A stretch of 64,000 bases of DNA from an uncultured Verrucomicrobiae bacterium. Lineage in GTDB: Bacteria; Verrucomicrobiota; Verrucomicrobiia; Limisphaerales; Palsa-1400. The position numbers were made by a program, and so were the translations under genes. The stretch spans positions 1,216,001 through 1,280,000 of the forward strand of contig CAVXRD010000002.1 of NCBI GenBank assembly GCA_963764165.1. Reading direction: 5' to 3'. The notes under the pieces are model-generated. The model ran no database searches and was not told the origin of the DNA. It saw nothing but the letters and a program-made list of their open reading frames with translations. Positions 1-64,000 of this stretch are shown piece after piece. Every line of letters begins with the position of its first letter. The stretch's first letter is position 1.

Positions 1-76
1 CGCCACGGCGCCATGCGATCACGAACGCCACGAGGGCGACCATGAGAACTCCGATTTTTAGCCAATAATCATTCAT
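1..76 (-). CDS. secE: Preprotein translocase SecE, N-terminal part (runs off window start)
   Basis: Manual translation MNDYWLKIGVLMVALVAFVIAWRRG... is hydrophobic; position just downstream of tuf-tRNA-Trp is the usual secE slot. Identity rests mainly on synteny. Confidence 0.6.
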   Translation of the reverse strand, partial: MNDYWLKIGVLMVALVAFVIAWRRG

Positions 77-96
77 TCAATTCAATCCAATTCATT

Positions 97-186
<90 letters not shown>

Positions 187-209
187 GGTCTATCCCTCTC
201 ATTCTCGAG

Positions 210-285
210 TGGCAGGGCGGGAGGGACTCGAACCCCCAACCGACGGTTTTGGAGACCGCTACTCTACCAATTGAGCTACCGCCCT
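210..285 (-). tRNA. tRNA-Trp(CCA)
   Basis: AGGGCGG...CT-CCA-AA...GTTCGAGTC...CCA; 76 nt. Confidence 0.96.
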
Positions 286-353
286 AAACCTCGATCAGTC
301 CCCGCGTCCATTAACAGAGGCAGGCACGACTTGTCGTTCCTGCCCTTAAATAA

Positions 354-1545
354 CTACGCCACGATGTCAGACACGCGACCGGCGCCAATCGTTCGACCAC
401 CTTCGCGAATGGCGAAACGCTGGCCTTTTTCCATGGCCACAGGGGCGATCAATTCAATATCCACCGAGACGTTGTCGCCCGGCATGACCATTTCCACTCC
501 CGCCGCCAGCGTGACGGTGCCCGTAACGTCGGAGGTGCGGAAAAAGAATTGCGGGCGATACTTGGTGAAGAACGGCGTGTGACGGCCACCTTCATCCTTG
601 GACAAAACATACACTTCCGCCTTGAACTTCATGTGCGGCGTGATGGAACCGGGCTTGGCCAAAACCATGCCGCGTTCAACGTCTTCCTTGCGGGTGCCGC
701 GGAGCAGCACGCCGACGTTGTCACCGGCGCTGGCTTTGTCGAGCAGCTTGCGGAACATTTCGATGTCGGTGGCAACGGTCTTGCGGGTGTCTTTCAGGCC
801 GACGATTTCCACTTCAGACATCTTGTTCAACTCACCGCGTTCGACACGGCCCGTCACGACAGTGCCGCGACCTTCAATGTTGAACACGTCTTCGATGCAC
901 ATCAGGAACGGCTTGTCGATTTCGCGCGTCGGCAGCGGGAATAAAGGAATCCACCGCGTCCAGCAAATCAGCAATGGCCTTCTCGCCTTCGGGCTTGCCA
1001 GCCAAGGCGGCGGTGGCGCTGCCACGAACGACCGGGGTCTTGTCGCCCGGGAATTGATACTTGTTGAGCAGGTCGCGGATTTCCATCTCGACCAATTCCA
1101 GCAATTCAGGATCATCAACGAGGTCAACCTTGTTCAGGAAGACAACGATCGCCGGCACGCCGACTTGGCGGGCCAAAAGAATGTGCTCACGGGTCTGGGG
1201 CATGGGGCCGTCGGCGGCGCTGACCACCAGGATCGCGCCGTCCATCTGGGCGGCGCCGGTGATCATGTTTTTTACATAGTCAGCGTGGCCAGGGCAGTCA
1301 ACGTGCGCGTAGTGGCGCAAAGGAGATTCATATTCCACGTGCGAAACCGCGATGGTCACCGTCTTGGTGGCGTCACGAACCGTGCCGCCTTTGGTGATAT
1401 CGGCGTAGCTGATCGGCGGGGCCATGCCCTTTTTGCTCTGAACTTCGACAATGGCCGCCGTCAAGGTGGATTTGCCGTGGTCAACGTGGCCAATGGTGCC
1501 GACGTTGACGTGCGGTTTAGTTCGTTGAAAAGCTTCTTTTGCCAT
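354..1545 (-). CDS. tuf: Elongation factor Tu, split by a single extra base at about 937-939
   Basis: ORF 874-1545 gives [26 protein letters not shown]...[12 protein letters not shown]...[11 protein letters not shown] 354-1127 continues [12 protein letters not shown]...[10 protein letters not shown]. Removing one C from ATT CCC G CTG joins them. Confidence 0.95.
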
Positions 1546-1597
1546 ATTGTCCTGTCTTATGTTTTAAAATTTTAATCCGTTGCTATTTCAAAAGTTA

Positions 1598-1673
1598 TGG
1601 AGCCCATGATCAGGATTGAACTGATGACCTCGTCCTTACCAAGGACGTGCTCTACCAACTGAGCTACATGGGC
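1598..1673 (-). tRNA. tRNA-Thr(GGT)
   Basis: GCCCATG...CT-GGT-AA loop...CCA; 76 nt; directly upstream of tuf. Confidence 0.95.
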
Positions 1674-1810
1674 AACCAGCCTGAATTTTCACTCTGGCGT
1701 CCTGACCGTGCGAAACGACAAAAATCCACTACCCCTGCTCCTTCGTATAAAAGTACGAAGATGCATCGAGGCTAATGGCTCCTGCTATTTTGCCCGATAA
1801 CTTCTTTACC

Positions 1811-1839
1811 AGAGTAATTGTGCCACAATGGGGTGTCAA
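1811..1839 (-). promoter_or_regulatory. sigma70 promoter of the tRNA-Thr/tuf operon
   Basis: TTGACA-17 nt-TACTCT on the minus strand with A-tracts upstream; spacer contains the palindrome ATTGTG-G-CACAAT. Confidence 0.7.
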
Positions 1840-1962
1840 CGGCTTTTTTCACCTTTTTTTCACGTGGGGCCAAGAGAGGCAGGAGCCCAGCCGCTCATAT
1901 CCCCCATTATTACCCATTACTCGCATAAAACTGGGAATAATGGGACGGCCTCGGCGGGTGCC

Positions 1963-2637
1963 CTACTGAGATTCGCGGGTGTTTCGGGTGTTTCGCGCTG
2001 GCGGGGCTTTTTTGAATGAAGTTTCCCGCATATATATAGGCTCAAGGCGCTCGGCGGGAACAAAATCGGTCCGTTTCTCCGCCAAGCGTCGCAAAATCTC
2101 GGCTCGGGGGTAAAGTGGTTCCGCCAAAAAACCTGCACCTTCCAAATCTGGCCCGAAAACCCGCTCGCCGCGCAACACAAGTCCCGCTATTTCAGCGCCA
2201 GCCACCAGCCGCAATGGCTCGATTTCGCGCGCCGAATCGCCGGAGAGATCGTATTTTGCCACGTAATACTCGCCACGCTGCGCGTCAATGGCAATATAGA
2301 GTTGGCCCGTTGTGTTTCCCGCGCGCGCCGTTTCAGCAAGACACTCGGCACTGCTGATCCCGATTGTCTTGATATCCCGGCCGAGCTGCCAGCCTTGAGC
2401 CAACGCGATCGCCCCCCGAATTCCCGTGTAGGAGCCGGGACCAAGCCCGGCGGCGACCATGCCAATATCCTCCCGTTCGCACCCGGCCTGCTTTAATGCT
2501 TCTTCCACCAAACCCAGTGCGCGACGACCGCCAACATCAACGGCTTCTCCCATCATTGCCAGACTATCAGACCCGGCGAATTCCGCGACTGAAGCACTCC
2601 GGCGGCTCGACGAAAATTCAACCGCCAAAATCTTCAT
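1963..2637 (-). CDS. tsaB: tRNA threonylcarbamoyladenosine biosynthesis protein TsaB
   Basis: MKILAVEFSS start and GLGPGSYTGIR motif; adjacent to tsaE. Confidence 0.92.
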   Translation of the reverse strand: MKILAVEFSSSRRSASVAEFAGSDSLAMMGEAVDVGGRRALGLVEEALKQAGCEREDIGMVAAGLGPGSYTGIRGAIALAQGWQLGRDIKTIGISSAECLAETARAGNTTGQLYIAIDAQRGEYYVAKYDLSGDSAREIEPLRLVAGAEIAGLVLRGERVFGPDLEGAGFLAEPLYPRAEILRRLAEKRTDFVPAERLEPIYMRETSFKKAPPARNTRNTRESQ

Positions 2638-3064
2638 AGAAAATTTCGCGAACTGTCTCGCCGGCGGCTTTGATCTCGACCCGGCGCAATTTCATCCCGG
2701 GAGGCGGCGGCCACGGGCCCCCTTCAATCCACCTTTCGATCCACTCCACCACCGCCACCCCTGCGGGCCTGTAAAGGTAAATTTCCAATCCAGCGCGGAT
2801 AATTTCCTCCCGCGTCTCCAGCCGGTAGAGATCAAGATGAAAAAAGGGAAGCCTGCCTTCGCGGTATTCATTGACCAATCCGAAAGTCGGTGATTGAGGC
2901 TTCTTCGGCACTCCCAGCCCGCGCGCCACCCCGGCGGCCAGAACCGTCTTTCCAGCGCCAAGGTCGCCGCTCAAGCCGATGATAGTGCCGTGGAGCGCCG
3001 CGCGCCCCCATTGCCAGCCGAGCAGTTCTGTTTGTTCCGGACTACGCGAAATGAACGTAACCAT
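2618..3064 (-). CDS. tsaE: t6A biosynthesis ATPase TsaE
   Basis: GDLGAGKT P-loop, SPTF, HLDLYRL and VEW motifs. Confidence 0.95.
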   Translation of the reverse strand: MVTFISRSPEQTELLGWQWGRAALHGTIIGLSGDLGAGKTVLAAGVARGLGVPKKPQSPTFGLVNEYREGRLPFFHLDLYRLETREEIIRAGLEIYLYRPAGVAVVEWIERWIEGGPWPPPPGMKLRRVEIKAAGETVREIFYEDFGG

Positions 3065-3974
3065 GTGTTTCCAAAGAATGAATTCCAGTTTTGTCGCGCA
3101 ATTTCAACCCTCGTTCTGAAGTAATTTTCCCAATGCAGCTCAAGCGCACGTCTGGAAACTGTTTTTTCCACGCGTCCAGCACCGGCACAGCGTCCTTGCT
3201 CGCGAGAGTAAAGAGCAGCTCAAAATCTTCGCCATCACCGAGGGCGGCCAGCAGCGGCGGCTTGCTGGAGGATTCCGCGCGCGCCTGCAATTTCGCCGCG
3301 CGGCTCACGGGCACCGCTTGCGAATGCAATTCCGCCCCGACCTGGCTCACGCGCAAGATATGCCGCAAATCGCCCGCCAACCCATCGCTGACATCCATCA
3401 TCGCGTGGATTGAAAAATTTTCCACCAGCCATTGGCCTTCCGCCACGCGCGGTTCAAAATCAAGATGCTTGCCCGAGCGCGAGCCTCCCAATTCGCCTGT
3501 CACATAAATGGCATCGCCAGGCTTCGCGCCGCTGCGAAGAACGCACTTGTCTTTGGCGGCGTCGCCGATCATGGAAATGGAGATGAGCAGCCGCTCTGGG
3601 TTGCGCGTCGTCTCGCCGCCCGCAATGGCAACGCCATATTTTTTGGCCAGCGCATTCAAACCCTTGTAAACTCCTTCGATAAATGCCGGCGAAAATTTAT
3701 CCGGCAAGGCCAGCGTCACCAGGGCCGCAATCGGGCGGCCGCCCATGGCCGCGATGTCGCTCAGGCAGCGGCCGAGCGCCTTATGGCCGATTTGTTCGGG
3801 CTTGGCTTCGGAGGTAAAATGTATCCCTTCGACGACGGCATCCGTTTTGAAAAGAAGGACGCGCCCCGGCCGGCCACAGTCGAGCACGGCGCAATCATCC
3901 CCTGCCCCCGTAATGACGGAATGATTTCCCGGCAGAGTCGGAGTGAGGCGGGCGATCAGGTCGAATTCGTTCAT
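3042..3974 (-). CDS. thiL: Thiamine-monophosphate kinase
   Basis: MNEFDLI start (ATGA overlap with the upstream gene), GDDCA, LSDIAAMG, DVSDGL and GEDFELLFT motifs. Confidence 0.95.
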   Translation of the reverse strand: MNEFDLIARLTPTLPGNHSVITGAGDDCAVLDCGRPGRVLLFKTDAVVEGIHFTSEAKPEQIGHKALGRCLSDIAAMGGRPIAALVTLALPDKFSPAFIEGVYKGLNALAKKYGVAIAGGETTRNPERLLISISMIGDAAKDKCVLRSGAKPGDAIYVTGELGGSRSGKHLDFEPRVAEGQWLVENFSIHAMMDVSDGLAGDLRHILRVSQVGAELHSQAVPVSRAAKLQARAESSSKPPLLAALGDGEDFELLFTLASKDAVPVLDAWKKQFPDVRLSCIGKITSERGLKLRDKTGIHSLETHGYVHFA

Positions 3975-4765
3975 CGCTTCGGGTTGAGCATGAGCAGCAC
4001 AAAATTGGCGCCGTTGAAAATGCTGTGCGCCACCATCGGCGCGGCGAGATTGTCGAGAGACTCGTATAAGACCGCCAGCATCATGGCGAACACCAGCAGC
4101 GGAACAAATGTTTCCAGATTGCAGTGAACCACCGCAAAGAGAACGGAGGTGATCCAAAATGCCAAAGCGCGCCCTCCCTTTTGCCGAATTGCCGGGTAGA
4201 ATACGCCGCGAAACATCAATTCTTCAATTATCGGCGCAAAGACAATAGTGATGATGGCCATGGTGGTTTTTTCCGGGAGATTCAAGCCGTGCTGCTGCAA
4301 TTCGACCACGAGATCCTGATCCGGATGAGCCCAATTGAGCTTGGTTAGAACATAGTCGGACAGAGACTCAAGCAGCCAGCCGGCCGGAACAAAAATCGCG
4401 CCTCCCATCACGCCATAGGCGATGGCCGTCGGCACTTCAGTCGATTTGAAAAATGCCTCCTTCCAAGTCGTCTTGCAACGGCGCACCAGCAGCGTTATCA
4501 AACCGAGGGCCGGGGCTTCCATGGCAATGGCGCTGATGACGATCAGCCAAAAATCCGTCTGGGGATCGTGCTTCTGGGCGTCTTGAGGCTGCGCCGCGCG
4601 GGTCTGAACCTCATGGGACGGCGCCTCATGCGCCCGCATCGCGGCCTCGTTTGCGCTGTAATGCTGCACAACCCACATGGGGATTGACGCCACCGCCAGG
4701 GCGCAAATCACGCCCAAAAACAACAGGGCGGCAGCCTCAAGATTCCATGGTTTCTCTGACAACAT
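3971..4765 (-). CDS. CPBP (CAAX/Abi) family intramembrane metalloprotease
   Basis: Multiple TM segments; EELMFRG, FAVVH and HSIFN motifs. Confidence 0.9.
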   Translation of the reverse strand: MLSEKPWNLEAAALLFLGVICALAVASIPMWVVQHYSANEAAMRAHEAPSHEVQTRAAQPQDAQKHDPQTDFWLIVISAIAMEAPALGLITLLVRRCKTTWKEAFFKSTEVPTAIAYGVMGGAIFVPAGWLLESLSDYVLTKLNWAHPDQDLVVELQQHGLNLPEKTTMAIITIVFAPIIEELMFRGVFYPAIRQKGGRALAFWITSVLFAVVHCNLETFVPLLVFAMMLAVLYESLDNLAAPMVAHSIFNGANFVLLMLNPKR

Positions 4766-4790
4766 GCGGGGAATCGCCCAGTCAGTTTAT

Positions 4791-4888
4791 GGCCGGGCCG
4801 CCTCGCCGAGGCGTCCGGGGCCGCGGTGTTTTTCGAACGCGTTCGGACTCGCGAAAGTCCCCGGACGCCTCGGCGAGGCGTCCCTGCC
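4791..4888. repeat. REP doublet (REPIN-like), family A, uninterrupted copy
   Basis: Inverted pair cgcctcgccgaggcgtcc ... ggacgcctcggcgaggcgtccctgcc. The spacer resembles the reverse complement of the spacer at 22572-22617; the GTAG ends are degenerate. Confidence 0.85.
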
Positions 4889-5302
4889 TTCGAGGCAATG
4901 CCGACATGCGAGCGTATCACAGATGAGATGGGCGGGTGCTGTCATTCGTAAAGCCGCGTTCACATTACAACGCGTCGGCGATGCTGGGAAGGACGATTTA
5001 GAAGACGCTTAAAGAGGTTGAAACGGCAACCAAATCATGACGGCTTGACAAGCATCTCCCCGACCCGGAAACAATGAGCGTGATCTGTCTTTGTGTTCCT
5101 CTGCGCGCTCATCTTCTCTGCGCGAAAGTTCTTTTCCTTCTGGCACCGCAATCGCCCCCAGAGGCGCATGGAACGCAGGTCTCCCCGCCGAAGCGAACTA
5201 AATTTGACACAGCTATTCCACCGAAATCGCTCTGCAAAAAAGGGGCCAGCACAACATGATCACAAGAATATGCAGTTATGGTGGCGACCCTTTTCTGACT
5301 TC

Positions 5303-6226
5303 TTATTTTTCTTTTTTCACCGTGGATGCCTCAAAAACGCTCTGTATCGTTGCATTAAGCGAAGCATTGAACTCGGCATCGGATTGCTGGGCTGAGAGAC
5401 CTTCGACCAATGCACGTGAAAAGCTCGCCACGATGCCGCCGTTTCTGCGCAACCGCGCGTTTGCTTCATCCCGTGAATATCCTCCGGACAGCGCCAGAAC
5501 CCTGATGACACTGGGATGGCTGGCCAGCTCCGTGTAGAAATCATCTTTTTCCGGCAGCGTTAGCTTGAGAAGAACCTTTTGCCCCGCTGCCAGACCATTG
5601 AGCTTCTCGATCAGGCTCGATTTGAGCAATGCCTCGGCGCCAGCCTTATCGGGGCAATGGATGTCCACCTCTGGCTCCACGATCGGCACGAGGCCGGCGG
5701 CGCTGATTTGCGCGGCCACTTCGAACTGCTGGTTAACGATCGCTTTGACCCCTTCCGGATTGGATTGATAAATCACGGAGCGCATCTTGGTGCCGAAAAT
5801 GCGCGCGGCCTTGGCCTTTTTAAGCAGCGCTCCAAGCTCAGGCATGGGTTTCATCAGTTTCGCGCCGTTTTTCTCTTCGGCAAGGCCCTTGTCGATTTTC
5901 AAAAATGGAACGATGTGCTTGACGTTCCAGAGATAATCCGCCGTGGGCTGCCCCGCGATGTCCCTTTCCATGGTGCCCTCAAACAGAATGGCGCCGAGAA
6001 TCCGTTCGCCGGTGAAGCTCGGGCTCGTGATGATGCGAGCGCGCATTTTATGCACCAGTTCGAACATCTCATCATCGTTGGACCATGATCCCGCCTTGAT
6101 TCCATAGTCGGCGAGCGCTTTGGGCGTGCTGCCACCGCTTTGATCCAGCGCGGCGACAAAGCCGGGCTGCGATTTCATTTTTTGCGTTTGCTGTTGGATT
6201 AAATCTGTTTCGTTAAATGTATTCAT
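5303..6226 (-). CDS. fda: Fructose-bisphosphate aldolase class I
   Basis: AALDQSGGSTPKAL, FGTKMRSV, PIVEPEV, ALSGGY and ASFSRAL motifs. Confidence 0.92.
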   Translation of the reverse strand: MNTFNETDLIQQQTQKMKSQPGFVAALDQSGGSTPKALADYGIKAGSWSNDDEMFELVHKMRARIITSPSFTGERILGAILFEGTMERDIAGQPTADYLWNVKHIVPFLKIDKGLAEEKNGAKLMKPMPELGALLKKAKAARIFGTKMRSVIYQSNPEGVKAIVNQQFEVAAQISAAGLVPIVEPEVDIHCPDKAGAEALLKSSLIEKLNGLAAGQKVLLKLTLPEKDDFYTELASHPSVIRVLALSGGYSRDEANARLRRNGGIVASFSRALVEGLSAQQSDAEFNASLNATIQSVFEASTVKKEK

Positions 6227-6383
6227 ACTCGTTTCGTCTCGTCACCATGGACTGATTAACCGGCGCTGGCTCAGCATATCTTGCTGAGTCGGCCACGATT
6301 TTTGTCCTCCTTTTCAGGCTGCCGCATCCACCTCTATTGCCATGCGCGAAGCATCGCCGCAAACGCAAAATTTGCGCCTGCGG

Positions 6384-6482
6384 CGGCGCGGCCGTGTCGA
6401 AGACCGCCGCCGCGCGTTGCAATGCCAAGCGCGTCGGTCAATTCCATGTTGCTGCGGCTGGTCTTCGACACAACCGCGCTCC
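6384..6482. repeat. Long imperfect inverted repeat element; a related degenerate copy lies at about 39088-39210
   Basis: ggcgcggccgtgtcgaagacc...ggtcttcgacacaaccgcgctcc; ggagcgcgactgtgtcgcagagcagtcgcagc at 39092. Confidence 0.6.
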
Positions 6483-6577
6483 AGCAGATAATTTGCGCGC
6501 ATCGCCCGCTTTTAATCGCACCGTCTCCATTTATGGCCATTGACAGAAGCACCAATTAGGCGTTTTTTGCCAAGGCC

Positions 6578-8113
6578 ATGAACAATATTGGACCGGCGCA
6601 TTTGAGCGCGGATCCGCCCCCCCGCAAGGCGGACCCGTGTGTGATGGTGATTTTCGGCGCCAGCGGCGACCTCACCAAACGCAAACTTATCCCGGCCCTT
6701 CTCAATCTGGCCACTTCCCGGCTCCTGCCAGAGCAGTTCGCCATCATCGGTTTTGCCAGCAACGAATTCACCACCGAATCCTTCCGCACCCAACTGACGG
6801 AGGACATCAAGGAATTCGCCAGTTGCCCGGTGACGCCGGAAATGTGGGATTGGTTTCTCAAGCGCATTTATTATATGCGCGGCGATTTCCAGGACCCGGC
6901 GGCCTACAAGGTTCTCAAGGAGCAAATCGCCGTCGTCGAGAAAACCCACAACGTTCCCAACAACCGATTTTATTACCTCGCCGTTGCGCCGCGCTTTTTT
7001 GGCGAAGTCATCCGGCAGCTCGGCAGCGCGGGGCTGGCGGAGGAAGCCAATGGACGCTGGGCGCGTGTGATTATCGAGAAACCTTTCGGGCGCGATCTGG
7101 ATTCCGCCCGGGCGCTGAATCGCGAAATCAAACAGATCCTCGAGGAGAAGCAAATTTACCGCATTGATCATTACCTCGGCAAGGAGACGGTGCAGAACAT
7201 CATTATTTTCCGATTCGGCAACGGCATTTTCGAGCCGATTTGGAACCGGCGCTACATTGACCATATTCAAATCACCGCCGCTGAGACCGTCGGAGTCGAA
7301 CGGCGTGGCGGTTATTACGAAACGGCAGGCGCGCTGCGGGACATGGTGCCAAATCATTTGTTCCAGCTCGTTTCATTGACGGCGATGGAGCCGCCGATTT
7401 CTTTTCACGCGGACGCCGTGCGCGACGAGCAGGCCAAGGCGCTTCACGCCATTCAGGTGCCGTCTCCCGAAGAGGTGCTATCGATGGCCGTTCGCGGGCA
7501 GTATGGCGAAGGCCACTCGGCGGACGAGCACATGATCGATTATCGCTCGGAATTAAACGTCGCCACGGATTCGACCACGGAGACTTACGCCTGCCTGAAA
7601 TTGAAGATCGACAACTGGCGCTGGGCGGACGTTCCGTTTTATTTGCGCACCGGCAAACGCATGGCCAGCCGCGCGACGGAAATTGCGATTCAATTCAAGC
7701 GGGCGCCGTTTCAATTATTCCGCGACACGCCGGTGGAGAATCTCGAGGCAAACCGCCTCGTGCTCCACATCCAGCCGGAGGAAGGGCTGTCGCTGCGGTT
7801 CGGCGCGAAAATCCCGGGTCCAATCATGCACATGGGCAGCGTCGAGATGAAGTTCAACTACGTCGATTATTTCGGGCGCACGCCGAGCACCGGTTACGAG
7901 CGCCTGATTTACGATTGCATGCTCGGCGACGCCACCTTGTTCCAGCGCGCCGACATGGTTGAGGCGGGTTGGAGTGTCATCACGCCGATTTTGGATGTCT
8001 GGAAGGCGCTTCCGCCCCGCACCTTTCCCAATTACGCCGCCGGCACCTGCGGCCCCAAGGAAGCTGACGACCTGCTGGCCCGCGACGGGCGTTCATGGAG
8101 GAAAATGGAATGA
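6578..8113 (+). CDS. zwf: Glucose-6-phosphate 1-dehydrogenase
   Basis: GASGDL, EKPFG and RIDHYLGKE signatures. Confidence 0.97.
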
Positions 8114-8820
8114 GCGCGGCGAAGGGAAAATCCAAATCCGCCGCGAAGAAAGTCGTTTTTCTTTTTGACGTCGACAATACGCTGTTGAACAACGACCACG
8201 TCACCGCGGATCTCCACAAGCATCTCGAGGCGGAGGTTGGAATCGACGGAGCGCGGCAGTATTGGGCGCTGTTTGAAAAATTGCGCGAGCAGATGGGCTA
8301 CGCGGATTATTTGGGCGCGCTCCAAAGTTACCGGGTCAAATATCCGCACGATCTCCGCCTGCTGACCGTTTCGCATTATCTCATTGACTACCCCTTTGCC
8401 AACCGATTGTTCGCCGGCGCCTTGGACGCGGTGGAAAAAGCCAAGTCATGGGGGCGGACCGCGCTGCTGACAGACGGCGATGTTGTTTTCCAGCCGCGCA
8501 AAGTGGAACGCTCCGGCTTGCTGGAAGCGGTCGAGCATCATGTGCTGGTTTACGTTCACAAGGAGCACGAATTAGCCGATGTGGCCCAGCGTTACCCCGC
8601 CAAACATTATGTGGTGGTGGACGACAAGCTGCGCATTCTCACCGCGATCAAAAAAATCTGGAAGCAGCGCGTGACCACCGTCTTCGTCCGGCAAGGCCAT
8701 TATGCGACCGATCCAAAAATCGTCGGCGGACTGCCGCCCGCCGACGTGACGCTGGAGCGCATCAGCGATTTTCCTCTGTGCAATTTGCCGGATCTGCTGT
8801 CGGCGGCCAAATGCAGCTAG
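8110..8820 (+). CDS. HAD-family hydrolase
   Basis: FDVDNTL motif I and VDDK motif; ATGA overlap with the zwf stop. Confidence 0.85.
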
Positions 8821-9173
8821 AATTATGCGTCAGTTAATCGGCACGAATTGAGACTTGGCCTGAATTCTGTGTTGTCAGAAAAAACGAGTGACATCGAAAA
8901 GAATATGGAGTCTGCTGAGCGCTGAGAAAACACAATCTTCTTTGTGTCCTTTGTGATCTTGCTGTAGAAATTTTTGTGCATCCACTGTTTAAAAAATGAA
9001 ACTATTGAACGATCCACTGGGCCTAATCCTCAATTTTCACGAACTGAAACTTACCGACGGCGTAGTGTGCATGGTTCTGGGCGGGGCCACCAGGGAAAGG
9101 CAAGAAGGTTGAACAACAAGGTCACAAAGGACACAAAGAAAAAACCAAGAAAGACACTAAGTACAACCTGACC

Positions 9174-11567
9174 ATGTCCAACTCCACCCAACCTTCGCCT
9201 GACAATCGGGTGGCCTTCGGCGCGCCGGGCATCGAGCCGCGGTGGACCTCCAGCGCCAAGGAAGGTTTCGGCACGGCGTATCACACGAGTTGCCGGCTGT
9301 GGTTCACCTTGAGCCACGGCATCGTCAACGAGATTTATTACCCATCGGTCGACCAGCCTAACACGCGCGATTTCCAATTCCTCATCACGGACGGCGAAAC
9401 GTTCTGCCATGAAGAAAAAATGGATCTCGACCACCAAATCGAATATCCCGAGAAGGCCTGTCTTTTCTATCGCCTGACCAATACCGACCGCCAGGGCCGC
9501 TATCGCCTGATCAAGCAGGTTTGCACCGACCCGCATCGCTCCGTGCTGCTGGTGCATACCAAGCTCGAAATAATGGACAAGTCGCTGAAAGACAAGCTGC
9601 GGCTGTATGCCTTGATGGCGCCGCACATTGATCGCTACGGCGCGGGAAATTCCGGCCGCTGCACAGAAATCACCGCCAGCACTTTTTTGCACGCCAGGCG
9701 CGGGTCCTGCCATTTGGTCATGGGCTGCACGACGCATTTCACCAGGCGGTCGGTCGGTTACGTGGGCGCGAGCGATGGCTGGCAGGATTTGCGGAATTTC
9801 AAAATGGATTGGGAATTCCGCTCGGCGGACAACGGCAATATTGCTTTGACAGGAGAAATCGATCCGCGGCGCGGGCACGAGTTTGTGGTGGCCATTGCGA
9901 TGGGGCAAAGTTACGAAAGCACCACCGCCAAATTATTGCAGTCGATGGCCGACCCTTTTGAGAAACACCGCGAAGGCTACGTCCGCCAGTGGAAACGCGC
10001 GGCTGTTGACGCGAAGCACGAATACGAATCCCAGACTGCCGACGGCGGGCGCACGTATCGCTTGAGCCGCTGCATTTTGCTTTCGCACGAAGACAAAGTT
10101 TTTCAGGGCGCGATCGTGGCCTCGATGTGCATCCCTTGGGGAGAGACGAAAGGTGACAACGACCTCGGCGGATACCATCTGGTTTGGACGCGCGACCTGG
10201 TGCAAAGCGCCACCGCGCTTCTGGCCAGCGGCCAGTCTGGAACACCCCAGCGCGCCCTGCTCTGGCTGGCGGTCATCCAGCGGCCGGACGGCAGCTTCCC
10301 GCAGAATAGCTGGATCAACGGGCGCATGTATTGGCCGGGTTTGCAATTGGACGAAATCGCCGCCCCGATGCTGCTGGCCTGGCGGCTTCGCCGCGAAGGA
10401 ATCGGCGGCGGCCAGTGCGATCTCCGCCCGATGCTTCATTCCGCCGCTCGCTACCTAATGCTGCAAGGGCCCGTGACGCACCAGGAACGCTGGGAGGAAA
10501 ACTCCGGCTTCTCGCCCTCCACGCTGGCTGGAGTCATCGCCGGTTTGGTCTGCGCGGCGGATTTTGCGGAGGGCGAAGCGATGGATTTCTTATTGACATA
10601 TGCCGACTGGCTCGCCGCGCACATCGAGGAATGGACGGTGACCACCGATGGCGATTTGGTGGATGGCCTGCCCGTGCATTACATCCGCATCAATCCCGTC
10701 GATATTCTCGCGCCCGATCCGCACGCGAATCCAAATTCAACACTGATCCAGGTGGCCAACGGCGGCGGGTTGCATCCGGCCCGGCAGGTTGTTGGAGGAG
10801 ATTTTCTGCAATTGGTGCGATTCGGAATTCGCGCGGCGGATAATCCAGTTGTGCTTTCGTCCGTCCAAGTAATTGACAAAGTCTTGCGAAAGGAGTTGCC
10901 GCAAGGCCCGTGCTGGCGGCGTTATAATTTTGACGGCTATGGCCAAAAGGCCGACGGCTCCGCGTTTGACGGAACCGGCGTCGGACGCGCATGGCCGATT
11001 CTCACGGGAGAACGCGGGCATTACGAGTTGGCCGCAGGACGCGATCCGCTGCCTTACATCAAGGCCATCGAGAACTTCGCCAACGACGGGCACATGATCA
11101 GCGAGCAGCTCTGGGACGAGCCTGACCTGCACGATGGCAAAATGAAATTGGGCCAGCCGACGGGCGCGGCCATGCCGCTCTGTTGGTCGCACGCTGAATA
11201 CATCACGCTCGTCCGCAGCCGGCACGACGGTGTTTGTTACGATCGCATCGACCCGGCCTACGAGCGGTATGTGGTCCATCCCGTCCCCAGTCGGCACGAC
11301 ATCTGGCTCCTAAAGCACCAAGTTCGGCGCATCGGCCAGGGAAAAATCCTGCGAATCATCCTCGCGGATGAAGCGACAATTATCTGGACAGCGGATGCCT
11401 GGGCGACGAAAAATTCCACCGAAATGACGTGGAACGAAACATTGCGCCTCTGGCATGCCGACTTGCCCACCAGCGCGTTGGGAGCGGGGTCGCGTGTGGA
11501 GTTCACGTTTTATCTGAAGGCCGACAAGCGTTGGGAAGGCCTGAATTGGCAGGTGACCGTTTCCTAG
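9174..11567 (+). CDS. GH15 glucoamylase / glucodextranase-like glucan 1,4-alpha-glucosidase
   Basis: GGYHLVWTRD, QERWEE and PLCWSHAEY motifs; C-terminal CBM-like segment. Confidence 0.9.
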   Translation: MSNSTQPSPDNRVAFGAPGIEPRWTSSAKEGFGTAYHTSCRLWFTLSHGIVNEIYYPSVDQPNTRDFQFLITDGETFCHEEKMDLDHQIEYPEKACLFYRLTNTDRQGRYRLIKQVCTDPHRSVLLVHTKLEIMDKSLKDKLRLYALMAPHIDRYGAGNSGRCTEITASTFLHARRGSCHLVMGCTTHFTRRSVGYVGASDGWQDLRNFKMDWEFRSADNGNIALTGEIDPRRGHEFVVAIAMGQSYESTTAKLLQSMADPFEKHREGYVRQWKRAAVDAKHEYESQTADGGRTYRLSRCILLSHEDKVFQGAIVASMCIPWGETKGDNDLGGYHLVWTRDLVQSATALLASGQSGTPQRALLWLAVIQRPDGSFPQNSWINGRMYWPGLQLDEIAAPMLLAWRLRREGIGGGQCDLRPMLHSAARYLMLQGPVTHQERWEENSGFSPSTLAGVIAGLVCAADFAEGEAMDFLLTYADWLAAHIEEWTVTTDGDLVDGLPVHYIRINPVDILAPDPHANPNSTLIQVANGGGLHPARQVVGGDFLQLVRFGIRAADNPVVLSSVQVIDKVLRKELPQGPCWRRYNFDGYGQKADGSAFDGTGVGRAWPILTGERGHYELAAGRDPLPYIKAIENFANDGHMISEQLWDEPDLHDGKMKLGQPTGAAMPLCWSHAEYITLVRSRHDGVCYDRIDPAYERYVVHPVPSRHDIWLLKHQVRRIGQGKILRIILADEATIIWTADAWATKNSTEMTWNETLRLWHADLPTSALGAGSRVEFTFYLKADKRWEGLNWQVTVS

Positions 11568-11576
11568 CAACCAAAT

Positions 11577-12596
11577 ATGAGCACGAAATTTAAAGCCTAC
11601 GCCGCGCTGTCGAAAGGCGCGAAACTGCAGCCGTTTGAATTCGACCCGGGCGCAATGCGGGACGACCAGGTGGAAATCAAGGTGACGCATTGCGGCATCT
11701 GCCATTCGGATCTCTCGATGCTTGACAACGATTGGGGCATGTCGAGCTATCCGTTTGTGCCGGGCCACGAAGCCGTTGGCGTCATCACGGAAATCGGTTC
11801 GCACGTCAAGAATTTGAAAGTCGGGCAAACGGTGGGTGTCGGCTGGTATGCCGGTTCCTGCACCTATTGCCCGCAATGTTTGAGCGGCAATCAGAATCTT
11901 TGCCCTGCCAGCGAAGCCACCATTGTCGGGCGGCACGGAGGGTTTGCCGACCGCCTCCGCTGCCAGGCGATCTGGGCGGTTCCGATTCCCGAGAAAGTCG
12001 CGGCGGAGAAGGCCGGCCCGCTCTTTTGCGGCGGCATCACCGTCTTCAATCCGATCGTTCAATTTGGTGTCAAACCTACGGATCGCGTCGGCGTGATCGG
12101 CATCGGCGGCCTTGGGCACATGGCGCTTCAATTTCTAAACAAATGGGGCTGCGAAGTTTACGCCTTCACCTCCAGCGATTCCAAACAGGCCGAAGCCGCC
12201 AGGCTCGGCGCGCACAAAGCGATCAACTCCAAGGACCCGGAGCAATTGAAGAAAATCAGCGGCTCGCTCGATTTTGTTTTGTCCACCGTCAACGTCGGAA
12301 TGGAATGGGGAGCGTATCTGCAAACGCTTTCGCCAAAAGGAAAATTGCATTTTGTCGGAGCGTCACTCGCGCCGCTCGGCGTTTCGCCGATGGAACTGAT
12401 CATGGGGCAGAAGTCGCTTTCCGGCTCTCCGCTCGGCAGCCCGGCCACCACCGCGCAAATGCTGGAATTCTGCGCTCGCCATTCCATCGCGCCGGTCACG
12501 GAAAGTTTTCCAATGTCCCAAGTCAACGAAGCCTTCGATCACCTGCGAGCGGGCAAAGCCCGTTACCGCATCGTGCTCAGCAACGACATCAAGTGA
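11577..12596 (+). CDS. Zn-dependent NAD(P)H alcohol dehydrogenase / aldehyde reductase (Ahr/CAD-like)
   Basis: CGICHSD, GHE, four-Cys Zn site, GIGGLG and ARYRIVL. Confidence 0.92.
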   Translation: MSTKFKAYAALSKGAKLQPFEFDPGAMRDDQVEIKVTHCGICHSDLSMLDNDWGMSSYPFVPGHEAVGVITEIGSHVKNLKVGQTVGVGWYAGSCTYCPQCLSGNQNLCPASEATIVGRHGGFADRLRCQAIWAVPIPEKVAAEKAGPLFCGGITVFNPIVQFGVKPTDRVGVIGIGGLGHMALQFLNKWGCEVYAFTSSDSKQAEAARLGAHKAINSKDPEQLKKISGSLDFVLSTVNVGMEWGAYLQTLSPKGKLHFVGASLAPLGVSPMELIMGQKSLSGSPLGSPATTAQMLEFCARHSIAPVTESFPMSQVNEAFDHLRAGKARYRIVLSNDIK

Positions 12597-13267
12597 CAGA
12601 ATCATCCTCTCCAAAACGGATCGAGGGGATGACGCTTGCCTACCGTTGCGGCTGGACGGCATTTCGTTTCGTGTTTGAGAATTATTTTCAGTGGGACGCT
12701 TACAATCCGGAAAACGTCCCGCTCACCGGCCCGGTTATTCTCGCGCCGAACCACGCCAGCTACATGGATCCGCCGCTGGTGGGTTCGGGTGTGCATCGGC
12801 AGATTAGCTTTCTCGCGAAAGACACCATTTTCAAAGTCCCGATTCTGGCCTCGATTCTCCGCTCGTGGGAAGTCGTCCCGGTGGATCGCGACGGCGGGAC
12901 AGGCCGCGGCCTGAAGCAAATCCTCCAGCGCCTCGAGCAAGGCAAAGCGATCATCCTGTTCCCTGAAGGCACGCGCAGCCGCCACGGCGACCTGAATCCC
13001 GCCCGTTCAGGAATAGGTTTGACGGTGATGAAATCCGGCGCGCCCGTCGTGCCAGTGCGAGTCTTCCGGACGCATGTGGCGTTCGGCCCCCACCACATCC
13101 TTCCCCGTCCACGAAGAGTGGCCGTCAAATATGGCAAGCCTATGAACTTCGCCCAATTGCGCGCCGAAGCCGAAACGTGCAGCAAACAGCGCATCAAAGA
13201 AATCTACCAGGAAATTGCGGACGAAATCATGGCTGAGATCGCGAAGCTGGAACCACGGGCGGAATAA
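12593..13267 (+). CDS. plsC: 1-acyl-sn-glycerol-3-phosphate acyltransferase (PlsC family)
   Basis: NHASYMD and FPEGTRS motifs. Only the 3' part of the track ORF 11732-13267 is real; start at GTG 12593 or ATG 12629. Confidence 0.88.
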   Translation: MTESSSPKRIEGMTLAYRCGWTAFRFVFENYFQWDAYNPENVPLTGPVILAPNHASYMDPPLVGSGVHRQISFLAKDTIFKVPILASILRSWEVVPVDRDGGTGRGLKQILQRLEQGKAIILFPEGTRSRHGDLNPARSGIGLTVMKSGAPVVPVRVFRTHVAFGPHHILPRPRRVAVKYGKPMNFAQLRAEAETCSKQRIKEIYQEIADEIMAEIAKLEPRAE

Positions 13268-13334
13268 TCTCTCCAATTTCCAATCTTGCCTCGATATTAA
13301 ACACCGACGTAAAAACATGCCGCAACGCCCAGAA

Positions 13335-13423
13335 AGCGTGGCGCGCATGGTTCTTGTCGGGCCAGCCGGAAACCGCAAGAAAATGGAACAGCAAGCACAC
13401 CAAGGCCACGAAGAGGAAAAGGC
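13335..13423 (+). repeat. About 89-bp dispersed repeat (inverted copy 17652-17740, degenerate copy about 9061-9146)
   Basis: Manual alignment gives about 78/89 identity with the reverse complement of 17652-17740. Confidence 0.8.
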
Positions 13424-14020
13424 CCGGCCAAGAGGTTCACACTTTTCCGCCCGCACGGCAAAAGAGGCCCATCGAACTCCGGCAAAATCTTTGCGCCTTG
13501 CTCGGGAAACCAGAAAAAGAGGCGGGATTAGAAGCCGCGGGTGGGCCCAAATTAGCGCAGATTGGAATTATTGGAGTCAACCTCAAACGGTCGAAACGGA
13601 CACAACTTGCATAGGCTTGGAATGCGAATTCCGTCCCCGAATCTGCCTTGACCTGCGTCCATTTCCTGAATTTTAGATTCAATATTTCGCAAATACTCTC
13701 CAAAAATCGCGAAAAAAAACCTCTGGTGGGTTTTCTGTTTTCAAATCAATGTGCCAAAGTGCTTCCATGACTATATACAATAGCTCGGAGAGGAATGGGC
13801 CGGTATCGAGGGCGGAAGGACGCGCTTCACGGGAGGCGCTTTGCGGTTGTGGTATCTGTTCGTATTGGCAGCCTCAGCCTTCATCGTCGGAATGGCATCC
13901 TCGCAGGCGGTTGCCATGACTCGGAATGCGCCTCGCCTGCTGTTGTTCGCCGCTGTCGCCAAGCCGTTTCCAAGCTATGGTCCGCCTCTGAATTTTCGAT
14001 CATTATGACGGCGACCGAGT

Positions 14021-14068
14021 ATCACCTAATCGCAGCCAGTCGCACCAAATCGCACCAAATCGCACCTG
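14021..14068 (+). repeat. 10-nt tandem repeat (CGCACCAAAT)n
   Basis: atcacctaat cgcagccagt cgcaccaaat cgcaccaaat cgcacctg. Confidence 0.8.
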
Positions 14069-14088
14069 CTTATTGAAAAATTGGAACA

Positions 14089-16401
14089 ATGGAATCCCCG
14101 AGGAAAACTGAGACGGCTCCCTGCAGACCGCGCGCCCTCACGCGGCGTTCCCAATTGCGCCGTGGCGGAAATGACACGGGACTGGCCGGCGAGACGCCAG
14201 CCAAAGCGACCGGGACGGGCGCGCTCCCAATCCAACGGAATCGCCCCGGCTTATCCAACCGGCGCCATATTTGGTTCCAGCTTCTGCTCGCGATTTTATG
14301 GTTGACGAGCGCGTCTGGCGCCGATTTGGCATTGCGCACGCAGGCCAGCGTCATGGTCGAAGTGACGCTGACCGCCGCGCGAAGTTATTACGATCCGTTC
14401 AACGAAGTGACTTTGGACGCCGTATTCACCGATCCGGCGGGGCGCGTGCTTCGCGTGCCCGCTTTCTGGGATGGCGGCCGGATTTGGAAGGTCCGCTACG
14501 CTTCGCCGCTGGCGGGCCTCCACACATTTCGCACGGAATGTTCTCAGCGTGAAGACAAAGGATTGCACGGGATTGCCGGGTCGGTTGAGGTTTCGCCCTA
14601 CACCGGCGAAAATCCTCTTTACACGCATGGGCCTTTGCGTGTGTCGTCCGATCATCGGCATCTCGAGCATCTGGACGGCCAGCCGTTCTTCTGGCTGGGC
14701 GACACATGGTGGATGGGGCTTTGCCATCGGCTGCATTGGCCGGAAGAATTTCAACAGTTGACAGCGGATCGCAAGGCCAAAGGGTTCAACGTCATTCAAA
14801 TCGTGGCCGGGCTGTACCCGGATATGTTTCCGTTCGATCCGCGCGGGGCGAACGAGTCCGGATTCCCGTGGGAAACCAATTTCAGCGGCATTCGCCCCGC
14901 GTATTTCGACGCGGCGGATCAGCGCCTCGGCTGGCTCGTCGACCAGGGCATTACGCCGTGCATCGTGGGCGCCTGGGGCTACTTCATGCCGTGGATGGGC
15001 GTGGAAAAAATGAAGGCGCACTGGCGCTATCTCATCGCGCGTTACGGCGCCTGGCCGGTCATGTGGTGCGCGGCGGGCGAGGCGAATCTGCCTTGGTATC
15101 TCGCCAACGGATTTCCTTACGACGACCGGCAGCAAGTTCACGACTGGACGACGGTGATGCGCTACATTCGGGCGACCGATCCCTGGCATCGCCTTCTGAC
15201 CATTCATCCCACCGGCATTGGCCCGCTGACGGCGCGGCATGCGACGGACGACGCGGGCTTGCTCGATTTCGACCTGCTGCAAACGCCACACGCGCGCCAG
15301 GAAGGCGTGCCCGCCACGGTCAATGCCGTGCGCGATTCCTTCGCCGCCACACCCGTCATGCCGATCATCGACGGCGAGGCCAGCTACGAAATGCTCGGCG
15401 ACAGCCTGCCGACGGAGTGGACGCGCCGGATGTTCTGGCTGTGCCTGATGAACGGCGCGGCCGGCCATACTTACGGCGCGAACGGCATCTGGCAGTGCAA
15501 TCGCCCTGGCCAACCGCACGGAAAATCCCCGCACGGCGGCAGCTACGGCGCGATCCCCTGGAACGAGGCCATGCGATTGCCTGGTTCGGAACAAGTTGGA
15601 TTTGGCAAAAAGCTTTTCGAGCAATTTGATTGGCAAAATTTTCGCCCTCATCCCGCGTGGGCTTGGTTCCGTGCATCGCCGCTGAAAGACGCCGCGTGGA
15701 TTTGGTATCCCGACGGCAACCCCGCTGTGGACGCCCCGGCGGAGACGCGCTTCTTTCGCAAATCATTCGATGTTCCGAACAGAGAACAAGTGGCGCGAGC
15801 CAGTCTGCGAATTTCGGCGGATGACGCGTTCATCGTTTTTCTCAACGGCGAAAAAATCGGGAATGGAGAAGATTGGCGCGCGCCCGGGCAATTCAACGAG
15901 GCGGCGCGGCTAATCAAAACGGGCGCCAATGAATTATCCGTCACTGCTGTCAACAAACCAGCATCCGGCGCGAATCCTGCCGGGCTGATTGCTTCGCTCG
16001 ACATTGAATTCACCGATGGCAGCGTGTTGCGATTCAAGTCCGATTCATCGTGGCTGTGCAGCAAATCTGAAAGCGCAGCCGCGTGGACGAATGCCCTCGT
16101 GGCCGCGAGCTACGGCCAGGGGCCATGGGGCGATATGGATGGAGCAAGCGACGCCGTCAACGGCCCGCAAGCGACAGGCCTCGCAGACGGGGCGCGGCTC
16201 ATTTACGCGCCGCGCGCAGAGCCGCTGGAATTGCGTGGCCTGGCTCCCGGCATGAATTACGCGGCGCGCTGGTTCGATCCCGTCACCGGCGCCACTAGGC
16301 CGATGGGAGAAATCCAAGGCGACGGCCTGGGGGTTGCGACCTGCCCGCCACCGGCGAACATGAACCACGATTGGGTGTTAATTTTGGAGGCTAAACACTG
16401 A
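14089..16401 (+). CDS. Secreted apiosidase-like glycoside hydrolase (DUF5060/DUF4038-type) with an inserted sugar-binding module
   Basis: PAFWDGG-WKVRY N-domain, PFFWLGDTWW, KGFNVIQ, GHTYGANGIW, WIW...ISADD...NPAGL module, WFDP...DWVL end. Start is uncertain. Confidence 0.75.
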   Translation: MESPRKTETAPCRPRALTRRSQLRRGGNDTGLAGETPAKATGTGALPIQRNRPGLSNRRHIWFQLLLAILWLTSASGADLALRTQASVMVEVTLTAARSYYDPFNEVTLDAVFTDPAGRVLRVPAFWDGGRIWKVRYASPLAGLHTFRTECSQREDKGLHGIAGSVEVSPYTGENPLYTHGPLRVSSDHRHLEHLDGQPFFWLGDTWWMGLCHRLHWPEEFQQLTADRKAKGFNVIQIVAGLYPDMFPFDPRGANESGFPWETNFSGIRPAYFDAADQRLGWLVDQGITPCIVGAWGYFMPWMGVEKMKAHWRYLIARYGAWPVMWCAAGEANLPWYLANGFPYDDRQQVHDWTTVMRYIRATDPWHRLLTIHPTGIGPLTARHATDDAGLLDFDLLQTPHARQEGVPATVNAVRDSFAATPVMPIIDGEASYEMLGDSLPTEWTRRMFWLCLMNGAAGHTYGANGIWQCNRPGQPHGKSPHGGSYGAIPWNEAMRLPGSEQVGFGKKLFEQFDWQNFRPHPAWAWFRASPLKDAAWIWYPDGNPAVDAPAETRFFRKSFDVPNREQVARASLRISADDAFIVFLNGEKIGNGEDWRAPGQFNEAARLIKTGANELSVTAVNKPASGANPAGLIASLDIEFTDGSVLRFKSDSSWLCSKSESAAAWTNALVAASYGQGPWGDMDGASDAVNGPQATGLADGARLIYAPRAEPLELRGLAPGMNYAARWFDPVTGATRPMGEIQGDGLGVATCPPPANMNHDWVLILEAKH

Positions 16402-16405
16402 CTGG

Positions 16406-17392
16406 CTATTTGCCGCTCGGCTTGGAGTCTTTATCACGGGCGCGCCGTTTTGCTCTTCTCTGTTCTGCCTTTTCCTGGCCTGATTTCATCAAATCGATCA
16501 TGTCAGACGAAGGCATCGAGAGGGTCACTCCCACTGCAAGGCCATCCTTCGTGATCGTAATGGAGTTCGCGAGCTTGGTGGCGTTGGTGTCGCCGCCCCC
16601 TTGCATTTTAAGCATCGCCATAAGCCCTTGTACCATGGAATTTAGTTTCGCAGCCGTGTCGTCGTCGGCTGTTTCAAGGTGGAGGGTGGCGGTCGTGTTG
16701 TCATTGGCCTCGCTTACTTTCAAATACGCCGATTTGCACATTTGGAGAAAGGCGGCGGGGCCCTGGGCCTTGGGAACGTCAACTTTGAGCACCACCGCCT
16801 CAAGGAGAATATGTTCGCCGGGCTTTGTGTAAAGAGGCTCTTTCGCTGCTTCAACGGCGCGCTCCGGGCCCTCCAGGACATCCAGCGCGTCGGCCAGGCG
16901 CGCCTCAGACTGGCCGCATACAATGTAATGTCCCGAAATCGCGCCGTAAGCGCGCGCGGTCCCGCCTTCCCTTCTTTTCCACTTCTCATCCAGCCAGGAG
17001 TAAATCACGCGCGAGCCGTTCGTGACGCCATGGAAGTCATTCAGGTCTTCGGCCTTGGCCAGCAGTTTGTCAGGTTCAAAATCCGCGGCTATCAACATTA
17101 CCCCTTCGTTGGAATGCCCCGCGGTTGTGTAAAACGTTATGCCGTGCAATTGCTTTCCCAAATCGGCATCGAAGCGGGCTCCCACCTCCGCCAGGGCATC
17201 CTGCAATGCCGGTTCTGAAAGCACAGATTGGCCGACAGCGCTGGCGCTGATCGCGTCCCAATCCAGATGCACCATCGTGACTGAATCAGCGGCAATGTCC
17301 TTGGGATTCACCGGGGAGGCGAAACCGGCGGCCGCGCCGGCCATGACAGCGGCGGTCGTCGAAAGCAGCAGAGCGATTCGCTTGATAAGCAT
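16406..17392 (-). CDS. Secreted hypothetical protein
   Basis: Signal-peptide-like N-terminus, 328 aa, no recognised motif. Confidence 0.7.
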   Translation of the reverse strand: MLIKRIALLLSTTAAVMAGAAAGFASPVNPKDIAADSVTMVHLDWDAISASAVGQSVLSEPALQDALAEVGARFDADLGKQLHGITFYTTAGHSNEGVMLIAADFEPDKLLAKAEDLNDFHGVTNGSRVIYSWLDEKWKRREGGTARAYGAISGHYIVCGQSEARLADALDVLEGPERAVEAAKEPLYTKPGEHILLEAVVLKVDVPKAQGPAAFLQMCKSAYLKVSEANDNTTATLHLETADDDTAAKLNSMVQGLMAMLKMQGGGDTNATKLANSITITKDGLAVGVTLSMPSSDMIDLMKSGQEKAEQRRAKRRARDKDSKPSGK

Positions 17393-17482
17393 AAAAATCA
17401 ATCCGTCCCTGGATCATACGCAAAAAGCGAGGAATTGGATACAAAGATGTCGCAGGTGCGGGATAAAATTTTTCGGAACCGG

Positions 17483-17538
17483 GCAGCGGCGGCGTCCCGC
17501 CGCTGAAAGCCCTTCCGAGGCGAGACGCCTCTGCCACC
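17483..17538. repeat. REP doublet family B (GTGG-CAGAGGCG-TCC-CGCCTCTG type), copy 1
   Basis: gcagcggcggcgtcccgccgctgaa...gaggcgagacgcctctgccac; matches 27264-27325. Confidence 0.7.
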
Positions 17539-17817
17539 TTAGGGGCGCCAAGCGAAAGCCTGAACATAAATTGTCCGGCTCCTTGCGCCCCTGCGCCCTT
17601 GGGCGCAGGCGCACCGAACGCAGAGTCAGGCTTGAATAGCAGGCTTCATCCGCCTTTTCCTCTTCGTGGCCTTTGTTTGCTTGCTGTCCCATTTTCTTGC
17701 CGTTTCCAATCGGCCTGGCAAGAACCAGGCGCGCCACGCTGCCGGCAGCCAAAAATGCGCGATGCGCTGAGAACTTAAATCTTGCGATGCAACCGCAATC
17801 CCCGAAAATCGGCGGGA

Positions 17818-19296
17818 ATGAACCTCGTGCTTGCTTTTGCCAAGTCCGCGCACTTGGAGTTGTCCCGCACCGCCCTCTTCTGGGGCGAGGTCCAATATTC
17901 CTACGGGAAGTTTTGGGCGCAAACGGTGGCGGTGGCGCGGAAGTTGGGCGCGGAGCTTGGCGTCAAACGAGGGGATCGGGTGGGGATTTGGCTGAAGAAT
18001 TGCCCGGAATTTGTTCCGGCGCTTTTTGGCGTGTGGCAGGCAGGAGCCGTCGCGGTGACGATTAATAACTTCCTCAAACCTGCGGAGGTTCTTTTCATTC
18101 TTAACGACGCGGGGATCGATACGCTCATCGTGGACGAGTCGATGGCGGAAGGGTTTTCCAAGCTGGTCGCGGAACGGCCGGGGTTAAAGTCGCTTCAGGT
18201 GGAATTCATCAGCGGTATTTCCGCCGCGCAAGCCGCGCCGCTGGAAACGATGACCGAGACCGATTTGGCGGTGATCGTTTACACTTCGGGAACGACCGGG
18301 CATCCGAAGGGCGCTATGCTTTCGCACGGCAATTTGCTGGCGAATGTCGAAAGCTGCCGCGAAGTTTTGGCGGCGGTGGGCGATGATCGGTTTGCGGTGC
18401 TGCTGCCGATGTTTCACAGCTTCATGTTCACCGTCGGAGTCGTGCTGCCGATGATTGTGGGTGGATCGATTGTGCTCATCAAGTCGCTGCATCCGGCCAA
18501 GAATATCATTGCGGAGATCATCCAGCATGGCGCCACCATTCTGCCCGCCGTGCCGCAATTTTTCCGCGCTTTGACGAACGCAACCCTTCCGCCAGATATT
18601 GCGCTGCGGCTCTGCATCAGCGGTGGCGCTCCCTTGCCTGCGGAGACATTGCGCGAATTCACGGAGAGATTTCCCATCCCGCTGCTGGAAGGGTACGGCT
18701 TGAGCGAGGCGAGCCCCGTCGTGTCGTTTACGCCGATACGCGGACCGTGGAAGGCTGGTTCAATTGGCGTGCCGATTCCGGGTGTCGAAGTCACCATTCA
18801 AAACGAATCGGGAGAAATTCTCCCGCCCGGCGTGGTTGGCGAATTATGTGTGCGCGGCGCGAATGTCATGCTCGGCTATTGGAAACAACCCGAAGCCACC
18901 GCCGAAGTCATGCGCAATGGCTGGCTGCTCACCGGCGACATCGGCTACGGCGATGCGGACGGATATTTCTACATCACGGATCGCAAGAAAGACATGCTGC
19001 TCGTCAACGGCATCAATGTTTACCCGCGCGAAATCGAGGAGGTGCTCTACAAATTTCCCGGCGTGAAGGAAGCCGCCGTCATCGGCATTCCCGACGCGCG
19101 CAAAGGGGAGCAGCCGCTGGCGTTCGTGGCCGCCCACGATGGCGCCATTGTGGAAGAGGCGGGCGTATTGCAATATCTTCGCGAGCGCCTGGCCGATTAC
19201 AAGGTGCCGCGCAAAATTGTCTTCATGCCGGCGCTGCCGCACAGCGCCACCGGCAAAACCCTCAAATTGGAATTGCGAAAAATGGCCCAGAAATGA
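17818..19296 (+). CDS. Long-chain fatty-acid--CoA ligase (AMP-binding family)
   Basis: YTSGTTGHPKG, EGYGLSE, TGDIG and YKVP motifs. Confidence 0.9.
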   Translation: MNLVLAFAKSAHLELSRTALFWGEVQYSYGKFWAQTVAVARKLGAELGVKRGDRVGIWLKNCPEFVPALFGVWQAGAVAVTINNFLKPAEVLFILNDAGIDTLIVDESMAEGFSKLVAERPGLKSLQVEFISGISAAQAAPLETMTETDLAVIVYTSGTTGHPKGAMLSHGNLLANVESCREVLAAVGDDRFAVLLPMFHSFMFTVGVVLPMIVGGSIVLIKSLHPAKNIIAEIIQHGATILPAVPQFFRALTNATLPPDIALRLCISGGAPLPAETLREFTERFPIPLLEGYGLSEASPVVSFTPIRGPWKAGSIGVPIPGVEVTIQNESGEILPPGVVGELCVRGANVMLGYWKQPEATAEVMRNGWLLTGDIGYGDADGYFYITDRKKDMLLVNGINVYPREIEEVLYKFPGVKEAAVIGIPDARKGEQPLAFVAAHDGAIVEEAGVLQYLRERLADYKVPRKIVFMPALPHSATGKTLKLELRKMAQK

Positions 19297-19463
19297 GTTC
19301 TTGCGCGAGTTTTCGCAAAAAACAGGGTTTTCATATCCTATTGAATACAAGTCGTTTGCGATCAAAATGGCGTTTTACTGGTTGACCCCGGCGGTGTACG
19401 GCCCCTAGACTGTTGGGACTGCGACTCTCCGTCAGAAGCGGAAGTGTCGTCCAGTGCGATTTT

Positions 19464-19661
19464 ATGGCTGAAGGATATTGTGTTAAGTGCAAAGCAAAAA
19501 AGGAAATTGCCGAGGCCGTTGAAGAGACGATGAAGAATGGGCGCAAGGCGATCAAAGGCAAATGTCCGACGTGCGGCGTGGTGATGTTTAAAATTTTGGG
19601 CGGCAAAGCGGCCGTGGTCCCCGCCAACGTGGCTCCCAAAGGCGACACCCAGCCCACTTAG
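19464..19661 (+). CDS. Small basic zinc-ribbon protein (DUF5679-like)
   Basis: MAEGYCVKCKAKKEI...KNGRKAIKGKCPTCG: two CxxC pairs, Lys-rich. Confidence 0.8.
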   Translation: MAEGYCVKCKAKKEIAEAVEETMKNGRKAIKGKCPTCGVVMFKILGGKAAVVPANVAPKGDTQPT

Positions 19662-19669
19662 ATTTCTCT

Positions 19670-20842
19670 ATGGCTCAACAACTGGCTTACGTCATCATTA
19701 CTCCGTACACGCTCCACAAGTCCCGCACGGGCGGGATTCTGGCGCGGCTGATCACCCGCACCGGTCTCGAATTGGCGGCGGCCCGCATGTTCGCGCCCAG
19801 CAACGAACTGGTGCAGCAGTATGCCGACAAAATTATTTCCGCCGAAGATCCGCAGGATCGCCGCATTCAGGAATTGATCCGCGATTACATCCTGCGCAAT
19901 CTCGCGCCGGATCCCAAGACGAAACGCGCCCGGCGCGTCATGGTGCTTTTGTTCCGCGGCGAGGAAGCCGTGCGAAAGGTTCGCTCCGTCATCGGCAACA
20001 TCGCCGCCGGACGCCATGGCGGCGAAACCATTCGCGACACCTATGGCGATCTCGTGGTCGATGAGCATGACCAGGTGCGCTACTTCGAGCCGGCCGTCCT
20101 GGCCGCGCCGACGCCGGATGAAGCGGTGACCAAGCTCAAACTGTGGGCCAGCTATTCCGATTCGGACGGCGGCATTGTGGACAACACGCTCTTTCACGGC
20201 GCGGAAGACAAACCGCAGCGCACTCTCGTTCTCATCAAGCCGGACAACTTCCGCTTCGCCACGGGACGACCGGGCAATGTCATTGATTTTCTGTCGCGCA
20301 CGGGATTGTTCATCGTCGGCATCAAGGTGCATCGCATGAGCATGGCCGAGGCGTCGGAATTTTACGGGCCGGTGCGCGAAGTATTGCGCACGAAGCTGAA
20401 AGACGTCGTCGCCAGCCGTGCCAAGACGGCGCTGGAAAAGGAATTCGGCTTCAAAATTCCAGCGGCGGAAGAAAAGCATTTCGGCGAAATTCTAGGTCCG
20501 ATTTTTGGCGACAATCAATTCGACAACATCGTCAAATTCATGTCGGGCCGCTCGCCTGCTGATTGCGATCCCGCCTTGGCCAAACAGCCGGGAACGGAGC
20601 GTTGCATCGCCTTGATTTACGAGGGTGTGGAGGCGATTGGAAAAATCCGCGACGTCCTCGGCCCGACCGATCCGTCGAAGGCGCCGCCGGGATCCATCCG
20701 GCGCGAATTCGGCTCGAACATCATGGTCAACGCGGCCCACGCCAGCGATTCCGTCGCAAGCGCGGAGCGGGAAATGAAGATCGTCAATGTGGGCGAGAAC
20801 AACTTCCGCGCGGTGGTGGAAGAAGTTTACGGCAAAATCTGA
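19670..20842 (+). CDS. ndk: Nucleoside-diphosphate kinase, double-length form
   Basis: RTLVLIKPD, GPTDP..A.PGSIR and NAAHASDS (catalytic His); the N-half is a second NDK-like repeat (ETIRDTYG). Confidence 0.85.
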   Translation: MAQQLAYVIITPYTLHKSRTGGILARLITRTGLELAAARMFAPSNELVQQYADKIISAEDPQDRRIQELIRDYILRNLAPDPKTKRARRVMVLLFRGEEAVRKVRSVIGNIAAGRHGGETIRDTYGDLVVDEHDQVRYFEPAVLAAPTPDEAVTKLKLWASYSDSDGGIVDNTLFHGAEDKPQRTLVLIKPDNFRFATGRPGNVIDFLSRTGLFIVGIKVHRMSMAEASEFYGPVREVLRTKLKDVVASRAKTALEKEFGFKIPAAEEKHFGEILGPIFGDNQFDNIVKFMSGRSPADCDPALAKQPGTERCIALIYEGVEAIGKIRDVLGPTDPSKAPPGSIRREFGSNIMVNAAHASDSVASAEREMKIVNVGENNFRAVVEEVYGKI

Positions 20843-20875
20843 TTTTGCCGCTGATAAAGGTAGGGACGCCTCGCC

Positions 20876-22558
20876 GAGATTGTCTCAAAACTTCTGTTTT
20901 TTGAGGAATGTATTTGACAATATGTGAGCCTTTAGTTGACAATGCCGTTCAACAAATATGGCTCAACCGATTGCCCCTGATTACGGACAGCAGTTCCTCC
21001 TCCCGCCCGCCCTGGAGGACTGGGTGTCCGCCGACCATCCCGCCCGCTTCCTGCGCGAATTTGTCGACCAGTTGGATCTGCCCCAGCTTGGGTTTGTCAT
21101 TCCCGCCGCCGCCGAAGGCCGTCCGCCCTATGCCCCCAGCCTCCTGCTCAAGATTTGGCTTTACGGTTATTTCCACCGCATTCGCTCCACCCGCAAGCTG
21201 GAAACCGCCTGCACGGAGCATGTCTCGCTGCTGTGGCTGACGGGGCTCAACGCCCCCGACCACAACAGCCTCTGGCGGTTCTGGGACGGAAACAAAAAGG
21301 CCCTGCGCCAGGTTTTCAAGCAAACCGTGCAGCTGGCCCTCCGCACCGGGGCGGTGGGATTTGCCTTGCAAGCGTTGGACGGCACCAAGATTCAAGCCGC
21401 CTGCAGCGGGCCGCAGGGCTGGAGCAAGGTTTACATGGAGAAGCTCCTGGCCCAGCTGGATGGCGCCTTGGAGGAAATCGAGCTCAAAGTCGTGGCGGAG
21501 AACCAGGATTCCAGCGCACCGGGCTGCCGGCTGCCCGCCGGGTTGGCCCAGCGCCAGGCCCTGCGCGAGGAAATCAAAAAAGGCCTGGCCCAGCTGCAGG
21601 CCGACGGGCGCCACCATTACCATCCAGCCGAACCGGAGGCGCGCCGGATGAAAGTCGGCGACACCAACCGCTTTGCCTACAACGCCCAGGCGGTGGCCGA
21701 CAGCCAGGAGGGCATCATGGTCGCCTGTCAAGCCACCCGCCAGGAAACCGACGCCGGCCAGCTGGTCCCCATGATTGAAGAAGCGAGGCAAAACCTCGGT
21801 CCGGCGGCCATTCCAACCCTCACCGCCGCCGACGCCGGCTATGGGGGCGGGGCCGACTTGAAAGCGGCCGTGGAACAGCAGATGAATGTGCTGGCCCCGC
21901 CGGCGGAGGGCAAGCCAGCCCACGACAACGCCTACGCGACGCAGCATTTTCATTATGACGAGGCGGCCCACACCGTCACCTGCCCGCAAGAGCGCCTTCT
22001 GGACCACGAAGGCCAGACCACCAAGAAAGGCCAGACCGTTGAGCGCTTCCGCTGCCATCACCGAGACTGTCCCGTGCGCGCCCTCTGCAGCCGCGATCCC
22101 AAAGGGCGGCAAGTCGAAGTGTGGCCGCACACCACGCTGGTGCAAGCCATGCGGGCCCGGCTGCAAGAGCCAGGACCCGCCGCGCTTTATGGAAAGCGCA
22201 AAGAGATCATCGAACGCCGGTTTGGGCAGCTCAAGCAACACGACGGCTTTCGGCGTTGGACAGTTTGGGGTCTGGAAGCCGTGCAAGCCCAATGGGCCTT
22301 GTTATGCGCCACCTTGAACCTGCGAATCCTCTATAAAAAGTGGCAGGCCCGGGTCCAGACGCCGAAAATGGAAGTCAAAACCGCCGCGGTTGAAGGAAAT
22401 TTGGCGATGGCGGCCTAAAAAAGGAGGGAAAGGGAAGCTTGGCGTCATCGCTGACGCCAGCCACGCTCTGACAACTAAAAGTTGACACCCGTTTCCACAG
22501 CCCCTATTGGTGCCCATATAACCAGATCGGCCAGACTAAAACGTTTTGAGACAGTCTC
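20876..22558 (+). mobile_element. IS1182-family insertion sequence, copy 1 (1683 bp)
   Basis: Terminal IRs GAGATTGTCTCAAAAC / GTTTTGAGACAGTCTC; 4-bp target duplication CGCC (20872-20875, 22559-22562). Confidence 0.93.
20958..22418 (+). CDS. IS1182-family DDE transposase
   Basis: GRPPYAP...LYGY...RSTRKLE, PDH, LDGTKI, YNAQ, ADAGY and IERRFGQLK motifs. Confidence 0.93.
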   Translation: MAQPIAPDYGQQFLLPPALEDWVSADHPARFLREFVDQLDLPQLGFVIPAAAEGRPPYAPSLLLKIWLYGYFHRIRSTRKLETACTEHVSLLWLTGLNAPDHNSLWRFWDGNKKALRQVFKQTVQLALRTGAVGFALQALDGTKIQAACSGPQGWSKVYMEKLLAQLDGALEEIELKVVAENQDSSAPGCRLPAGLAQRQALREEIKKGLAQLQADGRHHYHPAEPEARRMKVGDTNRFAYNAQAVADSQEGIMVACQATRQETDAGQLVPMIEEARQNLGPAAIPTLTAADAGYGGGADLKAAVEQQMNVLAPPAEGKPAHDNAYATQHFHYDEAAHTVTCPQERLLDHEGQTTKKGQTVERFRCHHRDCPVRALCSRDPKGRQVEVWPHTTLVQAMRARLQEPGPAALYGKRKEIIERRFGQLKQHDGFRRWTVWGLEAVQAQWALLCATLNLRILYKKWQARVQTPKMEVKTAAVEGNLAMAA

Positions 22559-22710
22559 CGCCGAGGCGTCCGGGGACTTTCGCGAGTCCGCACGTGTTCA
22601 AAAAATGCCATAGCCCCGGACGCCTCGGCGAGGCGTCAAAAAATGGCCCCCGCATTAGCCCTTTACGGGTCGCGCGGGATGGGGTATAATGCCACCCAGA
22701 AAGTATCTAT

Positions 22711-22917
22711 ATGCATATGATGATAGCCGGCATGATTGGCGGCACGGAGTTGATGGTGATCGCGGTGGTCGCGATGGTTCTCTTTGGCGCGCGCAAAATT
22801 CCCGAATTCGCCAAGGGACTCGGCCAGGCGATGAAGGAATTCAAAAAAGCGTCCAACGACGAGGATCATCCGAATTCCACGCCGACGACGCCCGCGCAGC
22901 CGCCCGCCGCGAAGTAA
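22711..22917 (+). CDS. tatA: Twin-arginine translocase TatA/E
   Basis: GGTEL...LFGARKIPEFAKGLG...EFKKA. Confidence 0.9.
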   Translation: MHMMIAGMIGGTELMVIAVVAMVLFGARKIPEFAKGLGQAMKEFKKASNDEDHPNSTPTTPAQPPAAK

Positions 22918-23001
22918 TCGCGAACCGCCATTCACGGCGGCTTGGCGCTTTACTAAGGGCGCCGCGTGAGTTACATTTTGGCGAAGAAAAACACTGGATT
23001 G

Positions 23002-23295
23002 ATGCATATGAGTTTTGCGTTTTTAGGCATGGGCGGCACGGAAATGCTGGTTGTCATGGGGGCCGCATTGGTTCTTTTTGGCTCGAAGAAGATTCCGGAG
23101 TTCGCCAAGGGCCTTGGTTCCGCCATGCGGGAGTTCAAGAAGGCCTCGGCGGACGTCAGTTACGAGCTGCAGAACGCCATGAATTCCGAACCCGTCCACA
23201 CGCCTCCGCCACCCGCGAAGTTGGCAGCCCCAGCCCCCGAAACAACCGCAACCGTTTCGCCTGCGCCTGCCGCCACTGTTCCAAAGTCCTCCTGA
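23002..23295 (+). CDS. Second TatA/TatB-family subunit
   Basis: GMGGTEM...LFGSKKIPEFAKGLG...EFKKA with a Pro/Ala tail. Confidence 0.88.
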   Translation: MHMSFAFLGMGGTEMLVVMGAALVLFGSKKIPEFAKGLGSAMREFKKASADVSYELQNAMNSEPVHTPPPPAKLAAPAPETTATVSPAPAATVPKSS

Positions 23296-23312
23296 TCCGC
23301 TATAACTAAACC

Positions 23313-24320
23313 ATGGCGGATGGTGACGAAGCACTTCGGCCCGAAGAAGAAGAGGTTGGCGGTGGAGCGGTCAAATCGTTCCTCGAACACCTCGAAGATT
23401 TGCGTTGGATGCTTATCAAGGCATGCGGCGCGCTCTTCGTCGCTTTTGTCGTTTGCCTGTTTATTCCGAATCAGCTTGTAGCCATTCTCAAGTGGCCGCT
23501 CGACAAGTCCAGCCAGCGCCATGTCGCATTGGTTCCAACGGACACGAACCAGGTGCTCGCGGTCCAAATGGGCGATTTGACGCTCGTGACGGGCCGAACC
23601 AAAACGAACCACTTCGGCCCCGTTGATTTCGGCACGAACCAGTTCGTCACCCTCAAGATCGATCCGGTCAAGATTGGGACGAACGTGGTCGCGGGCTTGA
23701 CGTTCATCACCAATGCTCCGGCTCCGGAAGGCGGCGGCCAGAAGCTCATGTTTGTCGATGGGCCTGGAGGTCCATTCATGTTCGCCATTCACATGGCGTT
23801 CTTTGGCGGAATTATTTTGGCGTCACCGTTCATCCTTTATTACCTCGGCGAATTCATCATGCCGGCCCTCAAAATCCGCGAGAAGAAGTATTTCATGCGG
23901 GCGTTTATTTTCGGCACCGTGCTTTTTATCGGAGGCGTTTGCTTCGCCTACTTCGGCGTGATGCCCGCCGCCATCAAATTCGCCGTGCTTTACGCGGATT
24001 GGATGGGCATCGACGTCCCGTTCTGGCCCGCCAACGAATACGCCAGTTTCATGATCAAATTCATGCTTGGCATGGGCGCGGGATTTGAATTGCCCGTCGT
24101 TTTGCTGGCGCTGGTGAAGATCGGCATTCTCGATTACCAAAAGCTGAAGGCGATGCGCCGTTACATGATCGTGGGCAACCTGGTTCTCGGCGCGGTTTTG
24201 ACGACCCCGGAAGTCCTGACCCAAATTTGCATGGCCGTCGCCCTGCAAATCCTCTTCGAGATGGCCGTGTGGATCGCCTGGTATTGGGAACGCCAGGAGA
24301 AAAAGCGCGGACAGGTTTAA
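23313..24320 (+). CDS. tatC: Twin-arginine translocase TatC
   Basis: FLEHLEDLR, FIMPAL..REK and GFELP motifs; downstream of the tatA genes. Confidence 0.93.
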   Translation: MADGDEALRPEEEEVGGGAVKSFLEHLEDLRWMLIKACGALFVAFVVCLFIPNQLVAILKWPLDKSSQRHVALVPTDTNQVLAVQMGDLTLVTGRTKTNHFGPVDFGTNQFVTLKIDPVKIGTNVVAGLTFITNAPAPEGGGQKLMFVDGPGGPFMFAIHMAFFGGIILASPFILYYLGEFIMPALKIREKKYFMRAFIFGTVLFIGGVCFAYFGVMPAAIKFAVLYADWMGIDVPFWPANEYASFMIKFMLGMGAGFELPVVLLALVKIGILDYQKLKAMRRYMIVGNLVLGAVLTTPEVLTQICMAVALQILFEMAVWIAWYWERQEKKRGQV

Positions 24321-24376
24321 TTTAGGCGGGCGCAATCATTTTATTCCGCGCAGCCAAGCGATCTGAAAAAGCGGCA

Positions 24377-24496
24377 ACCGGTGCATCGGACGATTGTAAC
24401 TGCACCGCCGATGGTCGAATAGATGAATTGCGCCTGAACCGCCGGAGCAATTGCGATAAGCAGCCAACCGAAAGGAACGGACAATGTCGCTTTCGT
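24377..24496 (-). pseudogene. Relic N-terminus of a second BspA-type LRR gene
   Basis: TKATLSVPFGWLLIAIAPAVQAQFIYSTIGGAVTIVRCTG aligns gap-free with MKSLLPALFSALMFAVATAVQAQFTYTTDFGQITITGYTG; the start codon position reads ACG. Confidence 0.65.
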
Positions 24497-24548
24497 AGAT
24501 TCCCGCCTGGCACACTAGAGAGCAACGGCGTCTTTACGCGCCGCCAAC

Positions 24549-27140
24549 TCACTGGGTTTTAAGCACGTAGAACTGTTCATGCACAGCATGGTTTAGCGCA
24601 TTTGTGGCGGTGATCGTGAAGCCGCTTCCAGCCGAAAGCACATTCGTGGCCACCGGCGTCCACTGGCTCAACGGCAGAGCCAGATTTGTGCTCGATAGCA
24701 CATAACATGTGTCTCCCGACTGCGCGTTGCTCCCAGTGAAGACCAGATTTGCGCCAGAAATCTTGAAACTGGCAATGCTTGGTCCCGGATGTGACGATGT
24801 GACCGGGAGGACGCTAACATTGTCGAGGCCAAAAGCGCCGTTGTCGTCTCTGAATCCGAATTCCAACAGAGAAGTGGTTCCGGTGGCAGCGACGACATAC
24901 TGAAAATTCGTCCAATCGAAGGCCGGCAGGTTTCGCTCATCAAAAAGTATGTTTCCATTCCAAGTCACCAGAAATTTGTTAGGTATCTCCCCATCGGGGC
25001 TGTCCAGCCAGAAGGAAAGCGAGTAGCTCATTCCCGGTGTCGTGGGAAGGGTTTGATATAGATAGCCTAGATAACCGTATCCATACAGCACCGCATCGAA
25101 ATTCCCGGAAAACGGATAAATGTCAGAGTTGGTCTGGCTGTCAACACTCACCTCGCCATCCAAGACCGTCCAACCCGTGAGATCTCCTGTTTCAAATCCG
25201 CCGTTAACAACGAGTCCGGAATTAAAAATCGCCGCTATCGTCGCGGGACCAAAGCAGGCGATCTGGTCGCCGTTGGCGTCCGTCACGTAGAGATTCGGTG
25301 AATACTCGGCTGGCAACGCATATACATGCGTCGGATTCTGGTCCGTGCTGTTCGTGCCGTCGCCGAAATCCCAATACCAGCCTGTCAGTGGATTGCCCTG
25401 GTTGTCCATGCTCGGGGCGGCAAACTGCACCGTCAAAGGCGCAAAGCCCGAAGTGGGTGCTGCGGTGTACTGAAGGAAATCACCTTCGACATCGATCCAA
25501 TCCAGCGCGATATTGTTGTAATCATCCTGAAATTCAAATTCGAGGACAGTGTTGGTGTGGGTGGCCGAAACCACAAACTGCATGTTGGTCCAATTGATGG
25601 CGTTAAGATTCGTGGTGCTGAACAGAGTGTGCCCATTCCAAGACACGAGAAATTTAGCCGGATCCGAGAACGGATTATCGACCCAAAACGACAAGAAGTA
25701 GGTCCCGCCTGCGGTGGTGGCAATATTTTGGGATATGGAACCCGAAGCCCCCGAGGTGCCCAGGGCAGCTTCCTCATAACCAGGGTAAGGGCTGATGAAT
25801 GACTGTGTCCCGTCATCCACATATGTGCCGGTGGTGTCGCCAGCCAGCGTCCAACCATTGAAGAATCCCGTGGCGAAATCGCCGTTCAGCACCAATCCCA
25901 GGTAATCCGGTTGAATGGTTGCGTTGATGGCGATCGATGATCCTGCCACCGGAAACCCTTGGCTGTTTGTCTCCACGAGAGCGGCGCTGTATCCACCGAC
26001 GTTGGCGTAGGTGTTCGATGTATTCCGCTGGATGCTGGTTGAACCATCGCCAAAACTCCAACTCCAATTGCTCACCGCATTTCCCACGCTGTCGACCGCC
26101 GCCGAGGTGAAATCAACCGTCAAGGGAGCCGCGCCAAAGGTCGGATTGGCGCTGGCCGCTATGGAGGGCAGCGCCACCGTTGGATAACCCTCAAAGTAAG
26201 CAATCCAGCCAGGGGTTCCGGAAAAATAGTAAATGGTCAAGTCAAATCCATCGTTCTCGAATATATTATTTGCAGGTATCGGTCCCCCTTCGAAAAAGAC
26301 GCTGGTAAGATTTTCGTTGTCGGCGAAGGCATCGACATAGATTCCAAAGGGAAACCTGCTAGCGCCAATAACGAGGGTGTATAGGTTGCAGCTATCAAAG
26401 GCACTGGATCCAATAAACGTGACTGTGCTTGGAATCGTGAGATTGGTCAGGCTGGAGCAGTCATAGAAGGCGTCATCCCCAATGCTCTGGACTCCGCTCG
26501 AAATCACCAGGCTGGACAAGTTGGTGCAATATTCGAACGCTTCGTAGCCAATCGACGTGACAGTGCTTGGAATCGTGAGATTGGTCAGGCTGGAGCAGTC
26601 ATAGAAGGCGTCATCCCCAATGCTCTGGACACCGTTCGAAATCACCAGGCTGGACAAGTTGGTGCAATATTCGAACGCTTCGTAGCCAATCGATGTGACA
26701 GTGCCTGGAATCACGGCGTTCGTCAGGCTGTAGCAGTACAGGAACGCCCCTTCGCCGATTGTCGTGACGCCGTTCGAAATCGCGACGCTGGACAAGCCAA
26801 GGCAGTCCTGGAACGCGTAATTCCCTATAAATGTCACACTGCCCGGAATCGCGACGCTGCTCAGGCCCGTGCAATGATAAAATGCGCCATAGCCAATGTC
26901 GGTGACGCTGTTCGGAATCGCAACACTTGTGATGCTGCTGAAATCCTCGAAAGCCTCAGGGCCAATAGTGGTCACCGGCAAATTATTAATGGTCCTTGGA
27001 ATGACCACCGCGCCCCCGGCTCCTGTGTAGCCGGTAATGGTGATTTGCCCAAAATCGGTTGTGTAGGTGAATTGGGCTTGAACTGCTGTCGCAACGGCAA
27101 ACATCAGGGCGCTGAAAAGCGCGGGCAATAGCGATTTCAT
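24549..27140 (-). CDS. Secreted BspA-type leucine-rich-repeat protein with PKD and CBM-like domains
   Basis: Signal peptide; repeated VTxIGxxAFxxCxxLxxxxIP; WSFGDG and WDFGDG (PKD); two NGxFxTG modules. Confidence 0.88.
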   Translation of the reverse strand: MKSLLPALFSALMFAVATAVQAQFTYTTDFGQITITGYTGAGGAVVIPRTINNLPVTTIGPEAFEDFSSITSVAIPNSVTDIGYGAFYHCTGLSSVAIPGSVTFIGNYAFQDCLGLSSVAISNGVTTIGEGAFLYCYSLTNAVIPGTVTSIGYEAFEYCTNLSSLVISNGVQSIGDDAFYDCSSLTNLTIPSTVTSIGYEAFEYCTNLSSLVISSGVQSIGDDAFYDCSSLTNLTIPSTVTFIGSSAFDSCNLYTLVIGASRFPFGIYVDAFADNENLTSVFFEGGPIPANNIFENDGFDLTIYYFSGTPGWIAYFEGYPTVALPSIAASANPTFGAAPLTVDFTSAAVDSVGNAVSNWSWSFGDGSTSIQRNTSNTYANVGGYSAALVETNSQGFPVAGSSIAINATIQPDYLGLVLNGDFATGFFNGWTLAGDTTGTYVDDGTQSFISPYPGYEEAALGTSGASGSISQNIATTAGGTYFLSFWVDNPFSDPAKFLVSWNGHTLFSTTNLNAINWTNMQFVVSATHTNTVLEFEFQDDYNNIALDWIDVEGDFLQYTAAPTSGFAPLTVQFAAPSMDNQGNPLTGWYWDFGDGTNSTDQNPTHVYALPAEYSPNLYVTDANGDQIACFGPATIAAIFNSGLVVNGGFETGDLTGWTVLDGEVSVDSQTNSDIYPFSGNFDAVLYGYGYLGYLYQTLPTTPGMSYSLSFWLDSPDGEIPNKFLVTWNGNILFDERNLPAFDWTNFQYVVAATGTTSLLEFGFRDDNGAFGLDNVSVLPVTSSHPGPSIASFKISGANLVFTGSNAQSGDTCYVLSSTNLALPLSQWTPVATNVLSAGSGFTITATNALNHAVHEQFYVLKTQ

Positions 27141-27263
27141 AGGTTGCTTTTTGACGATCAAATTGCTCCTGAATGGAGCTTGCGTTCAGATTCCATATAA
27201 CTAGCGAATTTTCCCAGCCCCAGTCAACAAAATTAGTTCGCTAAAACGCGAAAATTCCTCAAA

Positions 27264-27325
27264 GGAGCGGCAGAGTCGTCCCGCCGCTGAATCAGCTCGC
27301 CAGAGGCGGGACGCCTCTGCCACTT
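27264..27325. repeat. REP doublet family B, copy 2
   Basis: gtcccgccgctgaa...cagaggcgggacgcctctgccactt. Confidence 0.7.
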
Positions 27326-27427
27326 ACAATGGCCACAGCGTCAGCAGAATTTTGTTTTGCACACTTGCGCCCCGGCAAGCTCCATTCCTCATTGCGCTTT
27401 GCGGCCAAAACCTTAGCTTTTGCGTTT

Positions 27428-28399
27428 GTGGATGAGAGTCTCCCAACGGTGACCGTAATCATTGCCGCCCGGCCGGATATGGCCGATGTGCGGGCGGTCG
27501 GGCCTGCGCTGCGGATGGATTATCCGCCCGGCAAACTCGAAGTCATTTTGGCGCGGGGCAAGCAGCCTTCAGTGCAGCGCAATGCCGCCCTTCGCGCGGC
27601 GGCGGGAGGGATCATCTATTTCCTTGACGACGACTCGCTCGCGTTTGCTGACAGTTTGCGGCGCGGGGTGGCGCATTTTCATTCCGTGGAAGTGAAAATG
27701 GCGGGCGGCCCAAGCCTTTGTCCGCCGGAGGCGCCCGCGGTTGAACAAGCGTTCGCCTTGGCGATGGGGACGGTGCTGGCGTTCGGGCCGAGCCGCGCCC
27801 GCTACCGCAAAGTCGGCTTGCCGCGGGCGACGAGCGAAAAGGAATTGATCCTTTGCAATTTAATGGCGCGAAGGGCGGATTTAATGGAATTGGGAGGCTT
27901 CAATGAGCGTCTTTATCCCAACGAGGAAAACGCGCTCATGGACGAATTGCAAAAGCGCGGCGGCAAACTCATTTACGATCCCGAACTTTTTGTTTACAGG
28001 CGGCCGCGCCCGAATTTTGCCGCATTCCGCCGGATGCTGTTGAATTACGGCAGGGGCCGGGCTGAGCAGTTTCGCCTGCATCCCACAGCGCGCTCAGCCC
28101 CAAATTTTGTCCCTCCTCTCTTTTGCGTCTTTCTGCTGGCGCTGCCGTTTTTGCCCTTGGCGGCATGGTGGCTGCTGGCAATTTACGGAGTGGCGGTCCT
28201 GGCGCAATCGCTGGCCGTTGTGCCGCTGGACAAGCTGTATTGGTTTCCGTGGATTAGCGGTCTGATATTTGTCAGCCACGTTTGGTATGGGATTGGTTTT
28301 TGGCGCGGCTTGTTCACAAAACCAAAACCGCCTTCCGCTGAAATCTCGGGCGAGGTGAAATTGGAGTGGCTAAAAACCTTCGATGGGAGCCGAACGTAA
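27428..28399 (+). CDS. Family 2 glycosyltransferase with C-terminal TM helices
   Basis: PTVTVII, QRNAA, FLDDD and GGFNE motifs; probable GTG start. Confidence 0.85.
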   Translation: MDESLPTVTVIIAARPDMADVRAVGPALRMDYPPGKLEVILARGKQPSVQRNAALRAAAGGIIYFLDDDSLAFADSLRRGVAHFHSVEVKMAGGPSLCPPEAPAVEQAFALAMGTVLAFGPSRARYRKVGLPRATSEKELILCNLMARRADLMELGGFNERLYPNEENALMDELQKRGGKLIYDPELFVYRRPRPNFAAFRRMLLNYGRGRAEQFRLHPTARSAPNFVPPLFCVFLLALPFLPLAAWWLLAIYGVAVLAQSLAVVPLDKLYWFPWISGLIFVSHVWYGIGFWRGLFTKPKPPSAEISGEVKLEWLKTFDGSRT

Positions 28400-28420
28400 T
28401 GTCCGCGGCAAACGCACGCC

Positions 28421-29458
28421 ATGAGCGCAAATAAATTCAACGTCGCGATCACGGCGGATTTTCTGGATGCGCAAGGCAACCCGGCATTCCACGACATCGG
28501 GCTGGCGCTGTTGGAAGCGCAGCCGCATATCAAGTGGCGCGGTTTCCGCGAGCATCGCAGTGTCGTGGGCGCGGATCAAATTGGCGAAGCCCACGCGGTT
28601 TACGTCATGTCGCCGAACGTCTCCCGCGAAAGTCTGGCTGGCGCGAAAAATCTGCTGCTCATCGCGAGATTCGGCGTGGGTTACGATCAGGTCGACATCG
28701 CCGCCTGCACCGAGGCGGGTGTGCTGGTGACGATCACGAAAGGCGCGGTCGATTATTCCGTCGCCGAGGCAACGATTGGCTGGATGCTGGCGCTTTGTCA
28801 CAGGATTCGCGCCAAAGACAACTTGGTGCGGAGCGGAAGATGGAACGACCGAGCCCATTTTATGGGACGCGAGTTGCGTCATCGAACGCTCGGTGTGATC
28901 GGCCTTGGCGGAATCGCCCGCAAGACGATTGAATTGTTGCGCCCGTTTGGAATGAACAAGCCGCTGGCCTGCGATCCACACGCGTCCCCCACAGACGAGG
29001 CGGAATTGATCGCGCTCGACGAATTATTGCGCCGCGCGGATTTCGTTTCCATTCATTGCCCGCTGACGGAGAAGACACGCGGATTGATCGGCGCGCGCGA
29101 ATTGGCGCTGATGAAGCCCGCTGCGTTTCTTCTCAACACAGCGCGCGGCGGAATTGTGAATGAGGACGCGCTTTTCGACGCGCTGAAACAAAACAAAATC
29201 GCCGGCGCGGCCATTGATTGTTTTGAAGGTGAACCGCTGCGGCAGGCGCCGCGATTTGCGGAATTGGAAAATGTATGGCTTGCCCCGCACGCCATCGCGT
29301 GGACGGACGAGCAATTTCACAGCATCGGAACGATGGCGTGCCAGGCCATCGTGGATGTTTCGCTCGGGAAGCAGCCAAGCGTCATCGTGAATCCAGAAGT
29401 TCTGGCGCAGCCGAATTTTCGCGACAAATGGAATGCGAGCGGCTTTCGGCGGTATTGA
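28421..29458 (+). CDS. D-2-hydroxyacid dehydrogenase (SerA-like)
   Basis: GVGYDQVD, GLGGIA, HCPLT, NTARGGIV and APH motifs. Confidence 0.9.
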   Translation: MSANKFNVAITADFLDAQGNPAFHDIGLALLEAQPHIKWRGFREHRSVVGADQIGEAHAVYVMSPNVSRESLAGAKNLLLIARFGVGYDQVDIAACTEAGVLVTITKGAVDYSVAEATIGWMLALCHRIRAKDNLVRSGRWNDRAHFMGRELRHRTLGVIGLGGIARKTIELLRPFGMNKPLACDPHASPTDEAELIALDELLRRADFVSIHCPLTEKTRGLIGARELALMKPAAFLLNTARGGIVNEDALFDALKQNKIAGAAIDCFEGEPLRQAPRFAELENVWLAPHAIAWTDEQFHSIGTMACQAIVDVSLGKQPSVIVNPEVLAQPNFRDKWNASGFRRY

Positions 29459-29483
29459 CCCGCTGGCAGAAAGAGAATACTTT
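29455..29483 (+). promoter_or_regulatory. sigma70 promoter of vapBC, probably leaderless
   Basis: TTGACC-17 nt-TACTTT; the ATG begins at 29490. Confidence 0.6.
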
Positions 29484-29489
29484 TTCCCC

Positions 29490-29717
29490 ATGGAAACGGT
29501 GACGTTGAAAATGGACAGGAAACATATTGCGCTTTTAAGGGAACAGGCCAAAGCGCTCGGGCGTTCCCAGGCTGCGATTGTGCGTGATTTGATTGAACAG
29601 CACCTCGCCCCAAAAAAACGCCCATCGTTGCATGAACGCGCCAAGGATCTTTGCGGCAGCATCCGCGGCCCTAAAGATTTGTCCACCAAACCGCTGACCG
29701 GCTATGGCCGCGACTAG
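29490..29717 (+). CDS. Ribbon-helix-helix (CopG-like) antitoxin
   Basis: METVTLKMD...AKALGRSQAAIVRDLIE; overlaps the PIN gene. Confidence 0.82.
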   Translation: METVTLKMDRKHIALLREQAKALGRSQAAIVRDLIEQHLAPKKRPSLHERAKDLCGSIRGPKDLSTKPLTGYGRD

Positions 29718-30123
29718 GGTTTTTCTGGATTCAGGCCCGCTGGTCGGATTTTTGAGCGAGACGGATCAGCATCACCGCTGGGCGGCGGAGGTTTGGAACA
29801 GCCTTTATGATCCCTTGTGGACCTGTGAAGCCGTTTTGTCGGAAGCGGTTTTTCTTTTGCAGTCGGTCAAAGCTCCGATTGATCCCTTGCTGGAATTATT
29901 TGAACGCGATCTGGTGAAAATTGATTTTGCGGTTTCACGCCAGCGCTCCGATCTTTGGCGGTTGCTGCGCAAATACGCCGACCGTCCGATGAGCCTCGCC
30001 GATGCGTGTTTGGTGCGCATGGCGGAACTGCAAGAGCGGTGCCAGATATTTACCACGGACAAGGATTTCCTGGTGTATCGGCGCAAAGGCAGAGGCGTTA
30101 TTCCCTTGCTGGCTCCATTCTGA
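29704..30123 (+). CDS. vapC: PIN-domain VapC toxin
   Basis: LDSGPL, EAVLSE, SLADA and TTDKDF acidic motifs. Confidence 0.88.
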   Translation: MAATRVFLDSGPLVGFLSETDQHHRWAAEVWNSLYDPLWTCEAVLSEAVFLLQSVKAPIDPLLELFERDLVKIDFAVSRQRSDLWRLLRKYADRPMSLADACLVRMAELQERCQIFTTDKDFLVYRRKGRGVIPLLAPF

Positions 30124-30232
30124 GCCGCGAAGCGCCAAGTTGAGGCCGCCCAAATTTCCTTCGAAGATTTTTGCAACCGCTTATTGAATTCCACGCCAGT
30201 CTTCATATAGTCGCAACCGCAAGAGTTTTGAA

Positions 30233-32182
30233 ATGGAAACAACCCAAGCAGCTCCTCCGCCGCCAGCCTGGAATACCCAGGCCGCTCGCGCTTTGTACAA
30301 CATCAGCCGCTGGGGCGCGCCATACTTCGACATCAATGAAGCCGGCCACGTCGTTGCCATGCCGCAGCGCGGGAACGGCGCGGTGGTCGATCTCACCGAT
30401 GTCATCGAGGAGGCAAAAGGGCGCGGTCTCAAATTTCCCGTCTTGATTCGTTTCCAGGATATTTTGCGCGATCGCGTCGAATCCATTAACCAGGCTTTCG
30501 CCGCGTCCATCGCGGAATTCAATTACAAAAATGTCTATCGCGGTGTTTTTCCGATCAAGGTGAACCAGCTTCGCGAAGTCGTCGAAGAAATCCTTGAAGC
30601 CGGCAAGCCGTTTCAATTCGGACTCGAAGTTGGCAGCAAGCCGGAATTATTCGCGGGCCTCGCCCTCCAAAACCAGCCGGGCTCCCTGATTATTTGCAAC
30701 GGCTACAAGGATTCCCTTTTCATCCGCATGGCGCTGATGGGCATCAAGCTCGGAAAAAAAGTCATCATGGTGGTCGAGAAGCTGGAGGAGTTGCGCCACA
30801 TCATCACTGTCTCACGCCAGATGGGTGTCGAACCGCTGCTGGGCATTCGCGTTCGCCTGATGAGCAAAGGCGCCGGCAAATGGGCGGACAGCGGCGGCGA
30901 AAATGCCAAGTTCGGCCTCAACACCGCCGAGCTGGTTGCTGCCACGGAAGTTTTACGGGCCGAGAAAATGGAGCATTGTTTCAAGCTGGTCCACTTTCAC
31001 ATCGGCTCGCAGGTGCCGGACATTGTCACCATCAAGAAAGCGGTGCAGGAGGCGGCGCGCTTCTACGCGAAGCTTTGCAAGATGGGTTTTGCCATCGAAT
31101 CGCTCGATGTCGGCGGCGGTCTGGGTGTCGATTACGACGGCTCGCGTTCCGCGTTTGACAGCTCCACAAATTACACGCTGCAGGAATACACCAACGACAT
31201 TGTTTATTATATTGGCGAAGTGTGCGGGCAGGAAGGCGTGCCGCATCCGCAAATCGTAAGTGAAAGCGGGCGCGCCATTGTCGCCCATCACAGCGTGCTG
31301 CTGGTGGAAACGATGGGAACCATTGGAAAAATCCGCCCCGGCGCGGAAGTCGCCGCCGGCGAAAAGGATCACGCCCTCGTCCGCGAATTGCTGGACGTCC
31401 GCAAACAGCTTCCCAGCCTGAACAAACTTGAGGCGCTCCACGACGCCACTGACCGCCGCGAAGAAGCGCAGCACATGTTCACGCTCGGACTGCTGGAGCT
31501 GCCGGACAAGGCGAAAATCGAAACGCTTTATTGGGAAATTGCGCGCGAGGTCGTGCTAAGTTTTCGCGGCCAATCCTACATTCCTGAGGAAATTCGCAAG
31601 TTGGAAGACAGCCTCGGCGACCAGGTGCTGTGCAATTTTTCCGTGTTCCAATCGCTGCTGGATCATTGGGCGCTCGGCCAGCTTTTCCCGATCATGCCGG
31701 TCAGCCGCCTCAACGAAAAACCGAGCCGCGAAGGCACCCTGGTCGACATCACCTGCGACTCCGATGGCGAGGTGAAGAAATTCATCGACTTGACAGACGT
31801 GCGCGACACCTTGCCGATGCACGAGCCGCGCGCCAATGGCAATGGAACCGGCGTGGAGCCTTACTACCTTGGTTTTTTCCTGATGGGCGCTTATCAGGAC
31901 ATCATGGGCGACCTGCATAATCTTTTCGGCCGCGTCAACGAGCTGCACGTCTTTCTCGATTCCGACGAGGCGGCGGGCTATTACGTGGAGGAAATCATCG
32001 AAGGCTCGACGATTGTGCAAACGCTGACGTCCGTGCAATACGACGAAAACGAATTGAAGCGCCAGATGAAAATGCAAATCGACGAAGCGATCAAATCCGA
32101 CCGCTTGAAGCCATCCGAAGGCATGCGCCTGCTCGACGATTACGAACGCGGCCTGAGAGACTACACCTACCTGGCCATGTGA
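30233..32182 (+). CDS. speA: Biosynthetic arginine decarboxylase
   Basis: PIKVNQ, HFHIGSQ, DVGGGLG and DITCDSDG motifs. Confidence 0.96.
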   Translation: METTQAAPPPPAWNTQAARALYNISRWGAPYFDINEAGHVVAMPQRGNGAVVDLTDVIEEAKGRGLKFPVLIRFQDILRDRVESINQAFAASIAEFNYKNVYRGVFPIKVNQLREVVEEILEAGKPFQFGLEVGSKPELFAGLALQNQPGSLIICNGYKDSLFIRMALMGIKLGKKVIMVVEKLEELRHIITVSRQMGVEPLLGIRVRLMSKGAGKWADSGGENAKFGLNTAELVAATEVLRAEKMEHCFKLVHFHIGSQVPDIVTIKKAVQEAARFYAKLCKMGFAIESLDVGGGLGVDYDGSRSAFDSSTNYTLQEYTNDIVYYIGEVCGQEGVPHPQIVSESGRAIVAHHSVLLVETMGTIGKIRPGAEVAAGEKDHALVRELLDVRKQLPSLNKLEALHDATDRREEAQHMFTLGLLELPDKAKIETLYWEIAREVVLSFRGQSYIPEEIRKLEDSLGDQVLCNFSVFQSLLDHWALGQLFPIMPVSRLNEKPSREGTLVDITCDSDGEVKKFIDLTDVRDTLPMHEPRANGNGTGVEPYYLGFFLMGAYQDIMGDLHNLFGRVNELHVFLDSDEAAGYYVEEIIEGSTIVQTLTSVQYDENELKRQMKMQIDEAIKSDRLKPSEGMRLLDDYERGLRDYTYLAM

Positions 32183-32185
32183 CGG

Positions 32186-32872
32186 ATGGACGCCGCGAAA
32201 GCCGATCTCATCCGCGCGCTGGGCCGGCTGGTGCGTGGATTGTCCACCCTTTTCTGGGGAATCCCGCTCGCGCTGGCCGCTGACGTCCAGACTGCCCGCA
32301 CCAATTGGTTCGACGAGCTTGATCCTGTCAGTTTCGTGCCTGCGCTCGTTTTGACCGGAGCACTTTTGCACGGCTTGCGGCGGCTGCGCGGCTTTCGCCC
32401 GGCGGAACGCGTGTGGCAGCAGGCCCTGAACACCGCCGAGAGCCTTGCCATGGTCGCGATCGGATTGGCCCCGTTTCTGGCGTGGTGGAGGCGCTTTCCC
32501 GCCGTGTCGCTTTATTTCATCTGCGTCGTTTTTCTGGCGGTCATCGGATACTTGTTTCTCATGCAAGTAAACCAGGTCTTGCGCCGCCTGACCGCGATGC
32601 TGCCAGACCAAACGCTGCGCCACGAAACCCGCGCTTTCACAACGCTCAACACATGGATGCTGGCCGGTGGATTGGCTGCGCTGGCAATTTATTTGAAGTT
32701 AACCAATTTCCAAGGCGCCGTCCGCCCGATCCACCGGCAGCTCATCGATTTCTACGCCATCGGCGAATGGCTTATCCTCTTCTTGACGCTGATGCCCGTG
32801 GCGGTAACGCTGGCGCTGCTGTGGAAAATCAAGGAAGCGATTTTCACCAGCTTCTTTGAAGTGGAACGGTAG
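32186..32872 (+). CDS. Hypothetical integral membrane protein
   Basis: Several hydrophobic helices; coupled to speA. Confidence 0.7.
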   Translation: MDAAKADLIRALGRLVRGLSTLFWGIPLALAADVQTARTNWFDELDPVSFVPALVLTGALLHGLRRLRGFRPAERVWQQALNTAESLAMVAIGLAPFLAWWRRFPAVSLYFICVVFLAVIGYLFLMQVNQVLRRLTAMLPDQTLRHETRAFTTLNTWMLAGGLAALAIYLKLTNFQGAVRPIHRQLIDFYAIGEWLILFLTLMPVAVTLALLWKIKEAIFTSFFEVER

Positions 32873-32949
32873 CATTTTAAAGGTAGGGACGCCTCGCCGA
32901 GGCGTCCGGGGTGAGGCTTGATTCGCGCGCAAACCCGGACGCCTCGGCG

Positions 32950-34632
32950 GAGACTGTCTCAAAACGTTTTAGTCTGGCCGATCTGGTTATATGGGCACCA
33001 ATAGGGGCTGTGGAAACGGGTGTCAACTTTTAGTTGTCAGAGCGTGGCTGGCGTCAGCGATGACGCCAAGCTTCCCTTTCCCTCCTTTTTTAGGCCGCCA
33101 TCGCCAAATTTCCTTCAACCGCGGCGGTTTTGACTTCCATTTTCGGCGTCTGGACCCGGGCCTGCCACTTTTTATAGAGGATTCGCAGGTTCAAGGTGGC
33201 GCATAACAAGGCCCATTGGGCTTGCACGGCTTCCAGACCCCAAACTGTCCAACGCCGAAAGCCGTCGTGTTGCTTGAGCTGCCCAAACCGGCGTTCGATG
33301 ATCTCTTTGCGCTTTCCATAAAGCGCGGCGGGTCCTGGCTCTTGCAGCCGGGCCCGCATGGCTTGCACCAGCGTGGTGTGCGGCCACACTTCGACTTGCC
33401 GCCCTTTGGGATCGCGGCTGCAGAGGGCGCGCACGGGACAGTCTCGGTGATGGCAGCGGAAGCGCTCAACGGTCTGGCCTTTCTTGGTGGTCTGGCCTTC
33501 GTGGTCCAGAAGGCGCTCTTGCGGGCAGGTGACGGTGTGGGCCGCCTCGTCATAATGAAAATGCTGCGTCGCGTAGGCGTTGTCGTGGGCTGGCTTGCCC
33601 TCCGCCGGCGGGGCCAGCACATTCATCTGCTGTTCCACGGCCGCTTTCAAGTCGGCCCCGCCCCCATAGCCGGCGTCGGCGGCGGTGAGGGTTGGAATGG
33701 CCGCCGGACCGAGGTTTTGCCTCGCTTCTTCAATCATGGGGACCAGCTGGCCGGCGTCGGTTTCCTGGCGGGTGGCTTGACAGGCGACCATGATGCCCTC
33801 CTGGCTGTCGGCCACCGCCTGGGCGTTGTAGGCAAAGCGGTTGGTGTCGCCGACTTTCATCCGGCGCGCCTCCGGTTCGGCTGGATGGTAATGGTGGCGC
33901 CCGTCGGCCTGCAGCTGGGCCAGGCCTTTTTTGATTTCCTCGCGCAGGGCCTGGCGCTGGGCCAACCCGGCGGGCAGCCGGCAGCCCGGTGCGCTGGAAT
34001 CCTGGTTCTCCGCCACGACTTTGAGCTCGATTTCCTCCAAGGCGCCATCCAGCTGGGCCAGGAGCTTCTCCATGTAAACCTTGCTCCAGCCCTGCGGCCC
34101 GCTGCAGGCGGCTTGAATCTTGGTGCCGTCCAACGCTTGCAAGGCAAATCCCACCGCCCCGGTGCGGAGGGCCAGCTGCACGGTTTGCTTGAAAACCTGG
34201 CGCAGGGCCTTTTTGTTTCCGTCCCAGAACCGCCAGAGGCTGTTGTGGTCGGGGGCGTTGAGCCCCGTCAGCCACAGCAGCGAGACATGCTCCGTGCAGG
34301 CGGTTTCCAGCTTGCGGGTGGAGCGAATGCGGTGGAAATAACCGTAAAGCCAAATCTTGAGCAGGAGGCTGGGGGCATAGGGCGGACGGCCTTCGGCGGC
34401 GGCGGGAATGACAAACCCAAGCTGGGGCAGATCCAACTGGTCGACAAATTCGCGCAGGAAGCGGGCGGGATGGTCGGCGGACACCCAGTCCTCCAGGGCG
34501 GGCGGGAGGAGGAACTGCTGTCCGTAATCAGGGGCAATCGGTTGAGCCATATTTGTTGAACGGCATTGTCAACTAAAGGCTCACATATTGTCAAATACAT
34601 TCCTCAAAAAACAGAAGTTTTGAGACAATCTC
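32950..34632 (-). mobile_element. IS1182-family insertion sequence, copy 2 (1683 bp, inverted)
   Basis: Same IRs and an identical 486-aa transposase; flanks GGCG / TGCG (one mismatch). Confidence 0.93.
33090..34550 (-). CDS. IS1182-family DDE transposase
   Basis: Translation identical to 20958-22418. Confidence 0.93.
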   Translation of the reverse strand: MAQPIAPDYGQQFLLPPALEDWVSADHPARFLREFVDQLDLPQLGFVIPAAAEGRPPYAPSLLLKIWLYGYFHRIRSTRKLETACTEHVSLLWLTGLNAPDHNSLWRFWDGNKKALRQVFKQTVQLALRTGAVGFALQALDGTKIQAACSGPQGWSKVYMEKLLAQLDGALEEIELKVVAENQDSSAPGCRLPAGLAQRQALREEIKKGLAQLQADGRHHYHPAEPEARRMKVGDTNRFAYNAQAVADSQEGIMVACQATRQETDAGQLVPMIEEARQNLGPAAIPTLTAADAGYGGGADLKAAVEQQMNVLAPPAEGKPAHDNAYATQHFHYDEAAHTVTCPQERLLDHEGQTTKKGQTVERFRCHHRDCPVRALCSRDPKGRQVEVWPHTTLVQAMRARLQEPGPAALYGKRKEIIERRFGQLKQHDGFRRWTVWGLEAVQAQWALLCATLNLRILYKKWQARVQTPKMEVKTAAVEGNLAMAA

Positions 34633-34866
34633 TGCGAGGCGTCCCTACCATGGGATTTCAGCAGGAAAAAGCCGGCGCGGCGCTGAATGCACATGATTCC
34701 CCGCATCAGCGCGCACGCCGGCAAGACCCACACGCAGTTCGGACTTTCGTCGCAAAAACGTGCGTCCCCATTCTTAAATGCGCAGTTTCCGGAGAAACCG
34801 GGTCAAATAAATGAAAATATCTGACCCAAGCTTCGTGGACCTCGCCCGAAGTCAATGGCCGCACGA

Positions 34867-35712
34867 TCATGAGGCATTGTCGATCAGCTTTATTCCCGGG
34901 CTTTGAAAACAGATGCGGCGCTCTTTATAGAGCTTCCCGAGCGCCTGCTTGAAGGCGTTTTTGCTGACGCCGAACTTCTGGCGGATTGAATCGGGACTGC
35001 TGTCGTCATCGAAGGCCAACTGGCCGCCGTTCGTTTCGAGGGCTTCGAGGATTTGATCGCGCAAAGGGGCCACGCGTTTGTAGCCCGAGGCGTCCAGGCG
35101 CAAGTCAATCTTGCCGTTGGGATGAACGGCGCGGACAAAGCCTCTCACTTTCAGGCCGGGAAGCAGCGGAGCGGAAAGATTATCGTGATAGAGCAATCCG
35201 CGGTGGGCATTTTCTATGATGGCATTGTAGCCAAGCGGAGTTCGCCCAATGATGAGCAAATTTACGGGTTGTCCAGAGCGATAAGCAGGCGTGTCCCGGC
35301 TCAGATGGCGATTCAAGCGGGTGCTGGCCACGATTCGATTGGTCTTTTCATCAATGAAAACGTGGACGATCACTCTGTCTTTGACCCGGACGGGAGAATC
35401 CTGTTCGCGGAATGGCAACAGCAAATCCTTTGACAAACCCCAATCCAAAAAAGCCCCGATGCTCCGATTCACACTGATGACTTGCAAATAGGCAAACTCG
35501 CCCACCGTCGCCAGCGGCGTCTCGGTGGTGGCCACCAGCCGATCCTCGGAGTCGCGATAGACAAACACCTCCAGTTTGTCCTTGGGTTTCAGGTTCGTGG
35601 GAATGTAGCGGCCCGGCAGCAGAATTTCCCCCAAGTCCCCGCCGTCAAGGTAGAGGCCGGGCGCCGAAGCCCGCACAATGGAAAGCGTATTGCATTTGCC
35701 GATGACTGCCAT
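34867..35712 (-). CDS. CvfB/YitL-family S1 RNA-binding protein
   Basis: VYRDSEDRL.AT, GAFLDWGL.KDLL.PF.EQ and SKNAFKQALG.L motifs. Confidence 0.88.
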   Translation of the reverse strand: MAVIGKCNTLSIVRASAPGLYLDGGDLGEILLPGRYIPTNLKPKDKLEVFVYRDSEDRLVATTETPLATVGEFAYLQVISVNRSIGAFLDWGLSKDLLLPFREQDSPVRVKDRVIVHVFIDEKTNRIVASTRLNRHLSRDTPAYRSGQPVNLLIIGRTPLGYNAIIENAHRGLLYHDNLSAPLLPGLKVRGFVRAVHPNGKIDLRLDASGYKRVAPLRDQILEALETNGGQLAFDDDSSPDSIRQKFGVSKNAFKQALGKLYKERRICFQSPGIKLIDNAS

Positions 35713-35844
35713 GCCCTCAAACATAGCCGCACATCACAATTCCGGAGAGGAAAATCGTGGCATCCAAACAACCCATGAGCCGACCTCCGGCATGCCGAGA
35801 TATTTGACTGACACGGGACTTCGTGATACGCTCCATGCGGCCAA

Positions 35845-38376
35845 ATGAATTTTCAAACCAAGGTGTCCCGCTCCGTTCTCCTCCTCTTTGCCCTCTCTGC
35901 GATGCTGGGCCTGTTTGCCGGATGCAACCGCTCAGAAAACCCATCGAACCCTTCTGCGCGCTCCGGCGCCCAGGGTTACTTCAAAACTCCGTTCCAGGAT
36001 GAATCGCAGTTCGTGGTGGAAGCAATCGCCACCGATATTGCGGAGATGCTTTATTTCGCCCACAACCACAAAGCGCCGGAACCAAAGACAGTCACCGTCG
36101 AGGCGCGGGAAAACGGCGGAACGCGAGACGCTCCAAGCTTTGACATCACAATCCAAGTCGGCAAAGCGCCCGCGATTCAAACCAAAGTTGCCATTACCGG
36201 GCCGATTTGGTCCGCGGCGGTTTATGCTGACCTGACTCGCGCTGTCGCGGCCTCTCTCCAATTCCCGTCGCCCTCCACCGCCGCAGGTGACGATCTATCG
36301 GTGCTGGACGATCTGACCGATGGCTCCGCGGAAACCATCGCGCGGGACGACGTCGTTGTCTCCGGAAACCTTGAGAAAGACTTCGCAAATCCAGCGTTGC
36401 ATGAGCAGGCTGCGGCGCTGCTGGGCGCGTTCGCGTTGCGGGAAAATGCCGGGGCTTTCTATGACATTCGCCTTCCCCTCAGCCGGATGACGGCGCATCT
36501 GGCCATGGCCCAGTTTTTGGCTGGCGAACATCCGCCAGGCGCGGTGGGGCAAGTCGCGGACTGCATGATTTTGACGCTCATGAATGACGAAGTCGCCGCC
36601 CTCACGCAGATCGAAAAGCTCGACGCGGCATCGGGGTCGGTCGCGACTTGGGCGCGAACCCTGCGAGCCTACAACACGCTCGATTTTCGGCCTCTGGACG
36701 CTTCGACAAATGTGCCGGGCATCGAGCAAGTCGCGTGGTTTGCCGCCTATTCCGGGGCCAACAGCCGCTCGGTGGCATGGAGAAAAATAGGCGAGGGCGT
36801 GGCAAAGAAGCCGGATTTCTGCCGCATCGGCGCGAGCTTGGGCTACAGCGTCGAAATGGGCAATGGGATGCTTCAAATCTGGCTGCCGCTGGAAATGAAG
36901 GAAATCGAGGATGTCTTCCAGCAACTCAATGGAGGGGCGCTGAAGCAGAGCGATTTGGTTGATTCGCTAAACAGCGATCCCGACCGGTGTTTTATCCAAC
37001 ACGCAAAGGGCGCTCATGTGCGCGTGATCGGCTGGGGGCTTTGGGCGCTGCAATTGCAGCATCACCTTTGCCTGGCAATCACCACCGATGTTAATTCTCT
37101 CTACCACAAACTCGGGCTGGGCGAAGACGGATGGGCTTTTGCCCAAAAATGCGAGGAATCGTTCGGTGGCTTGCGGTTCTATCCCTTCGTGCGCCGAATT
37201 TCCTGCACCAACGAAGCCGGCTACCGCAAGTCCATTGATCAAGGCTGGGCGTTTCAACAGGAATTCCCGCATTTGACGCCAATGTATTGCATGGACTATC
37301 TGGCCGGCACCGTCAGCTTTGCGCAGCCGTACCGGCCGCTGCCCAATCCGCATTGCAACGAGTGGACGTCGCACAACCCGCTTCCGGGAACAGCCTATGA
37401 CGCGCGCAATCGCCTCGATTTTCCAAGTTTCACAGGCGGCGGCGGGCAATCAGAACGGGTCCTGAAAGCGCATGAAATCGCTCCGTATGACATCGCCCTC
37501 TGCCGTTTCATTGGCCGATCCTACGGAAACAACTGGACCTACGAAAAAGCAGATGCCGTGTATGGGAAGCTGCTTCCGTATTCGGCCGTTGCGGCGGCGG
37601 CAATCGCCAACTCCCAGGCAGGCGATCCTGCCCAATATGAACAGACGATGGAAACCGCGGCGAAATGGGATCCATCTTATTATGGAAGCCTGGCCAACTA
37701 CCAGTTAAACCACGGCCAAACCAACGAGGCCATGAAGACTTACGAGAACGAAGAGCGGTCCAACCCGGATGCCATCGAAATGGCTGCCGTGGCCGTGGCG
37801 CGCGTTAAATATTATCTCGCCAAAGGCCAAAAGCGGAAGGCGAAGGAGGTTGCCGATTTTGGGGCCGCTGTCTATTCGTTCAACGGCTTGGAGTCCATGG
37901 GCGTTTACATGGAGGAAACAGGTGATTTGGCGCAGGCATTCGATTGGTTCGCCAAAACTGAAGAACGCTATCAAAACGCGGATGCATTGCTTTCTTTCTG
38001 CTGCCGTCATGCGGCCTCGAGCGGCGACGCCGAGCTCGACAAAAAAATTCATGATCGCCTCCAAGTCTGGTATAAGCAAAGGAAGCCCGCAAAATTGAGT
38101 GATTTTTCCGGCCCTCCGAAGCGTGGCGTCGCCCTCAACGACCCCGGCTCCTTGCTCGAAAATTACTCCCTCAAGCAGGGAGACGTCATCGTTGCGGCGC
38201 GTGGGGTCCGGGTCGAAAACATCACGCAGTTGACGTTTGCGCGCGACATGGATCCAGCTCCCAGTTTAACAATCATCTACTGGCAGGGCGACTCATACCG
38301 CGAGAAAACAATACCGTTGAATGACGAACACCGTTTCGGCGCCACGCTGCAAAACTATCCGCCAAGCACGCGGTGA
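35845..38376 (+). CDS. Large lipoprotein with TPR-like helices and a C-terminal PDZ-like domain
   Basis: Lipobox LFAG-C; LKQGDVIVA..G.RV near the C-terminus. Confidence 0.7.
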   Translation: MNFQTKVSRSVLLLFALSAMLGLFAGCNRSENPSNPSARSGAQGYFKTPFQDESQFVVEAIATDIAEMLYFAHNHKAPEPKTVTVEARENGGTRDAPSFDITIQVGKAPAIQTKVAITGPIWSAAVYADLTRAVAASLQFPSPSTAAGDDLSVLDDLTDGSAETIARDDVVVSGNLEKDFANPALHEQAAALLGAFALRENAGAFYDIRLPLSRMTAHLAMAQFLAGEHPPGAVGQVADCMILTLMNDEVAALTQIEKLDAASGSVATWARTLRAYNTLDFRPLDASTNVPGIEQVAWFAAYSGANSRSVAWRKIGEGVAKKPDFCRIGASLGYSVEMGNGMLQIWLPLEMKEIEDVFQQLNGGALKQSDLVDSLNSDPDRCFIQHAKGAHVRVIGWGLWALQLQHHLCLAITTDVNSLYHKLGLGEDGWAFAQKCEESFGGLRFYPFVRRISCTNEAGYRKSIDQGWAFQQEFPHLTPMYCMDYLAGTVSFAQPYRPLPNPHCNEWTSHNPLPGTAYDARNRLDFPSFTGGGGQSERVLKAHEIAPYDIALCRFIGRSYGNNWTYEKADAVYGKLLPYSAVAAAAIANSQAGDPAQYEQTMETAAKWDPSYYGSLANYQLNHGQTNEAMKTYENEERSNPDAIEMAAVAVARVKYYLAKGQKRKAKEVADFGAAVYSFNGLESMGVYMEETGDLAQAFDWFAKTEERYQNADALLSFCCRHAASSGDAELDKKIHDRLQVWYKQRKPAKLSDFSGPPKRGVALNDPGSLLENYSLKQGDVIVAARGVRVENITQLTFARDMDPAPSLTIIYWQGDSYREKTIPLNDEHRFGATLQNYPPSTR

Positions 38377-38585
38377 ATCAAGGCGCGTTGCCAGGGTCAA
38401 ATTTTGAAGCGGCGGCCGGGCATCTGGAAAGAGGAGGTTCTCCCGGACGACGACAAAAGGGAAGAAAGGCAGATTTCCCGATGGCTGATGCCAATTCGGA
38501 GATTGAGATGCACCATCAAAAGGTTATGAGCAGCCCCTTGTACGATCGGAACGGAGCCGATCTGGATTTGACCGGCGACGCAAAT

Positions 38586-38998
38586 TGATTCCGGACGGGC
38601 TGTAAGCCGAATTCTGTCTGGCTCGATTGCTCGAGCGAGAGAACCATTTGTCTTAGCAGCCGATACCCGAAACCCGTTCCGCTGCCGGAACTGGGAGCGG
38701 GCCGCTCCGGGGTTTCCTATTTGGCCTTGCACCCGATGGGGTTTTCCATGCCTTGCCAGTTGCCCGGCAAGCGGTGAGCTTTTACCTCGCCTTTTCACCC
38801 TTGCCCTGCCCTTGCGGGCTGGGCGGTTTATTTTCTGTGGCACTATCCGTCGAAAGGTTTTATCCCTTCTCCCGCGTGTATCCCGGCCCTGGCTGACGCC
38901 TGGCCAGGTTACGCGGCATCGCGCCCTCTGGTGTTCGGACTTTCCTCCCCCCACTCGCCGAAGCGAGCCGGGAGCGATTCTCCACCCGTCCGGAATCA
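38586..38998 (-). ncRNA. rnpB: RNase P RNA (class A)
   Basis: GAGGAAAGTCC near the 5' end and ACAGAATTCGGCTTA near the 3' end; terminal P1 helix TGATTCCGGACGGG / CCCGTCCGGAATCA. Confidence 0.96.
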
Positions 38999-39219
38999 AT
39001 TGGATCGTAGCCGGGAAAACGGCTCAAGGCAAACTCGCAAATGGCTGGCGGCGCGGGTTTGGTGGCAGCATGATGCGTGCAGCGCTTCAGGCGGAGCGCG
39101 ACTGTGTCGCAGAGCAGTCGCAGCGCGTTGAACTGAAACGCGGGCCGGTTGATCCCAGCGCGCCGCGGCTGATTCTTAGCCGCTCCGCTGCGGCGAACAC
39201 CGCATTCCCACTCAATGCA

Positions 39220-40989
39220 TTACGAAGGAGCCGCCACAGTTGCGTTCGAAAAAGCGCCTTGCACGCGGCGGCGGGACACCCGGATGAGTATCATGTTCAC
39301 CAAGAGCATGAAGAGGCTCGGCACCAACTGCGGCAGCGCCCGAAAAATCACGGCGGTTGCATTTGGAGACACGCCAGTCAAAGATCGAATCCCGATAAAA
39401 TTCATGAGAACCAAGAACGTCAGCCCAAAAGTGAACGATACCCCAATCCAAGGCAGAATTTTTGTGTAACAGATGGTTTTCAGGACCGCCATGGTCGTCT
39501 TGTTGGATGTCTGCCCCATCCAAATTGCCATCCAAGCGAGGCTAAATAGTCCGGTAATCCAGGTTACGTTCGTGAAAGCCAGGATGAAAAATTCCATTGT
39601 GGATGTGACGAGATTGCCGGCCCGCCAGGCTCCCGTGCCTGCTGGAATGGCCAGGATGGGAACGGCTCCAATGGCCAGCGCCAGCAGAACTTGGGCTGCC
39701 ACCGGCGCGAAAAACAATTTGCGCAATGCGATCCATTGGCCGCTCAGCACCTCCCGCATGGTAATCGGCGTGACGAGCAGCAATTCAAAGAAACCGGTCC
39801 GCCTGCCTTCAATATAGAAACGGACGATATGCATCACCAGCCACAACTCGAGCGCTATGGAAAGAGCCGACGCGCAGGAGCTGGCGAATTGGAAAAGAGT
39901 GTTGTTGCGCATCCCGATGGCCACCGAACTCCCGAAAGTCATGGTGGCCGAGGTGCTATTCGACGTGGTGGTAGTGGAAATGGCAGGCGAAGCGGCCCGC
40001 CTTGCGACGGACGCAAGCGCCGCCGCGGGTTGCTGCCAGGACGAGCACACGCTCAAAACCAACATTGCCAAAGCCAGCCCCAGCGCCACCCGCGCCAGGT
40101 TCGCCGCCCACCGGTCCCGCAGGACGATCCACGCGACGGGACTGCTATCCAGCAACTCTCTTTTGGGCACCGGTGCGAGCCATGGGCGGATTGGATTTCG
40201 CGCCTGCTGTCGGCTGCCTTTTTGCCGCGCGCCTTTGTCACGCCAGGACGCCGGGGCGAGCAAGCTGGCGATCAGCAGCCAAACCCAGCCAAGCACGTGA
40301 ATCGCGAGCGTGCTGGCCCAAAAATCGCGGGAGTGATAATTGTCCGTGTGGTTAACGCCGAACAATGGCGAAAGCAAACGGAGCACTGGCTGGTTGCTAT
40401 TCCTGCCCAGCACGCAGAGATCCAATTCAGGGATCAGAAACAGAAAGACGACCAGGGCCACCGCCGCCGCCGTCATGGCGCGGTGCGTTTCCCGGCTGGC
40501 AGCCGAAATCAGCATGCCCAACGCGAGCGAGAAGAAAAGCGTGTTGCAGATCGAGATGATCGAGCCTCGAAAATCGTCCGCCGCCACGCCGCCGAGAACG
40601 AACGAGAAAGCCATGATCGGAAAAATCGCCAGCAGGCTGTAAAAGCAGCGCAGCGACGTGGCGAAAAGCTTGCCGAGGACCACGTCGTAGCCGCGAAGAT
40701 TCGTCAAGAACAGCAACCCAAAAGTGCCCTCCCGTTTCTCTTCGCTGAGGCAATCAGACGTCAGGAAAATCCCTCCGGCGCAAGCGAAAATGAACGCGCT
40801 CCATTTGAGCGATTCAAAAATCATCACGCCAAGTTCCGACGAGAACGAACCCTTGCTGGCCAATGAAATCAAGCCAAGCGCTCCGGCAATGGCGACCGCG
40901 CCCAGCGCAAAGAAGATCCGCGAACGACGGACGGACTTCTTCCGGGCCGAGACCAGCAACTCCCGATGCGCAATGGGCAGAAGCGTCAT
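39220..40989 (-). CDS. ABC-2-type transporter permease
   Basis: LPIAHREL, EKREGTFGLLFLT, second ELLLVTP repeat, many TMs. Confidence 0.82.
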   Translation of the reverse strand: MTLLPIAHRELLVSARKKSVRRSRIFFALGAVAIAGALGLISLASKGSFSSELGVMIFESLKWSAFIFACAGGIFLTSDCLSEEKREGTFGLLFLTNLRGYDVVLGKLFATSLRCFYSLLAIFPIMAFSFVLGGVAADDFRGSIISICNTLFFSLALGMLISAASRETHRAMTAAAVALVVFLFLIPELDLCVLGRNSNQPVLRLLSPLFGVNHTDNYHSRDFWASTLAIHVLGWVWLLIASLLAPASWRDKGARQKGSRQQARNPIRPWLAPVPKRELLDSSPVAWIVLRDRWAANLARVALGLALAMLVLSVCSSWQQPAAALASVARRAASPAISTTTTSNSTSATMTFGSSVAIGMRNNTLFQFASSCASALSIALELWLVMHIVRFYIEGRRTGFFELLLVTPITMREVLSGQWIALRKLFFAPVAAQVLLALAIGAVPILAIPAGTGAWRAGNLVTSTMEFFILAFTNVTWITGLFSLAWMAIWMGQTSNKTTMAVLKTICYTKILPWIGVSFTFGLTFLVLMNFIGIRSLTGVSPNATAVIFRALPQLVPSLFMLLVNMILIRVSRRRVQGAFSNATVAAPS

Positions 40990-41154
40990 TTGACAGCGGA
41001 GATTGCAGCGACCAAGGGCAAAATTACAAGCGTATTAGGACGGGCGCAGAGATCCCGAGGGAGGGGAACCCAAACTGTTCTGCTCAAATCAAAGGGCAAA
41101 CAGGCGAACTTTCAACCCCGCCACCATTACAGCCTTCGACTGCTCCTCATCAGA

Positions 41155-41357
41155 GGTTCCTCAACGATTTCAGTGGAATGCGATGATCCCTGTTGATGCT
41201 TGCTCTGAAATCCCGTCCGCAAATCCCGAAGGGATTTTATCATTCAGCCCAGCGTTGGCCCGATTCTGAAAGGGCCTTCGCTGGGTAATGGCGCCTAAAG
41301 TTCCAAACCCTGAAGGGGTTAAACAATATAAGGCCACTGAAAAAACTGCGAAGCGCC
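41155..41357. mobile_element. Degenerate MITE related to 46429-46708, with an internal CCCGAAGGG/CCCTGAAGGG palindromic repeat
   Basis: Left end ggttcctcaacgatttcagtggaat matches the MITE TIR; right end ccactgaaaaaactgcgaagcgcc is only partly complementary; no target duplication. Confidence 0.5.
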
Positions 41358-41363
41358 TTAAAT

Positions 41364-44033
41364 TCACTTTGCCGAAATTCCGTCAAGCCGTTTTTGGGCG
41401 GCCGCGATTTTTTTCTCCAGCGCGGGTTGCATTGCCGGAATGGCGTTGGTCACCCGTTTGTAAACGAAGATGGCTTCATTCCAATGCTGCTGCTTTTCGT
41501 AGATAACCCCCGCCGCCCTCCCCGCCACCTCCACCCAATATGGATCAAAGTGATCGGGATCCAATTCGGACACAACGTTGATGTAATGTGTCAACGCCAG
41601 CGGCAGATTATACTCCCGTTCGGCGATGACTCCCAATCCCACTTCCGCCTGGGCGCGGGTGGAAGGATTCACCGAGCCGGGGGGGAAATCGAGGATAGCC
41701 TTGTACATTTGCCGCGCCGCGGCGTAATTGGTCGAACTCCGATCGGCCCATTCCCGTTGATATTCTCCCAGCCGGCCAAGAGCCTCGACGGCGATCGAAT
41801 TCGATGGCGCGCCGTTCGTGCATTTGCTGGTGGCGTTGATGGCTTGGGTCAGAAAATCGTTATTATTCGATGTGGACTGGAATTGCTGGATGAACGCATC
41901 GCCCAGCGCAAGGTAACCGCGCAGGACGAGGGCGGAAGGCGCGTTGGTGAGATTGACAAGGTTCGTGAAATACCCGACGGCATCCGTCGATTCGTGGTTG
42001 GCCAGGGCGGACTTGCCGGCCGAGAACCTCGCTTCAAAGGTCAGTTCGCCCGCGTTCGGAAAACGTTGGAAGACTTCCTGGTAACGCTGCTCGGCGTGGC
42101 TCCAGTCGCCTTGGGCGTAATAGCAATCGGCGAGACTGTTCAGAGCCCACGGCGTGAACTCCGCGTTCGTCGGATATCGCTCCACGAAATTAGTCAGGCC
42201 AGCCAGCTCTTCGTTGGTCATCCCTGCTTTGCCCTCGGCCAGCGCGAGATGAAATTGGACGGCGGGCAGCAACGGATCGCCCGGATGATTCGTCTGCCAG
42301 ATCTTATACTGTGACACGGCCTCTTCCCAGCGGCCATCGTGGTCGAAGGTTTGCGCGATGGCGAAATCAACTTCCGCGCGAAGCGGCGAATTTGTGGAAC
42401 GATTCAGCAGCGCTTTGAACGTCTCGCGCGCCTTCGTGTAATTATATTTTCGGTTGGCATCCTCGCCGATCAGCAGCGAACCACGATCTCCGTAATTATT
42501 TTCCGGGAACCAACGGAGAATTTTCTCGACAGCCGCGCTCGCGCCGGCCGAATCACCGCGATTGATGTCTGCCTGCGCCAGTTGGTAAAGCGCAAGGTCG
42601 AAAAGGGAGTTGGTGATTTCAGGTTCCTTGTTGGTCAGAACCAGGCTGTAATTAGCCGCCGCGCCCGCGAAATCCTTGAGCTGGAATTGCGCATCCGCCA
42701 GCTTGAATCGGGCGACCGCTTCGTCCGGCGCATAAGCCAGCCCCGCGGCGGCAATCTCAAAATCCTCGCGCGCGGCGGGCAGGTTGGTCGAAATCCACTC
42801 GCACCAGCCGCGATCCAAGCGGGCTTTGGGAAGGAGCGGGCTGTGGGTGAAATTGCTGAGGACAAAATTAAAATTCGTCAGCGCCGCGCTGAGCAGATTC
42901 GTGGGCAGCCCCGGCGGCGCATTTGAGCCAGCCGCATTGGAATCCGCGCCGGAGCCAAGCTTCAGGTCCAGCTCGCCCAGACTGACACGAATCAAATCCT
43001 GGCCCGCCGCCAATGGCTGGCGCTGGCTGGCCAGCGCGTCGAGCGCCTGGATTGCCTGCGGCAGCGAATTCATGGCCACTGTCAATTCAATAGTGCGCGC
43101 CATCGCCTGCTGCTGCGCGTCCGCTGGCTGCGATTCGAGCAGGTTCGTGCCGTAAACCCGCAACGCGTCCGCGCCCCGGCCGAGTTTCTCGAGGATCTGG
43201 CCTTGCAGAAAAACGCTGGCAGCCTGATGGGCGGCGGCGATGTCCAGCGACAGCAAATTCGCGCTCGCGTTCAAGGCGGAAGCGGGATCCCCCTTGGCCA
43301 GCAGCACCCGGCACAAAAGATACTGGCGATGCCAGCGCAAATCATCGTGGGCCAGGTTGGCCGGATCCAAGGCAGTGACAACCTTTTCGGCTTCCGCATA
43401 CGACCCTTCCTGAAAGAGCGCTTCGGCCAGGAGCAGCCAGCCGCGGGCCGCAAATTCGCTCTTGGGATCCTGGAGGGCGGCAGTTTGAAACGGCCCCCCA
43501 TTCTGCCGCAAAATATTGATGACGCCCGGCCAATCCGCCGTTCGCGAATGCACTTCCGCTTCATCGTAGGCCGACTCGAGCCGCACCGGCGAGCCGGGGA
43601 ATTCGCGGGCCACGGTGGAATAGCCCTGCTCGGCTGGCACAAATTCGCCCGCGCCCAAATGAGCCTTGGCCATCCAGAAGAGAAATTCCGATTGGAGCGG
43701 GCCGACTGTGGCCGAGTGCTTTTGCAGCAAATCAATCGCGCCAGCATAATTCGATTGGCCCAGCCGCGAGCGCGCCTCGTAAAGGAAAGCATTCGGGCGA
43801 TGCGGGGAATTGGTGTATTTATCGAGAAATTCGGCGAAGCTGTGTTCCGCCTGCGGATAATGCTCATCGTGGAACATATTGAAAGCCGCCGCAAAGGCCT
43901 GGTCCTCCGGCGAGGGCGCGGCGGTGGCCCGCCAGCAAAAGCCGCCGCCAATGACAAACGCCATCAGCAGCGCCAGAGCGCCGGGAATTCTCACGCGAGG
44001 CCAGTTCAATGAGCGCAACCGCATTTTCACCAT
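41364..44033 (-). CDS. Exported tetratricopeptide-repeat protein
   Basis: Signal peptide and repeated TPR units (FLDKYTNSP, EFPGSP, WFPENNY). Confidence 0.82.
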   Translation of the reverse strand: MVKMRLRSLNWPRVRIPGALALLMAFVIGGGFCWRATAAPSPEDQAFAAAFNMFHDEHYPQAEHSFAEFLDKYTNSPHRPNAFLYEARSRLGQSNYAGAIDLLQKHSATVGPLQSEFLFWMAKAHLGAGEFVPAEQGYSTVAREFPGSPVRLESAYDEAEVHSRTADWPGVINILRQNGGPFQTAALQDPKSEFAARGWLLLAEALFQEGSYAEAEKVVTALDPANLAHDDLRWHRQYLLCRVLLAKGDPASALNASANLLSLDIAAAHQAASVFLQGQILEKLGRGADALRVYGTNLLESQPADAQQQAMARTIELTVAMNSLPQAIQALDALASQRQPLAAGQDLIRVSLGELDLKLGSGADSNAAGSNAPPGLPTNLLSAALTNFNFVLSNFTHSPLLPKARLDRGWCEWISTNLPAAREDFEIAAAGLAYAPDEAVARFKLADAQFQLKDFAGAAANYSLVLTNKEPEITNSLFDLALYQLAQADINRGDSAGASAAVEKILRWFPENNYGDRGSLLIGEDANRKYNYTKARETFKALLNRSTNSPLRAEVDFAIAQTFDHDGRWEEAVSQYKIWQTNHPGDPLLPAVQFHLALAEGKAGMTNEELAGLTNFVERYPTNAEFTPWALNSLADCYYAQGDWSHAEQRYQEVFQRFPNAGELTFEARFSAGKSALANHESTDAVGYFTNLVNLTNAPSALVLRGYLALGDAFIQQFQSTSNNNDFLTQAINATSKCTNGAPSNSIAVEALGRLGEYQREWADRSSTNYAAARQMYKAILDFPPGSVNPSTRAQAEVGLGVIAEREYNLPLALTHYINVVSELDPDHFDPYWVEVAGRAAGVIYEKQQHWNEAIFVYKRVTNAIPAMQPALEKKIAAAQKRLDGISAK

Positions 44034-44298
44034 TGTCCGACAAAGCAAAAGGCGAGGCGATTCAAAAATTTGGCAAAGGCAGATCTGGCGTGCGATTGAA
44101 GGAAGAAGAATATTTGGGCGGACACGCAGGTTCGCCCTACCAAATTATGGCAGGGCGGCGCTGCGCCGCCGCCGAAATATTATTGAGAGCCCGGGCACTT
44201 ATGGGGCTCGGTTTGGCGCGGACTCGTGGCAAGAGGTTTTTTAGTATGACCCTCAAAATTTTTGCGGATTTTGAACAAATTGCCGGAAAAGCGCTCTA

Positions 44299-44317
44299 TA
44301 CTTTGTATTACAAAGTA
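44299..44317. promoter_or_regulatory. Perfect palindrome, putative operator
   Basis: TACTTTGTA-T-TACAAAGTA, ending 6 nt before ATG 44324. Confidence 0.6.
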
Positions 44318-44323
44318 AATTGC

Positions 44324-45193
44324 ATGGTCATTTTGATGTTCCTCATTTTTGTTTCGACGTTGCTGAATCTGGCTCTGCCTTTTCGCAAGCCAAACACATG
44401 CTGGGCGGGTTTCGCTCGGAGCGTGTATGTGTTGCTGGCGGGGATAGTTATTCCGGTGGGTGTGTTCCTTCTCAGTGCAATGATGGTGCCGGACTGGAAA
44501 GGGGCTTGCCCTCACGGCTGGATCGATTGCTTCCACAGGGGAAAACTCGCTCTTTTGCCGGTCGTCCTTTGGGCATCCGCGGCCCTGTTCTTGGCGGAAA
44601 ACCAAACCCACAATCCGCCTGAGCCATGGGTGGTCCGCGGATTGTTTCTCGGCTCCATTGTCGCTGGCATTTGTTTAATCGTCGGCTGCTCCAACGGGAT
44701 TGCAGCCGATCAGGTCGACCTATTCCTCCTGTGCCCGTTTTACGTTTGCGTATGGCACGGCGTGCGGATGTGGCAACTGCAGCGCGCCGCCAAGTGCGAG
44801 GCAAAGTCCTTCGCAGCCGCCCTGGCCAAGACGCTGCCTTTTTGGATTGCCAGCGTGATCTGGTCAAAACGGATTTATGCATCGCTGCCCGACAAGTCCC
44901 CCGACTGTTTTATTGTCACCGCCGCCTCGCGCGGCCACGCCAGCGTCGTAGGCCCTCTAATCGAAGTCAGGCGAGCCGGCAGAATCCGAAGCGCCAACCG
45001 GCAGCTATTGATTTTCTGGCAATTCGAAGCGCTATGGTCATCACGCGCCCCACGAACTCACGCCGCGTTCCGGCGCATCTACAACCGGCTCGGGCCGGCC
45101 ATTGCCCGGCGGATTACGTCCTCATGGCAGGCCGACGCCATCTATGTCGCCCTGAAGCCGATGGAATGGATGGCAGGGTTCGTCTGTTTGTAA
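44324..45193 (+). CDS. Membrane protein with a C-terminal CFI-box (DUF6688-like)
   Basis: TM helices followed by CFIVTAASRGH...NRQL..F..FE...RRIYNRLGP. Start is uncertain. Confidence 0.72.
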   Translation: MVILMFLIFVSTLLNLALPFRKPNTCWAGFARSVYVLLAGIVIPVGVFLLSAMMVPDWKGACPHGWIDCFHRGKLALLPVVLWASAALFLAENQTHNPPEPWVVRGLFLGSIVAGICLIVGCSNGIAADQVDLFLLCPFYVCVWHGVRMWQLQRAAKCEAKSFAAALAKTLPFWIASVIWSKRIYASLPDKSPDCFIVTAASRGHASVVGPLIEVRRAGRIRSANRQLLIFWQFEALWSSRAPRTHAAFRRIYNRLGPAIARRITSSWQADAIYVALKPMEWMAGFVCL

Positions 45194-45200
45194 CTAATAA

Positions 45201-45878
45201 CTAATCCCGCACTTCGGTTATGGCGTGATAGACTTTTCCCGTTTTGCCGTCGACAAGCATGGTGTGCTGCCACGGACAGCGGAAACACCGATAGCAGTGT
45301 TTCTCCTCAACAGCCTCCGGTGCCCAACCCGGCAGGTTGCGCTGGGGCCCTTTCGGATAGAGGAGCTGCGTCTTGCAGGCATCCCAGCTAACCCGCTGAC
45401 AGGTCGTGTCCGATGCCAAATGAACCGTATCGTTCGTCGGCGAATTGGCTACCGCGCTCAAGAGTGCCTTCTCATCAGTGGTATAAACGAAATAGCCATA
45501 TGACAGAAAGGTACCCGGAACCCAGGCCCCCTGAACGTCCGCACCGTCAAGGAACGCGGAGTTGGCAAGCAGCCCACTAAGTAATTCCTTGGCTTTCACT
45601 GGCTCAAGAAGTCGGACGTCCGTGTCGTCAAACGCCCGATTGACCAGAGCCTGCCAAGCGAGTTTACAGTTAGCGCCCTTTACTTTATTGAACAGCTTCG
45701 CTGAGGAGTAAGCGAAGCATGCAGTCAGGCCTAATACCGACGAAATAAGCAAGATGGCGCCGGCTCGCCTTGCCCGTTGTCTTCTGCTGAGGAATCCCAC
45801 AGCCAGGATGACAGCGCCAGCAAAGCCACACAAGAAAAGGGCGATCGCCAAAGAGGCGATCACGAACACCGTAGTCAT
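45201..45878 (-). CDS. Hypothetical protein with N-terminal TM segments
   Basis: 225-aa ORF with no recognised motif. Confidence 0.62.
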   Translation of the reverse strand: MTTVFVIASLAIALFLCGFAGAVILAVGFLSRRQRARRAGAILLISSVLGLTACFAYSSAKLFNKVKGANCKLAWQALVNRAFDDTDVRLLEPVKAKELLSGLLANSAFLDGADVQGAWVPGTFLSYGYFVYTTDEKALLSAVANSPTNDTVHLASDTTCQRVSWDACKTQLLYPKGPQRNLPGWAPEAVEEKHCYRCFRCPWQHTMLVDGKTGKVYHAITEVRD

Positions 45879-45941
45879 GTCTCTAAGTTAAACACGCCGG
45901 CGTTAACCTGCGAGCCTTAGCTCACGGCGGTAAGATCACCC

Positions 45942-46100
45942 ATGAATTTTGCTGAAGTAATGGATCAATTGCCGAAAATGATCCCAAAGCAACGGCAGGC
46001 ATTGATCAAACGCGCCGTGGAGATCGACGAGCGGCCTCGCAGTAATTTTGAACTGCGCCTCGTTGAAGAACGCTTGCTGACTTTAAGAAGCAGCTGCCAA
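45942..46100 (+). pseudogene. Probable addiction-module antitoxin fragment
   Basis: MNFAEVMDQLPKM..KQRQALIKRAVEIDE...LVEERL resembles small addiction-module components; the ORF then runs into repeat DNA and no toxin follows. Confidence 0.4.
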
Positions 46101-46312
46101 AACACCCTCAGAAATGAAATGGGCGCTGGACTAAGGGCAAAATTCTTCGAAATGCTTTTTTTCTTCATTATCTTTGCGCGCTTCTGTTTAAGACCCTTTT
46201 CGTCTTCGGTTAGCCCCTCGAGCACTCAGAGATTTAACACCAAGGAAACAAAGAGAACGAACGGTTTTGTCTCAAACCCCAATGGCATAGGGCGGAACAA
46301 CAGACTGGGCAG

Positions 46313-46760
46313 CCGTCACATGCCGTCACAAAATGGGTGACGCCGCTCAAGCAGAGTTCCGTCGCGGCCTGTATGGAAGCTTGGGTTTTGTGACGGCTGC
46401 GTGTGACCCTTTGTGACGGTAATTGTGAGGTTCCTCAACGTTTTCGGTGGAATAGAATCCGGGCACTCGGCCACGAATTAAAACGAGCGACGGGGCGGCT
46501 GCGAGCCACAGCTCGCGCCCCGTCGCGGTCGGACAGCGAAACGCTCATTTACAACAACTTACCCATGAATGGCTTACAACTATTGGATGGCCCTGAGATG
46601 AGGCAGCGAGATTCCCCTGGATTACTGATGTCTGCACCTCCTCAGAGGTTTGGTTGCTCGCAACCGGGTTTACACGAACTTCTATTCCACTGAAAACGTG
46701 GAGGAACCAATTGTGACGGACTAAGTGGTTGATTGACAACAGTGTGACGGGTGTGACGGC
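46313..46760. repeat. TGTGACGG / CCGTCACA short-repeat array
   Basis: TGTGAC at 46389, 46402, 46412, 46712, 46743 and 46752; inverted CCGTCACA at 46313 and 46323. Confidence 0.8.
46429..46708. mobile_element. 280-bp non-autonomous MITE, probably ISL3-derived
   Basis: 28-bp TIRs GGTTCCTCAACGTTTTCGGTGGAATAGA / TCTATTCCACTGAAAACGTGGAGGAACC (2 mismatches); perfect 8-bp duplication AATTGTGA. Confidence 0.85.
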
Positions 46761-46862
46761 TTTTTAGGGGGGTGTGTATACATATGCAGCCCAAACGACC
46801 CATTTTAGCGACTCTGAATGAAACTGGTCAAAAAGGGACGAGGGGCCTCAGATTCCAACTTA

Positions 46863-46910
46863 GTCAGCAAATCTCACCAAATCTCACCAAATCTCACCAA
46901 ATCACACCTG
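46863..46910 (+). repeat. 10-nt tandem repeat (ATCTCACCAA)n
   Basis: gtcagcaa atctcaccaa x3 atcacacctg. Confidence 0.85.
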
Positions 46911-47036
46911 TTTTTTGTCTCATCGAAACAAAAGCCAAAGCGGTGCCTTGCGTGCAATTTTTCGATCACATTGTATTTTCCAACGTGAGATTAAAGGAGG
47001 GCGATCTCGCAGTCGCGAAGCGAGGTAGCAACGGTG

Positions 47037-47981
47037 TTAACTGGCAAGCTGGAAATTGGGATTTTTCAGCAATCGGTTCATAAGGAGGATAAGCTTTCGC
47101 ATGGCGGCGGTGAGGGCGACCTTTGGTTTTTTGCCGTTATTCCGCAATCGCAAATAGAACTCTTTGAGAATGCGGTCGCAGCGAACGGCGCTTAGGGCGG
47201 CCATGTAGAGGGCTCGGCGGATGCCGGCCCGGCCGCCGCCGATGTGGCGCTGGTCGGACTGTTGGCCGCTATCGCTGTTGTAAGGGGCCAGGCCAGCCAA
47301 GGCGGCGCAGGAGCCATCCTCGAGAGTGCCCAGTTCGGGCATTTCAGCCAGGACGCAAACGGCGGTGACGGAGCCGACGCCGGGGATGGTCTGCAGGCGC
47401 TGGGCTTTTTTCTTCAAGTCGGCGTCCTTGTCCATGAGCGAGGCAATTTCCCGCTCGCACTGGGCGATTTGTTTTTCCAGCAGAGCGATGATCTGGCGGG
47501 ACTGTTTTTGGGAAAAGCTGTCGGCATAATGTTCTGCGTGATTGCGTTCGACGACCAGCTGTTCAACCACTTGGCGGCGGCGCCTTGTCAGTTGAGTCAA
47601 TTGCTGCTGGGTGGGAGAGGCCTGGGGCGTGGGAGCGGGCTGGAGGGCGGCTCCGTAAGCGGAGAGCACGGCAGCATCGATGGGATCGGACTTGGCGCGC
47701 TTGCCTTTGGCTTTGGCGAAGTGACGGACCCGTCCGGCTTCGACCAGGCTCAGAGGGATGGCGGCTTCATGGAGAGCGGCCAGCACAGGCTGCTCGTAGC
47801 CGCCGGTGGCTTCGCAGACCACTTGGGCGCTTGGATGAGACTTTAAGAGGCCGATCAATTTTTGATGGCCTTTGGCGTCATTGGAGAGGGCATGGGATTG
47901 AGCGGCCAGGTGAAGCTGCAAAGAGGACTTGGCAACGTCGAGGCCGACGAAGAGAATGGAAGGCGAATTGGTCTGACTCAT
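47037..47981 (-). CDS. IS110 DEDD recombinase/transposase
   Basis: GLDVAK, CEATGGYE and KSDPIDA (DEDD); TIPGVG; AGLAP...DSG (catalytic Ser); ALTAAMRKL. Confidence 0.95.
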   Translation of the reverse strand: MSQTNSPSILFVGLDVAKSSLQLHLAAQSHALSNDAKGHQKLIGLLKSHPSAQVVCEATGGYEQPVLAALHEAAIPLSLVEAGRVRHFAKAKGKRAKSDPIDAAVLSAYGAALQPAPTPQASPTQQQLTQLTRRRRQVVEQLVVERNHAEHYADSFSQKQSRQIIALLEKQIAQCEREIASLMDKDADLKKKAQRLQTIPGVGSVTAVCVLAEMPELGTLEDGSCAALAGLAPYNSDSGQQSDQRHIGGGRAGIRRALYMAALSAVRCDRILKEFYLRLRNNGKKPKVALTAAMRKLILLMNRLLKNPNFQLAS

Positions 47982-48195
47982 ACTTGTAAAATTCGAGCCG
48001 CGTTGTTAGACGCGCTCAGGCAACGGTTCGAGTTTGGAACAATGGGCGGGAATGGAACACGCTACCTTACGGAGCTCGCTGCCGAGACAGCGACTTCAAG
48101 GGACGCACGTTCTCAAACCCGCCGCCGCCTCTGCGCCTGCAGGCGCAGAGGCGGCATCAACTTGGAGATCCGACATCGGATTACCAAGAAGAATA
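47976..48195 (-). ncRNA. Putative bridge RNA of the IS110 element (ends approximate)
   Basis: 5' 32-nt perfect hairpin (48124-48155); target loop GCGTCCCT...hairpin...AAGGTAG; donor loop ACCGTTGC...hairpin...TACAAG. Confidence 0.85.
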
Positions 48196-48208
48196 AGAAG
48201 AAGATACA

Positions 48209-48284
48209 AGGGACGCCTCGCCGAGGCGTCCGGTTGCGCGTCAATGGCACCCCACGCCGGACGCCTCGGCGAGGCGTCCCTACC
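48209..48284. repeat. REP doublet family A; the GGT(AG) head of its left arm is displaced to 47024-47028
   Basis: agggacgcctcgccgaggcgtcc...ggacgcctcggcgaggcgtccctacc. Confidence 0.9.
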
Positions 48285-48562
48285 TTGGAATTAAGATGCG
48301 TCTGCCCTGTGTTTCGTTTCCCCTTGCATTTCGCAGGCTTTGCGCTACAGTCATCTTTGCCTGAACGCCGCGTGTGCGGCTGTTCGTTGAGGCTGAGAAA
48401 CGAAAGTTAACCGTGCAACCTAACCTTTAACCTCTGTTGCCACGCAACGCGGTTTGGTAAGGCAATGGAGTCTTCGCCGGCTGTTCGGCCGAGTCTCCCG
48501 CTCGTTTTCATTCAAGTCATCAAATGCGTTAATGTCCGTTAGTCCGTTTTTATAAAAGTATT

Positions 48563-50233
48563 ATGCTCACGATGGAAGAAGCCCTGAAGCAAAGCCCTGC
48601 CTCCTTTGCCACAGGTCAGATTGTCAAAGGCACTATCATTGAAGTCCGTCCCAAAGAAGTCCTCGTCGATATCGGTTACAAGAGCGAGGGCGTCATCCCC
48701 GGCAACGAGTTCGACGACATCAAAACCGTCAAAATCGGCGATGAAATCGATGTCCTCATCGAGAAACTCGAAGACAAAGAAGGCATGGTCATCCTCTCCA
48801 AGGAAAAGGCCGAATTTAAGAAAAACTGGGACAAAATCCTCACCATTTGCAACGAAGGCGGCACCATCATCGGCCGCGTCAAGGCTGCGGTCAAAGGCGG
48901 GTTGCTGGTCAACATCGGCGTGGAGGCGTTCCTGCCGGCCTCGCAGATTGACATCATTCCGCCGAAGAATCTGGCCCAATTCATCGGCAATACCTACGAT
49001 TTCAAAGTCGTCAAGATCAACCAGGAGCGCCAGAACATCGTTCTGTCCCGCCGCGAATTGATCGAGCAGCAGCGCAACGACAAGCGCGTCAAGCTCCTGA
49101 CGGAAATGACTCCGGGCGACATCCGCAAGGGCACCGTCAAGAACATTACCGATTTCGGCGCGTTCATCGATTTGAACGGCATCGACGGCTTGCTCCACAT
49201 CACCGATATGAGCTGGGGCCGCGTCGGGCATCCCTCGGAAATCCTCAAGGTTGGCCAGGACATCGACGTCGTTGTCCTCGACATCAACAAGGAAAAGGAA
49301 CGCGTCAGCCTCGGCCTCAAGCAAAAGTTGAGCAATCCGTGGGAAAACATCGACGCGAAATACCAGGTCGGCAACAAGGTCAAAGGCAAGGTTGTCAACC
49401 TCGTTCCTTACGGCGCGTTTGTGGAATTGGAACCGGGCGTCGAAGGTTTGGTGCACGTCACCGAATTGTCCTGGACCAAGCGCATCGCAAAGCCTTCGGA
49501 TGTGTTGAAGCCCGACCAGGAAATTGAAGCGGTGGTGCTGGGCATCAATCGCGACGAGCAGAAAATCTCTCTCGGCGTCCGCCAGCTCGAAGCCAATCCT
49601 TGGGATCGCGCCATCGAGAAATATCCGGCCGGCACCAAGGTCAAAGGCAAGATTCGCAATCTGACCAGCTACGGCGCCTTCATCGAATTGGAAGAAGGCC
49701 TCGACGGCATGATCCACGTCTCGGACATTTCCTGGACGCGCAAGATCAATCATCCTTCCGAGGTATTCAAGAAGGGCGACGACGTCGAAGCAGTGGTGCT
49801 CGAAGTCGACAAGACCAATCAGCGCATCTCGGTTGGTGTCAAGCAATTGACCATCGATCCGTGGAGCAACATCGATCAATTCTACAAGGTTGGCGACCTC
49901 GTCACCGGCAGCGTCACGAAGCTCGCGAGCTTCGGCGCGTTCGTCGGATTGCAGCACGACATCGACGGCCTGGTGCATATCTCGCAAGTCAGCGAAGAGC
50001 GCACCGACAAGATCAAGAACGTGCTCAAGGTCGGCCAGGAAGTGACCGCGCGCGTGATCAAGATCGACAAGGGCGAGCGCCGCATCGGCCTGTCCATCAA
50101 GGCCGCCGCCTACTCGCCGGAGCAGCTCAAGGCCGAGCAAGCCATCCTCGATTCGCTCAAGCCGGGCGAAGACCTGGTGGCGCTGCAGCACGCCTTCGAC
50201 GCCGCGGACGAAACCGCCCGCAAAGACAGCTAA
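48563..50233 (+). CDS. rpsA: 30S ribosomal protein S1
   Basis: Six S1 repeats (DIGYKSEG, FLPASQID, DGLLHITDMSW). Confidence 0.97.
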   Translation: MLTMEEALKQSPASFATGQIVKGTIIEVRPKEVLVDIGYKSEGVIPGNEFDDIKTVKIGDEIDVLIEKLEDKEGMVILSKEKAEFKKNWDKILTICNEGGTIIGRVKAAVKGGLLVNIGVEAFLPASQIDIIPPKNLAQFIGNTYDFKVVKINQERQNIVLSRRELIEQQRNDKRVKLLTEMTPGDIRKGTVKNITDFGAFIDLNGIDGLLHITDMSWGRVGHPSEILKVGQDIDVVVLDINKEKERVSLGLKQKLSNPWENIDAKYQVGNKVKGKVVNLVPYGAFVELEPGVEGLVHVTELSWTKRIAKPSDVLKPDQEIEAVVLGINRDEQKISLGVRQLEANPWDRAIEKYPAGTKVKGKIRNLTSYGAFIELEEGLDGMIHVSDISWTRKINHPSEVFKKGDDVEAVVLEVDKTNQRISVGVKQLTIDPWSNIDQFYKVGDLVTGSVTKLASFGAFVGLQHDIDGLVHISQVSEERTDKIKNVLKVGQEVTARVIKIDKGERRIGLSIKAAAYSPEQLKAEQAILDSLKPGEDLVALQHAFDAADETARKDS

Positions 50234-50299
50234 TTCATTATTGACAGGTTTGGCGCCGGCTTGCGCGTGTTCTTGCGCGCGAGCCGGCGTTTCTGGTTA

Positions 50300-51475
50300 A
50301 TGAAAACATTGCACCAATACCTGGCCCGCCAAATGTTGGCGACGCTGGGCATGACGGTGTTTGTGTTCACGCTTCTCCTGATTCTGGGGAACGTCATCAA
50401 AGAAATCCTGCAATTGCTCATTGATCACCGGGTCACGCCTTGGCTTGCATTCAAGCTCATCGGTCTTCTCATTCCCTGGGTTCTCGCTTTTTCGCTTCCG
50501 ATTGGAATGCTTACCGCGGCGCTGCTGGTGTTCGGAAGATTCAGCGCGGACCAGGAATTGACGGCTTCGAAAGCCAGCGGCATCAGCCTTGTCAGCCTGA
50601 TTACGCCTGTTCTTTTGTTGAGCGTGGCGGTGAGTGGACTTTGCGCGTGGTTGAACATGGACCTCGCGCCCGCCTGCCGGACGGCCTACAAGGAGCTTCT
50701 TTTTTCCGCCCAGACGAACCGGCCCGGGAATGTCCTGCGCAGCGGCGAAACGGTGCCGCTCGGCGACTACATGGTCTTCGTCAAAAAAGTGCTGCCCGAT
50801 GGCACGAATCTCGACACAATCCGGGCCACCCAATGGGGCAAGGACGGGGAATTAAAGCGCTGGGCCGCCGGCCCGACAGGGACGCTCGAACGCGATCCGG
50901 CCAATCACCAAATCACACTGACGATCAATAACTCAACCGCCTGGCGAAACACCACCGATGGCTTCGTGCCCGAGGCTGGCGGCGAACTGCCGCTTCCCAT
51001 TAGCATTGACGACCAGGCCAAGACCTTGCTGACCATTCCCGACAGCGATAAGACGTTCCTTCAATTGCTGGAGAAGAAGCGCCAATTTGAAAGTCCGCTG
51101 GCGAAACCGATTCCGCACGGAAAGAACGCCGAGGAAAACGCCAAGGGCCGCCGCGATTGGCAGCGCGAGATGCAGGAGGATATTTCGCCGGTGATGGTTT
51201 ACATGCACCGGGAAGTGGCCTTCTCGTTCGCCTGCATCGGTTTCACATTGATCGGCATCCCGCTTGGCATCCGATCGCACCGGCGGGAAACCAGCATCGG
51301 AGTCGCCATGGCCATGGTGTTGATGCTCGTCTATTATAGTTTCATCGTCTTAGGCCAAGCCTGGCAAAACCATCCCGAGCGCGGCCCATGCATCGTGGTG
51401 TGGCTGCCCAATATCATTTTCCAGAGCGTCGGCGCTGTGCTGCTCTGGCGGGCCAACCGAGGGGCGGGGCGGTAG
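50300..51475 (+). CDS. LptF/LptG-family LPS export permease
   Basis: MKTLHQYL, GRFSADQELTA.KASGIS, GIPLGI and WLPN motifs. Confidence 0.9.
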   Translation: MKTLHQYLARQMLATLGMTVFVFTLLLILGNVIKEILQLLIDHRVTPWLAFKLIGLLIPWVLAFSLPIGMLTAALLVFGRFSADQELTASKASGISLVSLITPVLLLSVAVSGLCAWLNMDLAPACRTAYKELLFSAQTNRPGNVLRSGETVPLGDYMVFVKKVLPDGTNLDTIRATQWGKDGELKRWAAGPTGTLERDPANHQITLTINNSTAWRNTTDGFVPEAGGELPLPISIDDQAKTLLTIPDSDKTFLQLLEKKRQFESPLAKPIPHGKNAEENAKGRRDWQREMQEDISPVMVYMHREVAFSFACIGFTLIGIPLGIRSHRRETSIGVAMAMVLMLVYYSFIVLGQAWQNHPERGPCIVVWLPNIIFQSVGAVLLWRANRGAGR

Positions 51476-51527
51476 CGGGACGAATTGAATTGCGAATCAA
51501 CGGCACCGCCGAATAATATCCTAAATT

Positions 51528-52802
51528 ATGTTGCGGGGCCTAATTTCTGACGATTTCCTTCCATTTGGGAAGTTGGACTTCGAAATTCCGCCGGTTGAGA
51601 ACAAGCCTGCCGATTTGGCTGAAGTCCATTTGATTACCGGCGTAAATGGCACAGGCAAGAGCAGACTTCTGTCCGTACTGGCTGCGGGCTTGGGAAATGT
51701 TACGCCTCTGCTTGACAGGACGAAAGGGGTGAACAATCGCTTGTTCGCGGTCACGGATAAATCTCCGTTTCCAGACCGCCCTGAATTACGTGGAAGTTTC
51801 CATTCATCGGGATGGGCGCGCTTTGGAGTAGACCCAAATCACAATGGTGTACAGTGGCACGACGGCAGGCCGGTTGCCGAGTGGTTTGGTTCAGTTCCAG
51901 CATTTGCTTACCGATGTACCGCTTATGTGGCCGATGCAGAAGTCAAGACCTTGGCTGATGTTCCGCGACCGCAGCGCTCACTCTGTCTTTCTTTTGATCG
52001 CGCCAATGAAGGCTCTTCTCGTCTCCTGCAGGCGATTATGAATTTGAAAGTCCAAGCCGCCGTCGACTCCATGGGGCCCAGCGGTGCGGGGGGCATTACG
52101 CGCTCCGTGAAACTGATCAGCACGCTAGAAGCTTCGGTAAGCAAAATCACCAAAACAAACTTCGTATTCGCGCCGGAAACGAAACCGAATGTCTCGCTCC
52201 GCGTCATCTGGGGCAACCGAAAATTGTCATTTTCCGTTCTGCCAGATGGCTTGCGGTCAATCATCGGATGGTTAGCTCACGCGCTTGTGATGATGGATTT
52301 ATACGTGCCGTCGGACCAGGACCCGACTGATTGTGAGGCTGTATTTTTGCTGGATGAAATCGAAGGTCATTTGCATCCAGCTTGGCAAAGACGGGTCTTG
52401 CCCGCTTTCCAGCACCTTTTCCCAAAGGCGCAAATGTTCGTGGCAACACATTCTCCTTTCGTGATTTCCTCGTTGACGCATGGATGGATTCATTGCCTGA
52501 CTGTCCAGCCGGACGCCACAGTTAAAATCGAGAAACCGAAGCCCGCGAGCGAAGGCTCAAGCTACATCGATGCCGTGGAAGAAATTATGGGGGTGAAGGA
52601 ATGGTACGATGACGACAGCGAAAAGCTTCTGGCGGACTTCCGAGCCAAGCGAGATGCGGCTTATCAGGGAAATATTGAGGCCGAGAAGCAGGCCCGTGCG
52701 ATCGCGGCGCAAATTAGCGAACGCAGCATGGAGTTGTCTTTCATAATGGGGCGTGAGTTAAAGCAGATGGATCGTCAGTTGGAAAAGCCTGCCGCAAAAT
52801 GA
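51528..52802 (+). CDS. ABC-type/AAA ATPase, Septu PtuA-like
   Basis: GVNGTGKS Walker A, LPDG signature, LLDEIEGHLHPAWQ Walker B, ATHSP. Confidence 0.82.
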   Translation: MLRGLISDDFLPFGKLDFEIPPVENKPADLAEVHLITGVNGTGKSRLLSVLAAGLGNVTPLLDRTKGVNNRLFAVTDKSPFPDRPELRGSFHSSGWARFGVDPNHNGVQWHDGRPVAEWFGSVPAFAYRCTAYVADAEVKTLADVPRPQRSLCLSFDRANEGSSRLLQAIMNLKVQAAVDSMGPSGAGGITRSVKLISTLEASVSKITKTNFVFAPETKPNVSLRVIWGNRKLSFSVLPDGLRSIIGWLAHALVMMDLYVPSDQDPTDCEAVFLLDEIEGHLHPAWQRRVLPAFQHLFPKAQMFVATHSPFVISSLTHGWIHCLTVQPDATVKIEKPKPASEGSSYIDAVEEIMGVKEWYDDDSEKLLADFRAKRDAAYQGNIEAEKQARAIAAQISERSMELSFIMGRELKQMDRQLEKPAAK

Positions 52803-53422
52803 GGAAATTCGTCCGAGGGGAAGTCCCGGAATGCCTCGTCAGTCAATGGGAGGAGTGGGGCTTGGCTTGGGAGAGACGGCGCATCGATAATTCCGGCGCG
52901 CCATTTTACTGGCCCACAGTTGGAGGCAGCCTGTTGAATCAATTGTTGTTGCCTCTGCTTAAGGCGCAAACACAAGACCATTGCTCGTTCTGCGACAACT
53001 TTCCGGTAAGTCCGCCTTCGATTGATACGATCGAGCATTTCCGACCCAAGTCACGCTTTCCAAGACACGCATTTGCGTGGGGCAATTTGTATTACTGCTG
53101 CATGTTTTGCCAGCAGAAGTCGGACGATTTTCACGAAGCTCTCCTCCAGCCTGATGCTCCCGAATATGACTTTTACAAATATTTCCGCTGGGACTTTACG
53201 CTAGGCACTTTAGAGGTCAACCAGCTTGCCACTCCCGAGAATCAAGAACGGGCTAGACAAACAATACTGATTTACGGGCTGAATACCCGACATCCATTCT
53301 TGCGAAGATTAGCGGCGAAGCGGCGGATGCAAGGCCCTAATGATCCAATCGACGAATTTGCTTATCGAGACTTTGTGGAGGGGCCAGCGGGCGGCGGTCT
53401 TGAGCATGAAAATCAAACGTGA
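52799..53422 (+). CDS. HNH endonuclease, Septu PtuB-like
   Basis: CSFCD...IEHFRPKS...WGNLYYCCMFCQ; ATGA overlap with the ATPase. Confidence 0.82.
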   Translation: MRKFVRGEVPECLVSQWEEWGLAWERRRIDNSGAPFYWPTVGGSLLNQLLLPLLKAQTQDHCSFCDNFPVSPPSIDTIEHFRPKSRFPRHAFAWGNLYYCCMFCQQKSDDFHEALLQPDAPEYDFYKYFRWDFTLGTLEVNQLATPENQERARQTILIYGLNTRHPFLRRLAAKRRMQGPNDPIDEFAYRDFVEGPAGGGLEHENQT

Positions 53423-53449
53423 GTCGTAACCTGCCGCGGCCTGCGTGTG

Positions 53450-54631
53450 CTATCCTGAGACTTTCCACTCATCGCCAACTCGCACAATTACAAGTTTGCC
53501 CGGAGGCAGCGGTTTCTTGTCCGGCCCTGTTTCAGGTTGGATCGTCAGGATGACGCGGCCTTCAGTGACGGTCTTTCTGTCAACAATTTTATAGCCCGTC
53601 AGCCCGTCAACCACCCGCCGGTTCGCCGCGACGACGTCGCTCTCCGATTTGCCTTGAGCTTCTGTCGCAAGCCCTCCACCGGGGGCCAACGTGGCCAAAT
53701 ATGTTTTGGCGTCACCCTGGCTCATTGCCCAAAACGAGGACTCAAAAGCTGATTCAGGATCGGCATGCCCGGCAAAATGCCATGACTCTTTGAGAACCTC
53801 GACCGGCGTGAAAGCGGGCGGCTGTGTCGTCGGTGATGATGGTTCTTTGTGAAGATTAATGATCGAAGTTGTTCCCGCCGCCAGAAGTATGACGACGCCT
53901 GCGACGGCGGCTGTTTTCATTTTTGTCCATGCCATAAGTTTTAATGCTCCTTTCACGTTGATTAAGATTGAACTGCCCGCCCCCGCTCCTCTTGCAATGG
54001 CCCCGGCGGCCACCGCCTTTACCAGCGCGGCTTGCGCGGTTTGAATGGAATTGGCGGAAATCGCCCCGGCAAGGGCTGTCGTGGTGGAATGGATGCCGCG
54101 GCTGGCGAAAAACCTCCGCAGCTTCTCCAATGCGCGGCTGACCCTTTTCTCCGCCGCGTCCTCGCTTGCGCCCAAAACCGTGCCGACTTCGCGCAAATTT
54201 CTTCCCTCGTAAAATCGAAGCAGGATGGCTTGGCGATCTTTCTCGCGGAGTTTTCCCACGGCGGTTTCCAGCAGCGGAGCGATCCTTGCCCAAAGCGCGC
54301 TCTCCGTTTCGTTCGAATTAGGTTGCACCTGCGATTCCTCCTCCCTGCGATGACGCCGGCATTCGCTCCTGATGAAATTATTCGCCGTCATCCGCGTTGC
54401 TTCGAACAGCCATCCGGAAAGCGTTTTGGCCAGGCGCAATTGCGCGGCTTTCTGGGCGAGAATGATAAAAACCGCCTGAGTGATGTCCTCGGCCTGATGC
54501 GGATTTCCTACCCGCCGCATCGCGACGGAATAAACCAGATTGGCGTGCCGCGTTACGAGCGTTGCGAATGCTTCGTGGGAACCATTGTCCGCATATTCCC
54601 GCAACAGTGCATTGTCATCCATTGCCTGCAT
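53450..54631 (-). CDS. ECF sigma-70 factor with a TM segment and C-terminal extension
   Basis: DNALLREY...AFATLV.RH, AEDITQAVF, LLRFYEG...VSRALEKLR. Confidence 0.9.
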   Translation of the reverse strand: MQAMDDNALLREYADNGSHEAFATLVTRHANLVYSVAMRRVGNPHQAEDITQAVFIILAQKAAQLRLAKTLSGWLFEATRMTANNFIRSECRRHRREEESQVQPNSNETESALWARIAPLLETAVGKLREKDRQAILLRFYEGRNLREVGTVLGASEDAAEKRVSRALEKLRRFFASRGIHSTTTALAGAISANSIQTAQAALVKAVAAGAIARGAGAGSSILINVKGALKLMAWTKMKTAAVAGVVILLAAGTTSIINLHKEPSSPTTQPPAFTPVEVLKESWHFAGHADPESAFESSFWAMSQGDAKTYLATLAPGGGLATEAQGKSESDVVAANRRVVDGLTGYKIVDRKTVTEGRVILTIQPETGPDKKPLPPGKLVIVRVGDEWKVSG

Positions 54632-54684
54632 TTAACTATAAGTGTGCGCCGGTTGGCCAATACCGACAAATTTTTGTCGAAGCT

Positions 54685-54900
54685 CCCTTGGGAATCCGAT
54701 CGCACCGACGCGAGACGAGCATTGGAGTAGCCACGGACATGGTGTTGATGCTGGTCTATTACAGTTTCATCGTCCTAGGCCAAGCCTGGCAAAACCTTCC
54801 CGAGCGCGGCCCGTGCATCGTCGTATGGCTTCCCTATATCATTTTCCAAAGCGTCGGCGCCCTATTGCTCTGGCGCGCCAATCGTGGGGTCGGGCGTTGA
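54685..54900 (+). pseudogene. Diverged duplicate of the last 216 nt of lptF/G (51260-51475)
   Basis: PLGIRSHRRETSIGVA...WRANRG.GR* aligns gap-free; no start or upstream homology. Confidence 0.9.
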
Positions 54901-54923
54901 TGGATCGGGATTGCTCTACACAG

Positions 54924-55844
54924 TCAGCTTTCTTGAAAACGGGCGCGTAATTCCCCGGTCTGTTGCGCAAATTTATTGGGATTCGATTTCTTTAGCCGGG
55001 CCAGATTTTGCGTCTTCCATTGAATCGCCGGCAATTGTGATAGATGACGGCATCTCATCAATCGCCAATCGGGTTCACCGGAGACCAAGCCCAGCAAGAA
55101 TTTTCGGTGATTGGCAGTCAAACGGATGGGCAATTCTCGTTTTAGAATTTTCCGTGTTTTTTCCAAATCGGCTAGCAAAACCGGCAGGCGCGCCATTCCT
55201 TGAAACTCATTTTCAAAGGGAACCGATAGATCAACGTCGTTGGAGAACAAAACCTCATGAACCGGGCGATTGTGTCCCGCCAGGTAACAAACGAAACATT
55301 CAACTATGTCCGGCGTCAGGCCTTCTCCTTCGAAAAGCCAATGAACGTCAAAAATGTCTCGCGGATGCTGGCGATCCATCGCGGCGACAAGTTTGCTGCC
55401 GTAAAGTTCCGCAGTCGAAAGTGTGGGGACTGATAGATCTGTCGTAAAGAGCGACCGCGGTTCGGAACTCAATTGGCGGAACTGTATAGCCTCAACGACG
55501 CCGCGAAAAACATGATTCACTTCAACCTTCACCAAGCTGCGTCCGCGCTCGATGAATAGTTTAAATTCCCCACCGCCAGCCACGCCTGGCAGAACTGCTT
55601 GGACCTTAATGCGGTTGAGAGACCGTTTCGCATTTGCAAGCGCATCGGCGATGAACTTCTTGGCTTCCGCCCGGGATGTTTGATGCTCTGTGTAAACCAC
55701 GTCAATATCGATGGACAGCCTGGGCATGTTTTGGACGAAGAGGTTGAGGGCTGTTCCTCCCTTCATCGCAAACTGCGGGGTTTCAAAAATAGCCGGAGCG
55801 GATTCGAGCAGCAGGCGAACTGTCTCAATGTAAGATTTGTCCAT
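54924..55844 (-). CDS. AbiEii-family nucleotidyltransferase toxin (type IV TA)
   Basis: KGGTALN...RLSIDID and KLVAAMDRQHPRDIFD motifs. Confidence 0.9.
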   Translation of the reverse strand: MDKSYIETVRLLLESAPAIFETPQFAMKGGTALNLFVQNMPRLSIDIDVVYTEHQTSRAEAKKFIADALANAKRSLNRIKVQAVLPGVAGGGEFKLFIERGRSLVKVEVNHVFRGVVEAIQFRQLSSEPRSLFTTDLSVPTLSTAELYGSKLVAAMDRQHPRDIFDVHWLFEGEGLTPDIVECFVCYLAGHNRPVHEVLFSNDVDLSVPFENEFQGMARLPVLLADLEKTRKILKRELPIRLTANHRKFLLGLVSGEPDWRLMRCRHLSQLPAIQWKTQNLARLKKSNPNKFAQQTGELRARFQES

Positions 55845-56587
55845 CACGGTTTTAGGATGAGCATCTGTCCGTCCTTCATGCTTTTGATCCACCGGCCTCT
55901 GCCGATTCTGCCGCCCGCCGCCTTTCTCGCGGCTGCGGCCCAGGGCAAGCTCAATTCCTCAGCCCATCGAACGCAGAGGCGCGTCGCTTTCACCCGCTCG
56001 CAGTGTTTAAGCAGTGTTGCGAGCACATCGGGACGCAACGTCCTCGCCCCTTCCATGATGTTGCGGCTCTCTTCAACGCCTCCGCGGATTCCCACTTCGC
56101 TCAACATTTCAAGCAAAGCGCGCTCCGGGGTTGAGACGAGAACCCCATCTGGCGTTTCTGGCAATGCCTGCAATGCGAACCCTTTGGGCAGACGCGAAGA
56201 AAACGGATTTCTCCGAGTGTAAAACGCCCTAAATCGCTCATGGAACCAGCGGGGCAAATCTGCCTTGTCCTGTCCCCATAATGAAAGAGGAGCATTGGCC
56301 GGAAGATTGTGCCGGATTCCCCGCCACGCCAAAGCAGTTTTTCCTCCGACATGAAAGCCCCTGTCCTGGCGGGCAAGAAACTTCAAGCAATCCTCTTGGC
56401 GCAACGTATCCCCCGGAAACATGAAAACACCGCGCCCGAGCCGCGACAGCCATCCGGATTTGACGTAGTGGTGAGCCAACGCCGATGACACGCCTATCTT
56501 TTGCAAGTCACCACTATCGAATGGCGAGCCTCGCGGCAGCACCTGCTGCAGATTCCTGATTAGATTTGGCCGAATAGTTAAAGCCAC
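55844..56587 (-). CDS. AbiEi-family antitoxin
   Basis: YVKSGWL.RLGRG, HVGGKTAL, STPERALLE and C.RVKA.RL motifs; probable GTG start; stop overlaps the toxin start. Confidence 0.88.
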   Translation of the reverse strand: MALTIRPNLIRNLQQVLPRGSPFDSGDLQKIGVSSALAHHYVKSGWLSRLGRGVFMFPGDTLRQEDCLKFLARQDRGFHVGGKTALAWRGIRHNLPANAPLSLWGQDKADLPRWFHERFRAFYTRRNPFSSRLPKGFALQALPETPDGVLVSTPERALLEMLSEVGIRGGVEESRNIMEGARTLRPDVLATLLKHCERVKATRLCVRWAEELSLPWAAAARKAAGGRIGRGRWIKSMKDGQMLILKP

Positions 56588-56742
56588 GTTTGAACTACTA
56601 TATATTAATGAAACATTGGAGCAAGCCACGAAATGCCTTTGGCCTGGTTCGGTCATTTGATATCAACTTTCGCAGCGGCGGCTGGATCGGTGTTTTTGAG
56701 AAACTGCCCGGCTGCGTTGCGGACGGGCTAAGATAGCGGTTT

Positions 56743-57075
56743 CTAAGCTAAGCGCAGATCCGCCCGTTTGCCGCGAGGTCGCAAAAAAATCAAGAGAAGG
56801 CCGATGGTGACGATCAACCAAATCGCAAAGAAGGCAACTTCGTATGCTATTCTTACCGCTTCAAGCCTTTCCCAAGTCTAACCCGCAGCGATGGTGTCCC
56901 CGGCCGCTTTGTGCGTATACATATCGACAAAGAAAAAGCCGAAACCAAAGTCCGTGCAGTGAAACGCTCGATTCTCAATCTGGGCATTCCAAGGAATCAC
57001 AGTGACGACGGACGAAAACAACAAGCCGGCAAAGGCTGAAATGCAGAAAAGGAAGATTTTCGGCAGTATCTTCAA
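56743..57075 (-). pseudogene. Small two-TM protein with an internal amber stop (56878-56880)
   Basis: ...GDTIAAG*TWERLEAVRIAYEVAFFAIWLIVTIGLLLIFL... continues in frame with a second TM helix. Confidence 0.55.
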
Positions 57076-57090
57076 GGCGTTTCGATCGGT

Positions 57091-57384
57091 CTAGATATTC
57101 TTGCGCACCATGCCAGTCACGAGCCGAAACACGGCTCGAAAAGCCAGCGCGGTGGCGTAGAGCCAATATAGTGCTGCACCGGCAGTGGCGGCAAACCACA
57201 CCGTATCGCAACTGATCTCAAATGGAGTGTCAGGTTGGGATGGCGGCAAATCGCTATCGCCGAAATTAAAGACGCCATACTCAAGCGACAAAATGACAAA
57301 GCTGCAAAACGTCAGGCCGATGGCAATGAGAAAAATTCTTGCGAATCCTGCGTCGTTCGGCGGCTTGCTGGAGGCGAATGTCAT
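57091..57384 (-). CDS. Small hypothetical membrane protein
   Basis: Two hydrophobic helices; the 5' part of the track ORF overlaps the opposite-strand gene. Confidence 0.5.
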   Translation of the reverse strand: MTFASSKPPNDAGFARIFLIAIGLTFCSFVILSLEYGVFNFGDSDLPPSQPDTPFEISCDTVWFAATAGAALYWLYATALAFRAVFRLVTGMVRKNI

Positions 57385-57590
57385 AATCACTGCATCTGCC
57401 CGCGGGCACATGAATCGTCCCACGTTTTCAAGAATCGTCAACCGCTGATCGCGAGAGCGTGGCGGCCTGTACTCACGCCTACTTGCGCGGCGCGCCGCCT
57501 GCATTGGCGGGCGCAGCACAAAATTTGGGTGGCGCCAAGCGCGCGAAACGAACTTGTGGAGGAACGGGTTTGGCCCCATTTTGGCGCTGC

Positions 57591-58385
57591 ATGAAATTTG
57601 CGTTCCAAGCAGTATTGCTCGCCGCCTCCGTTGCCGCCGCGGCCCTTGTCGGTTGCTCCACGGAGCCAAAGGTGCTTTACCACGCGGGTGATGAGAACCC
57701 GCCAGCCTTCGTCGCCGGGCCAATGGCGTTTGTTTGGACGAACGTGGACGGCTTTAGCGCGAAAATTACCGGCACGGTCACCGGCGGCGACGGCATCAAG
57801 CACACCGTCGCTGGCGATTTCCTGGGACGCGAAGGGTCCGTGATTTTTCAGCCTGCCAACAAGGTCAAGGGCCGGCGGGCGCGAAGCGAGGGCGGCACAT
57901 TCTTTATTTGGAGCGAGACGCGGCAGGAGGGTTATGTCTTGAGCGATCCGCTGCAGGCTTACGCCCCGGCCGCGACCAAAGCGCAGCCCACCAACGTCGT
58001 CCTCAAAACCTCCACCGGGGCCGAGGAATTTGTGAACAGCCACCGCTGCCGCCGCCAGGATGTGGTGGTGGAATCCTCCGACGGGTCGAAAACGCAGGGC
58101 ACCATTTGGGAAGCGGAAGACGCGCGCCATTTCCCGGTGCGCATTGTGGCAGGCGAAGGCCCGGGCGCGATGGAGATTGATTTGTCAAACATCCGCCTCG
58201 AATTGCCGCAGCCGCAATTGTTCGCCCCGCCGGATGGCTTCACCAAATACGGCTCGCCGGTGGCGCTGATGAACGAATTAATCACCCGCCAAAGCGTTTT
58301 CGCCAAGAAGGATTTCACGCCCGTCGAAAACGATGCTCCCGCTGGCGCGCAATTGAACAACTGGCGCCCAACCACCCCGCAGTAA
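57591..58385 (+). CDS. Lipoprotein, DUF4412-like
   Basis: Lipobox LVG-C; G.EE.VNSH.C and LFAPPDGFTKY motifs. Confidence 0.72.
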   Translation: MKFAFQAVLLAASVAAAALVGCSTEPKVLYHAGDENPPAFVAGPMAFVWTNVDGFSAKITGTVTGGDGIKHTVAGDFLGREGSVIFQPANKVKGRRARSEGGTFFIWSETRQEGYVLSDPLQAYAPAATKAQPTNVVLKTSTGAEEFVNSHRCRRQDVVVESSDGSKTQGTIWEAEDARHFPVRIVAGEGPGAMEIDLSNIRLELPQPQLFAPPDGFTKYGSPVALMNELITRQSVFAKKDFTPVENDAPAGAQLNNWRPTTPQ

Positions 58386-58413
58386 GGCATCACTTGCAAA
58401 ACAAGTTGGGCCA

Positions 58414-59199
58414 CTACTTTTCAGGGTGGGTCTTGCTTGCCCGATCGTGCAAGTAATCGCTGAGAGTCTTTGATAATGTGACGAAATCCGATGGGATCAT
58501 AATCACTGTCGTGCTGTTGTTCTCCGCGCCTACTTCGGAAATCATTTGGAATCGGCGCAGCTCCAGGGCCGCGGGATTGCCCGCCATTTGCTCCGCCGCC
58601 ATCGACAGTTTTTGGGAGGCCTCCAACTCGGCTTCCGCTTTGATTATGCGCGCCCGCTTTTCGCGGATCGCTTCGGCCTGCATCGCCATGACTTGCTGCA
58701 TGGCTTCAGGCAGCTCCACGTCCTTCATTTCGAAACGCTCCACTTCCAGTCCCCAGCGAGTCGTGGAGCCGGCAATGCTCTCGCGCAATAAGCCATTGAT
58801 CTTGTTTCGCTCCTGCAAGACTTCGTCCAGGTCGTGCTGGCCGATGATATTGCGCAAGCTTGTCAGCGCCAGTTGATAGACCGCTCCCTGGGCGTCGGCC
58901 ACCTCAATGACCGCTTTGGCGGCATCGACGATGCGATACCACAGCACCGCGTTCACTTTGATCGTCACACTATCGCGAGTGATGGTTTCCTGCTGCTCGG
59001 CGGATATGGTGCGCGTGCGAATGTCGATGGTAATCGACCGCTCAATGCCAAGGGGCAAAATCCAATACAAGCCCGGGCCGCGCAGACCCATGTAACGCCC
59101 CAATCGAAACACCACCCCTCGCTGATACTCCTGCGCGATGCGAATCCCCGTAATGAAAACAACTGCGCCGACCACCAGAATGAGCAAAATCAACGGCAT
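58414..59199 (-). CDS. SPFH/stomatin (slipin) family protein
   Basis: EYQRGVVFRLGR, GPGL, ITRD.V and AEAIREKRA motifs. Confidence 0.92.
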   Translation of the reverse strand: MPLILLILVVGAVVFITGIRIAQEYQRGVVFRLGRYMGLRGPGLYWILPLGIERSITIDIRTRTISAEQQETITRDSVTIKVNAVLWYRIVDAAKAVIEVADAQGAVYQLALTSLRNIIGQHDLDEVLQERNKINGLLRESIAGSTTRWGLEVERFEMKDVELPEAMQQVMAMQAEAIREKRARIIKAEAELEASQKLSMAAEQMAGNPAALELRRFQMISEVGAENNSTTVIMIPSDFVTLSKTLSDYLHDRASKTHPEK

Positions 59200-59353
59200 A
59201 AGGCAAAGAGGCTAATTTTCGGGAAGCCGATTGGCAATGATGTTTTTGACACGCTTTGATTGCGAGCCGCGCTTATTTAAGCTCAATCAATTGTATTACT
59301 AGTAAAACCTTTTACTTGATCTAACACTATTTTTGCGGTACAAAAGCCAGAAT

Positions 59354-61675
59354 ATGATGAGAATTGGAAAACTTGCTCCACGGGCTGTCGCAACAAGCTG
59401 CAGGAATGACACGATCGATCCCCGGTTTGGCGAGGCGCCTGTTGGCATGGCTCTTTGCTATTTGTTAATTGGTGGGATTTCGGCCTTCGCGTTCGACACG
59501 GAGCCGCCCGCTCCGCCGGTGGCCGCAACGAACACAACACCTGCCTCCGTTGGGACAAACAGCGCGGTTGGCGGGACAAATTCCCCGACACAGCTTGAAA
59601 CCGTGGTTGTAACCGCGGATTTGGACGCCGCCCGCGAGCAAATCGCCCCCAGCCTGGGCGCCGTCGCTTATACGATCAGCCCCGACCAGATTCTGACCAT
59701 GGGCCAGGGCGAAAGCTCGTCCTTTCAACAGGTGCTTTTGCAAGCGCCGGGCGTTGTCCAGGAAGAGTTCGGAGAAATCCATGTGCGCGGCGATCACGGC
59801 GACATTCAATACCGCGTCAATGGTGTATTGCTGCCCGAGAGCCTGAATGGGTTTGGGCAGGAAATCGACACTCACCTGATCCACTCGGTCACGCTGATCA
59901 CGGGAACGATGCCAGCCCAGTTTGGGGACCGCACCGCCGGGATTATTGATGTCACCACCAAAACGGGTTATCAACTCAACGGGACTGAGCTTTCGCTTTA
60001 CGGCGGCGGTTACGATACCTTCAATCCATCCTTCCAATGGGGCGGCACGACGAGCCATTGGGATTACTTTGTCACCGCTTCCTATTTGCACGACAACCAC
60101 GGCATCGACAACACGACGGCCAGCCCGACGCCCCTGCATGATGCGACGGACCAGGAGAAACTGTTTGGTTACTTCTCCCATCACTTCGATCAAACCAGCC
60201 GGCTGACCTTGCTCATGAGCAGTTCCGACGCGGGTTTTCAAATTCCCGACACGGCGGGGGTTCTGCCGATCTATCAATTGGCGAACAGTCCCGCCGCCAA
60301 TTCGTCCACGGCCAACAATTACCAAACAGAGCAGAATTATTACGCGGTGCTTTCCTATCAGAAATCAGCGGGCAATTTCTTGTCCCAAGTATCCATTCTG
60401 AGCCGATATGCGGACATCCGATTCACGCCTGACGAAACGCAAGGGCTTCTATTGGCCGGCAACGCGGCGCGAGTGGAAAATAGCGATTTGGCCAGCGGCC
60501 TCCAGGCGGACGCTTCTTGCCAGTTAGGCGATCATCACACGCTCCGCGCCGGGATGCTGGCCACGTATGACATCGAAAGACTTGACACAACTTCCGCTCT
60601 CTTTCCCTCCGCTTCACAATTCACGGCCAGCCCGACCACCGAGACCATACCCCTGCTCGGCGGCCCGGCCCCGCTTCCCGGCAACCCGCCGCAATCATCA
60701 CTCGCTCCATACACAATTACCGCCAACGGTGGAAACAGCGGGTTGACCGCCGGCCTTTACCTTCAGGACGAGTGGCGTTTGGCCGATCATTTCACGCTGA
60801 ATTACGGCGCGCGTTACGACATCTTTGATGTCTCCTTCGACAACGAGTGGCAAATCAGTCCACGGGTCAATCTCGTCTGGGAAATCAACAACGCCACCAC
60901 CGCCCACATCGGCTACGCGCGCTACTTCATGCCGCCCACGCTGCAGTATGTTCATCCGTCCACCGTCGAAGAATTTGAGCATACCACCGACGCTCCATTC
61001 AACTCCCGGGACGACCCGCAAAAAGTCGAGCGCGACAATTATTTTGACATGGGCCTCTCCCGGCAAATCACCCCGGCCTGGCAGATCACTGGAGACACGT
61101 TTTGCAAGCGGGCCAAAAACCTGCTCGACGACGGCCAGTTCGGCAGCGCGGTCATTCTCGACAATTTTAATTACACGTCCGGCACGGTATATGGCGGGGA
61201 GTTGGGCAGCGCTTACAAGAAAGGCCCCTTCACCGCCTACGGGAATTATTCCTACGTGCAAACCTGGGTGCGGGACATTGACTCGGTTGAAAACGAATTT
61301 CCGAACAACGAGTTGGGATACCTGACCACGAACCACATGCAACTGGACCACCAGGGGCGCTTCACCGGCTCCGGTGGTGTGTCTTATGATCTGCTCAAAA
61401 ACCTCCGGTTCCACGCGGACTTCCTCTACGGCTCCGGCCTGCGGGCGGGTTTTGCCAACACGGTCGAATTAAGCCCTTATTGCCCGGTCAACGTGGGCTT
61501 GGAATACACATGGAAAATGCGCGCCATTGGCATCAGCCAAATCAAGCTCCGTTTCGATTGCCTGAATATCATGGACGAACCTTACGAATTGCGCAACGGC
61601 ACCGGCGTTGGCATCGCCGCCCCCGCCTACGGCCCGCGCCGCGCCCTTTACGGTGGTATCACAGCGGCCTTCTGA
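59354..61675 (+). CDS. TonB-dependent receptor
   Basis: ETVVVTA TonB box, APGV, HVRG plug, YLQDEW, C-terminal Phe. Start is uncertain. Confidence 0.9.
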   Translation: MMRIGKLAPRAVATSCRNDTIDPRFGEAPVGMALCYLLIGGISAFAFDTEPPAPPVAATNTTPASVGTNSAVGGTNSPTQLETVVVTADLDAAREQIAPSLGAVAYTISPDQILTMGQGESSSFQQVLLQAPGVVQEEFGEIHVRGDHGDIQYRVNGVLLPESLNGFGQEIDTHLIHSVTLITGTMPAQFGDRTAGIIDVTTKTGYQLNGTELSLYGGGYDTFNPSFQWGGTTSHWDYFVTASYLHDNHGIDNTTASPTPLHDATDQEKLFGYFSHHFDQTSRLTLLMSSSDAGFQIPDTAGVLPIYQLANSPAANSSTANNYQTEQNYYAVLSYQKSAGNFLSQVSILSRYADIRFTPDETQGLLLAGNAARVENSDLASGLQADASCQLGDHHTLRAGMLATYDIERLDTTSALFPSASQFTASPTTETIPLLGGPAPLPGNPPQSSLAPYTITANGGNSGLTAGLYLQDEWRLADHFTLNYGARYDIFDVSFDNEWQISPRVNLVWEINNATTAHIGYARYFMPPTLQYVHPSTVEEFEHTTDAPFNSRDDPQKVERDNYFDMGLSRQITPAWQITGDTFCKRAKNLLDDGQFGSAVILDNFNYTSGTVYGGELGSAYKKGPFTAYGNYSYVQTWVRDIDSVENEFPNNELGYLTTNHMQLDHQGRFTGSGGVSYDLLKNLRFHADFLYGSGLRAGFANTVELSPYCPVNVGLEYTWKMRAIGISQIKLRFDCLNIMDEPYELRNGTGVGIAAPAYGPRRALYGGITAAF

Positions 61676-61868
61676 CGCTATGGCGGAAGGATGGGACGAG
61701 GGAACCTCTGTCGTGCATTTCTTGCGCGACCTCGCGCAACAGTTGCGCCTCCAAATTCTGACTGCAAGGACGTTGCCCGGCAAAACGGCTGCTTGTCTGG
61801 TTGGCATGCCAAATGCATCCACTTCGATTCGCTTTAACCAATCAAATAAATAAGGGAAAGGCCAAAAC

Positions 61869-62327
61869 ATGATAACAAAAATCAACAGAGCAAAAAAGGT
61901 TCGGAAGTATTCCTGGAGCCGGCGCGGTTTCACATTAGTGGAGTTGTTGCTAGTATTGACCATCTTGGCAATTCTCGCTGCCATCGTGCTACCGAACTTG
62001 ACACATCGCGCTTCGCAGGCCCGGCTGGCGGCCGCCAAATCGGATATTGCCGCTTTCGACACCGCGATTGACATGTTCGAGGTCGACAATGGTTATTTTC
62101 CCAAAGGCGCCGGCGCTTTGCAGTCGTTGATGATCAAGCCGCGCGACGCAAAGGCAACGTGGAAGGGCCCCTATTTGAAAAAGAATAAAATTCCACTCGA
62201 CCCATGGGGTCGGCCATATGTGTATGAAACCCCGGGCAAGCACAATCCCGCGAGTTACGATGTTTACTCCATGGGCGAAGACGGCGCTGGCGGCAATAGC
62301 GCCATCGGCAACTGGATCGCCGATTGA
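61869..62327 (+). CDS. gspG: Type II secretion major pseudopilin GspG
   Basis: GFTLVELL prepilin site; WKGPYL, DPWG.PY and DVYS.G.DG motifs. Confidence 0.92.
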   Translation: MITKINRAKKVRKYSWSRRGFTLVELLLVLTILAILAAIVLPNLTHRASQARLAAAKSDIAAFDTAIDMFEVDNGYFPKGAGALQSLMIKPRDAKATWKGPYLKKNKIPLDPWGRPYVYETPGKHNPASYDVYSMGEDGAGGNSAIGNWIAD

Positions 62328-62575
62328 TTGACTGATGACCTAAGAAAGGGAGCAGTAAAAAAAGAATTTGAACTGGAGACCGAGAGCCGGAGAAAAAAAT
62401 CGTTGCCTGGCAGCGAAATTTTTCTTCCGCGCTCTCGCTTTTTCTCCTGTTCAAATTTTTGTTTGCGAATGAGTGGGATGCTTTACAACGGCGTCCGTGG
62501 TCGTTACAATGGCGCGGCCTGCGGGGAAACTACTTATGCCACAGGTGAGTCAACGTGAAGAAGAAAGCAGAACTT

Positions 62576-62701
62576 ATGGGAGACAGATCACCAAAAGCCA
62601 ATCAGAAGAAATCCACGCAGAAACAATCCAAAGTCCAGAGCGCGGATCAAAAGAAGAAGCAGGCCGAATTTGCGAAGCAGTCTGCCAACAAAAAGAAGTA
62701 A
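62576..62701 (+). CDS. 41-aa Lys/Gln-rich small protein (below the ORF-track cutoff)
   Basis: MGDRSPKANQKKSTQKQSKVQSADQKKKQAEFAKQSANKKK; purine-rich GAAAG RBS-like segment upstream. Confidence 0.65.
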   Translation: MGDRSPKANQKKSTQKQSKVQSADQKKKQAEFAKQSANKKK

Positions 62702-62737
62702 TCATCAGGCAAACTGAGCGGTCAACCGGCTGGATCG

Positions 62738-64000
62738 CTATTTCTTTTCAGAGGCGCTGCGGTTCAACTCCTTTTGCGCCAGACTGGCGAGGTCTCCCAA
62801 TCGCTGCAACATCGGTTCCGAAAAGTCTCTAGGGCGCGTGTCGATCATGCACAGCGTGCCCAGGCAACTGCCGTCCTCATGGAAGACGGGAAAGCCGCAA
62901 TACGCGCGAATGCGCGGTCCGGAGGTCACCAGCGGATTGTCCGCGAACCGATGGTCGAGCAGTGTGTCCGAGACGACGATCGGTTTGCGCTCATGGACAA
63001 CGTGCGCGCAAAATGCCTGTTCGCGGGTGCCGTCCTTGTTTTCGCAGCCCACGGATGATTTGAACCACTGCCGGTCCTCGTCAATCAAAGTGAGCGTGGC
63101 GATGGGCACCTTTCCCAGCAGCATCGCGAGGCGTGTGATTTGATCAAATCTGTCCTCGGGCGGCGTGTCAAGAATCGCCAGGGAACGAAGCGCAGCCAGG
63201 CGGCGGGATTCGTCGGGAGGCACCGCCGCGCGAACCCATCGGCACCGCGAGCGCATCAGCCAGGCCTGCAAATGGGCGCGCGCGTATTGCTCCGAAAACG
63301 GCTTGATGAGCCAGCTCGAAACACCGGCCAGCCGGCCCTCATCCGGTTTTTCCTTGTCCGCAATGATCACCACCGGGATATCGTGAAGGCGCGCGCCAGG
63401 CTCCAGCCGGAGTCGTTTGCACAAATCAAAGCCGCCCAAACCCGGGAGGTTTTCCTCCGCCACAATGAGAGTCGGAGGCGCGTTTCGCGCCAATGCCAAA
63501 AGCGATTCCCCGTCGACGGCCTGGCAGAATCGCACATGATCCGCCTGCACCGCGCCGGCCACCAGTGAATCCAGTTTCTTGTCCGCAATCCCGGCCAGGA
63601 CGACGACGTCCTTCACCGCCGGAGCGGCTGCCGGCCACTGGATGCCCTTGCGCGGCCCGGAATTTTCCGCGCCGCGAAATTCAATCATCTGCTGTTCCGC
63701 GGCGGGGAAGACCGTCAATTCCGATTGGGCGGCGGCCAGGCGCTGGCGGATGCCCAGGGCAATCACATCCAGCTCATCGTCGGAGCGCATGGGGTCGTGG
63801 TGCGTGAAGGCCACTTGCTTGACACCGGCGAGCTGCGCGATTTCCACCACATACTCCATTGTGCTATGGCCCCAGCCGCGCTTTTTTTCGTATTCCGAAT
63901 CGACGAATTGGGCGTCGTGGATCAGCAAGTCCGCCCCCTTCAAAAACGAGGCATGACGCTGGTCCCCTTCGTCGGGGTCCGCCGTCACGCCGATCTTGCG
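62738..64000 (-). CDS. MBL-fold hydrolase fused to receiver-like and GAF domains (5' end outside window)
   Basis: ADLLIHDAQF, GWGHS and THHDP (MBL); REC-like middle with LIKPF; E.RRLAAL...FCAH...NPLV...IRAYCG.P (GAF). Confidence 0.85.
   Translation of the reverse strand, partial: RKIGVTADPDEGDQRHASFLKGADLLIHDAQFVDSEYEKKRGWGHSTMEYVVEIAQLAGVKQVAFTHHDPMRSDDELDVIALGIRQRLAAAQSELTVFPAAEQQMIEFRGAENSGPRKGIQWPAAAPAVKDVVVLAGIADKKLDSLVAGAVQADHVRFCQAVDGESLLALARNAPPTLIVAEENLPGLGGFDLCKRLRLEPGARLHDIPVVIIADKEKPDEGRLAGVSSWLIKPFSEQYARAHLQAWLMRSRCRWVRAAVPPDESRRLAALRSLAILDTPPEDRFDQITRLAMLLGKVPIATLTLIDEDRQWFKSSVGCENKDGTREQAFCAHVVHERKPIVVSDTLLDHRFADNPLVTSGPRIRAYCGFPVFHEDGSCLGTLCMIDTRPRDFSEPMLQRLGDLASLAQKELNRSASEKK

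Follow-up and report, generated by a model that had tools for sequence, protein, structure and literature searches.

A bridge-recombinase element at the CTAC end of a GTAG-type REP in a Verrucomicrobiae bacterium, and a possible self-pairing role for the palindromic stem-loop of its RNA

The window (the whole stretch of 64,000 nucleotides under analysis, from an uncultured Verrucomicrobiae bacterium) carries on its minus strand an IS110-group element that splits the end of a REP sequence. A recombinase gene takes up most of the element, and the remainder is largely a non-coding left end predicted to encode a bridge RNA. The features are as follows, with the basis of each in parentheses.

47022..47026, minus strand: right target ACCTC, all that is left on this side of the REP's split CTAC end (sequence and second copy)
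47027..48210, minus strand: complete IS110-group element including both cores, 1,184 bp (an identical copy with different flanks sets both ends)
47027..47028, minus strand: right CT core (sequence and second copy)
47029..47035, minus strand: left donor ACCGTTG, at the right end of the element (sequence)
47037..47981, minus strand: recombinase open reading frame, 314 aa, with D15/E57/D99/D102, S238 and wedge Y259/M260/L263 (domain, alignment, fold)
47042..47047, minus strand: predicted -35 box TTGCCA (17 nt from the -10 box in the circle only)
47976..48033, minus strand: donor-binding loop, DBL (fold and covariation)
47983..47992, minus strand: discontinuous right donor guide, RDG, consisting of AU (47991-47992), a bulge and ACAAG (47983-47987) (covariation)
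48020..48027, minus strand: left donor guide, LDG, ACCGTTGC, positions 1-8 (sequence)
48045..48123, minus strand: target-binding loop, TBL, with an outer stem of 48108-48123 with 48045-48059 plus a flipped A (covariation)
48060..48061, minus strand: TBL handshake bases CG, of which C can pair donor G7 (51 of 53 orthologues)
48062..48068, minus strand: right target guide, RTG, AAGGTAG, positions 14-8 (covariation)
48099..48106, minus strand: left target guide, LTG, GCGTCCCT, target positions 2-9 (covariation)
48124..48155, minus strand: SL1, a perfect 32-nt palindrome with centre CCTGCAGG, candidate RNA dimerisation site (self-reverse-complement)
48160..48188 (approximate), minus strand: extra 5' hairpin, SL0 (fold; hairpins there in 63 of 102 left ends)
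48201..48206, minus strand: predicted -10 box TATCTT (sequence)
48204..48208, minus strand: right donor TGTAT, at the left end of the element (sequence)
48209..48210, minus strand: left CT core (sequence and second copy)
48211..48231, minus strand: REP arm with left target GGCGTCC (48211-48217), the inner half of a REP doublet (sequence, repeat scan)
48259..48283, minus strand: intact partner REP, GTAG plus a 21-nt palindrome, 182 exact copies in the genome (repeat scan)

The ends of the element are fixed at 47027 and 48210 because a second copy (G000:C1:326814-327997, on contig C1) is 100% identical over 1,184 bp and differs in its flanks. The genome, 97% complete as searched, holds exactly these two copies. 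Both have CT at each end, no further target duplication, and the site GGCGTCC-CT-ACCT (2/2). The RNA-bearing left end is 227 nt long (47982-48208), while only 8 nt separate the stop codon from the right core. A preliminary description of this DNA, made from its letters alone, had already given the 227-nt non-coding end, the 314-aa reading frame and a length of about 1.18 kb, all of which are confirmed. It had also named copies at unrelated sites as evidence that would count against targeting, and since the second copy sits in the predicted target, GGCGTCC-CT-ACCT, the claim came through that test. Among the contigs of four DNA runs, which contain fragments of the element only, no contig spans a circle junction; the six joints listed for these runs are all short-sided and include neither circle nor empty site, a result that counts neither for nor against a circular form.

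The recombinase matches Pfam PF01548 and PF02371 (74.9 and 69.2 bits; cut-offs 29 and 21.3) and the NCBIfam IS110 model NF033542 (208.7 bits; cut-off 140). Its best solved relatives, by both sequence and predicted fold, are IS621 and ISCro4, each at about 30% identity. The predicted fold matches that of IS621 with an E value of 1e-19, and the match to ISCro4 has an E value of 1.6e-34 by sequence and a Foldseek E value of 2.8e-19 by predicted fold. The catalytic residues D15, E57, D99 and D102 are invariant in all 74 aligned proteins and S238 is kept in 72; the five align to IS621 D11/E60/D102/D105/S241, and the wedge Y259/M260/L263 is kept in most of the 74. The domain models, the predicted fold and the intact catalytic residues thus bear out the earlier identification of an IS110 recombinase. 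A match to SidA was rejected as coiled-coil noise (18 bits against a cut-off of 60).

The REP that received the element is abundant. Besides its exact copies, the genome has 233 within two mismatches and 51 inverted doublets, and the same GTAG REP is found in 8 of 24 genomes of the host's family. Both copies of the element sit at the CTAC end of a GTAG-type REP, as expected from the earlier claim that this REP, read as GGCGTCC-CT-ACCT, is the target. The full sites are GGCGTCC-CT-ACCTC for the copy in the window and GGCGTCC-CT-ACCTT for the copy on contig C1. The 13-mer target encoded by the guides has 117 perfect sites in the genome, against 0.28 expected from composition, and 92 of the 117 come after a near-canonical REP arm; the element occupies only 2 of about 270 GCGTCCCTAC sites. 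No RAYT was found beside the GTAG REP: none of the 10 Y1_Tnp loci in the genome (97% complete) has this REP within about 1.5 kb. This way of choosing a target has a precedent: IS621 goes into its own REP at the corresponding point, the CCTAC end, ATCAGGC-CT-AC (PMC11208160). Targeting of a CTAC REP is already IS621 behaviour, and on its own the element does not represent a new kind.

A second IS110-family element (L217, G000:C2 near 1,739,000), whose gene runs in the opposite direction, occupies the identical CT position in another copy of this REP. Its recombinase exceeds the cut-off of NF033542, and a pairwise comparison with the recombinase in the window gave no significant similarity. The left end of L217 is short, its subterminal repeats are imperfect, and its right end contains CGTCCCT, a stem and then AAAGGTAG, a sequence arrangement that fits the IS1111/seekRNA order as described in PMC11187229.

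How the bridge RNA reads its target was approached through 198 orthologue loci gathered from genomes and metagenomes. Of these, 25 had no donor-loop motif and 63 had both ends and flanks; the latter supplied 54 distinct target loops and 53 distinct targets. Guide positions were set by an alignment of left ends made without the target, and matches were scored against 5,000 shuffles. CT cores and a left-donor match were the script's selection criteria, and since both were used to find the ends, neither they nor the LDG match count as evidence in the orthologues; independent evidence comes from the promoter, from positions 11 and 14 of the RDG, and from covariation on the target side.

RTG positions 10-14 match their own flank in 52, 51, 49, 43 and 41 of the 53 cases, levels reached by none of the 5,000 shuffles (shuffled match, 0.26-0.35). 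LTG positions 4-7 do so in 41, 37, 40 and 42, again beyond every shuffle, and positions 2-3 more weakly (24/53 and 27/53, reached by 16 and 71 of the 5,000). Across the 53 orthologues, LTG position 1 does not covary with the target (12/53 vs 0.22), target positions 15-16 give no guide covariation signal, and no element matches all of LTG positions 1-7. A 9-nt LTG was therefore rejected in favor of one of 8 nt. The counts per position are conservative, because about a dozen rows of the alignment are misaligned or shifted by one; an alignment-free score of guide against target gives 7.06/9 and 6.52/7, compared with 5.51 and 4.64. As for chance, when the left end was resampled 100,000 times (first order), any two of the three long guides co-occurred 42 times. 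Since covariation covers LTG positions 2-7 and RTG positions 10-14, the clade would appear to read about 13 nt, shifted to the right relative to the natural 11 of IS621. Longer RTGs are known from natural orthologues (PMC11208160).

The preliminary description had proposed looking for guide-target covariation, and in the 53 orthologues covariation with flanking host DNA was found, in support of the order LTG-RTG-LDG-RDG with a CT core. Two of its guides need adjustment. The LTG motif does lie at 48099-48106, but GCGTCCCT covers positions 2-9 rather than 1-9. The RTG, AAGGTAG, does lie at 48062-48068, but the site in the window, CT-ACCTC, mismatches it at position 14; the copy on contig C1, with CT-ACCTT, is therefore the one that matches the right guide in full. 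The outer stem of the TBL has 14 pairs, 97% paired, 12 of them with two-sided changes (38 sequences).

On the donor side, the DBL guides match in sequence the element's own junction, ACCGTTG-CT-TGTAT, and ACCGTTGC at 48020-48027 equals the left donor, just as had been described. The RDG was taken earlier to be TACAAG at 47983-47988. That sequence is present, but its sixth base falls in a variable bulge and the guide is discontinuous, as is known in IS621 (PMC11208158). A contiguous 6-nt RDG was rejected, position 13 matching in just 24/53. Donor positions 13-14 pair instead with AU at 47991-47992. Covariation is seen at RDG position 11 (51/53; 2 of 5,000 shuffles reach this) and position 14 (51/53; none do), and in all four elements with donor G14, the first RDG base is C in place of A.

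The concept of handshake bases comes from the IS621 structures (PMC11208158). Pairing between the first TBL handshake base and donor position 7 is possible in 51/53 orthologues, but the DBL handshake bases here (U and A, the latter the first base of the start codon) cannot pair target C7/C6; by analogy with IS621, an unpaired DBL handshake would give strand exchange less support. The first DBL handshake position covaries weakly (18/53 vs 0.19), and the second handshake positions show no covariation among the 53 orthologues. A promoter, TTGCCA-17-TATCTT, is predicted to be rebuilt at the circle junction. At the predicted -35 position, a match to TTGACA of at least 4/6 occurs in 35 of 54 junctions, compared with 2 of 52 host flanks.

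Beyond the orthologues, the exact donor-loop pattern of the clade had no match in viral contigs, and a looser pattern gave 120 loci that are essentially chance matches. Two viral-contig searches produced a recombinase in 18 of 140 loci, all 18 from one search. The clade's donor junction had no match in the original published bridge-RNA covariation alignments.

The region 47976-48165 folds with a z score of -5.6, and none of 200 shuffles is as stable. Two-sided changes occur in 27 of 38 stem pairs (38 sequences), exceeding all shuffles and slid controls. Of the checks suggested at the outset, folding thus gave a positive result, but comparison with covariance models did not: Rfam has no bridge-RNA match at the left end, and its five weak hairpin matches there are all far below the gathering score. 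The seven motifs listed for the left end in the preliminary description all lie on the minus strand where they had been placed, among them the TCGCTG/CAGCGA and GAGCGCGT/ACGCGGCTC stems. What the list missed is SL0, 5' of the palindrome, in which many of the loops are GNNA. The closing stem of the DBL (ACTCG, 48029-48033, with TGAGT, 47976-47980) spans the ATG (47981-47979), as had been claimed, and an ATG occupies this position in 34 of 38 aligned sequences. Because the DBL closes over the ATG, recombinase bound to its own transcript could block its own translation.

Taken together, these sequences make it very probable that this is an intact, recently copied bridge-recombinase element of the IS110 group that takes the CTAC end of the GTAG REP as its target. 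That it is instead a decayed or inactive insertion, its guide-like matches being relics or chance, would suit a copy number of just two but is very improbable given copies 100% identical over 1,184 bp despite different flanks, an intact reading frame with intact catalytic residues, and guide matches that covary across 53 orthologues.

For the intact element, a course of transposition may be proposed, in which the ends, copies, target, catalytic residues, guide covariation and stems come from sequence, and the circle, promoter activity, RNA binding, tetramer and strand exchange are modelled on IS621 as described in PMC11208160, PMC11208158 and PMC13626964. The element would excise as a circle with the junction ACCGTTG-CT-TGTAT. 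This junction would build a sigma-70-type promoter, TTGCCA-17-TATCTT, from which a bridge RNA of about 215 nt would be transcribed from the left end. Each of the two loops of the RNA would be bound by recombinase dimers, the TBL pairing with the 13-nt target GCGTCC-CT-ACCTT through an 8-nt left guide and a 7-nt right guide, and the DBL with the circle junction. Recombination of target and donor at CT would then be the work of a tetramer whose DEDD/S238 sites are composite.

The closest parallel is IS621 of E. coli (PMC11208160, PMC11208158, PMC13626964). According to these descriptions, it shares the RuvC-coiled-coil-Tnp organization with DEDD plus Ser and a hydrophobic wedge; an RNA in the left end, the guide order, the CT core and a left end starting CTTGTAT; and the discontinuous RDG, the handshake position, the junction promoter and insertion at the CCTAC end of a REP. 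It differs in that the recombinase here is only about 30% identical and the donor here is ACCGTTG-CT-TGTAT. Compared with the published account of IS621, the LTG is 8 nt (positions 2-9) instead of 9, the natural RTG 7 nt instead of 4, and there are two 5' hairpins in an RNA predicted at about 215 nt, not 177 nt. The 5' stem-loop here is a loop-less palindrome, a 5-residue gap lies opposite IS621 R27/H28, which touch the DBL stem-loop, and the DBL and the start codon overlap. An assignment to IS621 proper was rejected on the lack of covariation at target position 1 (12/53 vs 0.22) and the identity of about 30%. By its sequence, the element is a member of the IS110 group, IS621-like, and not IS621 itself.

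ISCro4 / IS622 (10.1101/2025.05.14.653916; PDB 9t56) has the same family and fold; ISCro4 is reported there to be 88% identical to IS621, and the present element is distant from both. The Pseudomonas putida elements ISPpu9 and ISPpu10 (PMC12288879, 10.64898/2026.03.19.712850) likewise home to palindromic intergenic repeats, and ISPpu10 is described as also reading a stem-loop in its target; here, such a structure could be supplied by the REP arm that lies 5' of the target. Judged from published descriptions, their hosts, targets and RNA layouts are different. Elements of the IS1111 group, with their seekRNA, share the recombinase superfamily and RNA-guided targeting, but PMC11187229 describes for them an RNA in the right end, subterminal inverted repeats and a reversed guide order. 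That group was rejected for the element in the window, which has a right end of 8 nt and its RNA in the left end, whereas IS1111 has a long right end and 7-17-bp subterminal repeats.

The preliminary description had claimed a new specificity in a distant lineage. The clade was indeed not found in the original alignments, but the claim was overstated, because CCTAC REP targeting, longer RTGs and 32,190 predicted bridge RNAs were already known; the 2026 survey that reports those predictions, with many variant folds (10.64898/2026.10.21.760802), may include this clade. The new point, more important than the element, is the self-complementary loop of SL1, which appears to be selected.

The 32 nucleotides at 48124-48155 had been called a perfect hairpin. 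The hairpin is there, but the palindrome includes the loop, which makes it loop-less. Among 102 distinct left ends, 99 yielded an SL1 hairpin, and in 85 of the 99 the loop has a self-complementary 4-mer, where 8.0 would be expected; counted by distinct loop sequence, the figure is 12/20 against 2.7. TGCA forms the center in 65 of the 99, GGCC in 9 and TTAA in 1, and nine larger loops hold GGCC, TGCA or AGCT off center. Other hairpins of the same RNAs served as controls: SL0 (5/63; 6.4 expected) and TBL-SL (5/92; 10.8 expected) have no such excess, and DBL-SL has a smaller one (22/70; 10.3 expected). Arm sequences are free to vary, with 77 distinct 5' arms, and all 14 stem pairs have two-sided changes in 38 sequences, in 6 of which the outer pair of the loop has switched from UA to GC. 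The length is nearly constant at 16+16, and 40 of 57 32-mers are perfect palindromes, with few G-U pairs. A left end was recovered for 13 of 22 held-out loci, and in 12 of them a hairpin precedes the TBL; the loop is palindromic in 10 of these 12, with the new centers CATG (six related rows) and GCGC. Between them, the five centers (TGCA, GGCC, TTAA, CATG and GCGC) include every self-complementary dinucleotide, four in all, at the inner two positions, and these two bases cannot pair inside a single hairpin. In a protein tree of 72 elements and 2 outgroups (FastTree; some nodes weak), GGCC loops recur in separate subclades of a TGCA background. The loop has been kept self-complementary, then, through compensatory change from palindrome to palindrome.

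There are exceptions. One orthologue has neither the palindrome nor a TBL, and another lacks both 5' hairpins. In eight distinct elements on contigs from virus collections, the palindromic loop is clear in 2, clearly absent in 3, and ambiguous in 3 that are AT-rich. Also, palindromic centers are found in 6 of 21 long hairpins of the host (2 of them this element), or 3 of 14 distinct ones.

The same feature can be looked for in published sequences. In IS621, the loop of the 5' stem-loop contains GGCC (PMC11208160, supplement). Coverage of the published covariation alignments (2,201 + 5,511 rows) consisted of direct examination of two parts and term searches of the remainder, which found GGTGGCCACC 158 times, GACTGATCATC 260 times, CGGATATCCG 42 times, GGCGGCCGCC 27 times and GATGGCCATC 24 times, while six one-base variants of GGTGGCCACC total 7. 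All of the places displayed are in the 5' stem-loop. These motifs were picked after the alignments had been viewed, and the rows are related by descent.

What might a self-complementary loop be for? Our leading but tentative suggestion is that SL1 may serve as a module for RNA homodimerisation, in which the loops of two hairpins would kiss and then open into an extended duplex of 32 bp, tethering two bridge RNAs. More broadly, the 5' stem-loop of IS621-type bridge RNAs would perhaps be a selected self-pairing module, found here in extreme form, a proposal we regard as plausible though somewhat short of probable. SL1 would pair with its counterpart in another bridge RNA, so that a single synaptic complex would receive its TBL from one molecule and its DBL from the other; this would serve assembly of the tetramer when RNA is as scarce as in a natural transposon. 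The excess of self-complementary loops over the SL0 and TBL-SL controls favors this, as do arms that are free to vary while loops swap among the five palindromic centers, the recurrence of GGCC in separate subclades and the off-center palindromes of the nine larger loops. The gain from dimerisation predicted for 57 sequences, -16.9 kcal/mol where randomised loops give -4.9, points the same way, and so do the GGCC of the IS621 loop and the recurrence of GGTGGCCACC, GACTGATCATC and CGGATATCCG in the published alignments. The structures of IS621 also offer a place for such a module: TBL and DBL come from two RNA molecules, the complexes pair up, and the 5' stem-loop, invisible in the structures and conserved in shape, is described as having no known job (PMC11208158).

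Self-complementary loops on stable stems are familiar from the HIV-1 DIS, MoMuLV SL2 and the hatchet ribozyme, and SL1, like these kissing-loop sites, is on paper able to form an extended duplex (PMC7357161). Palindromic kissing loops of 2, 4 and 6 nt are on record in the same source. SL1 differs in a loop of mostly 4 nt, which is tight for kissing, in having no flanking purines, and in that its dimerisation is predicted only. Several observations weigh against dimerisation. Deletion of the IS621 5' stem-loop is reported to lower recombination only slightly (PMC11208158), and in human cells split RNAs are reported to do better than a single RNA, the stem-loop adding little (10.1101/2025.05.14.653916); in another study, direct splitting lowered the activity of IS621 (PMC13396178). 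DBL-SL loops are in some excess as well, the elements from virus collections are mixed, and palindromic centers also turn up in host hairpins. Finally, the elements are kin and not independent (one CATG clade provides 6 of the 10 held-out positives), and the motifs sought in the alignments were chosen after inspection.

Perhaps SL1 is instead an ordinary hairpin, acting in stabilisation or RNase III processing, with a loop kept by descent or for tetraloop stability. The same TGCA in 65 of 99 loops would suit this, and the many GNNA loops of SL0 show that tetraloops are under selection in these RNAs. We consider it unlikely, since the SL1 loop changes from palindrome to palindrome far more often than to the stable GNRA or UNCG. 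Less likely again is that SL1 acts as DNA, be it as a symmetric site, as a cruciform or hairpin formed by the circle or by a single-stranded intermediate, or as a by-product of fold-back repair, by which inverted repeats are made perfect. Such a role is allowed because many SL1s are perfect palindromes as DNA (40 of 57, with few G-U pairs, as constraint on both strands would predict), and the nearly fixed length of 16+16 agrees with it. The off-center palindromes of the larger loops and of IS621, however, make no DNA palindrome, and the lack of conservation in the arm sequence speaks against a sequence-specific operator. To our knowledge, template-switch repair perfects arms or inverts a spacer, and we know of no case where it makes loops self-complementary.

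A search of the literature, with subscription journals and the ISCro4 structure paper outside its scope, found no IS110 paper on kissing bridge RNAs or RNA dimers. The available passages of PMC11208160, PMC11208158, PMC13626964, PMC13604230, PMC11187229, PMC13396178 and 10.64898/2026.10.21.760802 contain nothing on self-complementarity or a relevant palindrome.

The element alone is one more natural bridge recombinase, following a well-described pattern. Its host offers it a supply of targets in the 117 perfect sites within intergenic repeats, and the presence of two unrelated RNA-guided elements at the CT of one REP represents convergent use of repeats as landing sites. The clade supplies 53 naturally reprogrammed target loops and a 13-nt read-out shifted to the right. 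If RNA dimerisation through SL1 is true, a self-pairing loop links complexes that contain two RNAs with a conserved 5' stem-loop that has been without a job. Loops complementary to each other but not palindromic could then force target-loop/donor-loop pairing, and could make donor-donor complexes, from which off-target events are reported to arise, less favourable.

The host genome holds a second element programmed to the kind of site that the window element, an IS621-like member of the IS110 group, occupies, and also a further IS110-like locus:

L217:1034-2470 approximately (within G000:C2:1738010-1741228), gene opposite in direction to that of the window element: IS1111-type element
G000:C1:191790-195029: locus L214, a divergent IS110-like frame, a fourth PF02371 match in the genome

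The IS1111-type element is inserted at GGCGTCC-CT-ACCTTT, at the CT that the window element also uses in the REP, the host GTAG-type repeat, and its right end holds target guides (CGTCCCT and AAAGGTAG) nearly identical to those of the window element, to which it is unrelated. Judged by these guides, the two elements are a case of convergent programming toward one REP CT.

Around the window element lie the following features:

46870-46905: short tandem repeat, AAATCTCACC
48357-48480, plus strand: conserved non-coding stretch
51528-53422, plus strand: AAA ATPase, then HNH-like protein

The tandem repeat falls inside the right flank (46600-46950), which recurs elsewhere in the genome, with matches of 78-100% on contigs C1-C4. 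The non-coding stretch, 79-90% conserved in relatives, stands upstream of an open reading frame (48563-50233) that appears to encode ribosomal protein S1. An Rfam search of the stretch gave no match; it is a possible structured leader. The gene pair resembles PtuA/PtuB of Septu-type defence in predicted product, both proteins scoring under the curated cut-offs.

Among relatives of the window element, a 66%-identical one (L001) lies in a record labelled Bifidobacteriaceae, a label reflecting either mis-binning or transfer. Compared with locus L077, this element carries an extra A in its right target guide, which fits its own site poorly. Another, 64% identical and carrying an open reading frame (L033, genome G478), lacks the 32-nt 5' palindrome and the entire target loop, its core and left donor guide standing 76 nt apart. 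A third (L219, genome G816) has neither 5' hairpin and carries one internal stop. The last two are possibly donor-loop-only elements that would borrow a target loop in trans.
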